Source: an uncultured Pseudomonadota bacterium (GTDB lineage Bacteria; Oederibacteriota; Muellerivitia; Muellerivitales; Muellerivitaceae). Taken from it: a stretch of DNA of 64,000 nucleotides. The stretch lies in the NCBI GenBank assembly GCA_963836235.1, contig CAWIIP010000002.1, positions 1,990,120-2,054,119 on the forward strand, given 5' to 3'. The translations under genes and the position numbers were made by a program. Positions 1 through 64,000 of the stretch are shown here, piece after piece. Numbering within the stretch: position 1 is the first letter of the stretch; each line of letters opens with the position of its first letter. The notes under the pieces are model-generated. The model saw only the letters and a program-made list of their open reading frames with translations. It did not search any database and was not told where the DNA came from.

Positions 1-1
1 T

Positions 2-832
2 GTTTATAGCGGAGCTGCGGCAAATACCGCCGTTCCACTTCTTTCCCCCCTGGGTGTCTTCACCGTGGAAGGCGCGGCATCGGGCGGTTACAACTCTTCG
101 CACATCGTGGCCAACAGCCCCGCCCTAACAGGCGTGACGGATGCCATGCTTTCCAACTGGAGTTTTTCCGTCCATGAGGGTTTCGACTCATGGCCGGCCA
201 GCTTCATCCCCTTGGCAATTGCCACCGACGCCGTCGACCCTAATTACACCGCCTCGGATGGATCGTCGGGACTGGTCTATGTCCTGGCGACAGGCGCGAT
301 CGTGGGCCTTGGAACCGATACGCCTACTCCCCTTCCCACTTGGACTCCCACCGCTACCGCCACGCCCACCGGTACCTTGAGCCCCACCCTCAGCCCCACC
401 AATACAACCACTTTGACGCCCACCTTCACTTCAACCCTTACAGCCACCATGACTCCTACCTTCACAACCACTGCAACGCCCACTTTTACTCCAACTCTGA
501 CGACCACATTGACTCCCACGGTTACTCCGACTTCCACTCCAACCTGTGAAACTCACGTTTGGCCCGATCCCTATAACCCCAGGTATGCCGTGAACCAAAC
601 GCTGAACATCGGTTGCTTGCAACCGAACGAAACGGTTTATTTTTATACTTTATCAGGGGAACTAGTGGCCCAAACTCAGCCAGCGGATTGGAAAGGACAG
701 GACCAATGGGAAGTCCAATGGAACGGAAAGAACAAGCAGGGAGTTCCGGTTTCGGCGGGTATTTACTTCTATGTCATTAAGGACGGTCAGCAAAAGGTGG
801 TCGGGACGGGCAAATTCCTAGTGAGCCGCTAA
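2..832 (+). CDS. Exported protein, 5'-truncated by window edge; Thr/Pro-rich linker and C-terminal FlgD-Ig-like domain
   Basis: Frame is open from position 2 (VYSGAAANTAVP...). Long (T/S)PT linker; C-terminus WPDPYNP...YTLSGELV...WNGKNKQGVPVSAGIYFY matches the FlgD_ig-type pattern. Confidence 0.75.
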   Translation, partial: VYSGAAANTAVPLLSPLGVFTVEGAASGGYNSSHIVANSPALTGVTDAMLSNWSFSVHEGFDSWPASFIPLAIATDAVDPNYTASDGSSGLVYVLATGAIVGLGTDTPTPLPTWTPTATATPTGTLSPTLSPTNTTTLTPTFTSTLTATMTPTFTTTATPTFTPTLTTTLTPTVTPTSTPTCETHVWPDPYNPRYAVNQTLNIGCLQPNETVYFYTLSGELVAQTQPADWKGQDQWEVQWNGKNKQGVPVSAGIYFYVIKDGQQKVVGTGKFLVSR

Positions 833-1077
833 ATTCCTAAAGAACTCAGAAAAGTCCCGAAAAATCTGATCTGAAAACCCTCAGTTTTCTATTCCGAGCA
901 AGTCTTTCCCATAGTTACCAAATCTTCAATTCAATCGTTAGGCCCGGGCATTTTAAAAGTTTTCACCTTCGGGGAACTGGCGTTTTAGCATTGAGGAGAA
1001 AAAAATAGTCATCTCCCATGATATTATGAGTCTTGTTCATCACCATTAGTCGGCTTGTCATTAAAGGGGAAAAGAAA

Positions 1078-1848
1078 ATGAAAGGTTGGAAAGTTGGGCT
1101 GTTCTTTTTACTGGGGTTAAACTTGAGCCTAATAAGAGGTTGGACACAAGAAGCTTTTGCTTCGGATATTAAAACTCCAGGTGTCCCCCCTATCGTCCAA
1201 GCTGCTGAAAATCTAACCCCGGCTGCCAATGAAACTATCCGAATACCCAAGCCCAATGTTCTTAAAGCTTCCGACTGGTTGAGCGATTCCGAATATCATT
1301 CCGATCCCAGCGCCCCGCGAAAAGGGCCGGATGGAACCCCTTGGAAAGTCGAAGCGAATGACCACACTCCTCGCGGCGCGGCGATAGCCCAGATGGCAGA
1401 GCCCGATTTCTTCAATCAGATCGGGGATTGGAACAAATCCGAGATAAAGCCAAGGACTTACTACTGGCACGCTTTTAACGGAACCAATTATTGTCATCTT
1501 CGCGATGGGTCGGGTAATCAATGGTACGGTTGGGTGGAAGGTCCAGCCTTTCATTGGGTACTTTACCGTTCGGGGCACTTTTGGTGGCATGACAGTTATG
1601 CCGAACGGTCCCTTTACTTTGACAGGGGTTATTGGTGGTGGCAGGGACGCCGAAAAGACCAGTTCCAGGTATATCTGGAGGATGGGCATTACCACGTTTG
1701 CGGTCCCGATGGGGTTTTAGGGGACGACCTATTCACCACTGGAACCGAGGAAGTGGCTACCCAACCTGTGGAAAAGGACCCGACTCCCACGTCAAAACCT
1801 GGGGATGATTCGGGGGCGCCCGGTGGGATGGGGTCGTTCAGCCATTAA
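1078..1848 (+). CDS. Hypothetical exported protein, Trp/Tyr/His-rich
   Basis: Signal-peptide-like N-terminus MKGWKVGLFFLLGLNL; ATG at 1078 after a purine-rich RBS. Confidence 0.6.
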   Translation: MKGWKVGLFFLLGLNLSLIRGWTQEAFASDIKTPGVPPIVQAAENLTPAANETIRIPKPNVLKASDWLSDSEYHSDPSAPRKGPDGTPWKVEANDHTPRGAAIAQMAEPDFFNQIGDWNKSEIKPRTYYWHAFNGTNYCHLRDGSGNQWYGWVEGPAFHWVLYRSGHFWWHDSYAERSLYFDRGYWWWQGRRKDQFQVYLEDGHYHVCGPDGVLGDDLFTTGTEEVATQPVEKDPTPTSKPGDDSGAPGGMGSFSH

Positions 1849-1883
1849 CAGGATACTGAAAATTTTTGAAGGATGGAAAATCC

Positions 1884-2237
1884 ATGAGTGAAAATAAATC
1901 GTTCTTGGAAAAAAGATCACATGTACGGGTTCCCGTTAAGATTCCCGTTCAATTCGGGCTGGTCGAGGATCCGAAGGAATTGGAAGAACTAAAAAGCCAG
2001 ATCGGACTGGCTAAAGATTTAAGCCTGGATGGAATGTTCATTAAGACGGATAAGATGGTCAAGGTGGGGGATGTTTTCCGCATGGATATTTCTTTGCCGG
2101 AGAAATCAAAACAATTGTTCGCTTTCGCGGAGGTGGTTTGGGCCAACGAAACCGGCGCCGGTCTTCGCCTGATGTTAATGGCCATGGAGGACAAGGAAGA
2201 CCTGAAAGGTTACTGGGACAGCGCCGCTTCCAGTTGA
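1884..2237 (+). CDS. Single-domain PilZ (c-di-GMP receptor) protein
   Basis: RxxxR (RSHVR) and DxSxxG (DLSLDG) motifs; AEVVW...GAGLRL. Confidence 0.85.
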   Translation: MSENKSFLEKRSHVRVPVKIPVQFGLVEDPKELEELKSQIGLAKDLSLDGMFIKTDKMVKVGDVFRMDISLPEKSKQLFAFAEVVWANETGAGLRLMLMAMEDKEDLKGYWDSAASS

Positions 2238-2256
2238 TATTTCACGGAATTTTGCT

Positions 2257-2739
2257 TTATCCCTGTATCGCGATTTCCACATCTTTTTCTAGATCCTCCG
2301 GTTTCGTAGTTGAGGCGTAGCGTTTAACCGGTTCACCCCTTGAGTCGATCAAGAATTTCGTGAAATTCCATTTAATGGCTTCGGTTCCTAAAATACCCGA
2401 CTTTTCGTTCGTCAGGTATTGGTAAAGAGGGTGGGCATTGGCCCCGTTCACGTCGATCTTGGCGAAGAGGGGAAAGGTGATCCCGAAATTCAGGTCACAA
2501 AAGCTTTTGATCTCCTCCTCATTCCCCGGTTCCTGGGCGCCAAACTGGTTGCAGGGGAATCCGAGGACGGTAAATCCCTTATCCTTGTATTTTTTATACA
2601 GATTCTCTAAGCCTTCGTATTGCGGCGTAAAACCACAGTGGCTGGCCACGTTCACGATCAGAAGAGCTTTCCCGTGGTATTGTGAAAGAGAGATTTCTTT
2701 TTCGTCGATGGTCCTGGCCTTAAATGGATAAACGGACAT
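2257..2739 (-). CDS. Glutathione peroxidase family protein (Cys-type)
   Basis: NVASHCGFT, LGFPCNQFGAQEPG and IKWNFTKFL motifs. Confidence 0.95.
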   Translation of the reverse strand: MSVYPFKARTIDEKEISLSQYHGKALLIVNVASHCGFTPQYEGLENLYKKYKDKGFTVLGFPCNQFGAQEPGNEEEIKSFCDLNFGITFPLFAKIDVNGANAHPLYQYLTNEKSGILGTEAIKWNFTKFLIDSRGEPVKRYASTTKPEDLEKDVEIAIQG

Positions 2740-2906
2740 AGTGCCTCCTTCGATGATTCTCTTGATTAACTATAGGTAATAATGGACGACGATGAAAGAC
2801 CAGGCCTTAATTTAGTATTGCCGGATGTTTAGGTTGCGATACCTAATCCTTGGCTTGATGATGTGATGTGGGATGGTCCTAGAAGTTCCTCCCAAAGGAT
2901 ATTGAA

Positions 2907-4403
2907 TTGAAATTTTTGAACGAGTTTGTTTCCTCTAAGAAAAAAGTATTGTGGCTTTGTTTTTCCATTAATTTACTACTTCATTTACCCTTTATGAACC
3001 TGCCTCCCCAAAGCATCCATGTTTGGCGTCAGTGCAGCACCTTGGCGGTCGCGCGCAATTTTTACGAAGAAGATATGAACATCCTGAAGCCAAGGCTGGA
3101 TGACCGCATGGACAGGGATGGCGTGACTGGCACGCAGTTTCCATCCTATGAATATTTGGTAGCCCTGGGATATGAGCTGTTTGGGGAGCATTATTGGGTT
3201 CATCGAACGGTTTCATTCCTCATTTACTTCCTTGGCGCCTGGGGGATATATGAATTATTCTTTATCCTTTTCCAATCCGCCTGGGCGGCGACAATCGGCG
3301 CCTGGAGCTTTTGCTGGAGCCCGGAACTATTTTATTTTGGTATCTCGGCCCTGCCCGATGTGACGGCTCTTACCGCTTCTCTCTGGGGCCTTGTTTTTTT
3401 TGTCCGTTGGTTCAAAAGCGGGGAAAAGGTCCCTTACGGTTTGAGCCTCGTTTTAACGACTTTGGGCGGGCTAACCAAAATCCAATATTTGGTGATTGGG
3501 TTTCCTATCGCCGTCATGGTCGTGATGGAAAAAAAGAAATATAGCCTGAATCAAATTTTAATGATGATTTTCTTCGCCTTTACGTCGGTGGGATTAACCT
3601 TAGGGTGGTATTTCCGAGCTGTTCATTTGATTCAAACGAGCGGATTAAACGACTATGACATCGGGTTTACCCCCGCGCCTGGGTGGCTATGGGCGCTAAA
3701 GGTCGTTTGGCATAACGCCCATAGTGAAATTCCCGAGCTGATTTTGAACTACGCGACCTTTATTTTTTTTGTGGTTGGCATTTTCGCTTGGTTCAAAAAA
3801 AAGAAAATGGAATCAGGCTGGTTTTGGCCATTGGCAGCCTGGGGAATGGCTGTTCTTGCCTATTACTTCATTGAATTGGGCAAAATGGACGTTCATTCCT
3901 ATTATCTTTTGCCTTTCCTGCCTTTGCTTTTGGTTTTCGTGGTTAGGGGGGGATTGGCCTTAAAGGACTCGAAATTCGCGTGGCTTTTTGTTTTTCTTCT
4001 CTTTGCCCAGCCCATCGTGGCATTTTTCAGGATTGTCCCGCCCCGCTTTTGGGCTAAGGATAAGGCCGTTCCCCAGGAGCTATATGTGGAAGCCTCCCGG
4101 GAGAAGCTTGAAGAAGCCGTACCCCGCAACGCCCTTTGTGTTATCGGCGAGGATAATTCACGGGCCATTTATTTTTATTTCTTGCATAAAAAAGGCTTTG
4201 CTTTTACTGAGCTGGGAGATTTGACGGCCTTGTCGGACGGCTCACCCCAATTGGAAAGGGACATACAACAAGGAGCCCAATACCTTTATACGGATGATTC
4301 CCAAGTAGCCGAGTCGAATGTTTTGAAACCCTATTTGGAATCGAAAGTTTTAAAGGAAGGTGACTTTCAAGTTTTTAAACTTGTTCAACCGGTTGGAAAT
4401 TAA
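2907..4403 (+). CDS. ArnT/GT39-like (GT-C) membrane glycosyltransferase
   Basis: Multi-TM; N-terminal H.WRQ..T..VARNF.E loop and FP.Y motif. Confidence 0.7.
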   Translation: MKFLNEFVSSKKKVLWLCFSINLLLHLPFMNLPPQSIHVWRQCSTLAVARNFYEEDMNILKPRLDDRMDRDGVTGTQFPSYEYLVALGYELFGEHYWVHRTVSFLIYFLGAWGIYELFFILFQSAWAATIGAWSFCWSPELFYFGISALPDVTALTASLWGLVFFVRWFKSGEKVPYGLSLVLTTLGGLTKIQYLVIGFPIAVMVVMEKKKYSLNQILMMIFFAFTSVGLTLGWYFRAVHLIQTSGLNDYDIGFTPAPGWLWALKVVWHNAHSEIPELILNYATFIFFVVGIFAWFKKKKMESGWFWPLAAWGMAVLAYYFIELGKMDVHSYYLLPFLPLLLVFVVRGGLALKDSKFAWLFVFLLFAQPIVAFFRIVPPRFWAKDKAVPQELYVEASREKLEEAVPRNALCVIGEDNSRAIYFYFLHKKGFAFTELGDLTALSDGSPQLERDIQQGAQYLYTDDSQVAESNVLKPYLESKVLKEGDFQVFKLVQPVGN

Positions 4404-4466
4404 GAGAACTAAGTTTGATGTCTGAAGGAAAAATCGATGGTCATCGGGAATTTTTTTGACCCAAGG

Positions 4467-5171
4467 TTAATCAATCTGTAACCGGTAGCCCACTCCGGGT
4501 TCGGTCAGGAAATGTTGGGGACGGCCAGATTCGTTTTCTAATTTATTCCTTAAGTTATTCATATGGACCCTCAGGTAATGGGCTTGGTCGGAGTAAGCTT
4601 CACCCCATATCTCAGTCAATAGCTGGCGCTGGGTTACCACTTTTCCGGCGTGGCGAGTTAGGATCGCCAGCAATCCGAATTCGCGTTTTGTTAAATGGAC
4701 CTCTGTACCGGCCTTTAAAATTCGACGATGGGCCAAGTCTACTTCCAAGTCACCGTGCTTGAATACCGCTTCTTCGCTTTTTCCAATCGCTTCTTGGGTG
4801 CGCCGCAGGGCCGAGCGAATGCGAGCCAGAAGTTCTTGGACGCCGAAAGGCTTGGTCAAGTAATCGTCCGCGCCCCGGTCTAAGGCGGCTACCTTGTCCG
4901 ATTCCCTGTCCCGGGCCGAAACCACAATGATGGGTTTTTTGGACCACTCCCGCAAGCGTTTCATAACCTCCAGTCCGTCCATATCGGGCAGCCCTAAGTC
5001 CAGCAGAACCACGTCCGGATTGCGGGTGGCGGCTTGTACAAGACCTTCCTCTCCCGTCGAGGCTTGAAGGTAGTTGTAACCGCTGGCCGACAAGGTTGCC
5101 TTTAGGAAAAGACAGATGGGAGCCTCGTCCTCAATACATAAGACTGAAAGTTTTTCTTTTTCCATCGTCAT
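4467..5171 (-). CDS. KdpE-like OmpR-family response regulator
   Basis: Receiver (LLDLGLPDMDG, ADDYLTKPF) plus wHTH with KdpE-typical YLRVHMNNLRNKLE...FLTEPGVGYR. ATGA overlap with the kinase stop. Confidence 0.9.
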   Translation of the reverse strand: MTMEKEKLSVLCIEDEAPICLFLKATLSASGYNYLQASTGEEGLVQAATRNPDVVLLDLGLPDMDGLEVMKRLREWSKKPIIVVSARDRESDKVAALDRGADDYLTKPFGVQELLARIRSALRRTQEAIGKSEEAVFKHGDLEVDLAHRRILKAGTEVHLTKREFGLLAILTRHAGKVVTQRQLLTEIWGEAYSDQAHYLRVHMNNLRNKLENESGRPQHFLTEPGVGYRLQID

Positions 5172-6298
5172 TCCTCTTGGACTGCGGGGGGAGTCCCCCC
5201 GGTGGGGAGCGTGACAATAAAGGAAGCCCCACCGCCAGAGCGGTTGCTGGCAATGATGTCCCCGCCATGGGCCCGGGCTATGGCTAAACAAATACTAAGT
5301 CCCAGCCCCGCACCTTTTCCACCGCTATGATAGCCCCGGATGAATTTCTCGAATATGGATTTTTCCTCTCCCGGTTTCAAGCCGGGACCCCGGTCCGCGA
5401 CTTCCATCTCCAACCCATCCTCCCCGGCTTTCACCGACAAGTGGATAGATGTTCCCCGCGGGGTATGATTAAGGGCATTCTGCAAAAGGTTCAATAAAAG
5501 CTGCTCCACCAGAAGGCCGTCGATGAAGGCGAGGGGAAGCTTGGGCTGAAAGTCCAGGGTGAGAGGAGTCTGAGTAAGGCGGGGTTTCAACCGCTCCAAG
5601 GCCACTCCCACCAGTTCCTCCACGGACTGCCATTCCTTTTTCGGTTCCAGTGCCCCCGCTTCCAAGCGGGTCATGTCCAATAGGTTTTGAACCAAGTGCT
5701 TCAAACGTTCCGCTTCAATGTAGATGGATTTTGTTAGCAAGAAGCGTTCCTCCGGATTCAAGACACCCTTATCCTCCAAAAGCCCGCTGGCGGCCCCAAT
5801 AATGGAGGTCAGGGGTGTTCTCAAATCATGTGAGACGGCGCTTAAAAGAGCGCTACGGTTTTTCTCGTTCTCGGCGGCAATCCGGAGCTTTTCCGCCTGG
5901 CGGGATTTGGTCGCCAGAGCGCTGATCACCAGGCTTTCCACCAGCATGACCAACAAAGTCATCCAGCTCTCAGGCCGGGCGATAGTTAAACTGAAATAGG
6001 GTGGTATAGCGAAAAAATCGAGGGCTAAAGCCCCCAGGACCGACGCGGTCAAGGCCGGGCCCCGCCCCCACCAGAAGGAAATTCCTACGACGCCCAAAAG
6101 GTAAAACGTGCCGATGGCGGAAGGATCCAGGGTCTGGCGTAGCAAGTATCCCGGCAGCGTGATAACCGCGACGATTAAAACACTCCCGACATATTTTCGA
6201 AAGCTTTCCTGATTTGAGAGTCTCTTGAAGGCGGGAAAGGGAAGACCAGATGATTTTTTGACGGAAAAATTTTTGAATTTTGGGAAAAGTTTGGACAT
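5168..6298 (-). CDS. Truncated KdpD-like sensor kinase (4-TM DUF4118 + HisKA + HATPase)
   Basis: ALDFFAIPPYFSLT (DUF4118-like), AVSHDLRTPL H-box, KdpD-like KKEWQSVEELVG, G-boxes. No N-terminal KdpD/Usp region. Confidence 0.85.
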   Translation of the reverse strand: MSKLFPKFKNFSVKKSSGLPFPAFKRLSNQESFRKYVGSVLIVAVITLPGYLLRQTLDPSAIGTFYLLGVVGISFWWGRGPALTASVLGALALDFFAIPPYFSLTIARPESWMTLLVMLVESLVISALATKSRQAEKLRIAAENEKNRSALLSAVSHDLRTPLTSIIGAASGLLEDKGVLNPEERFLLTKSIYIEAERLKHLVQNLLDMTRLEAGALEPKKEWQSVEELVGVALERLKPRLTQTPLTLDFQPKLPLAFIDGLLVEQLLLNLLQNALNHTPRGTSIHLSVKAGEDGLEMEVADRGPGLKPGEEKSIFEKFIRGYHSGGKGAGLGLSICLAIARAHGGDIIASNRSGGGASFIVTLPTGGTPPAVQEE

Positions 6299-6576
6299 GA
6301 ATTTAAGGGGCCTTTTGATTTTCACTATTTTGAATGGGTTAGTATAAGAACAAAAATTTTTATTGCGAATAGTGACACAAAAAAGAGGATCCGAGTTCAA
6401 AAGTTCATTAATTTTTTAGTTCCGAATTTCAAATTAAGCGGAATGAGGACCTTTCAAGAAAAAAATAGTGGGTTCAATTTAAGCCTACACAATTGTCATT
6501 AACGACGTTGGTTGTCTTTTGGTACCTTTTCTGGGGACTTGCCTTTGATCCATTTCGCGGGTTTCCTCTCGCTCTG

Positions 6577-6624
6577 CATCAAGAAAACATCAAGAAACTA
6601 CCTTTGAAATCAAGGGGGCGTAAA
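6577..6624. promoter_or_regulatory. Candidate KdpE/OmpR-type direct-repeat binding sites
   Basis: CATCAAGAAA at 6577 and 6588 (11-bp period); a second pair AATCAAG (6608) and CGTAAA (6619), also 11 bp apart. Confidence 0.55.
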
Positions 6625-6807
6625 TTTTTTTGACTCAGGAAAAATATTTTTTATTTTCATGAAAATTTTTTCGTTTTTCCCAACGGAATTTTAATTTTAA
6701 AAATTCTCGAGGGATAAAAACTGGTTTTTTAAACGCGGGTGAGTGGCACGACCTTTGCTTTAGGTCCTGTGACATCCGCTTCAGTTATTTCAAAACAGGA
6801 GGAAATT

Positions 6808-8784
6808 ATGGCTAAGTCAGCGTCACCCCAAGCGCCTTCAGTGGTCGAACGGGTACTCGATTGGAAAGGGGCAGCCACAAACGCTATGGCGCTGATCGCG
6901 CCGGGCGCCTTTTTGTGGATCACTTATCAAGGGCAATCGGCCGCGTCCGATTGGACCGGTAATGGTTGCCCGAACGACATGTGGTTCGGCATTCTCGTGG
7001 CCCTAGTCTTGGCTCTGTTGACGGCTCTTTCCTACGCCGAATTGGCGAAGATCTACCCGGAAGCGGGTTTCGCCGGTGCCGTCTATTTTGCCGAAAAGGC
7101 CTTTATCGACGACGGGAAGCTCAAACGCCCCGGGCCAGCCTCCATGGCCCGTGTCGCCAAACTTATCACCGGCTGGGCCGCCCATTTGTTCTACTGGGTT
7201 TATCCCGGCGTCATGGTAGCCACCTTCGGCAACTTGATCTCTTACCTGTATGGAGTAGTGACCAATGGTAAGACTTTGGATATGACTTGGGAAATGGTCA
7301 TGGTCTGCCTCTTCACCGTCGGGGTGGGGTACATCGCCCACCGGGGCGTCCAGGGTTCAACCAAGACCAATATGTGGGGCAACTTCATCCAATGGGGCAC
7401 ACTAATCATCTTCAGCTTACTGGCGATCGGATACCGCATGAGCAACCCGGAACACGCCACCACTTGGGCCTTTACCGACGGTTTTGACGTCGTGAAGTTT
7501 CACACCCTCAAGGGAGTGCTGACCCAGGCCACCATCGCCATCCTGATCCTGGTCGGCTTTGAGAGCTGCACCTCCCTCGCGGCCGAAACCAAGGAGCCGG
7601 AAAAGAACATACCGAAGGCCATCATTGTGGCGCTGATCGTGCAGTGCGTATTCGCTTACATGTTCGAGTATTTTTGCGCCAACCTGGTAGTGAACGAAAA
7701 GTTTGTGGGATCGGTTCCTGTACCGGCTGTTGCGGCCGTTGCCGCCGTACCCATGAGCGTCTCGGGTGGTGTCACGACAGCAGCAGTCGCTGCGGTTGCC
7801 GCTGCTCCCGCGACCACGAAGGCCGTTTACGGTATGGATGCCATGGCCGCTTCCTCGGCGCCCATCGGTGACATGATCACGCACATCGGCAACAGCATGC
7901 TGGGCGGCATCGGACTCACACTCATGTACATCATGGCGCTCACTGTTTTGATCGCGGTAGTGGGAACCACCCTGGCTTGCATCAACACGGGTGTCCGCGT
8001 CACCACCGGTATGGCGGAGGACCGGGAACTGCCTCCGGTGTTTGGCTTTATCCACCAAAAATTCGCCTCGCCCTATACCGCCATCTGGTTCATGGTCGCC
8101 CTTTCTTGCGTCATCGGCATCGTCGGGATTCAGTCGGTCGACACTTGGCTGGGTATCACCTTCGCTTCCAACTTGGGGACCTTCGTGCTTTACGGTTCGG
8201 TCTGTATCTGGACTATCATCGCTTATAAGAACCGCAAGGATTTCAACTTTCTCAAGCACGGGCTCATCCCTTTCGGGGGTTTGGTCTTAAACGTAGCCAT
8301 GTGTTGGGGTATTTTTTATGAAAACACCACCGCCGCCGCTTCAGCGGACCAACATACCCAGGTCAAGATTTGCTTCATCATCGCGGCTTCCTGGGCCTTG
8401 CTTTACGGATTGTGGGTCTTGGCGCATTCCACCTTGAAATCCCATGCTATGAAGATGATCTCGGTCATCATCCGGCCTGATTCGCTAGATAACCTGGCGG
8501 ACGCCTTGAATAAGGAGGAATTGGTCCAGGGCATGACCATCTCCGAGGTCAAGGGTTTCGGCCGCACCAAGGGATCCAAAACGGACGACATGCCTTCCAA
8601 GGTCAAGTTCCTAGACAAGGTCCGGGTGGACGTGGTTGTGAATGAGTGGGATGTCCCGCATGTTATCGAAGTTATGAAGGAAGTCCTATACACCGGCAAC
8701 AAGGGCGACGGAAAGATTTTCGTTCTAGAAACGGACGAAGCTGTCCGTGTCCGCACGGGTGAAACAGGAGTAGCCGCAGTTTAA
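6808..8784 (+). CDS. APC-family permease fused to a C-terminal PII (GlnB-like) domain
   Basis: RBS CAGGAGGA; ~12 TM with GFES in TM6. Continuous frame into MKMISVIIRP...KGFGRTKG...TGNKGDGKIFV...RVRTGE (PII from 8449). Confidence 0.88.
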   Translation: MAKSASPQAPSVVERVLDWKGAATNAMALIAPGAFLWITYQGQSAASDWTGNGCPNDMWFGILVALVLALLTALSYAELAKIYPEAGFAGAVYFAEKAFIDDGKLKRPGPASMARVAKLITGWAAHLFYWVYPGVMVATFGNLISYLYGVVTNGKTLDMTWEMVMVCLFTVGVGYIAHRGVQGSTKTNMWGNFIQWGTLIIFSLLAIGYRMSNPEHATTWAFTDGFDVVKFHTLKGVLTQATIAILILVGFESCTSLAAETKEPEKNIPKAIIVALIVQCVFAYMFEYFCANLVVNEKFVGSVPVPAVAAVAAVPMSVSGGVTTAAVAAVAAAPATTKAVYGMDAMAASSAPIGDMITHIGNSMLGGIGLTLMYIMALTVLIAVVGTTLACINTGVRVTTGMAEDRELPPVFGFIHQKFASPYTAIWFMVALSCVIGIVGIQSVDTWLGITFASNLGTFVLYGSVCIWTIIAYKNRKDFNFLKHGLIPFGGLVLNVAMCWGIFYENTTAAASADQHTQVKICFIIAASWALLYGLWVLAHSTLKSHAMKMISVIIRPDSLDNLADALNKEELVQGMTISEVKGFGRTKGSKTDDMPSKVKFLDKVRVDVVVNEWDVPHVIEVMKEVLYTGNKGDGKIFVLETDEAVRVRTGETGVAAV

Positions 8785-8804
8785 GTTAAAACCCAGAATA
8801 TTCT

Positions 8805-8837
8805 AAAGCCCCAGTGGAAGCTCACAGGGGCTTTTTT
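8805..8837 (+). terminator. Intrinsic terminator
   Basis: AAAGCCCC...GGGGCTTTTTT. Confidence 0.75.
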
Positions 8838-8955
8838 GTTTTTGGAGAAAGGATGAGGACTATTTATTTAAAGAGGTGGCTATTGCCGAAACAGGTTTGA
8901 TTAAGTATTGTTATCGGGTTTTGAATAGCTTGAAGACCTGAGGATTAAGAAATCT

Positions 8956-10011
8956 ATGGCTGAGATCTCAACCCCAAATCGTATTGTTGTAGCCTGCACT
9001 GACAAACCCGGGAAACTGCTCTTGTCTCTTCCTATTTTTCAGACGCTAAAAAAAGCCTTTCCTCAGGCCAAAATTACGGCCTTCGTCCAGCAGGGTGCGG
9101 AGGGCTTTTTGTTAGGAAATCCCGCCATCGATGCCGTGGAAACCCTGTCGCCAAAACAAAGGTTCTTTCCTTTGGTGGGCCGGTTTCGCCAGTTAGGGGC
9201 GGATATTTTTATTCATGTCACTTCCAGCCATACGCTGGTGCTGGCCGCCTGGCTGGCCAAGATCCCAACACGGATCGGGATGGAATATAAATGGCACGGC
9301 TTTTTCCTCACTCGGTCCGTCAAAATCAACCGGGCGGTCAGTGACCGAAACGAGGTTGAGTACAACTTTGAACTTTTAAAGCCACTTGGCGTAGAAACTT
9401 TTGCCACGAAAACCGAGTTCCCATTGACGGATGCGGATAAAACCGGTGTCCAGGAGATTTTAACCGAAAAAGGAATTGTTCCAGGCGTGCCTTATGTCCT
9501 TGTGCATCCGGGTTCCAAAGGGCACGCCCGACATTGGAAGGCCGAAAGGTATGGGCAATTATTAAATCATTTGTGCCAAATCAAGGGTTTGAGGGTAGTT
9601 GTGACGGCGGAGGCGGACGAAATGGCCCTGGTCTCAGAGGTGACGGCCCTGCTTTATTCGCTCGCTCCTGAGCAAAAACCCGCCATGGTTACTACAGGGG
9701 ATTTAAGCCTGGGAGATTTAGCAGCCCTTTGCCAGGGTGCCCTCTGCCTTTTATCTGGGCCCACGGGGCCCATGCAGCTGGCCGCGGCGGTGGGAACCCC
9801 GACCGTAACCATCTTTTCCCCGGCCCCCGAGGCTACCCCGGTTCGGTGGGGTCCTTGGGGAAATGAGCACACCGTACTCATACCCCAAAATCCAAACTGC
9901 ATGTCCTGCCAGTCCGGCTATTGCAAAAAACATGATCCCATGGACGCCCTGACGGTTCCAGAAGTGTTTGAGGCAATGAAAAAATATATCAATCGAAAAG
10001 TCCCGTTCTAA
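8956..10011 (+). CDS. Glycosyltransferase family 9 (LPS heptosyltransferase-like)
   Basis: HPGS...R.W..ERY; TGPMQLAAAVGTPTVTIF...P.RWGP; C-terminal Cys cluster. Confidence 0.85.
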   Translation: MAEISTPNRIVVACTDKPGKLLLSLPIFQTLKKAFPQAKITAFVQQGAEGFLLGNPAIDAVETLSPKQRFFPLVGRFRQLGADIFIHVTSSHTLVLAAWLAKIPTRIGMEYKWHGFFLTRSVKINRAVSDRNEVEYNFELLKPLGVETFATKTEFPLTDADKTGVQEILTEKGIVPGVPYVLVHPGSKGHARHWKAERYGQLLNHLCQIKGLRVVVTAEADEMALVSEVTALLYSLAPEQKPAMVTTGDLSLGDLAALCQGALCLLSGPTGPMQLAAAVGTPTVTIFSPAPEATPVRWGPWGNEHTVLIPQNPNCMSCQSGYCKKHDPMDALTVPEVFEAMKKYINRKVPF

Positions 10012-10048
10012 TAATTCAAACCAACTTCACCAGGCCGATTTTGATGTT

Positions 10049-10630
10049 TTAGCTCTTTCGTGGGTTACGCTTGATGTCGCCCATGATCAAATAGACCCCT
10101 GACATCACCAGCAATCCGCCGATCCCCGGGCCCTTTAGATGTCCCATGGTTGGGTCCAAATGCAGGTTCATCATGCTCATGAAGCTCACGTTCCAACCGA
10201 TGGCCATCAGGAAACGAAGAGTCCGCTGGGGATCCGTCGATTTCCAACCCCACGCGTAAAGTCCAGCCCCCACCAAGGGACCGATCGGCCCCAGGAAACC
10301 CATATATTTCACTACCAGATCGGCCTGGTTGCCAGCCTTGGAGTCCAAGGCCATCCACATGACACACCAAAGCAAAAGCCAGAATACTGTTAAGGCCGAA
10401 AGGCCATTAAGCAGACGGGCCATTGGTACGGGAGGATTCCGGAAACCCTCCTCGTTCATCATCAACATGGTAAAGCCGACCAGGGCTGGAAAGCCGTAAA
10501 GAAGTACATAGGTCGTCAACATGGGATGGTTTTGGGCCAATAAAGTCTTGAGCGGATCCACCAGCAAAACGCCCGGGGCAAAGAGGAAGCCGAGAATGCC
10601 GAAGCGATAAAAAGTAATTCCAAGTTTCAT
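10049..10630 (-). CDS. Hypothetical membrane protein
   Basis: ~6 hydrophobic segments; GAGGAG RBS on the minus strand. Confidence 0.65.
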   Translation of the reverse strand: MKLGITFYRFGILGFLFAPGVLLVDPLKTLLAQNHPMLTTYVLLYGFPALVGFTMLMMNEEGFRNPPVPMARLLNGLSALTVFWLLLWCVMWMALDSKAGNQADLVVKYMGFLGPIGPLVGAGLYAWGWKSTDPQRTLRFLMAIGWNVSFMSMMNLHLDPTMGHLKGPGIGGLLVMSGVYLIMGDIKRNPRKS

Positions 10631-10944
10631 TTAATTAAGACTCCTCATTTTGTTGGTTCGGTAAAAAGAGAGACGATTCTAAAGCCAACCCTCGATTTGC
10701 GGTCTAAATATTTTTTATATTTTGGTTTAGGTTTGGCAGACGCCAAAGTCATTGCAGCCCATTTTGGGTGGATTAGCGACCGTTTTGGCTTACAAAACCT
10801 GCCTCCCCATTTTTAGGCTGAAATTCCGTTATTTGTATATGTCTACATAAATGTAATCTTATTTTTAATAATTTTACGTTATTTTTATTCTAATTTTAAC
10901 TTCTTGATGAATCTTTTACTTGTTTTTTAAGGTCTTCGATCAGA

Positions 10945-10960
10945 TGGCATAAGCCTTGCT
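10945..10960 (+). promoter_or_regulatory. sigma54 -24/-12 promoter of amt1
   Basis: TGGCATAAGCCTTGCT (GG-N10-GC) preceded by an AT-rich tract. Confidence 0.85.
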
Positions 10961-11092
10961 TTTCAATCCGAGACTGTTGGGGTGAAGGTTGCCCTGAGTT
11001 TGCGTTGGTGAGACCTTCCGTGGCTTGCAGGGTCGAGGCGGCGGAGAGGTTTCAAGTAGTTTTGTTTCTAAATTACTAAGGAGGAAGAGAAT

Positions 11093-12775
11093 ATGTTAGC
11101 CAAAATTCGAAAGATAGGAAGCATGGGGCTTATGCTTTACTACCTTCTGGTGCTTGCCGTACCAGTGGTGGTAAACGCCCAGGCGGCAGCGCCTACCACG
11201 GCGGCTGCTCCCGCAGCGGCAGCAGCCCCGGCAGCGACTCCGGCGCCCCAAGGGCCAGATCCGAACGGGTCGGCCACGGGAGCGATCTCGGACCTGACGG
11301 GATTTAACAGTTTCAAAGACATCAAGAACCCGACGGTTTTGGAATTGGCCGCGGCGGTCGGTCATAACCGGGTCGCCATCAACATCGTTTGGACGTTGGT
11401 GACCGGATATTTAGTCATGTTCATGCAAGCTGGTTTCGCGATGGTGGAAACGGGCATGACCCGCGCCAAGAACGTGAACCATACCATGACGATGAACTTC
11501 ATGATCTATCCCTTCGGGATGCTGGGGTTCTATATTTGCGGTTTCGCTTTCATGTTCGGCGGTTTAGGCGCCTTAGGAACCTTGGGCGGTTACGCCGGGT
11601 TGAGCAATGAAATCACCTGGACCATTATGGGCAAGCCTTTCGGCATGATCGGAAACGTGGGATATTTCCTCACCGGGCCCGCTTATGACGTCGGCGTTTT
11701 CTGCTTGTTCCTCTTCCAGATGGTGTTCATGGATACCACGGCCACCATCCCGACGGGAGCCATGGCGGAACGATGGAAATGGTCGGCCTTCTGTCTCTAT
11801 GGTTGCGCTATTGGAACCATCATGTATCCCGTATTTGGTAACTGGGTCTGGGGCGGCGGCTGGCTCTCGCAGTTAGGGGTCAACTTCGGCTTGGGCCATG
11901 GGTATACCGACTTCGCCGGCTCTACCGTTGTTCATATGCAGGGCGGTGTGATCGCAATGGTCGGAGCATGGATCCTCGGTCCCCGCATCGGAAAATACAA
12001 CAAAAATGGCTCGGCCAACACCATCCCGGCGCATAACATGCCGATGGCGATCGCTGGCTGCTTTATCCTGGCCTTTGGCTGGTTCGGGTTCAACCCCGGC
12101 TCCACCTTGGCTGGCGCGGACCTTCGCATCTCGGTCGTGGCGGTCAACACCATGTTGGCTTCCGCCTGGGGCGCAATGGCTTCCATGCTTTGGATCTGGT
12201 TTGTTCGCGGTAACAAGCCCGACCCAGGAATGATGGTGAACGGAATGTTGGCTGGGCTGGTGGCTATTACTGGCCCCTCAGCCTTCGTGAGCGCCACCGG
12301 AGCTTCCATCCTTGGATTTATCTCGGGCATTCTCGTTGTCGAGAGCTGTTTTTTCGTGGAGCGAGTGCTCAAACTGGACGATCCAGTCGGAGCCATCTCT
12401 GTTCACGGCACCAACGGCGCCTGGGGATGTATTTCCCTCGGATTGTTCGCCGACGGTACCTACGGACAGGGTTGGAACGGGGTTGGAGCCGATAAGTACT
12501 TGGGTACTTCGGCTGCGGCCAACAACTTGAAAGGTGTCACCGGCTTGTTTTACGGAGACTCTTCACAGTTGATAGCTCAAATTATCGGGGTGGCGGTTTG
12601 TTTCGTCACCTTGGCCGTCTTGGCCTGGATCGTGTTCATGGTTGTCGAGAAGACGATCGGAAACCGCGTCAGTCCCGAGACAGAAATCGAGGGCTTGGAT
12701 ATCCCCGAAATGGGGTCCTATGGATACTGCGGTATCAAGATGGACAAGGCCTCCGAGAACATCACCTCTCATTAA
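11093..12775 (+). CDS. amtB: Ammonium transporter (Amt family) with signal peptide and Ala/Pro linker
   Basis: FMQAGFAMVE, GAMAERW, DFAGSTVVH, WFGFNPGS, DDPVGAISVHG; both pore His present. Confidence 0.95.
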   Translation: MLAKIRKIGSMGLMLYYLLVLAVPVVVNAQAAAPTTAAAPAAAAAPAATPAPQGPDPNGSATGAISDLTGFNSFKDIKNPTVLELAAAVGHNRVAINIVWTLVTGYLVMFMQAGFAMVETGMTRAKNVNHTMTMNFMIYPFGMLGFYICGFAFMFGGLGALGTLGGYAGLSNEITWTIMGKPFGMIGNVGYFLTGPAYDVGVFCLFLFQMVFMDTTATIPTGAMAERWKWSAFCLYGCAIGTIMYPVFGNWVWGGGWLSQLGVNFGLGHGYTDFAGSTVVHMQGGVIAMVGAWILGPRIGKYNKNGSANTIPAHNMPMAIAGCFILAFGWFGFNPGSTLAGADLRISVVAVNTMLASAWGAMASMLWIWFVRGNKPDPGMMVNGMLAGLVAITGPSAFVSATGASILGFISGILVVESCFFVERVLKLDDPVGAISVHGTNGAWGCISLGLFADGTYGQGWNGVGADKYLGTSAAANNLKGVTGLFYGDSSQLIAQIIGVAVCFVTLAVLAWIVFMVVEKTIGNRVSPETEIEGLDIPEMGSYGYCGIKMDKASENITSH

Positions 12776-12803
12776 TTCGATTAGCTTGTTAAGATGATGA
12801 ACC

Positions 12804-12833
12804 GAAAAAGTCCCCTTTTCAGGGGACTTTTTC
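12804..12833 (+). terminator. Intrinsic terminator between amt1 and PII
   Basis: GAAAAAGTCCCCT-TTTC-AGGGGACTTTTTC perfect hairpin. Confidence 0.75.
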
Positions 12834-12950
12834 ATATTCCGGCTACCAGGAGATGATTGATCCTTTGGCCTGAATATGAAAAAGTAAGGATGAGTCAAAG
12901 AGTCGTATCCTTCGGTTGATTTTTATTTCCTTAATGGAAAAGGAGCCTTT

Positions 12951-13292
12951 GTGAAAAAGATAGAAGCGATTATTCGGCCCGACAAGTTTGACAGCGTCAA
13001 GAAGGCCCTGGAAGACGCGGGTTATACCGGCGTGACCCTCACCGAGGTGGAAGGTCACGGCAAGCAGAAAGGGCTTTCCCAGCAGTTTCGGGGATACAAG
13101 TATAAGGTCGAGTTTTTGCCTAAATTGAAGTTGGAGATCGTGGCGCCCAGCGCCGATATCGAGAAGTTGGTCAAAGCCATCATTACCAGCGCCTCGACGG
13201 GCCAGGTGGGGGACGGCAAGATATTTGTTTATAACATTGACGAGGCTTATCGTATCAGCAGCGGGGAAGCGGGGGACATCGCCGTTTCGTAA
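12951..13292 (+). CDS. glnK: PII nitrogen regulator (canonical T-loop, Tyr51 equivalent present)
   Basis: MKKIEAIIRP, GHGKQKG...FRGYKYKVEFLPK, GDGKIFV; downstream of amt. Confidence 0.9.
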   Translation: MKKIEAIIRPDKFDSVKKALEDAGYTGVTLTEVEGHGKQKGLSQQFRGYKYKVEFLPKLKLEIVAPSADIEKLVKAIITSASTGQVGDGKIFVYNIDEAYRISSGEAGDIAVS

Positions 13293-13316
13293 AAGCTTTC
13301 CCTCCCGGGTGAATGT

Positions 13317-13354
13317 GGGGGGTTAACCCGCTTAAGGTTAACCTCCTTTTTTTT
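13317..13354 (+). terminator. Intrinsic terminator
   Basis: GGGGGGTTAACC...GGTTAACCTCC followed by a T8 tract. Confidence 0.7.
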
Positions 13355-13404
13355 GAAACCGAATAGGGTTGGAACCATCAAGACATCAAGGGCATCAGAA
13401 CAAA

Positions 13405-13743
13405 ATGAAAAAAATTGAGGCGATTATCCAACCGGGGAAGGTGGATGAGGTCATCGCGGCCTTGGATGCCGCCGGTTATCCGGGATTGACCCTGACCGAG
13501 GTCAAGGGTCACGGGAAGCAAAAGGGCATCACGCAGAATTGGCTGGGCCGTATGATCAAAACAGATTTGATCCCGAAGATGAAACTGGAAGTCGTGGCGC
13601 TGGACGAAGAAGCCGAAAAACTCGTGAAGGCGATCCTGGCGGCGGCCAAGACGGGGAAGACGGGCGATGGAAAGATCTTTGTGCGTAAAGTCGACCAGGC
13701 CTACCGTATCCGGGACGGGGCGCTAGGCGATGAAGTCATCTAA
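13405..13743 (+). CDS. PII family protein (divergent T-loop)
   Basis: MKKIEAIIQPGK, GHGKQKG, TGKTGDGKIFV; T-loop NWLGRMIK lacks Tyr. Confidence 0.9.
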   Translation: MKKIEAIIQPGKVDEVIAALDAAGYPGLTLTEVKGHGKQKGITQNWLGRMIKTDLIPKMKLEVVALDEEAEKLVKAILAAAKTGKTGDGKIFVRKVDQAYRIRDGALGDEVI

Positions 13744-13787
13744 TAAAGGTGTTTATCCAATCCAGCATTAGAAGTGAAAGGCCGATC

Positions 13788-15149
13788 ATGAACGCGATGG
13801 CTTACTGGCAGCAAATGGGATGGGGGACGGCGGCGCTTCATTTCCTGCCCTTTTTCCTGCTCCTCTTTTTCATCGCAGTATTGCCCTTCATCCCCTTTAC
13901 TGCGGGTTGGTGGGAGCATGTGCGAAACAAGTTTCTCACGGCTGCGGTCTGTGCGGGGGCCGGTATATTCCTCTATGTTCATCCCACTGGCGATTTCGCC
14001 AAGGTTCTGGACACCTACCTGGACTATCTGGCCTTCCTAGTCTTGTTGGGTTCGCTCTTTACGGTGGCGGGGGGCATCCATATCACGGGGGCTTTCGCGG
14101 GCCTTCCTTACATCAACACAATTTTTTTAGGCCTGGGCGCCGTCCTCTCCAGCTTCCTGGGCACTACGGGCGCCAGTATGGTGCTGATTAGGCCGCTGCT
14201 TCGCGCCAATCAATTCAGGCGACACAAGTCCCATGTCATCGTCTTTTTCATCTTCATCGTCTCCAACTGTGGCGGTCTCCTGACTCCCTTGGGGGACCCG
14301 CCCCTCTACCTGGGCTTCCTGAAGGGTGTCCCATTCTGGTGGACTTTTTACCGTTTGATACCTATCTGGGCCCTGACCCTGCTGATCCTTCTTTTTATTT
14401 TCCACCTGATTGACGACCGGATCTTCGACAACGAGGAAACTCATGTCAGGGGTTCGTTGATCCAGACCATCCAGGAGGCCAAACAACCCATCCATATTGA
14501 AGGGTGGGCCAATGTCTTTTGCCTGGGAGGTATCTTGACCACGGTCATGCTTTCGGGCTACTCGTTGAATCCCTATTTGGAGGCCCATTGCGGGACCTGG
14601 GCCTCGGCTCTGTCGAGGCTGATCCAAATCGTGGTAATGCTGGTTTTTGCCATTGTTTCCTATAAGAGAACTCCCCTGGTGATCCATGAGGAAAATCAGT
14701 TCGGCTTCGGCCCCATCATTGAGGTAGCGGTGCTCTTTTTTGGCATTTTCGGGGCCATGATTCCCGCCCTAACCCTGCTGGAGGCTAAAGGACAGACCAT
14801 CGCTATCACCCATCCCTGGGCCTATTTCTGGCTTTCGGGGTTCTTGAGCAGTTTCCTGGACAATGCGCCGACTTACCTGAGCTACGCATCGCTGGCGGCA
14901 GGCCAGCACGGCCTTTCGACGGCCCATTTGGGAGACTTAGCGAATCAATATCCGCAGATACTTGCGGCCATATCCTGCGGGTCGGTCTTTATGGGGGCCA
15001 ATAGCTATATCGGCAATGGACCGAATTTCATGGTGCGCGCCATTGCCGAGCAAGCTCGCGTGAAGATGCCTTCTTTCGGTGGCTACATGCTTTGGTCCGG
15101 AGCGATCCTCATCCCCGTTTTCATCCTCATGACCTTTATTTTCTTCTGA
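13788..15149 (+). CDS. IT-superfamily transporter (putative Na+:H+ antiporter / CitMHS_2-like)
   Basis: GTTGASMVLIRP, SNCGGLLTPLGDPPL, SSFLDNAPTY, YIGNGPNFMV, MPSFGGY. Confidence 0.85.
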   Translation: MNAMAYWQQMGWGTAALHFLPFFLLLFFIAVLPFIPFTAGWWEHVRNKFLTAAVCAGAGIFLYVHPTGDFAKVLDTYLDYLAFLVLLGSLFTVAGGIHITGAFAGLPYINTIFLGLGAVLSSFLGTTGASMVLIRPLLRANQFRRHKSHVIVFFIFIVSNCGGLLTPLGDPPLYLGFLKGVPFWWTFYRLIPIWALTLLILLFIFHLIDDRIFDNEETHVRGSLIQTIQEAKQPIHIEGWANVFCLGGILTTVMLSGYSLNPYLEAHCGTWASALSRLIQIVVMLVFAIVSYKRTPLVIHEENQFGFGPIIEVAVLFFGIFGAMIPALTLLEAKGQTIAITHPWAYFWLSGFLSSFLDNAPTYLSYASLAAGQHGLSTAHLGDLANQYPQILAAISCGSVFMGANSYIGNGPNFMVRAIAEQARVKMPSFGGYMLWSGAILIPVFILMTFIFF

Positions 15150-15546
15150 TCAAACTGGGTCTTTGGTTAGTTTAATTTGGAGACCATGCTTTAACTTTTC
15201 CAAATTTTATTGAACCTGTCGGATTGAATTCTTGTATTTTTTTTCACCGTTGTGGGCCACCTTGGTGTTAATTGTAGGGACTCAGATAATTGGGTAAGGT
15301 GTCTCTCTAAGCCGGGGAAACCGAATCGCTGAGTTTGGTTCTCTTTTTTAATTCACCGGTGTTTATCATTTTCATTTGTTTAGCCCCTCAAGAAAATTTC
15401 GATTTGAGAGCTAAAAAAGCTTCTTCAAAAATGTTACAAAATTGTATTTATTCCTTATTAATGTAGCGCTTTACGTTATTGGATTTTTACCACATTAAAA
15501 AAGCCTTATTTTTGAAAGCTTTTTACACAAATTTTTTATTGGTAAA

Positions 15547-15562
15547 TGGCATAAGGCTTGCT
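15547..15562 (+). promoter_or_regulatory. sigma54 -24/-12 promoter of the porin gene
   Basis: TGGCATAAGGCTTGCT, 15/16 identical to the amt1 promoter. Confidence 0.85.
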
Positions 15563-15661
15563 CTTCATAATCCCATCTGTTATGAAGTTGAAGGTTTTTC
15601 GGCGCTGCGGTTTGTCCCTGACAAGCCGAAGAGCCAATGAAGGTAAATACTCAAGGAGGAA

Positions 15662-16819
15662 GTGATGAGAAAGACAATCAAGCTGTTCAGTTTCTTGGCC
15701 TCGTTCGCTTTGGCCGGTAGTCTCGCTCCGGTGATGGCGCAAACGGCGGCTGCAACACCGGCGGCAACGGCTGCGGCGGCAACGCCGACTGCGGTTCCGA
15801 CACCGGCGGTGACAGTGGATGGGTTGGTGGATACGTACTTCTCGTACAATTTCAACAATCCGAGTAGCAATCCATATGCGGGTAACAATTCGTATTGGTA
15901 CAACAGCGCTAGCAGTTCCTATACCTTAGGATTGGCTGAGGTCAAGGTTGCCGCCACCCAAGGCGCAGCCAGCGCCCATGTGGTTTTGGCCTATGGTGAG
16001 GAAGGGGGCCTTGGTCCCATTGGTGGGAGTGGGCCGAATGTTTTGCAGGCTTATGTGTCCTACAATCCGGGACAATGGACTTTTAATTTCGGCCGTATGG
16101 CTACCTGGATGGGATACGAAGTGATTGAAAGTCCCAGCAACGCGAACTACAGCCATTCTATATTGTTTGGAGCCCTTCCCTACTGGGACACCGGTCTCAG
16201 CGTGAATTTTGCGCCAAGCAGTACTTTTAACGCCACTTTCTACGCTATGGACGGGTGGAGCAATGATACGTTTGCTACCGGGTTGGGCGAAACGCTTGGA
16301 CTGGAAGCCGTTATCACACCTAACTCCATGTGGGGCATTACCTTGAATGGAATTTTGTCTCCATACACCATGAGTCCTACCGAAGATATTGTTACCGTGG
16401 AAGGCATTGTCACCTATAAGCCAGACTCTACTTGGTCTTTCGCTGTGGACGGGCAGTTTGGAACTTATGGAGTCGCTTCGGGAACAGCACCCAGCTACTT
16501 TGGAGTTGCCTTGTACGGCAAATATCAAATCCAGAGCGATTGGGACGTGGCTCTTCGACTGGAATACGTGAACGATTCGGATGATGACGCCATCAATCTT
16601 TATGGAAATGATCCGTATCCGTATTCCTTGGCTGGCAAGGCTTTCACTGGCGACGAGGTTACTTTGACTCTCGAGCATGATTTCATGCCAAACTTGATTG
16701 CCCGTTTGGAAGGCCGCATGGATATGGCCAGCTATAACGGAGCTGCGGCTGATGTGTTCGATGCCGGCACTAGTTCCAGCCAGGCTACCGCCACCGCCAG
16801 CATGGCTTACACGTTTTAA
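15662..16819 (+). CDS. Outer-membrane beta-barrel porin (BBP2/OmpL-like family)
   Basis: Signal peptide; VDGLVDTYFSYNFN, GRMATWMGYEVIES..NANYS.S; C-terminal YTF. Confidence 0.8.
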   Translation: MMRKTIKLFSFLASFALAGSLAPVMAQTAAATPAATAAAATPTAVPTPAVTVDGLVDTYFSYNFNNPSSNPYAGNNSYWYNSASSSYTLGLAEVKVAATQGAASAHVVLAYGEEGGLGPIGGSGPNVLQAYVSYNPGQWTFNFGRMATWMGYEVIESPSNANYSHSILFGALPYWDTGLSVNFAPSSTFNATFYAMDGWSNDTFATGLGETLGLEAVITPNSMWGITLNGILSPYTMSPTEDIVTVEGIVTYKPDSTWSFAVDGQFGTYGVASGTAPSYFGVALYGKYQIQSDWDVALRLEYVNDSDDDAINLYGNDPYPYSLAGKAFTGDEVTLTLEHDFMPNLIARLEGRMDMASYNGAAADVFDAGTSSSQATATASMAYTF

Positions 16820-16926
16820 GGTTTGATTGAGGATCTCCTTGCCCAGCCTTGTGGCTGGGCTTAGAGGTTTGAGTGGGAAAAAGGTTTAGTGTTCGGATAA
16901 CTTAACTTCTCTCTCTCCTCCGGTTT

Positions 16927-16969
16927 GCAGCAGGGGGGCTGACCCGGCCAAGGTTAGCCCCTTTGTTGT
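16927..16969 (+). terminator. Hairpin/terminator after the porin gene
   Basis: GCAGCAGGGGGGCTGACC...GGTTAGCCCCTTTGTTGT. Confidence 0.55.
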
Positions 16970-17069
16970 TTCTAAAGGCAGCCATTTACGGGTAGCGGTT
17001 GGTATTAGCCAAAAAGAAAAGCTAAAAACCAGCGGCTAACCGCCAATCGCTCAATTTAGGAGTTAAGTA

Positions 17070-17441
17070 ATGTGGAAAATCGAAGCGATTATCCGGCCTG
17101 AAAAACTAGAAGACGTCCAATCGCGCCTAAGCCGGATTGGATATCCGGGAATGATGGTCACCGAAATGGAGGGACATGGCCGGCAAAAGGGGCTTCACGC
17201 CGACTGGCCTCAGGGCATGAGGGTCAATTTTCTTCCCAAAACGAAGATGGAAATCGTAGTGGAGAACAAGGATAAGAAAAAGGTTCTCAAAGCTATTATG
17301 CTATCGGCCCACACTGGGGAACCGGGTGATGGGAAGATATTCATTTCCGAAGTAAAGGATGTTATCCGCATTCGGACCGGGGAACGGGGTACGAAGGCCC
17401 TTTCCAAAAAAGAGACGGCCAAAAGTGTTAGCCGCAGATAA
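17070..17441 (+). CDS. PII family protein (short T-loop, basic C-terminal tail)
   Basis: MWKIEAIIRPEK, GHGRQKG, TGEPGDGKIFI, RIRTGE. Confidence 0.9.
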   Translation: MWKIEAIIRPEKLEDVQSRLSRIGYPGMMVTEMEGHGRQKGLHADWPQGMRVNFLPKTKMEIVVENKDKKKVLKAIMLSAHTGEPGDGKIFISEVKDVIRIRTGERGTKALSKKETAKSVSRR

Positions 17442-17625
17442 ATATGGATTTCCGCCGATTACAAATCACTTTTCCCAGACGTCAAACCACTAAGCAGAAT
17501 GTTTGTTTTTTCTTATTTGAGCGCATTCATGCGTCTAAATTAGCGGCTAGGTTTTTCAACAGTTTTCTTTTAATGAGCTTTTTAGTACCATACAACTTCT
17601 TCCAACTCTTTTCCGGAGGCTATAA

Positions 17626-18075
17626 ATGGCCGATTATCCGACACCCTACGTGTTCGTTTACGACGTTTTCTTAAAGGATGCCGTTAAGCATATTCAAATC
17701 GCCCCTTACGTGAAAACCTGGGTCCGGGCCGAGATGCCGGGAAAGTTGTATCAGCTCCCCACGGGCCTTCCGATAGTCGTGGAAGAAGAGGGGGGTAAAG
17801 TTTTCGGAGAAGTTATGACTTTTGAAGATATGGATGAGGTAATGGTAATCATCGATTCCCAGGAAGGCTACCGGGCGGACGCCCCACAAAATAGCCGCCT
17901 TTTAAGGGAAACCCGGGAAGTGACCTTATCTTCTACCGGCGAAAAGGTTAAAGCCATGGTTTATCTCTTTCCCAAGGAAAAATTCAACGCCAAGGATATG
18001 TACGCGGTTTTTGCCCATGGGGGCGACTGGCGCAAGTTTGTCATGATGCCGAGGTTTGACGGGTATCAACATTGA
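17626..18075 (+). CDS. Gamma-glutamylcyclotransferase (GGACT/AIG2)-like protein, divergent
   Basis: VFVY..., GKLYQL..GLP, KVFGEV, ID..EGY, AMVY and GDW pattern. Confidence 0.6.
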   Translation: MADYPTPYVFVYDVFLKDAVKHIQIAPYVKTWVRAEMPGKLYQLPTGLPIVVEEEGGKVFGEVMTFEDMDEVMVIIDSQEGYRADAPQNSRLLRETREVTLSSTGEKVKAMVYLFPKEKFNAKDMYAVFAHGGDWRKFVMMPRFDGYQH

Positions 18076-18112
18076 GTTGATTTTAAGCCTTGATATTGAG
18101 TTCCTCATTTCG

Positions 18113-18146
18113 AAAGGAGCGCGGAAACCGCGCTCCTTTTTATTTT
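18113..18146 (+). terminator. Intrinsic terminator
   Basis: AAAGGAGCGCG-GAAAC-CGCGCTCCTTTT. Confidence 0.8.
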
Positions 18147-18265
18147 GAGATAGGTTACGAACTTCATTCGAAAAGCCATCGTCATTAAATAACTCCGGAA
18201 ACGAAATGGAAGTTTCGCTTCGCCTCCTCTAAAATGACCCTTCTTTTAATCCAGCCGGGGGTCGC

Positions 18266-19057
18266 ATGGTTTCCAAGATTACCTTTCTTTATTTCGGTTT
18301 CATGGCTTGGGGATGTCTAGCCCTTTTGCCAATCGTGAAACTTCAGGAAATAGGACAGGGTTTTTACCGCTTTTTTGGGTTTTTATGCGTGACTCTGGAT
18401 ACCCTGGCTCTTGGGTTGGCAATTTTCAGTGGGCCGGATTTTGACGTTCATTTCCATCATGCCGCCTGGGCCCTGGGTATATCCCTCTTTTTCACCCTTT
18501 GTTTTACCATCGCTTTGAAGGTGAGAGTCCGTTGGTTTTTGTGGGTTTGCTATTGGCTGGCAGTTGTAAGCGGAGGGTGCGCCATCGGGTTTTATCCCTG
18601 GCAGGCCGGGGACGGCCCACGGCTCCTTCTTTTCCACGCGGTCTGCTCGAGCCTTCTTTTAGGATCGGGGATCCTTGCCATGATGCTGGGCCATTGGTAC
18701 CTGGTCACTCCCAAACTTTCCATCACCCCCTTGAAGCGTTACTCGGGCGCCTATATCCTTCTGACGGTTTTAACAGCTTTGGAATTGGCGGCTAGTTACC
18801 TCTTATATGTAGGATTTGGATCGGAACCTTCCACACCTTTGGGAGCCCATCTCATTCATGAAGAAGTGATATTCACCCTTTTTCGGGTGGCTTGGGGAAT
18901 CATCCCGCCTTTGGGAATGGCCTATTGGATATGGGAAACGGTACGGATGAAATCCACCCAGTCCGCGACCGGAATCCTTTACGCCGCGATGGTCTGTACC
19001 ATCATCGGCGAGGGTATGGGGCTTTATTTGACAATCCAAACGGGGGTTCCTTTTTAA
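18266..19057 (+). CDS. Conserved-type multi-TM hypothetical protein
   Basis: ~8 TM; AMMLGHWYL and STQSATGILY motifs. Confidence 0.7.
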   Translation: MVSKITFLYFGFMAWGCLALLPIVKLQEIGQGFYRFFGFLCVTLDTLALGLAIFSGPDFDVHFHHAAWALGISLFFTLCFTIALKVRVRWFLWVCYWLAVVSGGCAIGFYPWQAGDGPRLLLFHAVCSSLLLGSGILAMMLGHWYLVTPKLSITPLKRYSGAYILLTVLTALELAASYLLYVGFGSEPSTPLGAHLIHEEVIFTLFRVAWGIIPPLGMAYWIWETVRMKSTQSATGILYAAMVCTIIGEGMGLYLTIQTGVPF

Positions 19058-19501
19058 ATGGAAATCAACAGCTACTGCCCGGAATGCGAGAATGGGATTT
19101 TTCTATATGAAATGCCCACGGCGGGTTTATTGCCCTGTAAGCGTTGCGGCAAAGGAAGGGAAGCCACGGGCAACGGGGAACTGGACGCCCAGGGGGCTAT
19201 CCAAAAGTGCGGCCTTTGCGGCTGTACAGAGTTTTACCGCCAAAAGGATTTCAACACTAAACTGGGGCTTTGGTTGATCGTGCTCATGGTGATTTTGGCG
19301 ATCGTGTTCAACAAGTGGTTCATCCAAATCCTGATCGTTTTCGCGGTCCTGGACCTGGCCCTTTATTTTGGGCTAGGTGATATCGTCCTCTGCTATAACT
19401 GCAGGGCCATTTACCGGGGCCTGCCCATTTCAGAAAAAATTGGCGGGTTTGATTTAAAAATCCATGACCAATATGCCTTTAAGAATAAGAAGCCGGAATA
19501 A
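19058..19501 (+). CDS. Zn-finger membrane protein (4 CxxC, 2 TM)
   Basis: CPEC, CKRC, CGLCG...FYRQKDF, CYNC; abuts the upstream stop codon. Confidence 0.7.
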   Translation: MEINSYCPECENGIFLYEMPTAGLLPCKRCGKGREATGNGELDAQGAIQKCGLCGCTEFYRQKDFNTKLGLWLIVLMVILAIVFNKWFIQILIVFAVLDLALYFGLGDIVLCYNCRAIYRGLPISEKIGGFDLKIHDQYAFKNKKPE

Positions 19502-19510
19502 GGAGCAGAT

Positions 19511-20389
19511 ATGCCGGACCAGCCATCCAACCCCGCCGGACCCCAGGGAAACAACCAAGACCCCCTTTACGCCCCGGAGTCGGGTTTCTCTCTTTTCTTG
19601 AAGCTGTTTATCGTTCCGGCCGCCATCGTTGCCGTGGCCTTGGGCATCTTTCTATTAGGGACTCTGGCCATCCAACATCCTAAAAGCGCCCAAGAGTACT
19701 TGGAAGAACTTCGAAGCGACAGCACCAGCCGCCGCTGGCAGGCGGCCTATGAGCTTTCCCGCATGTTGAACCAGGGGGAAAAAGTCGAGTTCGACGAAAA
19801 CCTGCGGGCCGACTTGGTGAAAACCTTCACTGAAGCCAAAAAGGATGACCCCCGGGTAAGGGAATATTTAGCCCTGGTCCTGGGGCGGATGAAGGAGAAG
19901 TCGGCGGTACTGGCCTTGTCCGACGCGGTCGGGGATGAGTCCGACGACGTAAAAATCTACAGTCTATGGGCCCTGGGCAACATTGAAGACCCGGCTGGCG
20001 GTCCCGCGGCCCTTCAGGCCCTGTCGAATTCGAACCCCGAGGTTCAACGCATGGCCGTCGGAGCCTTGAGCGCCCTTCGTTATGAACCGGCGAAAAACGC
20101 CCTGGAGGCTAATTTGACCAGTTCCAACGAAGGCTTGAAATATGATTCGGCGGTGGCCCTCGCCCGGATCAAGGATGAGCAGGCTATCCCAACCCTGTTA
20201 TATATGATGAACCTCAAGGCGACCGGACAGCCGGGCGACGAAATTATCCAGTCCGCCAAAATCGCGGCTATTGAGGGAGCCCAGGAACTGAACAATGCCG
20301 GTCTACATGCCCAAGTGGTCGCCCTGAGCCAGAATGATCCTGATTTAAAGGTGCGGGAAGCGGCCTTGGATGCCCTCAAGAAGCCATAA
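19511..20389 (+). CDS. Membrane-anchored HEAT-repeat protein
   Basis: One TM followed by repeated VR..A..ALG units. Confidence 0.8.
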   Translation: MPDQPSNPAGPQGNNQDPLYAPESGFSLFLKLFIVPAAIVAVALGIFLLGTLAIQHPKSAQEYLEELRSDSTSRRWQAAYELSRMLNQGEKVEFDENLRADLVKTFTEAKKDDPRVREYLALVLGRMKEKSAVLALSDAVGDESDDVKIYSLWALGNIEDPAGGPAALQALSNSNPEVQRMAVGALSALRYEPAKNALEANLTSSNEGLKYDSAVALARIKDEQAIPTLLYMMNLKATGQPGDEIIQSAKIAAIEGAQELNNAGLHAQVVALSQNDPDLKVREAALDALKKP

Positions 20390-20407
20390 AAAGTTCGAGG
20401 CGATAGT

Positions 20408-21100
20408 GTGATCATTTCTGAAACCCAGATCGATAAGCATTCCTGCATCATCCTGGACCCGCCGATTATCCAATCCGGTTCGCCTGTAATCGTTGTTCTT
20501 CATGGATTGGGAACCAACTCAGACGATCTGGTCCCCTTTTGTGAACAATTGAACCTTCCGGATTGCCGGTTTGTCCTGCCCGATGCGCCCCTGCATTTGC
20601 CGGGTTATCCGGAAGGGGCCTATGCCTGGTATGATTTTCAAGCTCATGATCGGTTGGAAATCGTAGATAGCCGGGAATATCTTTTTAAAGTGATGGACCG
20701 GTTTTCCGACGACCCCAATTTACGGCCCGCTCCCGGTAGCGAGAAAAAAATATCGCCTATCATTCTCATGGGTTTTTCCCAGGGGGGAGTGATGTCTTTG
20801 GAAGCGGGGTTAAACTACAAAGGCAAGATAGCGGCCATCGTTTCCATGAGCGGTTATATGCCCGATCCTTGGGCCACCTTGACCAAGGCCGAAGCCCCGC
20901 TTGAAACGCCCATCCTGTTGGTTCATGGGGCCGAGGACCAGGTAGTTCCGTTGGAAGGCTCACACCACGCCGCTGAATCACTCAAGCAGACGGGATACAA
21001 CCCGGTTCTCAAGGTATTTCCCATGGGTCACACCATCACCTTGGAATCCCTCAAGGAAGTTTCGAATTTTCTTAAGGAAATAATCGTCAAAAATCGTTAA
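20408..21100 (+). CDS. Phospholipase/carboxylesterase (Abhydrolase_2)
   Basis: LHGLG, GFSQGG, HGAEDQVVP, MGH. Confidence 0.9.
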   Translation: MIISETQIDKHSCIILDPPIIQSGSPVIVVLHGLGTNSDDLVPFCEQLNLPDCRFVLPDAPLHLPGYPEGAYAWYDFQAHDRLEIVDSREYLFKVMDRFSDDPNLRPAPGSEKKISPIILMGFSQGGVMSLEAGLNYKGKIAAIVSMSGYMPDPWATLTKAEAPLETPILLVHGAEDQVVPLEGSHHAAESLKQTGYNPVLKVFPMGHTITLESLKEVSNFLKEIIVKNR

Positions 21101-21223
21101 GAGCCTCACTCATAAAGGCTTCTTAGCCGCTTGAGAATGACTTGAAAACCCACCAGCCCCTTTGTAACTTAACGACGTTGGGTTTGCCTTATTTGAAATT
21201 ACATTTTTTTTGGAGGAGTAAAC

Positions 21224-22138
21224 ATGAGTTGGCTTCGACGGATTTTCCTTTTTGCCCTGGTCAATATCCTGGTGATGGTGACCATCACTACGGTCATTCA
21301 ATTGCTCGGCCTTCAGTCTTTTTTCTCCCAAAGAGGGATGGATTACGGTTCCCTGATGGTTTTTTGCCTGGTTTGGGGTTTTGGGGGGGCTTTTATCTCG
21401 CTGCTGCTTTCCCGATGGATGGCCAAAACCATGATGGGGGTCCAGGTCATCAATCCGGCAAATCCGGGAAGCCAGGATGAACGCTGGCTAGTGGAGACCG
21501 TTCATCGTTTGGCCAAGAGCGCAGGCTTGGAAACCATGCCGGAAGTGGGCTTTTACAACAGTCCTGACCCTAACGCATTTGCCACGGGGCCGGGCCGGGA
21601 CAGTGCCCTAGTAGCCGTTTCCAACGGGCTTTTTCAATTGATGAACAAAGACGAAATCGAGGGCGTGTTGGGGCATGAGCTCACCCATGTCACCAATGGG
21701 GATATGGTTACCATGACTTTGCTCCAGGGCGTTATCAACGCCTTCGTTATGTTTTTGGCCTACGCCGTTTCTTTCGCGTTAACCCGTAGCAACGACCGGC
21801 GGGAAAATAACTATATGACCCAATATTTTGTCCGTATGGCGTTGCAAATGGTTTTTGGAATCCTTGGAATGATTCCCCTGATGGCTTTTTCCCGCTGGCG
21901 GGAATACCGCGCGGACGCGGGAAGCGCCCGGTTATCCGGGAAAACCAAAATGATCAACGCCTTGAAGGAACTGCAAAAGGCCTATGAGCATCCGGTGCAG
22001 GCCCCGGCGGAACCGGCCACTGTCGCGGCTTTCAAGATATCCAGCCGGGATGGCTTTTCCCTTTTCGCCAGCCACCCGCCCTTGGAAAAGAGGATTGAGC
22101 GATTAGAATCGGGTTCTTTGATAGCTTCGGAAGATTAA
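21224..22138 (+). CDS. htpX: Membrane zinc protease HtpX
   Basis: PNAFATG, HELTHVTNGDMVTMTLLQG, FSRWREYRAD, SHPPLEKRI. Confidence 0.95.
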   Translation: MSWLRRIFLFALVNILVMVTITTVIQLLGLQSFFSQRGMDYGSLMVFCLVWGFGGAFISLLLSRWMAKTMMGVQVINPANPGSQDERWLVETVHRLAKSAGLETMPEVGFYNSPDPNAFATGPGRDSALVAVSNGLFQLMNKDEIEGVLGHELTHVTNGDMVTMTLLQGVINAFVMFLAYAVSFALTRSNDRRENNYMTQYFVRMALQMVFGILGMIPLMAFSRWREYRADAGSARLSGKTKMINALKELQKAYEHPVQAPAEPATVAAFKISSRDGFSLFASHPPLEKRIERLESGSLIASED

Positions 22139-22153
22139 AGAGGATGGTCTATG

Positions 22154-22184
22154 AAGACGGTTCCCAATCGGGGCCGCCTTTTTT
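22154..22184. terminator. Terminator between convergent genes
   Basis: AAGACGGTTCC...GGGGCCGCCTTTTTT. Confidence 0.55.
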
Positions 22185-22187
22185 GTT

Positions 22188-23246
22188 TTACGGCCAGTTG
22201 ACCGGCAGGGAATCGGGGTGAAATAAGGAACCCGCTTTTTTGTAATGAAAAGCCAAGTTAATAACTTGTCCACCTCTTAGGGCTTCTATATGGAGACGTT
22301 CCCAAGCGTAGTCACTTTTTCCCCCAATGTTTTTGGCTTGGCTCCAGAACTTAAGTCCTTTAGTTCGATGACCCCTCAAAAATTCGACTTCCGCGAACCC
22401 CAATAAGGAATAGATGCGACCACGAGTGTCACCGGTTTTCTTGAATAGGCCATCCGCCTTTTGAAAGGCCGACCAAGCCGGAGAATAGTCACCTAACAGC
22501 TTATAAGTGGTACCAATAGACCAGAGGGTATAAGCGTAACTGACCCGGTCGCCGATCGTTCCATAGAGCTTTTCGGCTTTTTTATAGAAGGGAAGGGCCT
22601 GTTGGAAACGGCCCGCCATCCGCTCCACATTGCCCAAACCGCAGTAGGAATAAGCGATTCCGAAGGTATCCTTGCGCAGGCGCATGAGGCGGTTGGCTTC
22701 CTTATAAAATTTTCCTGAATCCTTATAGCGTCCCAACATTCGGAAAATTCCGCCCAGAGCACAACAGCTGTAAGCAACACCCTCTTTGTTTTTAAGCGAC
22801 TTGAATATTCGCAGGGCGGTCTGAAGCTCCTTGAGGCCCGCGGTCATTTTGCCGGCAATCCTTAGGGTGCCGCCCAGCGCCCAATGGGTGAAAGCCTCCC
22901 CTTGATCATCTTTTTGCATTTGGTAGGCCGTAAGCGCCTTTCGCAGAATGACGAGGGCTTTCTTAGGTCTTCCGCAAGCCCGAGCCGCAAGAGCCCACCC
23001 GACTTGGGCGTCCCAATAAGTTTCATCGTGTTGCTTTTCAAAAATATTAGAGGCCTTCAGATAATTTTGGAGAGCTTTGGAGAAGTCGCCCTGGATTCTT
23101 TCAACGTCCGCTAAACCTAGGAGCGCCTCAGCTTTTTCCATAAGAGTTAGAGAAGGAATTAGAATTAATTTTTTATAAATATTTTGAGCGGCGCGAAATT
23201 GAGAAGCTTCTCGGGCCTTTTCAGCCTTCTCAAATAAACGATCCAA
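22188..23246 (-). CDS. Tetratricopeptide repeat protein
   Basis: ~40-aa repeats of the form G.AYS.C.LG...R..G....A...Y.KA. Confidence 0.85.
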   Translation of the reverse strand: MDRLFEKAEKAREASQFRAAQNIYKKLILIPSLTLMEKAEALLGLADVERIQGDFSKALQNYLKASNIFEKQHDETYWDAQVGWALAARACGRPKKALVILRKALTAYQMQKDDQGEAFTHWALGGTLRIAGKMTAGLKELQTALRIFKSLKNKEGVAYSCCALGGIFRMLGRYKDSGKFYKEANRLMRLRKDTFGIAYSYCGLGNVERMAGRFQQALPFYKKAEKLYGTIGDRVSYAYTLWSIGTTYKLLGDYSPAWSAFQKADGLFKKTGDTRGRIYSLLGFAEVEFLRGHRTKGLKFWSQAKNIGGKSDYAWERLHIEALRGGQVINLAFHYKKAGSLFHPDSLPVNWP

Positions 23247-23433
23247 AAGAAATCCTTTTCTTATTAATGATGCTCATCATAAACGAATCCGATTTTAGGA
23301 AAGATAATCGGCCCGCGAATTAAAAACAAACGAAAAATAACGTATTTGTAATTTTATACAAAACAGTTGTTTTGCATGCATAATGCTCTCCCTATTGGTT
23401 TCTTTCAAAATTTACGAATCCAAGGAGAAAAAG

Positions 23434-24756
23434 ATGAAGTTTCTTCACGGTTCTTTTGATGGATTAAGAGGAAAATCGGCTGGGTGGTTCACCGCGGGTT
23501 TTGCCTTCTTGATGGCCGGCTCCGCCATGGGCCAAGTAAATACGGTTCCGGCCATCAGCGCGGGCGATACGGCCTGGGTCTTGACGTCGGCAGCTTTGGT
23601 TTTGCTGATGACACCGGGGTTGGCGTTCTTCTACGCCGGAATGGTGCGCCGGAAAAACGTCATGGCTACGATTCTCCAGAGTTTCTTTCTGGTGGCCCTC
23701 ATCAGCGTGCAATGGGTTATCTGGGGTTATTCCCTGGCTTTCGGAAACAACGGAAGCAATTTCTGGGGAGGATTGGGCTGGCTTTTCCTGGACAACATGC
23801 CGGCGGTCAGTCCCCTGGCCCCCACCATTCCCCACTACGCCTTCATGATCTTCCAAGCCATGTTCGCCATCATCACGCCAGCTCTTATTTGCGGGGCCTA
23901 TGCCGAGAGGGTGAAATTTAAGGGCTTCGTGGCTTTCTCGCTTCTCTGGGCCACTTTCGTTTATGACCCCATCGCCCATTGGGTTTGGGGTGGTGGTTAT
24001 TTTAAGGACGCCCTGGATTTCGCCGGAGGAACGGTGGTTCATATGTCCTCCGGTTATTCGGCATTGACCCTCGCCCTGCTTTTAGGAACCCGAAAGGGTT
24101 ACGGAAGGGAATCCATGGTTCCCCATAACCTTACTATGGTCCTTTTGGGGGCCAGTTTACTTTGGTTTGGATGGTTCGGGTTCAATGCCGGATCGGCGGG
24201 CGCCGCCAATGCCTTGGCCTGCAACGCCTTTGTTACCACCAACACGGCCACGGCCATGGCGGCTATTACCTGGTGCGCCATAGAGCTTTTCCACCATGGA
24301 AAAGCCTCTTCACTCGGTGCGGCTTCAGGGGCGGTGGCGGGACTGGTAGCGATCACCCCGGCTTGCGGCTTTGTGGATGTGAAAGCCTCGCTCATCATCG
24401 GGTTTGTGGTGAGTTTCCTTTGTTACACCGCGATTCAGATAAAAGTGAAGCTGGGTTATGACGATTCCCTGGACGCTTTCGGGGTACATGGAGTTGGTGG
24501 AACTTGGGGAGCTTTGGCCACCGGGTTGTTCGCCTTGAAGGCCATCAATGGCACGGATGGGCTTTTCGCGGGAAACCCCGCCCAGTTCTTCATCCAATTG
24601 AAAACGGTAGCCGCTACAGCTGTTTATTCGATTTTAGTCACCATCGTTATTTATTTCTTGGTCGAAAAAACGATCGGGATGAGGGTCGGTGTGAAGGACG
24701 AGGAATTGGGCTTGGACTTATCACAACATGGGGAAGAGGGTTACAACCTAAGGTAA
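23434..24756 (+). CDS. amtB: Ammonium transporter (AmtB-type), second copy
   Basis: GDTAWVL.SAALVLLMTPGLAFFYAGMVR, DFAGGTVVH, DDSLDAFGVHG, GLD.SQHGEEGY; AAGGAG RBS. Confidence 0.95.
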   Translation: MKFLHGSFDGLRGKSAGWFTAGFAFLMAGSAMGQVNTVPAISAGDTAWVLTSAALVLLMTPGLAFFYAGMVRRKNVMATILQSFFLVALISVQWVIWGYSLAFGNNGSNFWGGLGWLFLDNMPAVSPLAPTIPHYAFMIFQAMFAIITPALICGAYAERVKFKGFVAFSLLWATFVYDPIAHWVWGGGYFKDALDFAGGTVVHMSSGYSALTLALLLGTRKGYGRESMVPHNLTMVLLGASLLWFGWFGFNAGSAGAANALACNAFVTTNTATAMAAITWCAIELFHHGKASSLGAASGAVAGLVAITPACGFVDVKASLIIGFVVSFLCYTAIQIKVKLGYDDSLDAFGVHGVGGTWGALATGLFALKAINGTDGLFAGNPAQFFIQLKTVAATAVYSILVTIVIYFLVEKTIGMRVGVKDEELGLDLSQHGEEGYNLR

Positions 24757-24780
24757 AAAAGTCTTATTTAATCTGAATAA

Positions 24781-25128
<348 letters not shown>

Positions 25129-25146
25129 TCCAATTTGAGTTAAACT

Positions 25147-25192
25147 AATGGCCTGGTTGTCCGGTGAACCCCGCACGGCCGGGCTATTTTTT
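25147..25192 (+). terminator. Intrinsic terminator
   Basis: AATGGCCTGGTTGT...ACGGCCGGGCTATTTTTT. Confidence 0.6.
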
Positions 25193-25209
25193 AAAAAAGA
25201 AAGGTTTCC

Positions 25210-26208
25210 ATGCGTTTGAAATCTTATGGACTGCTTTTCGCCTGGTGCCTATTAGCCGGAACCCAAGTTTTGGCTGGAGAATCCCTCGCAACCCTAAAGG
25301 TCGTCCCCTGGAACGGGCATAAGGCGGCCACCTCTCTGACCTTTGACGACGGCGATCCTTCCCATTTGGACGTGGTGGTTCCGGAGCTCAACAAAAGGCG
25401 CCTACATGGAACCTTCTTCCTGATCGCCAACAAGATCGACCGTAAAGACGATTGGCGCAAGATCCTGGCGGACGGCCATGAGATCGGCAACCATACGCTG
25501 GACCACAAACACGCCAATGAATTGACGCCCCAGGATGAGGAAGCCCAAGTCGTGGGCGCGCAGAATGTCCTTCAAAAGGAATTTGGCATCGCGGTTTACA
25601 GCTTTGCCTATCCTTTCGTCGAGATATCGCCGGGCCTCAAGGTCCAGGTGGCCAGGACCGATCTTTTAGCCCGGGGCGGCTATGGCGCCAATTACGACAT
25701 CACCCCCGACCAGGACCTCGATTGGATGAATGTTCCTTCCCAAACCACCATGACGGCCTTTCCCTTTTCCACCTACCAAGGATGGATCGACGACGATTAT
25801 CAAAAAGGGGGATGGCTGGTGTGGATGATCCATGGCTTGGAAGGAACACAGTGGGGCTGGCAGCCCATCACCAAAAAAATATTCGGGCAGATACTGGACG
25901 ACCTTCAATCGAAGGATATTTGGGTGGGAACCTTCACCGAGGTGGGGGCCTATTTAAAGGCGCAGAAGGCATTTGAGAAAAGCGTGATCCAAAAAAACGA
26001 TTTTGGCGAAACCTGGACATGGGTTATCCCGGATCACTTTCCTCCCAACGTTACTTTGAAGGTGAGTCTCTCCACCGACTTGAAAGCCGGCGGTGAAAAA
26101 GTCGAAATTCAACAGGGAAATCAAAAGCTCTTGCCGGATGATAAGGGCCTTTACTCCATCAACTTTGACCAAAAAAAGCTTTTCCTCCACCTTTTGCCCA
26201 AAAGTTAA
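25210..26208 (+). CDS. Exported polysaccharide deacetylase (CE4/NodB-like)
   Basis: Signal peptide; SLTFDDG, GHEIGNHT.DH, FAYPF. Confidence 0.85.
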   Translation: MRLKSYGLLFAWCLLAGTQVLAGESLATLKVVPWNGHKAATSLTFDDGDPSHLDVVVPELNKRRLHGTFFLIANKIDRKDDWRKILADGHEIGNHTLDHKHANELTPQDEEAQVVGAQNVLQKEFGIAVYSFAYPFVEISPGLKVQVARTDLLARGGYGANYDITPDQDLDWMNVPSQTTMTAFPFSTYQGWIDDDYQKGGWLVWMIHGLEGTQWGWQPITKKIFGQILDDLQSKDIWVGTFTEVGAYLKAQKAFEKSVIQKNDFGETWTWVIPDHFPPNVTLKVSLSTDLKAGGEKVEIQQGNQKLLPDDKGLYSINFDQKKLFLHLLPKS

Positions 26209-26430
26209 CTTGTTGAAGCGTGAAAAGTAAAAGTTTCCCTCCTGGATTTATAAAAAAATGACAGGTGTGAAAAATTTTGTAAGTTATCCGCTTTTCAAAT
26301 TAGATATGGTCTGGTTTTCCTAAGCAAATTCACCTTAGAATACTGTCAAATTTATCACAGACCGATTTTTAGTCCGGCCGTAAGACTCTCAATACAGTCA
26401 TTCGACAAAAAGCAAACGAGGAGCCACATC

Positions 26431-27447
26431 ATGGCAACTATCAAGGACGTCGCGAAAGTAGCTGGAGTTACCATTGGAACCGTTTCGAGGGTTCTGAACA
26501 ATAAGAAGTGGGTCAGCGAGGATTGCCGGAAAAAAGTTTTAGTCGCGATTAAAGACCTCCATTACAAGCCTCAAGCCCATGCTCGCCGCCTGCGCCAAAA
26601 ACATTCCCATATTTGTGGGGTCATTGCCCCCCATCACACCTCCGTTTTTCACAGCCCCTTCTTCACCAGCATCATGGAAGGCCTGGAGGAAATCGCCGCC
26701 GAAAAACAATACCGCCTTCTTCTGCATCCCTTGAGCGAAACCGCCCGCGCCCAGATTTCCTACCGCACTCTATTGGGCGACGGCAGCGTGGACGGAATGT
26801 TCGTTTTGAACGCCTGGTCGACGGACGCCTCCATCCGTGATTTGACGGAAGCAAACGTTCCTTTTGTATTGATCAACGGCAAGATCACGGGCCAGGAAGA
26901 CCTTCCTTATGTTGGTTTCGACAACCGGGGCGGCGTGAAAAAAGCGATCGAGTATTTGGTCCAATTGGGGCACGAGCGCATCGGCATCATCAACGGGCGC
27001 ATGACCACGACGAACGCCTTGGAGCGTTTCCAGTCCTTCCAAGAAAACCTAGCCGAGCATAAATTGGAATTCCACCAGGAATGGGTCGCCGACGGGGATT
27101 TTGAGGAAGAGGGTGGTTATAAGGCCGCTTTGAAAATTTTGACCGCCGTCCGGCGCCCCAGCGCGATCCTTTGCGCCAGCGATCTTATGGCCATCGGAGC
27201 CGTCCGGGCATTAAAGGAAAAGGGAGTATCGGTTCCCGAAGATATGTCCATTGTAGGGTTTGACAACATGGAGGAAGCGATCTATCACGAGCCTCTTTTA
27301 ACCACGGTGGCCTTTTCAGCCTACGAGATGGGCAAACTGGCCGCCCAAAAGATATTCCAAATCATCGCGGAAGAACCTTTAGTGGAAAAAGCCACCACCC
27401 TTCAAGCCGAATTGATGGCAAGGGAATCCACCCGGAAAATCAATTAA
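26431..27447 (+). CDS. LacI-family transcriptional regulator
   Basis: TIKDVAKVAGVTIGTVSRVLN HTH; VPEDMSIVGFDN. Confidence 0.95.
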   Translation: MATIKDVAKVAGVTIGTVSRVLNNKKWVSEDCRKKVLVAIKDLHYKPQAHARRLRQKHSHICGVIAPHHTSVFHSPFFTSIMEGLEEIAAEKQYRLLLHPLSETARAQISYRTLLGDGSVDGMFVLNAWSTDASIRDLTEANVPFVLINGKITGQEDLPYVGFDNRGGVKKAIEYLVQLGHERIGIINGRMTTTNALERFQSFQENLAEHKLEFHQEWVADGDFEEEGGYKAALKILTAVRRPSAILCASDLMAIGAVRALKEKGVSVPEDMSIVGFDNMEEAIYHEPLLTTVAFSAYEMGKLAAQKIFQIIAEEPLVEKATTLQAELMARESTRKIN

Positions 27448-27473
27448 ACTCTACTCAAACCAAGCGTTACAAT

Positions 27474-27514
27474 AAGCCTTGTCGCCGGGCAAAAGCCCGC
27501 CGATGAGGTTTTTT
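27474..27514 (+). terminator. Intrinsic terminator
   Basis: AAGCCTTGTCG.CGGGC-AAAA-GCCCG.CGATGAGGTTTTTT. Confidence 0.65.
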
Positions 27515-27611
27515 GTTTTTAGGGGCTATTTCTTGAAAGTAGGGCGTCAAAACAGCGTCCGGTTATTTTTGAAAAGGTAACTACCGTTTGAAAGTATGGG
27601 TATTTAGCGAT

Positions 27612-29405
27612 ATGAATCAAATCAACCGTTCCTTGGTTTTTTTGGCTTTTTTTGCCCTGGCGGGTTTCACCGCTGGGCAGGGTTTAACACCCGCCAATAG
27701 TGGCCTGGTCGTTACGGCCCAGGGATTTCCTTCCTTAAAGCCCATCCATCCGGGGACGGTATTTACGGTCGCCGTCCAAGTACAAGTTAAGGAAGGATGG
27801 CACATTAACGCCCATCAAGGCCTGCCCCAGTTTTTCATACCCGCGGAGCTTTCCCTCGGGGAAGGCGCCCCCTTAAGCCTGGTTTCTTCCGTCCGCTATC
27901 CCGATGGAATAAAAGAAAACGTAGGGAGGGCTGGCCAGGCCTTCCCGGTCTATGAAGGGACAGTTTTTCTTTACGCCGACGTGAAATTGAACGAGGACGC
28001 CAAAGAGGGCGGGCTTTCCATCCCTTTTACCTTAAGGGTCCAGGCCTGCAACAACCAGGTTTGCCTGTCCCCGGCGTCGGTCGGGATCGAAATTCCCGTT
28101 ACGGTCGCCGGGCTAGGCCAGCCGGTGGCTCCCGCCTATCCCGAAAAGTTTCAAGAAGCCCTGGCCTCCCAATCCGGCGCCGAGGCGGGGGAAAACATCA
28201 TTGCCAAATACCTGAAGAACAACGGTATTTTGCTGACCTTCGTCCTGATTTTCCTCGGTGGGCTTGCCCTTAACCTGACGCCCTGCGTCTATCCTATGAT
28301 TCCCATTACCATTTCTTATTTTGGGAACCAGAAGGCCGAAAGGCCTTCGGTCATCCTGGGCCGGGCGGTGGCTTACGTGGTGGGCATTTCCATCACTTAT
28401 TCCTCATTGGGCGTCACGGCCGCGCTCACGGGGAAAATCCTGGGTTCCACTTTGCAATCGCCTTTTGTTTTGATCGGTATCTCCCTGGCGCTGATGGCGC
28501 TTTCGCTTTCCATGTTCGGACTTTATGAAATCCAGGCACCCAACTGGCTATTAAACAAGATCGCCTCCAGCAACACCCAGGGGTGGCTGGGCGCTTTGGG
28601 AATGGGCCTGGTTTTCGGCATCGTGGCGGCTCCCTGCGTGGACCCCTTTTCCATCGGCCTGCTGACCTTCGTGGCGGCCAAAGCCAACCCCTACATGGGG
28701 TTCATCATGTTTTTCACGCTCTCGCTGGGGCTGGGCTTTCCTTATATATGGCTGGGGTTCTTTTCCACCGAACTCCAGCGGCTGCCCAAGTCGGGCATGT
28801 GGATGGTTTGGGTGAAGAAAGTGTTCGGCCTCATCCTTTTGGGGATGCCTCTTTATTTCCTGAACGCCCTGATGCCGAAGGATCTCAACCATTACCTGGT
28901 TCCCGCCTATCTGGCCCTCTGCGGCCTTTTATTGGGATGGGTTTTCTCGGGAAAGGGCGTCACGCCGGGGTTTAAGAAATTCCAACATGCTTTTGGGGCA
29001 GGGGTGTTGGCGATGGGGGCCGCCGTTTTCATGGCCTGGCCCCAACCGGTGGAGCTGCCTTTCGCCTCTTATGACGCCGGGTTGCTTCAAAAGGCCCGGC
29101 AGGAAGGAAAGCCCGTCTTCATCGATTTTTCCGCCAATTGGTGTCTGCCCTGCAAGGAACTGGAAATCAAAACTTTTTCCGATCCGGGAACGCACCGGGC
29201 TTTTCAAAAATGGGTTTTATTGAAGGCCGACCTGACCCAATATTCCTCCGGGCCGGTGGAAGAGTTGAAAAAAACCTACGGCATTCAGGGGGTTCCAACC
29301 TTGATTTTCATCGGGCCGGATGGGCAAGAGCGGAAGGACCTGCGGGCGGTAGGGTTTATACCAACGAGCGAACTTCTCCAGAAGATCAGCCAAACTTCCA
29401 ATTAG
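27612..29405 (+). CDS. dsbD: DsbD-like thiol:disulfide interchange protein
   Basis: N-domain QACNNQVC; TM domain LTPCVYPMIP and AAPC; thioredoxin WCLPC. Confidence 0.85.
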   Translation: MNQINRSLVFLAFFALAGFTAGQGLTPANSGLVVTAQGFPSLKPIHPGTVFTVAVQVQVKEGWHINAHQGLPQFFIPAELSLGEGAPLSLVSSVRYPDGIKENVGRAGQAFPVYEGTVFLYADVKLNEDAKEGGLSIPFTLRVQACNNQVCLSPASVGIEIPVTVAGLGQPVAPAYPEKFQEALASQSGAEAGENIIAKYLKNNGILLTFVLIFLGGLALNLTPCVYPMIPITISYFGNQKAERPSVILGRAVAYVVGISITYSSLGVTAALTGKILGSTLQSPFVLIGISLALMALSLSMFGLYEIQAPNWLLNKIASSNTQGWLGALGMGLVFGIVAAPCVDPFSIGLLTFVAAKANPYMGFIMFFTLSLGLGFPYIWLGFFSTELQRLPKSGMWMVWVKKVFGLILLGMPLYFLNALMPKDLNHYLVPAYLALCGLLLGWVFSGKGVTPGFKKFQHAFGAGVLAMGAAVFMAWPQPVELPFASYDAGLLQKARQEGKPVFIDFSANWCLPCKELEIKTFSDPGTHRAFQKWVLLKADLTQYSSGPVEELKKTYGIQGVPTLIFIGPDGQERKDLRAVGFIPTSELLQKISQTSN

Positions 29406-29458
29406 GATGCCCCGAAAACAAAGGTGGTTCAATAGCTTTTCGTTGTGAAGCCTTTTAC

Positions 29459-31162
29459 CCCGGATTTCCCAGATGGAATTTCCTTTCGAGTATAATAAGA
29501 CAACGTTTGGCCATATAAACAAAGGTTTTTCTTCGTGTTGGGGAACATGAGAGGGGGAAATGCAATGGGTGAAGGCGGAAAAGACGCTCTTCGGGTGGTT
29601 TTTGATCCTGGCCTCAAGTTGGAGTTCCATGGTGCGAAGGTCACTTCCGATGGCGGGTTGATTCCCTATCGCGAACTCGACGAAGCTTTTGGTTTGACTG
29701 ACAGAACAGAAAACATCCTTTGGGATCGGCGGACCGGTAAGAATACGCAACACACGATGACGGCGCTTCTTCGCCAGTCGGTATTCAGCCGCTTGGCCGG
29801 TTATGAGGATACCAACGACGCAGAACGCCTGAGTGTCGATCCTGCGATGCGGCATGTGATCGGAGGACGGGCCAGGGAAAAACAGGCCGCCTCCACCAGC
29901 CAGATGGGTCGTTTCGAGACGGAGGTCCTCACCCAGTCGAAGAATTTGACCGGCTTAATTGACTTATCGGGCCAATGGATCGATGGAGTCCATGAGAAAA
30001 AGCCCATACAACAGATCATCCTCGACATGGATAGCTCAGTGAGCGAGACCTACGGGGATCAGGAAGGTTCCTTGTACAACGGTTACTTTGGCTGTACCTG
30101 TTACCATCCCCTGTTTTGCTTCAACCAGTTCGGCGATTTGGAACGGGCTATGTTGCGCAACGGCAATGTGGCCAGTGCCCACGAATGGCGTTCGGTTCTT
30201 GAACCGGTAGTTGCCCGCTACCGGGGTCTTTCCATCAGCCGGTTTTTCCGGGGTGACGCGGCTTTCGCCCGTCAGGAACTATACGAATACCTAGAAGACG
30301 AAGGATATCTTTACGCGATCCGCCAACCTGCCAATGCCATACTCCAACGGGAAATCGAGCCATTTTTAACCCGTCCCGTGGGCCGCCCCTCCCACAAGCC
30401 GGTTGTCCGGTTTCACAGCTTCCAATACCAAGCCGTCAGCTGGGACAAACCCCGCCGCGTGGTGGCGAAGATCGAACATCACAACGGGGAATTGTTCCCA
30501 AAGGTGGGTTTCATCGTAACGAACATGCGACGACCGGCACCCCAGGTGGTGAAATTCTACAACGGAAGAGGCACGGCTGAGCAGTGGATCAAAGAGGGAA
30601 AGTATGCGATGAAGTGGACAAGACTAAGCTGCCACGACTTCGCGGACAACCAAGTGCGCTTACAACTATTCGCCCTGGCCTACAATCTGGGCAACTTCCT
30701 GCGCCGACTGGCACTGCCAGAACTGGTGAAACATTGGTCGCTAACGACCTTGAGGGAAAAACTCATCAAGATCGGGGCTAATGTCATCCGTCATTCGCGG
30801 TACGTTATTTTCCAGATGGCGGAGGTGATGGTTTCCCGACGCCTGTTTGCTGAAATCCTCAATCGGATACGGCTACTGGCAATGGTAAGGCCGCGAGCGC
30901 CAGTACTGCGATAACCGCAGGAAGGCATCAAGGCTTCAACCCGAGCGACTACCGCAGGATAGGTGTGCGCTCACAACGAGAATTGGCTTTCCAGAAGGTC
31001 AATTTCAGCTTTTTTGGGCACAGAAACCTTTTCCTGGGGCTTATTTCAGTGGCCCAGGACGGAAAATTCCGGATTCGGATGGAAGAAGCGGGGGGGGGGC
31101 GATATAATGAGAAACAAATTACCCGGCAATGTTTTCAGAGAAGGTCATCTGGGAAATTCCGG
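29459..31162 (+). mobile_element. IS1380-family insertion sequence (1704 bp)
   Basis: 17-bp imperfect TIRs: CCCGGATTTCCCAGATG (29459) and the reverse complement CCGGAATTTCCCAGATG (31146-31162). TTTAC direct repeat at 29454-29458 and 31163-31167. Confidence 0.92.
29565..30914 (+). CDS. IS1380-family DDE transposase
   Basis: TSDGGL, LAGYED.ND, LDMDSS, RGDAAF, YNGRG.AEQWIKEGK, N.VRLQL..LAYNL. Confidence 0.93.
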   Translation: MGEGGKDALRVVFDPGLKLEFHGAKVTSDGGLIPYRELDEAFGLTDRTENILWDRRTGKNTQHTMTALLRQSVFSRLAGYEDTNDAERLSVDPAMRHVIGGRAREKQAASTSQMGRFETEVLTQSKNLTGLIDLSGQWIDGVHEKKPIQQIILDMDSSVSETYGDQEGSLYNGYFGCTCYHPLFCFNQFGDLERAMLRNGNVASAHEWRSVLEPVVARYRGLSISRFFRGDAAFARQELYEYLEDEGYLYAIRQPANAILQREIEPFLTRPVGRPSHKPVVRFHSFQYQAVSWDKPRRVVAKIEHHNGELFPKVGFIVTNMRRPAPQVVKFYNGRGTAEQWIKEGKYAMKWTRLSCHDFADNQVRLQLFALAYNLGNFLRRLALPELVKHWSLTTLREKLIKIGANVIRHSRYVIFQMAEVMVSRRLFAEILNRIRLLAMVRPRAPVLR

Positions 31163-31163
31163 T

Positions 31164-32522
31164 TTACTCCCCCAGCTTGTGAAGGGTATCGAAAGAGTAA
31201 AGGCCGGTGCCGTGGCCGTCGGACCATTGGAAATGCAGGGCATAGCGGCCCACCGGGGCCACGCCCATGATGCGGACTTCCGGGTCGACGGATTCCAAAC
31301 TAAGCGTGCGTTCGCCGGTCAACTCGTTCACGCATTGGGCGCAGGGGCACATGCTGCGCAGGTAACGGTTGGGGTAGCGCGCGATCTTGCCGTCGTCCCA
31401 GGTGATGACCGTCAAGTGGGGGTCCTTGGTGTCCACTTCCTTCGGGCGGTTAGAGACCTTGCTGGTGGCGTTGTTGATGATGGAAAGCTGGGAGGCCATC
31501 TGCTTGGCCATCAGCTCGTAAGCCTTTCCTGCGGGCGTGTCGGGGTGGGCGGCCACGGTGGGCACGCCGTAATCCCCGTCGGCGGCAATAATGGGTTCCA
31601 AGGGAACCTCGCCGAGAAAGGGAACCACTAGTTCTTCCGACATCTTTTTCCCGCCGCCTTTTTTGAAAATATAGGTCGTCTCATGGCAATGCTCGCACAC
31701 AAAACCGCTCATGTTTTCCACGATGCCGATAATAGGAACTTGGAGCTGTTGGAACATGCGCAGGCCCTTCTGGGTGATAGTGCGGGCCACATCCTGGGGG
31801 GTGGTGACGATGATAGCCCCCGCCAGGGGAACGGATTGGGTCAAGGTCAGCTGGATGTCCCCGGTGCCGGGGGGCAGGTCGATCAAAAGATAATCCAGGG
31901 CACCCCATTCCACGCCGCCTAAGAACTGCTGGACCAGCTTGCTGGCCATGGGCCCGCGCCAAATCAGGGCGGTGTCCGATTCCTGTTGCAGCATCCCGAT
32001 GGACATGAATTTAATGCCGTGCTTCTCAAAGGGAATCATCTTTTTGGAAAGGGGGTCGGTGGCGGGCTGTTGTCCGACCACGCCCAACATGCGGGGAATC
32101 GACGGGCCATAGACGTCGGCGTCCATCAGTCCCACGGCCGCACCGGTTTTGGCCAGGGCCAGGGCCAGGTTGGCGGAGACGGTGCTTTTTCCCACGCCGC
32201 CCTTGCCGGAGGCGACGGCTATGAGGTTTTTGACGGTGGGCATGTTGAGGTTCTTGATGCCCGTCGGGGCCTGCCGCACGTTGGAGGTCATGGTGACTTC
32301 CACGCCGGTGACTCCCGCGATTTTTTTCACTTCCTCGGCGGCCTGGGTCTTGAACATGTCCTTCACCGGGCAGGCGGGGGTCGTCAGCTCGATCTCGAAG
32401 CTCACCTTGCCCGCGTCGATTTTCATGTTCTTGATGAATCCCAAGGACACGATGTCCTGGTGCAGGTCGGGGTCCTTGATGACCTTGAGGGCGTCGAGAA
32501 CATTCTGTTCGTTTAAACTCAT
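31164..32522 (-). CDS. mrp: Mrp/ApbC Fe-S carrier ATPase with DUF59 N-domain and DUF971 C-domain (HCF101-like architecture)
   Basis: DPDL...LTTPACP; SGKGGVGKST; DLPPGTGD; ENMS..CEHC; C-terminal LR..CPCA.C...VGRYAL...WSDGH.TG.YSF. Confidence 0.9.
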   Translation of the reverse strand: MSLNEQNVLDALKVIKDPDLHQDIVSLGFIKNMKIDAGKVSFEIELTTPACPVKDMFKTQAAEEVKKIAGVTGVEVTMTSNVRQAPTGIKNLNMPTVKNLIAVASGKGGVGKSTVSANLALALAKTGAAVGLMDADVYGPSIPRMLGVVGQQPATDPLSKKMIPFEKHGIKFMSIGMLQQESDTALIWRGPMASKLVQQFLGGVEWGALDYLLIDLPPGTGDIQLTLTQSVPLAGAIIVTTPQDVARTITQKGLRMFQQLQVPIIGIVENMSGFVCEHCHETTYIFKKGGGKKMSEELVVPFLGEVPLEPIIAADGDYGVPTVAAHPDTPAGKAYELMAKQMASQLSIINNATSKVSNRPKEVDTKDPHLTVITWDDGKIARYPNRYLRSMCPCAQCVNELTGERTLSLESVDPEVRIMGVAPVGRYALHFQWSDGHGTGLYSFDTLHKLGE

Positions 32523-32807
32523 GGGGGCGGCTCCTTGTTTGGGTGACGGTATAAAATCGAGTTTTGTCGTGGAAAATACAAGGCGGCTTTTGTTTTACTT
32601 CGGGCCTTTGCCCGCCTTGGAATGAGGCGCTATTGTGCCATTGGATTTTGATTCGGAAAAGTTATATTTTCCCCCGGAATTACGTTAAAATAACCCGGTC
32701 GATTCTTTCGCCCTCTTTTTCAAATAGGGTGCTTTTCCTTGGCCTTTCCCTTCGGAAAGGAATTCCCGGCCCGACAAGGGCCCGCGTAACACAGGTCCAA
32801 TTAATAT

Positions 32808-35309
32808 ATGAAAGCTGTCATCATGGCCGGCGGGTTCGGCACCCGCATGCGCCCCCTCACCATCAACCTTCCCAAACCCATGATTCCCATGGTCAACCGT
32901 CCCATCCTGGAACTCATCGTGGACCTGCTGAAGAAGCATAAACTCACCGACATGATCAGCGTGGTTTTTTACCAGCCGGAAGTCATCACCGAGTATTTCC
33001 GCGACGGCGCCGATTTCGGCGTTCTGATGCAATACAAGGCCGCCGAGAGCGACCTGGGCACGGCGGGTTCGGTGAAGAACTGCCAGTCCATGATCGGTAA
33101 GGAAAGGTTCGTCGTCATCTCCGGCGACGTGCTGACGGATTTCGATTTGAGCGCCGCCATCAAGTTCCACGAGCAAAATAAGGCCAAGGCGACCATGATC
33201 CTCACCCGGGTGGAAAACCCGCTGGCCTTCGGCGTGGTCATCACGGGCAAAGACGGCAAGATCGAGCGGTTCCTGGAAAAGCCCACCTGGGGTGAGGTTT
33301 TCTCCGACACCGTCAACACGGGCATTTATATCCTGGAGCCCGAAGTGCTCGACCTGATCCCCGAAAAAACCGAATTCGATTTTTCCAAGAACCTTTTTCC
33401 CCACATGCTCAAGGAAGGCATGCCGCTTTACGGCTACATCGCCCAAGGTTATTGGGCCGACATCGGCAACCTGGACCAGTACCGTCTGGCCCACCAGGAC
33501 GTCTTCGCGGGCAAGGTGGAAGTGGATATTCCCGGAACCCGGCAGAACAAGGTCGGCAAGGAAATCTGGGCGGGCAAGGGTTCCTTCATCGATCCCTCGG
33601 CACAGCTTTCGGGGACCGTCGTCATCGGCGACAACTGCAACATCGGCAAGAACGCCAAGGTGACCAACTCGGTCATGGGCGACGGCTGCCAGATCCAAGA
33701 AGGTTCGGTCCTCATCAACGCCACCCTTTGGCGAAACGTCTTGATCGGCGCCGAGGCGCAGGTGAGGGAATGCGTCATCGCTTCCGGCACCGACGTGCAG
33801 GAAAAGGCCAGCATCTTCGAGGGCGTCATCATTTCGGACAATTGCACCATCGGCAAGGAAGCGGTGGTCAAGGCCGGCGTCAAGGTTTGGCCAAACAAGG
33901 TGGTCGAGGACGGCGCGCAGCTTTCCGCCTCGCTCATTTGGGGGGACAAGTGGGCCCGGTCCATCTTTGGACAGCACGGCGTCACCGGCATGGCGGGCAT
34001 CGACATCACTCCCGAATTCGCCGCCAAACTGGGCGCGGCCTATGGGGCCTCTCTGCCTAAAGGCTCGACGGTCCTGACCGCCCGCGACATCCACAAAACC
34101 AGCCGCATGATCAACCGTGCGCTCATTTCCGGCATCCTCTCCTCGGGCGTCAATGTGCATGACCTGCAGGAAATGCCCATCTCGGTTTCCCGTTATGCCG
34201 TGCCGAAACTTTCGGACGCGGGCGGGCTTCACACCCGCAAGAGTCCCTTCGACAAGCAGTTCGTGGACATCAAGTTTTTCGAGGGCCGAGGGCTGGCCCT
34301 TTCCTCCGGCAAGGAAAAGGGCATCGAGAACCTTTTCTACCGCGAGGATTTTCGTCGGGCCACCATGGAAGAAACGGGCGAGCTGGTTTTCCCCCACCGC
34401 ATGCTGGAGTTCTACCACGAGGGCTTCCTGGAAGCGTTGAATACCAAGGCGATCAGCGAACATAAGCCCAAGGTAGTTATCGACTACGCCTTCTCAGCGG
34501 CTTCCCCCATCTTTCCCATGCTTTTGGGCAAGCTGGGCTGCGAGGTCGTGGCTTTGAACGCTTATATGGACGAGACCAAACTGACCAAGACGCCTGAGGA
34601 GTTCCAGGCCGCCCTCAAACAGCTATCGGATATCGTGCCCACTTTGAAGGCCCATTTTGGGGTCATGTTCGACGCGGGAGCGGAAAAGATTTTCGTGGTG
34701 GACGAGAAAGGGCATCTGTTGGACGGGACGGAACTATTGGCCCTTTTCTCCCTCTATACCTATCGCCATCACAAGGGGGCCAAGACGGTGGTTCCGGTCA
34801 ACAGTTCCCATATCCTGGACGACTTAGCCAAGGCCAACGGCGGCAAGCTCCAACGTACCCGTATCAGCTATTATTCCCTTATGGAAGCCGCCACTCAGAA
34901 GGATGTCACTTTCGTGGGCGAATCCGACGGGGGCTTTATTTTCCCCTCTTTCGCGCCCTTTATGGACGCCATGATGTCCACGGCCAAGCTAATGGAATTC
35001 ATCGCGCTCGAAGGCAAACCCATCTCCCATTACCTGGAACAGATCCCCAAGAAAAGCCAGGTCAGCCAGAAGGTTCCCTGTTCCTGGGAAATGAAGGGGA
35101 CCATCATGCGCCATCTCATCGAGGACACCGCCGATCTCAAGCGTGACCTGATCGACGGGGTTAAGATCAGCCAGAACGGCTCCTCCGTCATGATCCTGCC
35201 GGACGCCGACATGGCTCTCTTCCACGTCACCGCCGAGGCCGAAAACGAGAAAAAGGCGCAGGAACTGGTGACCACCTACGTGGACAAGATCAAGAAGTGG
35301 CAAGGATAA
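32808..35309 (+). CDS. Mannose-1-phosphate guanylyltransferase with LbH domain and PMM/PGM-like C-terminal region
   Basis: MAGGFGTRMRPLT..PKP, LGTAGSV, EKP, hexapeptide repeats, then FG..GV.G...ITPEFA.KLG. Confidence 0.9.
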   Translation: MKAVIMAGGFGTRMRPLTINLPKPMIPMVNRPILELIVDLLKKHKLTDMISVVFYQPEVITEYFRDGADFGVLMQYKAAESDLGTAGSVKNCQSMIGKERFVVISGDVLTDFDLSAAIKFHEQNKAKATMILTRVENPLAFGVVITGKDGKIERFLEKPTWGEVFSDTVNTGIYILEPEVLDLIPEKTEFDFSKNLFPHMLKEGMPLYGYIAQGYWADIGNLDQYRLAHQDVFAGKVEVDIPGTRQNKVGKEIWAGKGSFIDPSAQLSGTVVIGDNCNIGKNAKVTNSVMGDGCQIQEGSVLINATLWRNVLIGAEAQVRECVIASGTDVQEKASIFEGVIISDNCTIGKEAVVKAGVKVWPNKVVEDGAQLSASLIWGDKWARSIFGQHGVTGMAGIDITPEFAAKLGAAYGASLPKGSTVLTARDIHKTSRMINRALISGILSSGVNVHDLQEMPISVSRYAVPKLSDAGGLHTRKSPFDKQFVDIKFFEGRGLALSSGKEKGIENLFYREDFRRATMEETGELVFPHRMLEFYHEGFLEALNTKAISEHKPKVVIDYAFSAASPIFPMLLGKLGCEVVALNAYMDETKLTKTPEEFQAALKQLSDIVPTLKAHFGVMFDAGAEKIFVVDEKGHLLDGTELLALFSLYTYRHHKGAKTVVPVNSSHILDDLAKANGGKLQRTRISYYSLMEAATQKDVTFVGESDGGFIFPSFAPFMDAMMSTAKLMEFIALEGKPISHYLEQIPKKSQVSQKVPCSWEMKGTIMRHLIEDTADLKRDLIDGVKISQNGSSVMILPDADMALFHVTAEAENEKKAQELVTTYVDKIKKWQG

Positions 35310-35690
35310 ATGAAAAGAAGCTTTGAGAACAAAAAGGTTGATCGATATTCAAGCGTCACCGTTTTGACGGACGGTGTTATTAAGAGACCGAAAGACAAAC
35401 TCGAGACTTTGTTTCGAATCTTAGCCGGGTTGGTTTCCCTTTTGTCCTTTTTCCCATTGGCATATGACATCTTTTCCAAGGATCGGTCCGATCTTTGGAC
35501 TGCGGCATTTTTATTTCTCATGGGTGGAGCTCCAGCTTTTATGTTTGCCAGATGGGGAAATTTGATGTTTGCCTCTAGCCCCGTCTACGGCCGAAAAGTT
35601 TCTTCTGGGATGGTTTGGTTGGCGGTCTTCTTAACCTTGATGTTTTTTTGTGTTCCCGCCTTTTGGTATATCTTTATTTCAAAGCATTAA
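35310..35690 (+). CDS. Hypothetical membrane protein (3 TM)
   Basis: Starts immediately after the upstream stop; hydrophobic segments. Confidence 0.55.
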   Translation: MKRSFENKKVDRYSSVTVLTDGVIKRPKDKLETLFRILAGLVSLLSFFPLAYDIFSKDRSDLWTAAFLFLMGGAPAFMFARWGNLMFASSPVYGRKVSSGMVWLAVFLTLMFFCVPAFWYIFISKH

Positions 35691-35785
35691 TCCTGACACT
35701 TCTTTCCAGGGTTTTAATGCCGGCGGTTCCAAAGGCTGGGTGTTTTTTAAAGGAACTATACACTTGGGGTACTTTACAAAATAAA

Positions 35786-35876
35786 CCCTCGCCCCTTGCG
35801 GGAGAGGGTAGGGTGAGGGGTGTTGAAGACTGTCGAAACCACCTTCATCCCGTTCTTCTCCCGTCAAGGGAGAAGG
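35786..35876. repeat. REP-like doublet (CCCTCgCCC..GCGGGAGAGGG type)
   Basis: CCCTCGCCCCTTGCGGGAGAGGGTAGGGTGAGGGG and a degenerate inverted copy ending TTCTCCCGTCAAGGGAGAAGG. Confidence 0.65.
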
Positions 35877-36004
35877 TGAAAGCAACTACGAATCGACTTT
35901 TACTTTGAGTGATGACGTCAAAGCCTTAGTTTCGTTTTTTAATTAGCCATCAGTCTAATGTTGGTTCTGACCGATTCCACAAAAGCTGGCCCAAAGGATG
36001 TTGG

Positions 36005-36940
36005 ATGGCTTTTGAACCCGTCAATCCCCAGGCCTCGCCCGAGGCCCGCCGGCTTTTGGAGTTCCTCTACTCCCTCTCCGGCAAAAGGACACTGTCGGGC
36101 CAGCATAATTACCCGGGGTCCCATTCCGGGTATTCCAACCGGGCCCAGGAGATCACCGTCCGCCGCCCGGCCCTTTGGGGGCAGGATTTCGGGTTTACGG
36201 TGCAGGGCAAGGACAGCATCCTTCACCGCGCCTCCAACCTCCAGGAAGCCCTTCGGCAGCACCGGGAAGGGTCCATCATCACCCTCATGTGGCACGCGGT
36301 CAGGCCCTTGGACGACGAGCCTCATGGATGGAAGGAAAGCGTCCAGAACCGTTTGACCGACGCCGAGTGGAAAGAACTGATCACGCCCGGAACCGCGCTC
36401 CACCAACGCTGGCTGGGGCAGTTGGAAGTGGTGGCCGGGTATCTCACCTCGTTGCGCGACGCCCGAGTCCCCGTCCTTTGGCGGCCCTATCACGAGGGGA
36501 ATGGCGACTGGTTTTGGTGGGGTTTTCGGCCCGGTCCCCAAGGCACCCAGGCGCTTTACCGCCTGATGTTCGAGGTTTTCACCCAGCGCTACGGCCTCAA
36601 CAACCTCCTGTGGGTTTGGAACGCCAATAAGATGAACTATGACGCCCAGAACACGGGCCCCTACCGGGATTATTACCCGGGCCACGCTTACGTGGATATC
36701 CTCGCCACGGACATCTACCACGCTGACTATCAGGACCGGCACTATGAGGAACTTCAGGAGGTAGCGGAGGGAAGGCCCGTGGCCTTGGGCGAGATAGGCG
36801 CCGTTCCCGATCCCGCCCTCTTCGACCGCCAGCCGGGATGGGCCTGGTTTATGATCTGGCCCGATTTTCTGGACGCAACCAACAGCCACGAGTCCATCCG
36901 CGCGCTTTATCAGGCCCCCCGGGTTCTACACGCGCCCTAA
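36005..36940 (+). CDS. Glycoside hydrolase family 26 (beta-mannanase-like), no signal peptide
   Basis: VLWRPYHEGNGDWFWWG (acid/base Glu), YYPG..YVDI, ALGEIG (nucleophile). Confidence 0.9.
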   Translation: MAFEPVNPQASPEARRLLEFLYSLSGKRTLSGQHNYPGSHSGYSNRAQEITVRRPALWGQDFGFTVQGKDSILHRASNLQEALRQHREGSIITLMWHAVRPLDDEPHGWKESVQNRLTDAEWKELITPGTALHQRWLGQLEVVAGYLTSLRDARVPVLWRPYHEGNGDWFWWGFRPGPQGTQALYRLMFEVFTQRYGLNNLLWVWNANKMNYDAQNTGPYRDYYPGHAYVDILATDIYHADYQDRHYEELQEVAEGRPVALGEIGAVPDPALFDRQPGWAWFMIWPDFLDATNSHESIRALYQAPRVLHAP

Positions 36941-36996
36941 CCTGGATATCGGATATTTACCGGACGTCGGGCCACGGATACCGGATATTTATAGGA

Positions 36997-37019
36997 CCCT
37001 TCGATAAGCTCAGGGCAGG
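36997..37019 (+). repeat. Short REP-like unit (TTCGAyAAGCTCA type)
   Basis: CCCTTCGATAAGCTCAGGGCAGG; a related inverted copy lies at 57081-57103. Confidence 0.6.
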
Positions 37020-37117
37020 TCATGGGCTCAAGGCGGGACCCCCGGACAACCCCATATCGGCCAAAGTGGCCGAAAGCCGGGTGGAGTTTGGCCGATAGGT
37101 GAAAAGCTTTCTTATTC

Positions 37118-38944
<1,827 letters not shown>

Positions 38945-38954
38945 AAAGGCCATT

Positions 38955-39153
38955 TGAACCACGAAGGCACAAAGGGCACCATGCCGACCTTCCATAAATC
39001 TTTCAAAGAGGTCGGTATAGTACCGATTTCAATTTTTTCTTTATTCATTGAAAATTGGCACAAGAATGGCAAAAAGCAAAGATGTTTGATTAAGGCTTTA
39101 AAATTAATCTTTAATTCTGGTCTTTCTTAGTGCCCTTGTGCCTTCGTGGTTCA
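38955..39153. repeat. ~24-bp inverted repeats flanking an AT-rich spacer (REP/MITE-like)
   Basis: TGAACCACGAAGGCACAAAGGGCAC (38955-38979) and GTGCCCTTGTGCCTTCGTGGTTCA (39130-39153). Confidence 0.7.
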
Positions 39154-39295
39154 TGAATTTTTGTTAGGGTTTCTAAGTTGTCAACATGATAACGGCTCAT
39201 CTGAACCGGTACTAGGGGTTAAAAGCGTTGCACTGATAAACCTTTTTCCGTAAACTTGCCGCTCGCTTCATCCAGCAAAACAAAGGAACCTTGCC

Positions 39296-40720
39296 TTGGC
39301 TAAGATTACCTTCGGAACATCCGGTTGGCGCGCGATATTGGCGGACGATTTCACCTTCGCCAACGTGAAGATCGCCGTGGCGGCCATCGCCCAGCACCTC
39401 CAGCAGACGGGGGAGGCTTCCAAGGGCGTGGTAGTGGCGGGGGATTACCGGTTTCTTTCCGAAGAGTTCATGAAGATCACCGCCCAGGTTCTGGCGGGTT
39501 ACGGCATTACCTCCTATATGTGCCCGGTGGGAACCCCCACCCCGACCGTTTCCTACGAGTTGATCCGCCGCAAAACCGCGGGCTCCATCAACTTCACCGC
39601 CAGCCATAATCCGGCCCAATACCAGGGCTTAAAATTTAACGGTTCGGACGGCGGGCCGGCTTCGGTCCAAGTGACCATGTCCCTTGAATCATTGGTGGAG
39701 AGTATTGCTTCCAAGGGGGTCAAAATCCCTGAACTCCCCTATGCCCAAGCTGAGGAAAAGGGCCTGGTGGTTTCGATTGATCCGAAAGAACACTATTTCG
39801 AACGCATCCGGGAATTGGTGCGGTTTGACGTTCTTAAGAAAGCCCATTTAAGAATTGTGATCGACCTGATGCACGGCAATGGCGCGGGATACCTGGACAC
39901 CCTTTTACAGGAAGCGGGCGTCAACCTGAAAGTCCTGCACAGCAATCGGGACCCCCTCTTCGGAGGGCACCGTCCCGAGCCGGGAAGCGAGGAACTGGCG
40001 GAAGCCGTCCATCTGGTGAAAACCTGGCCTGCCCATTTAGGGCTCGCCAACGACGGGGACGCGGACCGGTTTGGCATCATCGACGCGGACGGCACTTATA
40101 TTTCCCCCAACGAGGTAGTGGCCATTCTTTTTGAACATCTTTTGAATACCCGTGATTGGAAGGGATGCGTGGTCCGCACCGTGCCGACCACCCATCTCAT
40201 TGACGCCATCGCCAAGGCCCACAACGTTCCCCTTAAAGAGACGCCCGTGGGCTTCAAGTACATCGCCGAGATCATGGCGAAAGAGCCCATTATTATCGGC
40301 GGCGAGGAATCGGGCGGCCTGACGATCCATGGGCATGTGCCCGAAAAGGACGGGATTTTGGCCTGCCTCCTCATGGCCGAAGTGGTGGCGCAGGAGGGAA
40401 AAAATCTTTCCGCGGTGTTGAAGGGCCTCTATCAGCAATATGGCGGCTATTACACCGACCGGTTGAATTTGAAGTTGAAGGACGGGCTGAAGGAAGTCAT
40501 GACGGCCCGGCTGAAGGACCACCCGCCCACGGAAATCGCCGGCCAAAAAGTCACCGACATCGTCCGCAAGGACGGGACCCAATTCATCCTCGCCAGCGGG
40601 GAATGGCTGATGGTGCGCTTTTCCGGCACCGAACCCATTATGCGATGCTACCTGGAAGCCCGTTCGCTCGAGAATTTGGAGAAACTGCGCGTGGCGGGCA
40701 GGGAATTGACGCAGGTCTAA
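39296..40720 (+). CDS. Phosphoglucomutase/phosphomannomutase
   Basis: FGTSGWR, TASHNP, DGDADR, GGEESGG, RFSGTEP. Confidence 0.95.
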   Translation: MAKITFGTSGWRAILADDFTFANVKIAVAAIAQHLQQTGEASKGVVVAGDYRFLSEEFMKITAQVLAGYGITSYMCPVGTPTPTVSYELIRRKTAGSINFTASHNPAQYQGLKFNGSDGGPASVQVTMSLESLVESIASKGVKIPELPYAQAEEKGLVVSIDPKEHYFERIRELVRFDVLKKAHLRIVIDLMHGNGAGYLDTLLQEAGVNLKVLHSNRDPLFGGHRPEPGSEELAEAVHLVKTWPAHLGLANDGDADRFGIIDADGTYISPNEVVAILFEHLLNTRDWKGCVVRTVPTTHLIDAIAKAHNVPLKETPVGFKYIAEIMAKEPIIIGGEESGGLTIHGHVPEKDGILACLLMAEVVAQEGKNLSAVLKGLYQQYGGYYTDRLNLKLKDGLKEVMTARLKDHPPTEIAGQKVTDIVRKDGTQFILASGEWLMVRFSGTEPIMRCYLEARSLENLEKLRVAGRELTQV

Positions 40721-40835
40721 AGCCGGAAACAAAGGCGGTTCAACATTTTGTTCTTCCTTCCCATGTTATTCCCTTCTTTTTGCGATAAACTAGGTCAATG
40801 TTGTCCGATTACCTCTTGCAAAGAGAGGCTTTTCC

Positions 40836-41879
40836 ATGTTGAAGCATTTTCCCGTTTTAAAAATCATCCAGTCCCAATTGATGAAAGTCGTGGGGATGTT
40901 TACCCTTTGGCTCTTCCTCACCGTGGGAGTGGGGGTGGCCGCCGCCCAATTTTTCCAAGACTCGGTGACGGTGGAATATATCGCGGTCGGGGCGGGGTTT
41001 CTGCTGCTGTTTTGGTGGGGTATTTTATCCTGGCGGGTCCGCAACCGCGTCGCCCTTGACCTTCAAGACCTCTTCGTCGCGAACCAAATGATCCCTTTCA
41101 ACTTCGTCAGGCTTACGGGGTCCATGCCCTGGAGCGCGGGGTCCAACCTGGAAAAACTCATCAAGTCCAGCGCCCAAGAATACAAAACCCTTTTGGAAAA
41201 AGCCAAGTTGTCCAACCAGACTTTGGAAAAATACGTGGGAACCTCCGTGAGCGAAAGGGCCGCGAATAAGGCTTTGAATTCGGAATTGGGCGGCGAATTG
41301 CGCCGGGTTTACGTCTTGTTTTCCGACATCCGGGGTTTTACCCGCATGACCGAGCTTTTGAAACCCGAGGAGACGGTTGAGGTATTGAATAAGATGTTCA
41401 GCGCGATGGAAGAAGTCATCACCCAGAACGGCGGCGACATCAATAAATACATTGGGGACGCCATCTTCGCTTATTTCCGGCGGCCCTACGGCAACGAAGG
41501 GGAGGCGGCGAAAATGGTCCTGCGTACCGCCATGCGCATGCAGGACCGGTTCGAGGTCTTGAACCAAACCTTCAAGACAGCCTATAGCCAGGAGATCAAG
41601 ATCGGCCTGGGCATCGGCATCACCGCCGGGGAGGCCATCCAAGGCAACCTGGGGTCCTCGAACCGCATGGAGTTCACCCTGATCGGCGACACGGTCAATA
41701 TGGCTTCCCGGCTTTGCGGCATCGCCGAACACGGACAGGTTCTAGTGAACGAGGAGATGGCCGGCGCAGCGAAGGACTTCTTCGAGATGACGGCGCTTTC
41801 ACCGGTGCGCATCAAGGGCAAGTCGGAGGTCCAAACACCCTATTCGGTCATCGGTGAGCGGCTGACGATGGGAAGGTAG
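40836..41879 (+). CDS. Class III adenylate cyclase with 2 TM
   Basis: LFSDIRGFT, INKYIGDA, FTLIGDTVNMASRL. Confidence 0.9.
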   Translation: MLKHFPVLKIIQSQLMKVVGMFTLWLFLTVGVGVAAAQFFQDSVTVEYIAVGAGFLLLFWWGILSWRVRNRVALDLQDLFVANQMIPFNFVRLTGSMPWSAGSNLEKLIKSSAQEYKTLLEKAKLSNQTLEKYVGTSVSERAANKALNSELGGELRRVYVLFSDIRGFTRMTELLKPEETVEVLNKMFSAMEEVITQNGGDINKYIGDAIFAYFRRPYGNEGEAAKMVLRTAMRMQDRFEVLNQTFKTAYSQEIKIGLGIGITAGEAIQGNLGSSNRMEFTLIGDTVNMASRLCGIAEHGQVLVNEEMAGAAKDFFEMTALSPVRIKGKSEVQTPYSVIGERLTMGR

Positions 41880-41952
41880 TTAGTACCGGTTTTGAATGAT
41901 GCCTTTTGAGTTCTAAGTTTTTGAAATTCCCGCGAGATAAATTGGACGGAAC

Positions 41953-43206
41953 GTGAAGAAAAAGAACCCTCCCCCAAAAAAGGTCAAGAGCCTTTCATCC
42001 CCGAAGGCGGACGCCGCTTACCGCCATTTCGGCCTGAAGTTTGATCCCTTCACTACTTTGGCGCTTCAAAAACATAACTTGGATTATTTCGTCGGCAGGG
42101 AAACCTTGATCGACCGGCTGCTCTCCGCCATGTTTTCGGTGTCCAATGTCGGCGTGGCGGGCGAACCGGGGGTGGGCAAAAGCAGTTTGATGCAGTTGTT
42201 GAAAAGCCGGGTGCCTTCCCGTTTTTATCACGTCAGCATCGGAGTGCCGTTGGACGACGCCACTTACTTCCTCTCGGAATTGCTGCGGGAAATGCTGTTG
42301 ACCATCCCGCCCGCGCCGGGCCTGAACTTCAAGGAAATCAGCCGGAGGCTGGAAGCGGGCGAGTTGAGCAAGAACGCGATCTTTTCCAATATCCGGTCGA
42401 TCGTCTCGCGGCTCAAAAAGCCGCTTCTGGTTTTCGTGGATGACCTGGAAAAAATCAAAAGCGACCGGGTCCAGCATTTAACCCGTTCCGAAAGAACGCT
42501 TCAGCTACTGGAGGAATTAAAATCCCTGCTGGAATTGCCGAACGTGGGTTTTGTCATGGCCTTGCAGGAGGAGTTTTATTCCAAGGTCAGCCAGGTGGTC
42601 AAGGAAGGGGCCGAACCCACTGTCCTGGGGCTTTTCAAGAACGTGGTCCTGGTTGAGAAATTCGGCCAAGAGGAATTGAAAGCGATCCTTTCCCTGCGCT
42701 TGAGACAAGCGGGATTCAAAAAGGATTTGGATGATTTTTTAGAGCCCGAAGCCCTGACGATGGCCCTGTCCCTTTCTTCCGGCAACCCGCGCCGGTTCAT
42801 GTATCTGCTTTCCGAGGCCATGTATTGCGGGTTCAAACGAAAGGCCAAGCGGGTGGAGTTCCAGGACTTGTTCGAGGCGGTGAACGAGCACCTGAAGCTG
42901 GACCTGGTTTGCAAGAAACTCCTTTATTTCCTGGCCAAGTCGGGCCGGGCAGTGGCCTCCAACACGGACCTGCAGGCTTTCATGGGGTTGGACATGATTT
43001 CCATCGTTCGGCGCCTGGAAATTCTCTCGAAGAACCGGCTGGCGGAGATGGTGGATGTGGTCAACGGCACCAAGGTCTATGCCCTGCCGGGTTTCAAGGA
43101 AAGCGTCCCCGAATCCTCTCTCTCCACCCTGACCAAAATGACCCAATCGGCCAATGGCGAGCGGGTTTACAATCTCTTGAGCGCCAAAGACCAGGAACTT
43201 TCGTGA
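41953..43206 (+). CDS. AAA+ ATPase with C-terminal wHTH-like region
   Basis: FVGRE, GEPGVGKS, VFVDDLE, GNPRR. Confidence 0.8.
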   Translation: MKKKNPPPKKVKSLSSPKADAAYRHFGLKFDPFTTLALQKHNLDYFVGRETLIDRLLSAMFSVSNVGVAGEPGVGKSSLMQLLKSRVPSRFYHVSIGVPLDDATYFLSELLREMLLTIPPAPGLNFKEISRRLEAGELSKNAIFSNIRSIVSRLKKPLLVFVDDLEKIKSDRVQHLTRSERTLQLLEELKSLLELPNVGFVMALQEEFYSKVSQVVKEGAEPTVLGLFKNVVLVEKFGQEELKAILSLRLRQAGFKKDLDDFLEPEALTMALSLSSGNPRRFMYLLSEAMYCGFKRKAKRVEFQDLFEAVNEHLKLDLVCKKLLYFLAKSGRAVASNTDLQAFMGLDMISIVRRLEILSKNRLAEMVDVVNGTKVYALPGFKESVPESSLSTLTKMTQSANGERVYNLLSAKDQELS

Positions 43207-43517
43207 AAAGTTACCTGGTTCTCGTCACGACTCCCAACCGGTCCGTCAGCGAGAAGCTCTCCAAGGGCCTGGTTCAAAAAAAACTGGCGGCCTGCGTCAA
43301 CCGCGTGCCCGGTATCCACAGCCGCTACTGGTGGAAGGGAAAAATCGAGACCGCCCGGGAAGAACTGCTTCTCATTAAAACCCAACAAAAACGCATGCCC
43401 GCCTTGACAAAGTGGATTAAGGAAAACCATCCTTATACCGTTTGCGAGATCATCGCCCTTCCGATTATGGGCGGGAATCGGGCCTATTTGGATTGGATCG
43501 GCCAAAGCCTCGCTTAA
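43203..43517 (+). CDS. cutA: CutA (PII-superfamily) protein
   Basis: GTG start overlaps the upstream TGA; KLAACVN..PGI.S.YWWKG, HPY.V.EII.LP. Confidence 0.9.
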   Translation: MKSYLVLVTTPNRSVSEKLSKGLVQKKLAACVNRVPGIHSRYWWKGKIETAREELLLIKTQQKRMPALTKWIKENHPYTVCEIIALPIMGGNRAYLDWIGQSLA

Positions 43518-43547
43518 GGTTTTCCGGACGGAAAGGGTTTTCACTCC

Positions 43548-44957
43548 ATGTCTTCCTTCGAATCAAAGCACCTGTCCTTTCAGCGGCTGATCCTCATCCG
43601 ATGGGTCTGCATTTGCTTTGTCGCCCTGCTGGTGCTGATATTGGAAAAAAGGTTCCCCGATAATCCTTTCGCCGGTGTTTGGATTATTTTACTGATCGTC
43701 AGTTTTTTCAATATCCTGATGATGCTTTTGAGCCCTATTCGGCGTTTGTCGGGATTTTTAATCGGACTGGGATTTCTTTTGGATGGTTTGCTGCTCTGCT
43801 GGGGAGTTTCCATCACGGGAGGACCCTTGAGCGCTTACATCCCTTTTTATCTTTTCATCATTATGGCCGCCTGCCTGGTGGCTTCTCCGCCCGTCGCTGT
43901 TTTCACCGCCCTGCTGCAAATCATCCTCTTTCTTTCGACCCTTTGGTTTTGCTATCACCACCATATCCCCTCCGATTTCACCCCGCGCAACTCCAATCTT
44001 TTCTATGGCATCATGGAATCCGCGCCGCCGGAGGTCCGGGCCGGCATCTATCTGGAGCAGGCCGTTCGTTGGACCGCTTTCTTTATCCTGGCCACGCTCG
44101 TCTGCGGGTTGCTGGTCCGGCAAGTTTGGAACCGGGAAGAGCGGTTGAGGACCCATGAAAAATCGCTGGAGCAAAAGCACCACTTGATTCAAATGGGAGA
44201 ATTGACGGGAAGAATCGCCCACGGCGTGAATACCCCCCTGGGCCTCATTTCGGGCAACCTGGAAATGGTCCTGGCCGAAACCCGCAAAGGCAGCAAGACC
44301 CACCAGAATCTCCTGCAGATTGAACACTATGTCCAAAGGGCCATCCGGACGGTCCGGGATATTCTCGATTACAGCCGGCAAAGCCTTTCCGAGATCAAGT
44401 CTGTTTCTTTAGCCCAGATCATCCACTCGGTGGTCTCGGCGATCCAACCCAAGCTGAAAAAGACCCAAGGCCGATTGATCCTGGACCTGGACTCCCAATT
44501 GCCGGAAATGAAGGCCTATCCCGAGGGGTTATTCCAAGCGCTTTTGAACCTGGTCGAAAACGCCCTGGACTCGATACCCGAGGGCGGACTGATCACTTTA
44601 TCCGCTCATTTTAAGTATCGCTCCATGCGGTTGAGCGCGGAGGACCGCCGCGGGGAAATCCGGGTGGTGGTCAGGGATACGGGGAAGGGCATTCCCCCGG
44701 CGGAGTTAAAGCGCATTTTCGAGCCTTTTTATTCCACCAAGGGTTTTGGGAAGGGAACGGGATTGGGATTGGCCATCGTCAAACGAATCGTCGATGAGCA
44801 TCAGGGACAAATCAAGGTGGAAAGCCGGCTCGGGGAGGGCACGGTTTTCACCCTTTTGTTCCCCACCGACGGATTGGTTCGCCAAGAGGGCTCCCCTCCG
44901 GGCGATTTTAACTATAATGAAAACAACTCGTCACAGAAGGAAAACAAGAATGGTTAA
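43548..44957 (+). CDS. Membrane sensor histidine kinase
   Basis: ~6 TM; IAHGVNTPL, NLVENA, DTGKGI, FEPFYSTK..GKGTGLGL. Confidence 0.92.
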   Translation: MSSFESKHLSFQRLILIRWVCICFVALLVLILEKRFPDNPFAGVWIILLIVSFFNILMMLLSPIRRLSGFLIGLGFLLDGLLLCWGVSITGGPLSAYIPFYLFIIMAACLVASPPVAVFTALLQIILFLSTLWFCYHHHIPSDFTPRNSNLFYGIMESAPPEVRAGIYLEQAVRWTAFFILATLVCGLLVRQVWNREERLRTHEKSLEQKHHLIQMGELTGRIAHGVNTPLGLISGNLEMVLAETRKGSKTHQNLLQIEHYVQRAIRTVRDILDYSRQSLSEIKSVSLAQIIHSVVSAIQPKLKKTQGRLILDLDSQLPEMKAYPEGLFQALLNLVENALDSIPEGGLITLSAHFKYRSMRLSAEDRRGEIRVVVRDTGKGIPPAELKRIFEPFYSTKGFGKGTGLGLAIVKRIVDEHQGQIKVESRLGEGTVFTLLFPTDGLVRQEGSPPGDFNYNENNSSQKENKNG

Positions 44958-45435
44958 GAAAGCTGTCGGGAAAAAAGTAGCCGCCGCGAAAAAACCAAAA
45001 AAAAATTCCCTGGGGAAAGCCCACTTGCTGGTCGTGGATGATGAGGCCGATTTCGGGAAGATGATTCAAAAGGTTCTGGCGCAAGCCGGTTACCGGGTGG
45101 ACGCGGCCACGAGCGCGACCCAAGCCATCGCCCTCCAGCGAAAACATTTCTATGACCTGGCCGTGGTCGATATGCGCATGCCTGAAATGACGGGGTTGGA
45201 ATTACTCCAATACCTGAAGGTGCGGGACAAGAAAATTTTCGTCATGATTATGACGGCCTACGGTTCCTTTTCGGTCGGAATCGAAGCCCTCCGAAGAGGA
45301 GCCTGTGATTACTTGACGAAGCCTTTTAAATTGAAGACGTTAAAAGACAAGGTGGCCGAAGCCATCGCGCGCCGCTCCCAGTTTCTTGAGGAACAAAGGG
45401 TCTTCCCTCAAGGGGCCACCGTGGACGAATGGTGA
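44950..45435 (+). CDS. Single-domain response regulator with Lys-rich N-terminus
   Basis: LVVDDE, DMRMPEMTG, MTAYG, YLTKPF; ATG overlaps the kinase end. Confidence 0.88.
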   Translation: MVKKAVGKKVAAAKKPKKNSLGKAHLLVVDDEADFGKMIQKVLAQAGYRVDAATSATQAIALQRKHFYDLAVVDMRMPEMTGLELLQYLKVRDKKIFVMIMTAYGSFSVGIEALRRGACDYLTKPFKLKTLKDKVAEAIARRSQFLEEQRVFPQGATVDEW

Positions 45436-45529
45436 CTTTTAAAACGGCCCTGAATTTTAAATGACGGGACTTCTTGAACCCGTTCGTTCGAAGTCCATCA
45501 CTCGAATTTTGAAATAAAGGATTTCCCGG

Positions 45530-46195
45530 ATGCCCCCGAAAAATGTTTCGCCGTCCAAACGCCGCAATATTCCCGAACCCACCATCGCCCGGCTTCCGCG
45601 TTACTTGCGGAGTTTCGCCGAGTTTATGCAGAAACATCAAGTGGTGATTTCCTCCAAGGAGCTGGCGGCCGTTTCCAGCATCAACCCCGCACAGGTTCGT
45701 AAAGACTTGGCTTACTTTGGCCAGTTCGGCCAGCGGGGAATCGGCTATGACGTCAAAATTCTCGATGGGAAGATGCGGGAAATATTGGGCCTGCATAAGG
45801 CCTGGAGAATCGCGCTGGTTGGCGCCGGTAACCTGGGCACGGCCCTTTTACAATATGGCGGCTTTTCAAAGGCGGGCTTCAAAATCGAGGCGGCTTTTGA
45901 CGTGGATCCCTCCAAAGTGGGATGGGAATTGGAAGGGGTCCGTATTTGGGCCACCCCGGCCATCAGGCAAGTCGTGCGGGAAAAGAAGATCGAGATCGGG
46001 ATCATCGCGGTCCCCGCCAGCCAGGCCCAGCGGGTCGCCGACGACCTGGTGGACGGGGGCATCCGGGCCATCCTCAATTTCGCGCCCTGTATTTTGACCG
46101 TCCCCAAGTCGGTGATCGTCCGAGGGGTGGATTTAGCCTCCGAATTGGAAAACCTGACTTACTTCCTCGAAAAGTCCAGCAAGGCTGAAAAATAA
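45530..46195 (+). CDS. rex: Redox-sensing repressor Rex
   Basis: IPEPTIARLPRY, QVRKDLAYFGQFGQRGIGY, GAGNLG, ILNFAP. Confidence 0.96.
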   Translation: MPPKNVSPSKRRNIPEPTIARLPRYLRSFAEFMQKHQVVISSKELAAVSSINPAQVRKDLAYFGQFGQRGIGYDVKILDGKMREILGLHKAWRIALVGAGNLGTALLQYGGFSKAGFKIEAAFDVDPSKVGWELEGVRIWATPAIRQVVREKKIEIGIIAVPASQAQRVADDLVDGGIRAILNFAPCILTVPKSVIVRGVDLASELENLTYFLEKSSKAEK

Positions 46196-46274
46196 TTGTT
46201 TCAAAAAGGTAAACGGCATGATACTTTTTCATGTGCCACCTGAGGGAAGAACGAAAAGGGATATACAGCCAATA

Positions 46275-46925
46275 ATGAAAAAAACGTTAAAAGTTATTGA
46301 GACCAAAACATTCCAGGGGTTTCGGAAAATGTACCACGTTTTGGCTTCCTCCTTATTTCCCTTGGCTTACCTTTATCCTCCTTTTCACTGGGGCACACCT
46401 GAAATCCGTAAATGGCTATTAATCGTTTCGGGAGCTTGTTTCCTCATCTCCTTTTCCCTGGATTTTTTAAGATTGAGGGACCATAAATTTAATTCCTGGT
46501 TCATGGGTATTTTTTCTGAATTTATCCGCCGGACCGAAACCAACAAATTCAACGGCTCAACCTTTCTTTGCCTGGCTTTTTTCCTAGTCATCTTCTTTTT
46601 TTCCCGCAACGTGGCCATGACCGCCATGTTTTTCCTTTCCCTGGGGGACGCCGCCGCGGAATTAGGAGGGAAGAATTTCGGACGCCTGAAAATTTTCGGA
46701 AAATCGCTGGAAGGAACATTGGCCTTCTTCCTGGTCGCCTTCCTGACCGCTTACGTGCTTTTCGAGAATTGGCAGATCGCCTTTATCGGAGCCCTGGTGG
46801 GGGCTTTGGTCGAACTTTTTTCGTTCGATTTGGACGACAACCTCACGGTACCCATAGGTTCAGCCTTGGCCCTTTCTTGCGCGGTGGTCTTGTTTCATGT
46901 CGGTAATGGTCTTTTTTCCTTTTAA
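46275..46925 (+). CDS. Polyprenol/phytol/DAG kinase (CTP-dependent) family protein
   Basis: RKMYH, LGDAAAELGG, KSLEG, DDNLTVP. Confidence 0.85.
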   Translation: MKKTLKVIETKTFQGFRKMYHVLASSLFPLAYLYPPFHWGTPEIRKWLLIVSGACFLISFSLDFLRLRDHKFNSWFMGIFSEFIRRTETNKFNGSTFLCLAFFLVIFFFSRNVAMTAMFFLSLGDAAAELGGKNFGRLKIFGKSLEGTLAFFLVAFLTAYVLFENWQIAFIGALVGALVELFSFDLDDNLTVPIGSALALSCAVVLFHVGNGLFSF

Positions 46926-47136
46926 AAGTTATTCTCCTAAAAAATCCGAATAACCCCCCAAGGGCCGGTTTCAGTCCTTGAGCCGCCGTTAAAAAACTAA
47001 CCATTTGTTCAATATATGCCTAAGGATTTAAGGTTTTTCCAACTCGGCTTGCACTAAAGTCCTTCCCGCCCGTCTAAACCATAGATAAAGTTTAAAAGAA
47101 TCAGCCTTTTTGCCGAGAAGGTAACCCGTTACCTTT

Positions 47137-47152
47137 TGGCATATTTGATGCT
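47137..47152 (+). promoter_or_regulatory. sigma54 -24/-12 promoter
   Basis: TGGCATATTTGATGCT (GG-N10-GC); same TGGCATA...TGCT frame as the promoters at 10945 and 15547. Confidence 0.7.
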
Positions 47153-47179
47153 TTTAATTATGCTGAAGTTAGAGTCACC

Positions 47180-47463
47180 CGCTTGCAAGCGATGCCTCGG
47201 AACCGAAGTATGTTGTTTGAAATGGTACCCGGCCCTTTTTTCCACAGTCAATTCAGCTCAGGAAAAAAGGGCGTGCCCAGCGGCCTTGCGAATTTAAGCG
47301 CAAGCGAAACTGGGGGGAAGTTGCCCAATGCTTCACCTACCCTCATCCCCTAATTCGATCTTGGCTTTGCCAAGAAAGAGGATATGAGGGTCACCCAGTC
47401 CTCCTTTGTCCGGGTTTTACCCGGTTCGGTAGAGGGACGGGGTACGGATGCCGGAAAGCGAGG
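47180..47463 (+). ncRNA. Putative large structured RNA (leader or ncRNA), family not recognised
   Basis: Five nested hairpin arms closed by long-range stems, identified by eye (see findings); ORF-free. Confidence 0.6.
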
Positions 47464-47468
47464 AAGCC

Positions 47469-47624
47469 ATGGATGAGAACTGCGGTAGGATTAACCGACT
47501 GCTGAACTTGTACCGGGCTGGAAAATTGACGGAGGAAGAGAAAGCTGACGTGGAATATCATTTACTTTGTTGTCCCGAATGCATATTCCTGTTGACCCTT
47601 GTTCCGTCGTTGAGCCACGAATAA
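47469..47624 (+). CDS. 51-aa stand-alone zf-HC2 (anti-sigma-type Zn finger) protein, below the ORF-track cutoff
   Basis: Hand translation MDENCGRINRLLNLYRAGKLTEEEKADVEYHLLCCPECIFLLTLVPSLSHE*; Cx..HxxxCxxC pattern; GAGGA RBS. Confidence 0.8.
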   Translation: MDENCGRINRLLNLYRAGKLTEEEKADVEYHLLCCPECIFLLTLVPSLSHE

Positions 47625-47652
47625 GTTCTGTTTCAATAAAATTGAATGCCAT

Positions 47653-47680
47653 GAGCCCGCCCTGCCCGGCGGGCTTTTTT
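47653..47680 (+). terminator. Intrinsic terminator
   Basis: AGCCCGCC-CTGCCC-GGCGGGCT followed by a T-tract. Confidence 0.85.
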
Positions 47681-47847
47681 GTATAACTTAAAAATGAGTT
47701 TTTTTGTTTCTTGGCCCTTTTTAGCCCTTTCTTGACTTTCCCCGGAACTTCGTCAAAAATCATCCCGCATTTTATTTAACTGCCCAGGGATTTCTGCGCC
47801 TAGGAGCGCGGAAAGCCCTTATTGTGTTTACGGCAAAAGCTTGGAAT

Positions 47848-50800
47848 ATGGAAAAAACCGAAGAAACGGCGGCGGCCTCCGCGCCCAAGTCGCCTTTCGC
47901 TTTTGAAAAGCTCTCCTGGCCCGCCGCCGAAGAGGCCTTTCAAAGCCTCAAGGCCGGAAAATCCCGAACCCTTATTCATGGCGTTCCGGGATCGGCAAAA
48001 TCTTTTCTGTTGGCCTGGTTTTACCGGAAACTCCGGGAAAAAAATCCCTGGCTCCTCGTGACTCCCACCCGGGAAGAAGCCTTGTCCCTGCAAGACGATC
48101 TTTCCACTTGGCTTCCGGAGGTTCCCGTCTATCTTTGCCCTTCCTGGGAAACCCTTCCCCAAGACGTGGAAACGCCCGATCCGGAACTCATCGGGGAACG
48201 CCAGCGGACCTTCTACCGGCTGACGCAGGGCGAAGCCTGTATCGTGGTGGCCCCCCTGATGGGCGCCCTTCAAGGCACCATGACCCCGGACGAATGGATC
48301 GATGAGGTGCTTATCCTCAAAAAAGGCCAGGAGGTCCCCGCGAACTTAAAAGAAAAACTGGTGTCCCTAGGATATGAACCCGCCACCCAGGTGGTCCAAC
48401 TGGGGCAGTTCGCCATGCGGGGCGGTATCCTGGACCTGGCCTCGCCCGGTTCCCCCTCGGGCCCCGTGCGGCTGGAGCTTTTCGGCGACACGCTTGAGTC
48501 GGTGCGGCCCCTTGATATCCTGAACCAACGCTCCAGCGGCAACCTGGAAGAGGTTTTTGTTTTTCCGGCCCACGAGATCGTCCTCAAGGACGAGACCCGC
48601 TACAATTTGCGCCAGGCCCTCAAAACAAAAGCGAAGGCCGTAACGGAAAAAACACCCTCGCGCTGGGCGCAAGAGGCACTGGATCTTTTCGGCCAGACCC
48701 ATCAGTTTCCCGGCTGGCAGTGGCAGGGGGTTGGGGCCTTGGAAAAGAGGGCCTGCCTTTTCGACTACCTGCCGAAGGAGACCCGCGTCTTTTTGATGGA
48801 ACCCCTGGCTTTCGAACGCAAGTGGGAAGAACTACAGGACCTGTTTTCAAGCTGCAATAAACAGGCGAAAGACGACGGCTCGGACCTTTTTGACGCCGAG
48901 GATCTTTTTTCCGATATCGGCTTCCTGAAAAAGGCCCTGGGGAAAGGACAGGCCTCGGGCCTTTCCCAGATCGACCAGGATCTTTTCCAGGAACCGGCCG
49001 ACTTTTCCCACGCGGTGCCCGGGCGGTCCCTGGCGCCTTATTACGGCAAATTCGCCACCTTTACCGGCGACCTGAAAAAATGGCTCAAGGAACCACCGGA
49101 TAGTTCGGATATTTCCCGGAAATCCCAGGTCCTTCTTTGGTGCCATAACAAGGGAGAAAGGGAAAGACTCTCGGAGCTTTTGCGCCAGGAGGATATCGTC
49201 CCCAAGGACAACCCACAGCTTTCCATGGTCCTGGGCGAAATCGAGCAGGGTTTCGCCTTTGATGACATCCAGCTTCACGTCCTGCCGGACCACGATCTTT
49301 TCCGCCGCTACCGGGGCCGGCGCCTCCGGCGGATCCGGGCGGTTTCGGGCGGCAAGCCCCTTTCCTCCCTCAGCGAAATCTCCATCGGCGATTGGACGGT
49401 TCACGTCGACAGCGGCATCTGCCTCTACCGGGGACTCACCCCCCTGGCCATCGACGGGGTCACTCGGGAATATATCCAGCTGGAATTCGCAGATAGCGAA
49501 AAGATTTACCTGCCCACGGACCAGATCGCCCTCATCCAGCGCTATATCGGAAGCGAGGGGTCGCCGGTCCTCTCCAAATTGGGAGGGGAGCAATGGAGTA
49601 AGGCCAAGGCCAAGGTGAAAAGGGAGGTCGAGGCCATCGCGCGGGAACTGATGGCCCTCTATTCCACCCGCCAGGTTTTAAAAAAGCGACCTTTCCCGCC
49701 CGATACGCCCTGGCAGCATGAGTTCGAGGACGCCTTCCTTTACGACCTGACGCCCGGCCAATACACCTCGGTGCGGGACGTGAAGCGGGACATGGAATCC
49801 GACCGGGTTATGGACCGCCTCGTTTGCGGCGACGTGGGTTATGGAAAGACCGAGGTTGCCATGCGGGCGGCTTTCAAGGCGGTGCAGGACCATCGGCAGG
49901 TGGCGGTCCTGGTGCCCACCACCATCCTGGCCCAACAGCATTACAACACTTTCAAGGAACGCATGGGCGAATACCCGGTGGAGATCCAGATGCTGTCGCG
50001 TTTCCGTTCCAAGGCTGAAATCAAGAAGACCCTGGACCTGGCCCGGGAGGGAAAGGTGGACATTGTCATCGGCACCCACCGGCTTTTGACCAAAGACGTG
50101 CGATTCGCCAATCTCGGCCTTTTGGTCATTGACGAGGAACACCGTTTCGGCGTTTCCCAAAAAGAAAAATTAAAGGCCCTCAAACATGACGTGGATGTGT
50201 TGACCCTGACAGCCACCCCCATTCCTCGAACGCTCCACATGTCCCTCTCCGGCATCCGGGAAATCTCCGTGATCGACACCCCGCCGAAAAACCGGCGGTC
50301 GGTGCTTTCCCAGGTTTCTCCCTTGGACGACCGGCTGGTGGCGGAAGCCATCCGCCGCGAGATGAACCGGGAAGGGCAGGTTTTTTACGTCCATAACCAC
50401 GTAAAGGACATTGAGCGCATCGCCGACCGCCTGCACAAGCTGGTGCCCGAGGCTAAGCTGGGGGTGGCTCATGGCCAACTGACGGAGCATGAATTGGAAT
50501 CCATCATGTTGGATTTCGTGGACAGGGAATACCACGTGCTGGTCTGCACTTCCATCATCGAGTCGGGGCTGGACATGCCCAACGTGAACACCCTGATAGT
50601 GGAAAGGGCTGACGCCTTCGGGTTGGCCCAGCTTTACCAGTTGAAGGGCCGGGTGGGGCGAACGGATCGGCAGGCCTACGCCTATTTCTTCTATCCCCGC
50701 CACGTGACACTTCGGGAACTGGCCCAAAAGCGCCTGGAGGTGCTGCAGGAATTCTCCTCGCTGGGCTCGGGCATGCACGTGGCCATGAAGGACATGGAAA

Positions 50801-51384
50801 TCCGGGGGGCGGGCAATGTTTTGGGCGCCCAACAGCATGGCAACATGGATTCCATCGGCTTTGACCTTTACAGCCGCATGCTGTCCCAGGAAGTGTCGCA
50901 CCTGAAGGGCGAGGCCACCGCCGCCGATTTCACCCCGCTTCTTTCCCTGGGCGTGACGGCTTATTTCCCGAAGGAATATATTCTCGATGAGACCCTGAAG
51001 ATCGAGTTTTACCGCCGGCTTGCCGAAGCCACCGAGGAGGAACAATTGGTCCGGATCGAGGAAGAACTCCAAGACCGGTTCGGTCCCATGCCTTTGGAAG
51101 CCCAAATGCTGCTCAAAATCGCCGCCTTCCGGCCCCAAGCCAAACGCCTGGGCATCCAAAAACTGGAAGCCCAAAACGGCTGGGTCGCCCTCCAATGGCA
51201 CCCGGACTTGACGCCTTCGTCCGAGAGGGTGGAGAAGTGGTTCAAGCAATGGCCCCCCTCCCGCATCCGCTTCGCGCCGCAAGATCCCAACTCGGTTTCC
51301 TTCCGCGTCATGAAGGGCGACGAGGGCCCGGAAAAGCAAATGCAGGCCGTCCAAAGGCTTTTGAAGGATATTGTTGTCCTTTAA
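47848..51384 (+). CDS. mfd: Transcription-repair coupling factor Mfd
   Basis: UvrB-like N-terminus, CGDVGYGKTEVA, IDEEHRFGV, TATPIPRT, QLKGRVGR, TRCF domain. Confidence 0.97.
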   Translation: MEKTEETAAASAPKSPFAFEKLSWPAAEEAFQSLKAGKSRTLIHGVPGSAKSFLLAWFYRKLREKNPWLLVTPTREEALSLQDDLSTWLPEVPVYLCPSWETLPQDVETPDPELIGERQRTFYRLTQGEACIVVAPLMGALQGTMTPDEWIDEVLILKKGQEVPANLKEKLVSLGYEPATQVVQLGQFAMRGGILDLASPGSPSGPVRLELFGDTLESVRPLDILNQRSSGNLEEVFVFPAHEIVLKDETRYNLRQALKTKAKAVTEKTPSRWAQEALDLFGQTHQFPGWQWQGVGALEKRACLFDYLPKETRVFLMEPLAFERKWEELQDLFSSCNKQAKDDGSDLFDAEDLFSDIGFLKKALGKGQASGLSQIDQDLFQEPADFSHAVPGRSLAPYYGKFATFTGDLKKWLKEPPDSSDISRKSQVLLWCHNKGERERLSELLRQEDIVPKDNPQLSMVLGEIEQGFAFDDIQLHVLPDHDLFRRYRGRRLRRIRAVSGGKPLSSLSEISIGDWTVHVDSGICLYRGLTPLAIDGVTREYIQLEFADSEKIYLPTDQIALIQRYIGSEGSPVLSKLGGEQWSKAKAKVKREVEAIARELMALYSTRQVLKKRPFPPDTPWQHEFEDAFLYDLTPGQYTSVRDVKRDMESDRVMDRLVCGDVGYGKTEVAMRAAFKAVQDHRQVAVLVPTTILAQQHYNTFKERMGEYPVEIQMLSRFRSKAEIKKTLDLAREGKVDIVIGTHRLLTKDVRFANLGLLVIDEEHRFGVSQKEKLKALKHDVDVLTLTATPIPRTLHMSLSGIREISVIDTPPKNRRSVLSQVSPLDDRLVAEAIRREMNREGQVFYVHNHVKDIERIADRLHKLVPEAKLGVAHGQLTEHELESIMLDFVDREYHVLVCTSIIESGLDMPNVNTLIVERADAFGLAQLYQLKGRVGRTDRQAYAYFFYPRHVTLRELAQKRLEVLQEFSSLGSGMHVAMKDMEIRGAGNVLGAQQHGNMDSIGFDLYSRMLSQEVSHLKGEATAADFTPLLSLGVTAYFPKEYILDETLKIEFYRRLAEATEEEQLVRIEEELQDRFGPMPLEAQMLLKIAAFRPQAKRLGIQKLEAQNGWVALQWHPDLTPSSERVEKWFKQWPPSRIRFAPQDPNSVSFRVMKGDEGPEKQMQAVQRLLKDIVVL

Positions 51385-51476
51385 ACCCCATGATCGTTGG
51401 CCTTGCGGGGTATGGAGGGGCGTGCTACGATACCGCCTTCTTTTGACCGGTTTTAATAAAGAGAGAGGGAGTTCCT

Positions 51477-52265
51477 ATGTTTTCGCGATTGAAGAACGTG
51501 TTTTTTTACGCCGCCGCCGCCCTGGTTTTATTCGCCGCGGGCTGGGCCTGCAGCAAGTACAACAATCCAGCCGGTGTCTCGGACGACACCGTCGTGGCCA
51601 TTGTGGGCGACCATAGCATCACCTTCAAGGATTGGATGCGGCAAATGGATTTATTGCGTGTTTTCGCCACGCCGATCGATCCGGACAACAAGGACCAGGT
51701 GAAAGCCGTCCTGGACAGTTTGATCGACCAACAGGTGGTCCTGGAAGCCGCCCAGAAAGATAATTATTCGGACTCGGCTTTCGACGGAGGCCTGAAGAAA
51801 AAACTCCTGGAAGCCGATTTGAAAATGAAGGATATCAAGGACAAGCTCGAAAAGGACATGCAGACCCTCCAACGCATCGAGAAGAACTACCAGGACCCCT
51901 ATAAAAAAATGCTCCTGGCGCGGCAATACGCGAACAAAAAAGTCGGCGACGTGGTCGTGACGGACAAGGACATCCGGGATTGGTACGACGATTACAGCGC
52001 GCAGGCCCGGCAGGCCGGACAATCGCTGCCTCCCTATTCCAAGCTGACCGAAAAAATCAAGGACGAGAAGATCAAGCCCAATGTCCAGGCGGAAAAATTC
52101 ATCAAGGACCTGACCGCCGCCACCAAGATCGACAAAAAGTCGGACGTGATCGATAAATACCTGGCCAGCCTGTCCATCAGCGAGAAAATGCTCGGTTCGG
52201 ACGACTCCGCCCTCTCCCTGGACAAGGGGCAAGGCGCGGATACGAAGGGCGCCGGCAACCCCTAA
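51477..52265 (+). CDS. SurA N-terminal-like lipoprotein chaperone
   Basis: Lipobox GWAC; VVAIVG...IT, VLDSLIDQQVVLEAA, V.VTD.DI..WY. Confidence 0.7.
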   Translation: MFSRLKNVFFYAAAALVLFAAGWACSKYNNPAGVSDDTVVAIVGDHSITFKDWMRQMDLLRVFATPIDPDNKDQVKAVLDSLIDQQVVLEAAQKDNYSDSAFDGGLKKKLLEADLKMKDIKDKLEKDMQTLQRIEKNYQDPYKKMLLARQYANKKVGDVVVTDKDIRDWYDDYSAQARQAGQSLPPYSKLTEKIKDEKIKPNVQAEKFIKDLTAATKIDKKSDVIDKYLASLSISEKMLGSDDSALSLDKGQGADTKGAGNP

Positions 52266-52304
52266 ACCAACCCCCGCCGAGCCGGTGGACCGTTGGTTTT
52301 CCCG

Positions 52305-53279
52305 ATGCGGAAATTAGTGGCGGCGGCCGCCCTTTGCTTATGGGCGGCCGGCTGTAACTCCGAGCCCGCCGTGGACTTGGCCCCCCAAAGCGTCCCACCG
52401 GATAAGACGGTGGTAACCGTCAACGGGGAGCCCCTTTCCCTGGAAGAATTCGACAACGAATTCCGCCTGATGCAAATCCACTACAGCGCGGTGAGCGAGG
52501 GCGACATGCGCGCCATCAAGCGGCGGCTCTTCGAGCAGGTGATCAACCGCCGGCTTCTTGTTCAGCAAGCCCGGAATAGGGGCTTGAAACTGACCCAGTC
52601 GGAGGTGGACGGGGTTTTCCAGGAAGCCCTCAAGGACGTGCCGGAGGATTACTGGGCGGTCCTCAAGGTCCAGGGCATCAGCCGGGACGTTTGGAAGCGC
52701 AAGATGCTCCAGGAAAAACTGGCCCGCAAGGTCGTGGATTTGGAGGTGAATTCCCAGGTCCAAATCACACCGCAGGAAGTAGAGGATTACTACTGGACCC
52801 ACCTTTCGAATTATTGGCGGCCCCAGGCGGTCCGGGTGAGGCATTTGGTCGTCAAAAAGGTTGGGGATCTGCAAAAGGTTTTGGAGAGCTTGAAAAAGGG
52901 CGAGGACTTTCCCAAGATTACCTCCACTTTCTCCGTCGGACCGGAAAAGTCCCAGGGAGGGGACTGGGGTTTCATGGACGTGGACCGGCTGCCCTCGGCC
53001 TACCTCAAGGCCCTCTCGGGCCTCCAGCCGGGCGAGATTTCGAAGCCTTTAAAGGATGATTTTGGGTATCATTTGTTCCAATTGACCGAGTGGCGCAGCC
53101 GCCAAATGCGGCCTTTCGCCGAAGTGAGAGACCAGATCCACGACGACTTGACGAAAGAGGAACAGGACCTTCGTTTCGACCAGTGGATGACGGATTTGAA
53201 GAAAAAATCGATGATCAAAGTAAATAAAGAAATGGCCCCGATGGTCGGGATCACCCTGGAGGATTTGCGTGACGAATAA
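52305..53279 (+). CDS. Parvulin-type peptidyl-prolyl isomerase lipoprotein (SurA/PrsA-like)
   Basis: Lipobox AAGC; VRVRHLVV, GGDWGF, GEISKP, GYHLF. Confidence 0.88.
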   Translation: MRKLVAAAALCLWAAGCNSEPAVDLAPQSVPPDKTVVTVNGEPLSLEEFDNEFRLMQIHYSAVSEGDMRAIKRRLFEQVINRRLLVQQARNRGLKLTQSEVDGVFQEALKDVPEDYWAVLKVQGISRDVWKRKMLQEKLARKVVDLEVNSQVQITPQEVEDYYWTHLSNYWRPQAVRVRHLVVKKVGDLQKVLESLKKGEDFPKITSTFSVGPEKSQGGDWGFMDVDRLPSAYLKALSGLQPGEISKPLKDDFGYHLFQLTEWRSRQMRPFAEVRDQIHDDLTKEEQDLRFDQWMTDLKKKSMIKVNKEMAPMVGITLEDLRDE

Positions 53280-55125
53280 ATGGATAGCCTTGTGTCTGAC
53301 CCTGGCGGCCCTCGGGCTCGCGGGCCCCGGCCGGACCGCCGTGGCCCCGAAAACATTGGATGAAATCGTCCTGGTCGTGGATCAGGACGCCATGACGAGG
53401 GGTGAGATGGAGGAGGCTATCGACTCCGTTTTCGCGGCCCAGGGAATCAAGCCTCCGGCCCCGGGAACCTCCGATTACCAAGAAGCCAAGAAAGAAGTGG
53501 TGGAAGCCTTTGTCCGGGAAGTCCTCATGGCCGAGGAAGCGGACCGGGAAAAGGTCGAGGTCGAGGACGGTGACGTGGACCATCAGGTCGACCAGGAAAT
53601 CGAAAACATGAAGAAGCGCTACAACGGCGACCAGGAGTTCACCGACGCCTTGAAAAAAGAGGGCATCGGCATGGATGACCTGAAACAGGACATCCACGAC
53701 CAAATGCTGCGGCGCATCAAGGCCAACCGGATCCTTCAAATGAAGCAGCATGATCTTCCCAAGACAGCCTTCGTGACCGACGAGGAAGTCCGGGACTATT
53801 TCGACCGGCATCCCAAGGACTATGAGCAGGTCAAGTTTTCCATCATCCTTTTCCGGATTCCGGCCAAGTCCGCCCAGGCTTACAAGCAGGAAGTGGAAAA
53901 GCAGGCGAAGGACATCCTGGCCCAAATCAAAAAAGGCGGGGATTTCGCCGCCTTGGCCAAGAAATATTCCGAGGACGAGGCTTCGGCCGCCAACGGGGGC
54001 CAAATGGACCCGATGTACCGGGTGGATTTGAATCCCAAACTGGCCGACGGCATTTTCAGCATTGCCGTCCATAGCATGGGCCTGGTTTACGCGGATGACG
54101 GCATTTACATCGTCAAAGTGGACCACAAGGGAACGGCCGATTACGATTCGGTGGCTCCGGATATCAAGGACCACCTGCGCAAACAAAAACAGGATTCTTC
54201 CTTCAGCGAATGGATCGAGAGCTTGAAAAAGGACGCCTACATCGTGGAAGACGGCCAGGTCGTGCCTTACCAAGCGCCCGTCACCGAAACCGCCGGTTTG
54301 CCGAAAGCGGGCAAAGCCGCCGCCCCGGCCGCGAATCCGAACAGCCCTTCCATGCCCTCGAGCATGGCGGGCGACCAGACGGCCGTCGCTTCCACCGCCG
54401 TCACCGAAAGCCAGGATAATTCCTCCCAGCCCTCGGATATTTATCCGACCTTGCCCAATCCCGACAGCCTAGTGTTGGATTTAGGAGTGGAAGGATTCTC
54501 CTTCGCCACCCAAGACCTGTCCGACTACTACGGGCCTTCCGTCAATACGACCCAGGGTTTTCCCTTCGGTTTTGGCCTGCACCTGAGCCTGGATTACGCC
54601 TTGGCGCCGACCCTTCTCTTCGGGATCAGCCTGGAGGGCCTCCAAAAATTCGGCGAATCGGTCAATTTTTCCCCCACCAACGCCTCCAGCTATAGCGACC
54701 ATTGGTCGGCCGCCGCGGTTGGGCCGGGACTGGAAGCCAAGATCCTGATTCCCCTGGATGAAAGCACGAACTTTATTCTTTCCGCCGGGGGAGGCTATTA
54801 CTTCCTCACGGGCGCGGGAGTGACGGTCGAGGGCGCCGCCGTGACCGAAAACACAAATCTGGGCGGGTCCAATTTTGGCGGGGAAGCCGCCGCCGGGGTG
54901 GAATTCTTCTTCGACCAGCAAAAGGATTCGGCCTTCGACCTGGAAGTGGGATACCGGGTTTTGAAATTCCAGCCGATCAATTCCGACCTGACGGTCAACG
55001 ATAACGGCCCCTACACGGATTTCCCTTCGCCCTTGACGAACAGCGACGGCAGCAAGGCCGCGGTCGATTTCTCGGGGATCCACATCGGTTTGGGGGTGCG
55101 GTTCTACCTGGATAAGGGCGACTAA
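53269..55125 (+). CDS. SurA-like parvulin chaperone fused to a C-terminal outer-membrane beta-barrel
   Basis: Signal peptide, LDEIVLVVD SurA-N, GGDFAALAKKYSED..SA.NGG, low-complexity linker, then amphipathic beta-strands ending GIHIGLGVRFYL. Confidence 0.75.
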   Translation: MTNKWIALCLTLAALGLAGPGRTAVAPKTLDEIVLVVDQDAMTRGEMEEAIDSVFAAQGIKPPAPGTSDYQEAKKEVVEAFVREVLMAEEADREKVEVEDGDVDHQVDQEIENMKKRYNGDQEFTDALKKEGIGMDDLKQDIHDQMLRRIKANRILQMKQHDLPKTAFVTDEEVRDYFDRHPKDYEQVKFSIILFRIPAKSAQAYKQEVEKQAKDILAQIKKGGDFAALAKKYSEDEASAANGGQMDPMYRVDLNPKLADGIFSIAVHSMGLVYADDGIYIVKVDHKGTADYDSVAPDIKDHLRKQKQDSSFSEWIESLKKDAYIVEDGQVVPYQAPVTETAGLPKAGKAAAPAANPNSPSMPSSMAGDQTAVASTAVTESQDNSSQPSDIYPTLPNPDSLVLDLGVEGFSFATQDLSDYYGPSVNTTQGFPFGFGLHLSLDYALAPTLLFGISLEGLQKFGESVNFSPTNASSYSDHWSAAAVGPGLEAKILIPLDESTNFILSAGGGYYFLTGAGVTVEGAAVTENTNLGGSNFGGEAAAGVEFFFDQQKDSAFDLEVGYRVLKFQPINSDLTVNDNGPYTDFPSPLTNSDGSKAAVDFSGIHIGLGVRFYLDKGD

Positions 55126-55158
55126 GAACACCCAAATTGTTTTTAAACGGGGAACCGT

Positions 55159-55419
55159 CTGAGAATTGACCTCTACCTGAAACTGATCGGCATCTCCAAG
55201 ACCCGCATGGCCGCCAAGCGCCTATGCGACACCGGCAAGGTTTTTCACGGGGGGAAAGCCCTCAAGCCCTCCTATGAGCTTGAGGGGGGCGAAATCCTCG
55301 AGGTGATTCTTCCTTTCAAAGAAACGAAACTCCAAGTGACCGCCCTGCCGCCTTCCAAATCCGTTTCCAAACAGGACCGGGTCCAGTTTTTCACCCTTCT
55401 CTCCGTTAAAGAGTTGTAA
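55159..55419 (+). CDS. S4-domain RNA-binding protein (RqcP/YabO/Hsp15-like), probable CTG start
   Basis: The in-frame extension reads (M)RIDLYLKLIGISKTRMAAKRLCDTGKV...KPSYEL..GE; GGGGA RBS before the CTG. Confidence 0.8.
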   Translation: MRIDLYLKLIGISKTRMAAKRLCDTGKVFHGGKALKPSYELEGGEILEVILPFKETKLQVTALPPSKSVSKQDRVQFFTLLSVKEL

Positions 55420-55473
55420 AAGAATCTCCGGATAGTTGCGCCAAGGTTAAAAAACATTTACATTGCGCGGGCT

Positions 55474-56787
55474 ATGAAACGAACTCGAGCGCTCATTTCA
55501 GCTTTTTTCCTGCTCTTGCCCTGCCTTTCCCTGGCGGACGACCAGGCGGATTTCACGCCCGGCCTCTATACCCTCCATTTCCAGACGACCCTGCTTCCCC
55601 AATACCATGGTTCCTATCCCGCCCTCTATACGGGCGCCAACAGCCTTTCGCCCAGCCCCGAACTCAATATGTCCTTCACGGCTACCCTTTTCCTGGGGCT
55701 GAAAGCCTGGGAAGGCGGGTTTCTTTACGCCGACCCGGAAGTTCCGGCGGGCAGCGGCTTCAGCCATGTCACAGGGCTGGCGGACTTTCCCAACGGCGAA
55801 ATTTCCAAAGTGGGAACGGAGCGGCCTACCTATAACCAGGCCCGGGTCTATTTCCAGCAGGTCTTTGGCCTGGGCGGCGAGAAGGAAAAGATCGACGACG
55901 ACCAAAACCAGGTGGCGGCCCAATTGGACCTCTCGCGAATCACGGTAACGGCGGGGAAGTTCAGCCTGAATGATTTTTTCGACAACAACGCCTACGCCCA
56001 CGACCCCCGCACCCAGTTCATGAATGAGGTCCTGGTGACCAACACCTCCTGGGATTACGCCGCCGACACCCACGGCTACACCATCGGGGTAATGGCGGAA
56101 CTCAACCAAAAGGACTGGGCCATCCGGTTTTGCGAGGCCATGGTTTCCACCACCTCCAACGGCCCGATTTACGACCTGGACCTGGGCCAGGCCCATTCCG
56201 AAAACGCCGAATTGGAATGGCGCTATGGGGCCGATGCGGGGGCGGGGAAACTGCGATTCCTCCTTTACGACAACCGGGCCCACATGGGCAGTTACCAGGC
56301 CGCCCTGGACGCCTCGCCCACCGACCCGGATGTGATTTCCACCCGGGCTTACCGGCAAAAGTTCGGGTTGGGGCTCAACTGGGAGCAGAATGCCGGGGCG
56401 GACCTGGGCTTTTTCGGTAGGTTGGGCTGGAGCGACGGCCAAAACGAAATCTGGATGTTCACCGCCGTGGACCAGGTCGCCTCCCTGGGCCTTTCATTGA
56501 AGGGTACTGCCTGGGGCCGGGGACAAGACCAGGTGGGCCTGGGGGCGGCTGTCGCCGGGCTATCCAGCGTGCACCAGGCCTACCTGGCCGCCGGGGGTCT
56601 GGATTTTGACCTGGGGGACGGGGCCTTGAGTTATGCCCCGGAGGAGATGGAGGAGCTTTACTATCTCTGCAAGCCCACCGAGCACCTTTCCCTGACCCTG
56701 GATTTCCAGGGTTTCAACAACCCCGCCTATAACCAGGATAGGGGGTCGGTAGGGGTTATTGCCGGCCGGGCCCATTTCGAGATATAG
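55474..56787 (+). CDS. OprB-family / high-affinity Mn2+ porin-like protein
   Basis: Signal peptide; YAHDPRTQFMN, WDYAADT.GY, NPAYN.DRG; C-terminal HFEI. Confidence 0.85.
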   Translation: MKRTRALISAFFLLLPCLSLADDQADFTPGLYTLHFQTTLLPQYHGSYPALYTGANSLSPSPELNMSFTATLFLGLKAWEGGFLYADPEVPAGSGFSHVTGLADFPNGEISKVGTERPTYNQARVYFQQVFGLGGEKEKIDDDQNQVAAQLDLSRITVTAGKFSLNDFFDNNAYAHDPRTQFMNEVLVTNTSWDYAADTHGYTIGVMAELNQKDWAIRFCEAMVSTTSNGPIYDLDLGQAHSENAELEWRYGADAGAGKLRFLLYDNRAHMGSYQAALDASPTDPDVISTRAYRQKFGLGLNWEQNAGADLGFFGRLGWSDGQNEIWMFTAVDQVASLGLSLKGTAWGRGQDQVGLGAAVAGLSSVHQAYLAAGGLDFDLGDGALSYAPEEMEELYYLCKPTEHLSLTLDFQGFNNPAYNQDRGSVGVIAGRAHFEI

Positions 56788-56904
56788 GCCCCTGGTTCGA
56801 AGCCACAAGCCGAGAACCGAGATTCGATGCTTTCTATCGCCCTTGGCCGTATTAGCGGCCAACGGGTGGGTGTGCCAGGCAATAGTTAAAAGGGCCTGGT
56901 AAAC

Positions 56905-56948
56905 CACTACGACACCCACTACGACATGTCGTAGTGGGTGTCGTAGTG
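56905..56948. repeat. Perfect 44-bp palindrome of four CACTACGACA units
   Basis: CACTACGACA-CC-CACTACGACA|TGTCGTAGTG-GG-TGTCGTAGTG. Confidence 0.9.
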
Positions 56949-57221
56949 AAAACCGACCAATTTTGAGTTTCGCCGCGAAACTCTAAAAACCTAGAAAACC
57001 GAGGGGGGTGTTTCCTCAGGAAACACCCCCTCTTTTTAAAGGGTTTTTATGGGTGTCTTAGTGCCTGTCGTAGTCAGGCTGCCTGCGGTGAGCTTGTCGA
57101 ACCCGTCATAGTGCCCATTTTAAATCCCCCCTGCGTTGAGGCCACCAGCCGAAATGCTAGCCTTGGGTGTGCTAGGCCCAACATTTAAAAGGGCCTAGCG
57201 CCATGCTAAAATCCCCCCACC

Positions 57222-57507
57222 ATGGCACTCAAGGTCCTTAATACCCTTATATTCCTCGCCTTACGGGCTTTCCTGTTGGGGGCCACCCTCTATCACGTCA
57301 ACCGAATCTTTTAGGATATGGCTTTTTTCAGTCTTCTCCCTCAACGCCATGAGGTTCCTGTCGAGTGGTCCGATTATTTTAGCCCCCTTGGGGCAACCGG
57401 CCTTACTTTCGGGCTTTACCTTTTGGTCCTTGCCCTCAACCTAGCCTGGGATAGCCTTTGGGATAGGATCGATCCCCCCAGAAGGGGGTTTATCCAACCG
57501 TGTAAAA
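57222..57507 (+). pseudogene. Small membrane-protein gene with an in-frame TAG, running into the element end
   Basis: MALKVLNTLIFLALRAFLLGATLYHVNRIF*DMAFFSLL...; TAG at 57312-57314; the frame continues into the TIR at 57508. Confidence 0.45.
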
Positions 57508-58529
57508 GGGGTCAGTCATCAATTATTAATATTTACAAGTTGGAGGCAATCGGTTAGCTTGTCGGGGCTATGAGAAAACCTAGACTTCTTTATCTCGGCG
57601 GCTTGTACCACGTGATTGCCAGGGGAAATCAACGTCAAAAAACATTTTTGGCCAAGGTTGATTTTCTTAAATATCTGGAACTATTAGGCGAGCATTTGGA
57701 AACGCGTGAAATAAGGCTTTATGCCTATTGCCTGATGCCCAACCATGTTCATCTGTTGGTAGAACAAGCCGGTGATTATCCCTTGTCCCGGTATATGCAT
57801 CGGCTCCAAACGGCTTATACCCAATTCTTCAACCGGACCCATAAGAAAGTAGGCCATCTTTTTCAGGGTCGGTATAAGGCCATATTGGTGGACAAGGATT
57901 CATATCTGTTGGAATTGGTTCGATACATTGGGTTGAATCCGTTCAGGGCGAAATTGGAGGAAAAGCCGGGAATATATCCCTGGACCAGCCACCAACAATA
58001 TTTGGGCCGAGAGAATAAGCCATTGGCGAAAGTGGAAGTTGAACCAGTTTTGGCTCTTTTCAGCAAAAGGAAGAAAGAAGCCCAAAAGGCCTATTTGAGG
58101 TTCGTAAAGGAAGGCATGGGGGAAGGCCATCGGGAGGATTTGTATGATGTCCGGCAGGGACATATTTTGGGGGACCAGGAATTCGAACAAAAAGCGCATC
58201 AAAAGGCCCAACGTCCGCTGTCAGGTGCGAGTTTGAAGGTGAAGAAAACATTACCTGAAATATGGAAAGTACTTTTGAAACGGGAAGGGCATAGTGAAGA
58301 TCCGACAGGCCATCGCCGAAGCCGTTTAATGGAAGAAGCGGCCTATCTAGCGTTTGAGGGGTGTGGGATAAGCCAAAGAGAGATAGGGGTATATTTTGGG
58401 AAAAATCAAAGCGCAGTCAGCCAGGCCATTAGGCGTTTGGAGATGAAGTGGAAAGAACAGCCCGGGGAAAAGGAGAAGTGGTTTCGATGGGCGCGACACT
58501 TAGAATATTAATAAATGATGACTGACCCC
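57508..58529 (+). mobile_element. TIR-flanked Y1/HUH (RAYT-like) transposase element
   Basis: 26-bp TIRs GGGGTCAGTCATCA(A/T)TTATTAATATT with one mismatch; no TSD seen. Confidence 0.85.
57570..58511 (+). CDS. REP-associated tyrosine transposase-like (Y1_Tnp) with C-terminal HTH
   Basis: YHVIARGN, AYCLMPNHVHLL (HUH), GHLFQGRY, YIGLNP.RA, YPWTS. Confidence 0.9.
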   Translation: MRKPRLLYLGGLYHVIARGNQRQKTFLAKVDFLKYLELLGEHLETREIRLYAYCLMPNHVHLLVEQAGDYPLSRYMHRLQTAYTQFFNRTHKKVGHLFQGRYKAILVDKDSYLLELVRYIGLNPFRAKLEEKPGIYPWTSHQQYLGRENKPLAKVEVEPVLALFSKRKKEAQKAYLRFVKEGMGEGHREDLYDVRQGHILGDQEFEQKAHQKAQRPLSGASLKVKKTLPEIWKVLLKREGHSEDPTGHRRSRLMEEAAYLAFEGCGISQREIGVYFGKNQSAVSQAIRRLEMKWKEQPGEKEKWFRWARHLEY

Positions 58530-58545
58530 GTTCAGAGATGAAATC

Positions 58546-59487
58546 ATGGCGCAAATTCCGGCTGGTTGCAAAGTCGCCAAAATCCAAGAAGGGGATTTGA
58601 GGGGCCTGGGGCCTCATGACCTGCTGGTCTTTTATCAAACCCATCCTCCTTATTTTCCGAACGCCTTGGAGGTTTTTTCAAGCGAGGACGGCCATTATTC
58701 CCTCTTGTGGAAATACCAGTTCGATCCTTCCGATATTGGAGGTATGGACCTCGAACTCTCGGGCCCTTACCGCTTGGACCCTTCGGAAAAAGCCCCGGTT
58801 CTCCTGATCGGCAGCGTCGGGGGTGCCTCCATGGGTTCGGGTTTATTGGCTTTTCATTGGGATGGAACGACTTTCCAAAAAGTCCCGCCGGACATGCGCG
58901 ATTGGAGCTTTGACATCCGTGACCTAGGCGGGGATGGGCGGAAAGAACTGATCCTAGGGGACCGGTACATGGAAGATAAAATCTACGAATATGAAAAGGG
59001 CCGGTTCGTTTTGGAAAACGCCTCGTTCCCCCAGTATTACGCCCAAGGCAAAAACGACCCCGGGATGGAGGCGGGTATCCCGCAATGGATTGAAGACCTC
59101 CGGGACCCCGATGCCTGTAGGCAGGCGGCTTATGCCTTGCGGCTGTTGAAATTCAAGAACGAAAAGATTATCCGGGCTTTATTGCGGGCGGCGCAGGATG
59201 AATACCCCAACGTGCGGGACGCGGCCCTCGACACTTTGAGGGCCACGCCCTCCCGTGCCCGTGAAATCGTTCCGGTGTTCATGAAATTGATCCCAAGGGC
59301 GGAAACCCCGGCGGAAAGAAAAAGGCTGGTCGCCGCGCTGGGCGGTTTCGAAACACACGCCCGGAAAGCCCTGCCTTTGCTGGAGTCGCTCAAAAAGAAA
59401 TACCAGGGGGACCCGGATTTCCAAAAAACAGTGGACGACGCCATCCGCAGCCTAAAAGGCGAAAATGACCCCGCTTATATTGAGTGA
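58546..59487 (+). CDS. Hypothetical protein with FG-GAP-like motif and C-terminal HEAT repeats
   Basis: DLGGDGRKELILG; VRDAALDTL / LVAALG repeats. Confidence 0.6.
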   Translation: MAQIPAGCKVAKIQEGDLRGLGPHDLLVFYQTHPPYFPNALEVFSSEDGHYSLLWKYQFDPSDIGGMDLELSGPYRLDPSEKAPVLLIGSVGGASMGSGLLAFHWDGTTFQKVPPDMRDWSFDIRDLGGDGRKELILGDRYMEDKIYEYEKGRFVLENASFPQYYAQGKNDPGMEAGIPQWIEDLRDPDACRQAAYALRLLKFKNEKIIRALLRAAQDEYPNVRDAALDTLRATPSRAREIVPVFMKLIPRAETPAERKRLVAALGGFETHARKALPLLESLKKKYQGDPDFQKTVDDAIRSLKGENDPAYIE

Positions 59488-59524
59488 CCCAGAAGAAGGA
59501 TGTTGACTCAGTTTGAATTTATGT

Positions 59525-59645
59525 CGTCATTGCGAGGAGGTCAGTTTTCGACCGAGGAAGCAATCCGAAACAGACCAAAAACTGCAGTTTTTTGGAAGTT
59601 TGGATTGCCGTGTCGGCCTTAAACCCAGGCCTCCTCGCAATGACG
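59525..59645. repeat. GTCATTGCGAG-type palindromic repeat element
   Basis: Perfect 16-bp IR CGTCATTGCGAGGAGG / CCTCCTCGCAATGACG with inner GCAATCC/GGATTGC. Confidence 0.8.
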
Positions 59646-59680
59646 GATTTTTTTCAAATTGATGCACTACCAGAAGAAGC

Positions 59681-60025
59681 CTAACTGGTGATTAACCAAA
59701 ACTTCCTGAAAGCGACGAACCCCCAAATTCCTTCCACCAACCCAAAGGGCCAGGCCCCCTGCAGAAATCCATAGGCCGAACCCATCCAACAGGCTCCGGC
59801 GAATCCCAAGATGAACCACCGGCTGCGTTCCTCAAAGGCGTAGCAAAAAAGCATGGCAGAAACCGCAAACAACCCGAAAAGGGTCAACCGGTCCATGGCG
59901 AATTTAAAAGAGGAGAGACTGTTAAATAGCTTGCCGGGATCGATGTAGGTGAAATTCATCAGAAGAATGCCCGCCACCCAGAGCCCCACCAGCCCCAGCC
60001 CCACCACCAACAAAAGTTTTTTCAT
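59681..60025 (-). CDS. Small membrane protein
   Basis: GGAG RBS; conserved-looking C-half YGFLQGAWPFGLVE. Confidence 0.6.
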   Translation of the reverse strand: MKKLLLVVGLGLVGLWVAGILLMNFTYIDPGKLFNSLSSFKFAMDRLTLFGLFAVSAMLFCYAFEERSRWFILGFAGACWMGSAYGFLQGAWPFGLVEGIWGFVAFRKFWLITS

Positions 60026-60131
60026 TTCATCTCCAAGAACGGGAACGCCGTTCTTTACCATCTTTGCTGTTAATGGAATTTATAGCAACGAAAGTAAATG
60101 GGGGCTATTAGGGAAGTATTAAAAAGTACAC

Positions 60132-60653
60132 TTAAGGTGATGGGGCACTTACTTGGTTCCGTGCGGGAAACAAAAGAATAAAAATGAAAAGCAATTCACC
60201 GGCCATAAAAGAAGCCCGATGAGATGCCGGGAAAACACAAAAATATACGAAGATCATGAATTCGTTCGCCGTTAATAAATAAAGCCCCCATGGTTTTTTC
60301 TTCCAGACGGCTATTGCCGAAATCGCGCTTACCAAGCAGGCGAGAATTAAATAATAGATCGACCCATCCGAGTTCAAGGGATACTGGTTGGCAAATAAAG
60401 GGTGCTCTTGCTTAAGTTGGATGGACCCGCATTCAAAGATGAGAAAACCTAGAATCCCAAGAGACTTTCCCAAAATCAAATAAATCAAAAAAATCTTACC
60501 GGATAAATTGAACAATTTATCGATGAAGGGGGGAGGCGTTTCGTTAGGGGTGCTAACCCTTATTTTTTTGATTTGGTCGATTTCACTCTTGGAAGCATAA
60601 AAAGTAATGCCGCTTTTTGATTTCTTTTTGGCTGGCAAGATGTCTCTCCCCAT
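60132..60653 (-). CDS. Hypothetical membrane protein
   Basis: Several TM segments; GAGGG RBS. Confidence 0.5.
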   Translation of the reverse strand: MGRDILPAKKKSKSGITFYASKSEIDQIKKIRVSTPNETPPPFIDKLFNLSGKIFLIYLILGKSLGILGFLIFECGSIQLKQEHPLFANQYPLNSDGSIYYLILACLVSAISAIAVWKKKPWGLYLLTANEFMIFVYFCVFPASHRASFMAGELLFIFILLFPARNQVSAPSP

Positions 60654-60667
60654 TGTGGACAGCCCTC

Positions 60668-60943
60668 TTAAGGTTTATTGGTAAAAAAGAAGTAATAGGC
60701 CGCAAAACCCAGGCACAAGAAGATCAAAAACAAAATTTTCCAAAGCGGCCATTGTTTATCGGTTGCATCGTACTGAGATTTTCCACCGATGGACAAAACA
60801 CCACAAACAAGTGCCCCGAAAGCCATCGCCACGATAGGCAGGTATCTGTCTGGTCCAGATTCGGCGGATTGTTGGAGAATAAAATATCCATAAATCGAGC
60901 CTAAAAATAAAAAACCGGCTAAAATTTTAAAAATACTTTTCAA
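60668..60943 (-). CDS. Small hypothetical membrane protein
   Basis: 3 TM; GAGGAG RBS before TTG. Confidence 0.55.
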   Translation of the reverse strand: MKSIFKILAGFLFLGSIYGYFILQQSAESGPDRYLPIVAMAFGALVCGVLSIGGKSQYDATDKQWPLWKILFLIFLCLGFAAYYFFFTNKP

Positions 60944-61028
60944 ATGGTCTCCTCGTCGCGGATTGAATAGATAGGCGGTTCCGGTTACCCCTGATAGAAT
61001 AGCGCATCAAATTCCTTGCCCGGTGAAA

Positions 61029-62513
61029 ATGAAAAAACGCATTCCTTTCTTCGTCTTTCTGCTCTTCTATTTGGCTTTTTCCTTCGCCACTTACCGTGAT
61101 TACGGGCCTACCTGGGACGAGCAGGACACCTACCAGGGCGGGGCGGAGCTTTACCAATATCTGATCCACGGCGTGCCCATGGCCTATATGGACCCGGAAC
61201 ACACCTACCCCTATACCTTTCTTCTCAACTTCATCACGGGCAAAACCCATTACGAGACCCTGCATCTGTTAAACCTGCTTTTCGGGGGCTTCCTCTTTTG
61301 GGCGCTTTTCGAAATGCTTTTATCCACCTATGGGTCCGCCCTTTGGGCGCTTTCCGGGCCCGTCTTTTTATTTCTCCTACTTCCTTTTATGGGGAGCATT
61401 CCCGCCAACCCCAAGGATGTCCCCTTCGCCATCTTTTATTTCCTGAGCCTGGCGGTGATTTTTCTCTTTGAACGGAGGTTCCCGGACCTGAAATTCCGCT
61501 GGTTTTTCCTGGGGCTTTTTTTCGGGTTTACCATCAGTTCGAGGATCGTGGGCTTTACCTTGTTCCCGCTCCTTCTTGCTTACGACCTCTATTACTATTG
61601 GGCGCAGAAAGGGATGCCGACGATCCAGTGGCTTCAAAAGAAAGCCTTGGGATGGTTCGGGACCTTGGTAGTCTCCCAAATCCTCGTCGCGATGTTGTGG
61701 CCTTTCGTCGGGCGGAACTATTTCAATAACTTGCCCCTGGTTGTTTCGTTGAGCGCCCGCTTCCCACCGAAATTTTCCTTCCTGTTCATGGGGCACATGG
61801 CCGATTCGCTCAGTTATCCCTGGTATTACCTGCCCCTTTGGATCGGCATCACCACGCCGCTCTTCATCCTGGTTTTTTTCATCGGGTCTTTTTGGCTGAT
61901 CACGACGGTCAAAAACAACCCGCTTTATGTTTTATTGAGCGGGGCTTTTCTTTTGAACTTTGGGCTTTATCTTTTTCTTCATCCCGCCGTTTACGACGGT
62001 CTGCGGCACTTTTTATTCCTTCTGCCCTTGATTGCCGCCCTGGCGGCCATGGGCTTCATTGAGTTTTGCAGGGGAAAATTCGGAGGGCCGGTCCGCATGG
62101 TGGCGGCGGCGCTGACCTTGGCGGGTGGCTTGGCGACGGCGGTCCAAATGGAGGAACTGCATCCCTATGAGTACACCTATTTCAATGAACTGGTCGGCGG
62201 CTTCAAGGGCGCCTATGGGAACTATGAGACCGATTACTGGGTGGCCAGCATGAAGGAAGCCGTCCAATGGCTGAGGGCGCACGGAATCAAGGACCCCCGC
62301 CGGACCTACAAGATTTACGCGGACGGCAAGCCCTTCCAATCCCAAACCTATTTCAGCCCCAACATGGTTTTCGAACCCAAGAAAGAACTGGCCGATTACG
62401 CCATTATCATGACCCGGGCGGGCATCAAACCGGCGCCGGAAGAGATAAAGAAGGTCATCCACCGCGTCGAGCGCGAAGGCGCGCCTTTGTGTTTTGTTTT
62501 GAGATTACATTAA
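61029..62513 (+). CDS. GT39/PMT-like (GT-C) membrane glycosyltransferase
   Basis: DYGPTWDE, NPKDVPF, PWYYLP, YDGLRHFL, HPYEYTYFN...YETDYW. Confidence 0.75.
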   Translation: MKKRIPFFVFLLFYLAFSFATYRDYGPTWDEQDTYQGGAELYQYLIHGVPMAYMDPEHTYPYTFLLNFITGKTHYETLHLLNLLFGGFLFWALFEMLLSTYGSALWALSGPVFLFLLLPFMGSIPANPKDVPFAIFYFLSLAVIFLFERRFPDLKFRWFFLGLFFGFTISSRIVGFTLFPLLLAYDLYYYWAQKGMPTIQWLQKKALGWFGTLVVSQILVAMLWPFVGRNYFNNLPLVVSLSARFPPKFSFLFMGHMADSLSYPWYYLPLWIGITTPLFILVFFIGSFWLITTVKNNPLYVLLSGAFLLNFGLYLFLHPAVYDGLRHFLFLLPLIAALAAMGFIEFCRGKFGGPVRMVAAALTLAGGLATAVQMEELHPYEYTYFNELVGGFKGAYGNYETDYWVASMKEAVQWLRAHGIKDPRRTYKIYADGKPFQSQTYFSPNMVFEPKKELADYAIIMTRAGIKPAPEEIKKVIHRVEREGAPLCFVLRLH

Positions 62514-62529
62514 GAAAATTTAAATCGCG

Positions 62530-62681
62530 GTCATTGCGAGCCGCGAATTATGCGGCGAAGCAAACCAAGTTCATGGGTGGTTTAAATCTGTGGGTTTTGC
62601 CGCGGGCAAAACTTGAAATTTAAAACTGGGGTCGCTTCGTCATAAACGCCCCGCTATTCGCGGGGCATTCCTCGCAATGAC
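62530..62681. repeat. Second GTCATTGCGAG-type repeat element
   Basis: GTCATTGCGAG...CTCGCAATGAC with inner hairpins. Confidence 0.75.
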
Positions 62682-62758
62682 AACAAAGCGCAAGAACCGG
62701 GTGGTTTATTCCCGGTGAAACCTTTATCTTTCCCTCAAGATTACCCAAGGGGAATTCT

Positions 62759-63607
62759 ATGAAAGAATCCGACTACTCCCGTGTCGAGAAGGCCATTCGT
62801 TACATCGAAGGCCATTGGCAGAACCAGCCCCAGTTAGAAGAAGTGGCCCGTTCGATCGGATTGAGCCCTTTCCACTTCCAAAAGTTATTCCAGCGCTGGG
62901 CGGGGGTCAGCCCCAAGCGGTTTCTACAATACCTGACGGTGGAAAAGGCCAAGGAACGCTTGCGGGAATCCCGGAGCGTTTTGGATGCCGCTTACGAATC
63001 CGGTCTGTCCGGTCCGGGGCGATTGCATGACCTTTTCGTTTCCGTGGAGTCCATGACGCCGGGTGAATACAAAACCTTGGGCAAGGGGTTACGGATTGAA
63101 TATCGCGTTCAGGACACGCCCTTCGGCGAAGCGATGGCGGCCACAACCGAAAGGGGACTGTGCGGCTTTTGGTTCCTGGGTAAGGGAGGGGAAAAGGAGG
63201 CTATCGCCTTGATGAAAAAGAATTGGCCAGGGGCCCAGTTTGTCCCTGCTGGTGACCGCAAAGAGGTGAACCGGATTTTTCAATCCAGGTCTTCCAAGAA
63301 AACCAAGTCGATCAAAGTTCTATTGAAGGGAACACCCTTCCAATTAAAAGTCTGGGAAGCGCTTTTGAAAATCCCCGCCGGATGCCTACTGGCCTACAAG
63401 GATGTGGCTGAACGGGTGGGGGATTCTAAAGCCTCTCGAGCGGTAGGGACGGCGGTGGGACAGAACCCGATTGCTTATTTGATCCCTTGCCACCGGGTTA
63501 TCCGGGAAACGGGAGTTTTGGGGGATTACCGCTGGGGATCGGCGCGAAAGAAGGCCCTCTTGGCTTGGGAAAGTACCAGATCAAATAAAAGCATATTAGT
63601 TATTTGA
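62759..63607 (+). CDS. AraC-HTH / O6-methylguanine-DNA methyltransferase (Ada-like, lacking the Zn domain)
   Basis: LSPFHFQKLF.RWAGVSPKRF; GTPFQLKVW; IPCHRV. Confidence 0.92.
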   Translation: MKESDYSRVEKAIRYIEGHWQNQPQLEEVARSIGLSPFHFQKLFQRWAGVSPKRFLQYLTVEKAKERLRESRSVLDAAYESGLSGPGRLHDLFVSVESMTPGEYKTLGKGLRIEYRVQDTPFGEAMAATTERGLCGFWFLGKGGEKEAIALMKKNWPGAQFVPAGDRKEVNRIFQSRSSKKTKSIKVLLKGTPFQLKVWEALLKIPAGCLLAYKDVAERVGDSKASRAVGTAVGQNPIAYLIPCHRVIRETGVLGDYRWGSARKKALLAWESTRSNKSILVI

Positions 63608-63935
63608 GTTCTAAACCACAGTGAGCGCATTTTCGGCCAAAAAAAAGTTTAAAACTGGATTTTTGAAAAGATGGGTTAATAACAAAATGCCAGAAATAGG
63701 TTCTATTACACTTGGGACATTTCATGTATTGATAATCCAATCCGCAATAAACCATAAAGATCATATAACCGATTCCCGGTACGATCGCAAAGTTAACGTT
63801 CTTGATTCCTATCAAGCCAAGTAAGAAAACAAATAAACCCATTGCTGGAAAAAATCCCAAAAAAACGATAATTGTTCGCCATCCCATGAACTTCATTTTT
63901 TTTCTTAGGATTTTTGAATATTCTTCGTCGGTCAT
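63600..63935 (-). CDS. Hypothetical membrane protein with two CxxC
   Basis: 2 TM; CPKC and CAHC. Confidence 0.55.
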   Translation of the reverse strand: MTDEEYSKILRKKMKFMGWRTIIVFLGFFPAMGLFVFLLGLIGIKNVNFAIVPGIGYMIFMVYCGLDYQYMKCPKCNRTYFWHFVINPSFQKSSFKLFFGRKCAHCGLELK

Positions 63936-64000
63936 TTGAATACCTATTTGGATTTCAATTGTAAAAAATTAAAGCGTTGTCCTGAGGATAAAAATAAGAC

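Follow-up and report, generated by a model that had tools for sequence, protein, structure and literature searches.

In translational riboswitch platforms, in RNA thermometers and in hok mRNA with its long-range 5'-3' pairing, an anti-Shine-Dalgarno strand alternates between partners. The leader analyzed here resembled such translational leaders in that a 5' strand could pair with the ribosome-binding site, the same word recurred close to this strand and could capture it, and the folds were close in energy. On the other hand, neither a sensor domain nor a ligand, a response to temperature or an antisense RNA was recognized, and the arrangement was not kept in the most distant relatives.

The consensus of the -12 element of sigma54-dependent promoters is TTGC. 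The predicted promoter of this leader had the same GG/GC spacing as sigma54-dependent promoters with upstream activator sites, a conserved palindrome about 150 nt upstream, and rpoN elsewhere in the genome. It differed from them in its -12 element, which was ATGC, and in the lack of a linked activator gene.

The gene behind the leader encodes a zinc-finger protein. RsrA is an anti-sigma factor of the ZAS type. With the ZAS factors RsiW (PDB 5wuq), RslA (3hug) and ChrR (2q1z), the encoded protein shared H-x3-C-x2-C plus an N-terminal Cys, the zf-HC2 family and, in its model, three helices, but it was only 51 aa long and lacked a fourth helix, a sensor and a membrane part.

Part of the leader was a dispersed repeat. 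Small non-autonomous, co-transcribed repeats include, as far as the accounts cited go, the Correia repeat enclosed elements of Neisseria, other MITEs and REP/BIME (PMC2649163, PMC2229807, PMC3184786, PMC10969869). The repeat found here (arms H4 and H5, ~108 nt) was like the elements outlined in those accounts in its many copies, its hairpins, its place in a transcribed leader and its polymorphism between close relatives. It was unrelated to them in sequence, had weak terminal inverted repeats, and formed two tandem hairpins instead of one long hairpin.

Promoter, gene and terminator

The window was a stretch of 64,000 nucleotides from an uncultured soil bacterium. The transcription unit in it was bounded by the following features.

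47137-47151, + strand: sigma54-type promoter box, with a predicted start near 47164
47469-47624, + strand: gene for the 51-aa zf-HC2 protein, with C5, H31, C35 and C38 invariant
47653-47682, + strand: intrinsic terminator, a 9-bp stem (47653-47676, seven G-C pairs) followed by the T-run TTTTTGT

The box, read by eye, was TGGCAT-ATTTG-ATGC on the + strand, with GG at 47138-47139 and GC at 47150-47151 in the canonical spacing. The rpoN gene was located at C5:123290-123766 (Sigma54_DBD, 214 bits). For comparison, 58 loci were collected from genomes and metagenomes, and these gave 44 distinct leaders. A strict box (TGGCAY-N3-[TC]NATGC) preceded the gene in 52 of the 58. The other six were two loci cut by contig ends, one spurious hit, one diverged paralogue, and two boxless loci sharing one sequence.

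The reading frame started at ATG 47469 and ran for 51 codons to a stop at 47622-47624. It matched Pfam zf-HC2 (PF13490) with 31.1 bits against a cutoff of 22.2, and its H-x3-C-x2-C motif plus upstream Cys (C5, H31, C35 and C38) was invariant in 14 sequences. A 58-aa version starting at ATG 47448 was rejected. The frame between 47448 and 47469 was broken in relatives, so the 51-aa frame from 47469 is the real one. A leader peptide was also rejected: ATG 47448 and the ATG inside GCGAUGCC were not conserved, and their frames broke in relatives. The terminator hairpin sequence was kept 3' of the frame in relatives. The sigma54 box, the zf-HC2 frame and the terminator had all been called in the original prediction, and all were found in place.

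The AlphaFold model of the protein consisted of three helices (mean pLDDT 82.8). The top Foldseek matches were RsiW and RslA, with TM-scores of 0.66-0.72 but weak E values (E > 1), and the best sequence matches among solved structures were RslA and ChrR (HMM E = 0.018-0.026). The protein appeared to resemble a minimal ZAS-type anti-sigma domain, and its family membership would suggest anti-sigma activity. No sigma gene adjoined the frame, as judged from the neighboring frames and Pfam; the neighbors were mfd and a gene for a membrane protein of 235 aa that matched nothing in Pfam.

The gene was present in 29 of the 31 genomes of one family (f1) of candidate division FCPU426. Full-length protein matches (at least 85 bits) were confined to this family among 99 genomes of the phylum; outside it, the N-terminal domain of much longer frames matched and nothing matched over the full length. 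A profile search of a large protein collection gave 79 clusters, all of short proteins and mostly unnamed. A paralogous mini-protein in the same genome (C2:1462878-1463024) was also preceded by a sigma54-like box and a short leader. Among the papers listed for FCPU426 there were only surveys, and in the library searched no paper described the unit or joined zf-HC2 with sigma54.

Conserved core of the leader

The leader between promoter and gene was about 305 nt long in this genome and held no conserved reading frame, as had been predicted. The loci carrying the zf-HC2 gene were examined for a conserved core, whose parts lie here as follows.

47174-47184, + strand: 5' strand of helix P1 (anti-ribosome-binding-site strand), GUCACCCGCUU, overlapping hairpin A
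47176-47194, + strand: hairpin A, CGCU/AGCG at 47180-47183/47188-47191, extended by the pairs C47176-G47194 and A47177-U47193
47321-47331, + strand: motif UUGCCCAAUGC, in the loop of arm H3 in this genome, 94% identical in group I
47445-47468, + strand: conserved 3' block CGGAUGCCGGAAAGCGAGGAAGCC, with the 3' strand of helix P2 (47445-47452), the 3' strand of P1 (47456-47468) and the Shine-Dalgarno sequence GAGG (47460-47463)

The core measured 65-100 nt and was made up of a 5' hairpin, the motif UUGCCCAAUGC and a 3' block containing the ribosome-binding site. In alignments, it appeared as three blocks, GAGYCRCCCGCUUGCMAGCGAYGCCUCGG, UUGCCCAAUGC and GGAUGCCRGAAAGCGAGG, with respective pairwise identities of 85%, 94% and 95% among the 17 leaders of group I. 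Selection of the blocks was by pattern matching, which excluded one sequence from the first and two from the second. In the reading frames of these 17 loci, third codon positions were 56% identical, and first and second positions 87%. The core, at 85-95%, was therefore conserved beyond the level of synonymous sites. The 95% identity of the 3' block was found although ATG 47448, which it contains, is no conserved start.

Hairpin A was supported by pairing in relatives. In 31 distinct sequences, 82.3% of the cells were paired, compared with 17-50% when the partners were slid. One extension pair was GC in 10 sequences, AU in seven, GU in four and UA in one, which represents covariation.

P1, in which C(C/U)CGCUU pairs with the ribosome-binding-site word AAGCG(A)GG, appeared in the minimum-energy folds of this genome and of most short leaders. 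Its core was 95.6% paired in 23 short leaders, and all three flanking pairs had changed on both sides. For the structure as a whole, 87.8% of the cells were paired, compared with 32-51% with slid partners. The P1 core itself hardly varied, so its support came from conservation and not from covariation. G-U pairs were frequent in P1 and also occurred in hairpin A (UG five times, GU four times). This assigned the structure to the RNA of the + strand.

Because the 5' strand of P1 overlaps hairpin A, the two folds are mutually exclusive. They differed by a median model energy of -1.7 kcal/mol, and P1 was favored in 27 of 39 leaders. The ribosome-binding site had a predicted mean unpaired probability of 0.26, compared with 0.30 behind shuffled upstream leaders, and was less accessible than in the shuffles in 29 of 42 cases. 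With accessibility this near to that of the shuffles, thermodynamics alone did not single out sequestration. L048 and its kin, the most distant group, pair the ribosome-binding site with a different word that stands apart, GUCACGCU or GUCCCCCGC. Such a pairing leaves hairpin A free to coexist with it, and the competition is therefore not universal.

We interpreted the unit as a sigma54-dependent monocistronic mRNA for the 51-aa zinc-finger protein, with a conserved cis-acting 5' leader that has been stretched by a repeat in this genome; we put the probability of this interpretation at about 0.6. The core runs from the 5' hairpin through the motif UUGCCCAAUGC to GGAUGCC-RGA-AAGCGAGG, which holds the ribosome-binding site. 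Its word C(C/U)CGCUU can pair either locally with the adjacent AAGCGA, giving hairpin A, or with the distant ribosome-binding site, where the same word recurs as AAGCGA(GG), giving P1. One of these two exclusive folds would bury the ribosome-binding site, and the amount of protein made per transcript may be set in this way. In this genome, the core (~70-100 nt) has been stretched to ~305 nt by arms H1 and H2 and by the TA-flanked repeat, H4+H5, whose insertion separated the motif from the 3' block.

In a further reading, the core would sense a ligand or a protein, as a new riboswitch or as the operator of an RNA-binding protein, and the signal would stabilize one of the folds. About 60 nt were conserved beyond the needs of base pairing, the motif UUGCCCAAUGC was conserved with no supported stem around it, the two exclusive folds were close in energy, and no Rfam family matched, all as a sensor would have it. 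On the other hand, no aptamer-like junction with covariation could be defined, nor one common to all 44 leaders. The shortest leaders (65-70 nt; L043, L044 and L095) did without the motif, and the element was confined to one bacterial family and to a position upstream of one gene. For a protein ligand, CsrA binding to the GGA-rich 3' block was considered and rejected: CsrA was not found in this genome, which is 99.4% complete. We consider this reading unlikely.

A more specific form, which we regard as doubtful, joins the sensor to the gene. Here, the core (extended hairpin A, UUGCCCAAUGC and GGAUGCC-RGA-AAGCGAGG) would be a new sensor RNA for a metabolite, a metal or a protein. The signal would determine which partner the 5' strand takes, that of hairpin A or the ribosome-binding site, and would thereby gate synthesis of the stand-alone 51-aa zinc anti-sigma-like protein from the sigma54 promoter. 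The leader copy of the repeat was passed on in three or more genera and its helices were maintained, so it may have acquired a role as a spacer arm by co-option.

A pairing between GGUA and UGCC of the motif, proposed by RNAalifold, was rejected. L030 and L027 have an altered motif but an unchanged GGUACC, and so do not preserve it.

Arms of the leader and the dispersed repeat

The five arms of the original prediction, and the helix P2 that encloses part of them, concern the following segments.

47224-47231, + strand: 5' strand of P2, GGUACCCG, in the minimum-energy fold
47232-47314, + strand: arms H1 (47232-47272) and H2 (47276-47314), specific to the leader and to a lineage
47338-47445, + strand: arms H4 and H5, one copy of a ~108-nt two-hairpin repeat flanked by TA(Y)

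The + strand of 47160-47470 folded with -122.9 kcal/mol, compared with -101.8 (sd 5.7) for 100 dinucleotide shuffles; none of the 100 was as good (z = -3.68). A folding energy better than that of shuffled controls had been set as a check in the original prediction, and was obtained here; the - strand of the same segment gave z = -3.29. All five predicted arms, H1 to H5, were present in the minimum-energy fold. H1 (GCCCTTTTTTCC/GGAAAAAAGGGC at 47232-47243/47261-47272) and the CCCAG/CTGGG stem of H2 (47276-47280/47310-47314) were also read by eye.

The predicted closing helices fared less well. Their words were in place (GTACCC at 47225 and GGGTAC at 47440; CCTCG at 47195 and CGAGG at 47459), but the minimum-energy fold used neither pairing. 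Closure was made instead by GGUACCCG (47224-47231) with CGGAUGCC (47445-47452), which is P2, and by CCCGCUU (47178-47184) with AAGCG-A-GG (47456-47463). In P2 (helices 3 and 4), 94% and 73% of the cells were paired, with letters in nine sequences and almost no variation among them.

A search of the whole window against Rfam release 15 gave no match at the gathering score. At E <= 10, the region 46900-47850 had 15 matches, all far below their gathering scores. None of these lay in the + strand leader between 47183 and 47590, and those at 47590-47690 fell on the terminator. The unit is real and undescribed in Rfam, and the original prediction had likewise called the RNA undescribed.

Among relatives, the strong fold was not general. 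Across the 44 leaders, the median z was -0.9, and only six were below -2: four carriers of the repeat (-3.1 to -3.6), L041, which has another long insert, and L034. The repeat-free leader of a relative in the same genus (G001) had z = -1.46, and leaders lacking the repeat folded no better than shuffles. The striking fold energy in this genome is therefore largely that of the inserted repeat.

The repeat was followed with a covariance model (R1) built from five leaders with H4+H5 and used to search the 31 genomes of the family. Matches were obtained in 17 of them. This genome (G000) had eight matches at six places, some on both strands, and relatives had up to several times as many (30 in G020, 27 in G005, 25 in G044 and 20 in G045). 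The six copies of this genome and twenty copies fetched from relatives aligned over their full length. They shared the ends TACCCTCAT...ACTGTGTAA and four stems that varied by compensatory changes. H4+H5, two of the five arms, is thus a dispersed, mobile repeat. The H4 and H5 helices were 95.2% paired in five sequences, as expected of a repeat family that maintains its hairpins. A BLAST search of the 311-nt leader against its own genome had returned only the leader itself; the copies missed by BLAST were found by the covariance model, so BLAST was too insensitive for this purpose.

Presence and absence of the repeat could be compared directly. The G001 leader aligned in two adjacent pieces that skipped 47341-47443 of the window, and the same kind of difference was seen between L034 and L103 and in one RNA-library contig that skipped 106 nt. 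The empty site read CCTAT/GG (the slash marking the junction), and the filled site CCTAC[...]GGGTAT/GG. The element ended in TAC...GTA with weak inverted repeats, and filled sites had TAC[...]TAY where empty sites had a single TAY. These few comparisons suggest a TA(Y) target duplication. The nearest kin of each leader copy were other leader copies and not the copies in its own genome, a pattern that would fit if the repeat had inserted once, long ago, and many lineages had since lost it.

H1 and H2 were of a different kind. They were found in eight of the 44 distinct leaders, from four genera and always 3' of GGUACCCG, and each of the eight modules folded into two hairpins despite their differing sequences. 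In their alignment, 88.1% of the cells were paired, compared with 38-75% with slid partners, and nine of 16 pairs had changed on both sides. These results showed that H1 and H2 are real RNA helices, specific to a lineage. A control model (R2) built from H1+H2 gave strong matches to its own training loci alone, as for a single-copy module. Applied to the eight loci, R2 scored the other H1+H2 modules at 10.8-20.3 bits and missed L103, so it is insensitive to diverged copies; its alignment contained chance matches and was set aside.

H3 (GAAG at 47317-47320, CUUC at 47331-47334) did not stand as a conserved hairpin. Across 26 sequences, its best closing stem averaged 3.7 bp, no better than the 3.3 bp obtained with shuffled flanks; several of the regex matches used in this test fell in wrong places.

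The leader was modular. Whole modules came and went between the three conserved blocks, insertions and deletions were frequent, and the distance from box to ATG ranged from 75 to 317 nt in the 44 distinct leaders. Conservation and covariation among relatives were found in parts: the core was conserved, and H1+H2 and hairpin A covaried, but the five-armed whole was not conserved.

Four metatranscriptome runs yielded contigs that mapped to 47179-47671 with 90-97% identity to the window; none mapped to 47000-47178 or 47672-47800, which says nothing about transcript ends. One of them (X3, record 7) spanned the leader into the reading frame with 47338-47443 missing, and in another 47202-47314 was replaced by 18 other letters. 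Within the frame, 13 of the 17 variant positions listed were third codon positions. Co-transcription of leader and gene, also part of the original prediction, agreed with the contig that joins them; the contigs reveal neither the ends nor the strand of an RNA, and some may stem from DNA carry-over.

These data bear on the proposal of a free-standing structured non-coding RNA of ~300 nt that would act in trans or join the zinc-finger protein in a particle. It accounts for the strong fold (z = -3.68) and for helices with compensatory changes. It does not agree with the range of leader lengths given above, nor with the makeup of the arms, two of which are a repeat, two present in eight leaders and one unsupported. 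No terminator or conserved 3' end was found between leader and frame, the RNA-library contig entered the frame, and the conserved 3' block was a ribosome-binding site. We regard such an RNA as very unlikely. No result spoke in favor of the RNA-protein module or the anti-sigma decoy suggested in the original prediction. The single large five-armed RNA of the original prediction is no conserved entity, and a cis-acting mRNA leader is the best reading of the region.

The locus is a cautionary case, in which a dispersed repeat within a leader accounted for the high fold score and for most of what looked like arms. In RNA-discovery screens of repeat-rich metagenome genomes, arms should be checked for dispersal before a large structured RNA is called. 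The locus also offers a concrete regulatory unit open to testing, in a candidate phylum of which no member has been cultured, made of a sigma54 promoter, a putative two-state leader and a minimal zinc anti-sigma-like protein.

Palindromes around the promoter

Several words near the promoter were palindromic in DNA.

46988-47001, either strand: palindrome GTTAAAAAACTAAC, lying 149 nt 5' of the sigma54 box
47120-47133, either strand: palindrome GGTAACCCGTTACC, directly 5' of the -24 element

A third, CGCTTGCAAGCG, was a perfect DNA palindrome 30 nt 3' of the box. The words 3' of the promoter might then act as DNA, in a repressor operator, a roadblock or the promoter architecture, and the palindromes flanking the promoter would be in keeping with this. 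In hairpin A and P1, however, G-U replaced G-C or A-U, which in DNA or on the other strand would be mismatches. The distance of hairpin A from the box was 20-32 nt in most loci and 64-92 nt in six, showing that it is not tied to the promoter, and the 3' block coincides with the ribosome-binding site. A role as DNA is still less probable than an independent RNA. Least probable of all is an ordinary untranslated region with accumulated insertions and no regulatory role, which suits the frequent insertions and deletions, the ordinary fold energy of repeat-free leaders and the shuffle-like accessibility, but not the identity of the core (85-95%, against 56% at synonymous positions) or the pairing of hairpin A and P1 kept across genera.

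An activator or some other regulator may bind at the upstream palindrome GTTAAAAAACTAAC. Among 46 distinct upstream regions, 12 had a similar site (GTTAA-N4-TTAAC with at most one mismatch) between -146 and -152. GTTAAC-like words similar to GGTAACCCGTTACC also preceded the box in relatives.

The two-hairpin repeat

Arms H4 and H5 of the leader form one copy of a repeat family of two hairpins, approximately 105-120 nt long, with the termini TACCCTCAT...ACTGTGTAA. Six sites were found in the genome to which the window belongs, one of them inside the window, and four genomes of genus g5, in the same family, gave 20-30 matches each.

Two-hairpin repeat copies in the window's own genome (contigs C2 and C4)
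window 47338-47445, in the leader
C2:558358-558468, outside the window
C2:1156268-1156372, outside the window
C2:1377550-1377657, outside the window
C2:1770516-1770635, outside the window
C4:335379-335488, outside the window

In two relatives, a further copy of this repeat lies immediately downstream of the mini-ORF, in the place of the terminator hairpin seen in other genomes (G020:C108:2141-2251 and G044:C198:2552-2656; loci L129 and L124). The terminator hairpin word GCCCGCCCTGCCCGGCGGGC (window 47653-47676) recurs elsewhere in relatives with 93-100% identity (G020:C108, G012:C12 and G005:C31). It may be a common terminator type or another small repeat.

Some leaders carry additional hairpin-forming inserts of 50-100 nt. 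These were located between the sigma54 box and hairpin A, the 5' leader hairpin, at loci L031, L030, L027, L026, L024 and L090, and, at locus L041, after hairpin A and before the 3' block.

Duplicate units and the zf-HC2 paralogue

Genomes of genus g12 contain two complete sigma54-leader-ORF units each, in differing neighbourhoods (G012 and G022; loci L008/L038 and L036/L051).

Paralogues of the zf-HC2 mini-protein occur throughout the family. The one in the window's own genome has a separate sigma54-like box, TGGCACGAACTCTGCA, and a short leader, in which CUUCCC is complementary to the Shine-Dalgarno sequence GGGAGG.

C2:1462878-1463024, - strand, paralogue of the zf-HC2 mini-protein, about 61 aa, outside the window

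Palindromes around the sigma54 box

Two palindromes were found near the box.

window 46988-47001, GTTAAAAAACTAAC, upstream of the sigma54 box at a distance of 149 nt
window 47120-47133, GGTAACCCGTTACC, immediately 5' of the sigma54 box

Among 46 distinct upstream regions, 12 had a palindrome of the GTTAAAAAACTAAC type, with at most one mismatch, at -146 to -152. GTTAAAAAACTAAC is similar to the consensus of Rex-type operators. A Rex-like gene, with the Pfam domains Put_DNA-bind_N and CoA_binding, lies at window 45530-46195.
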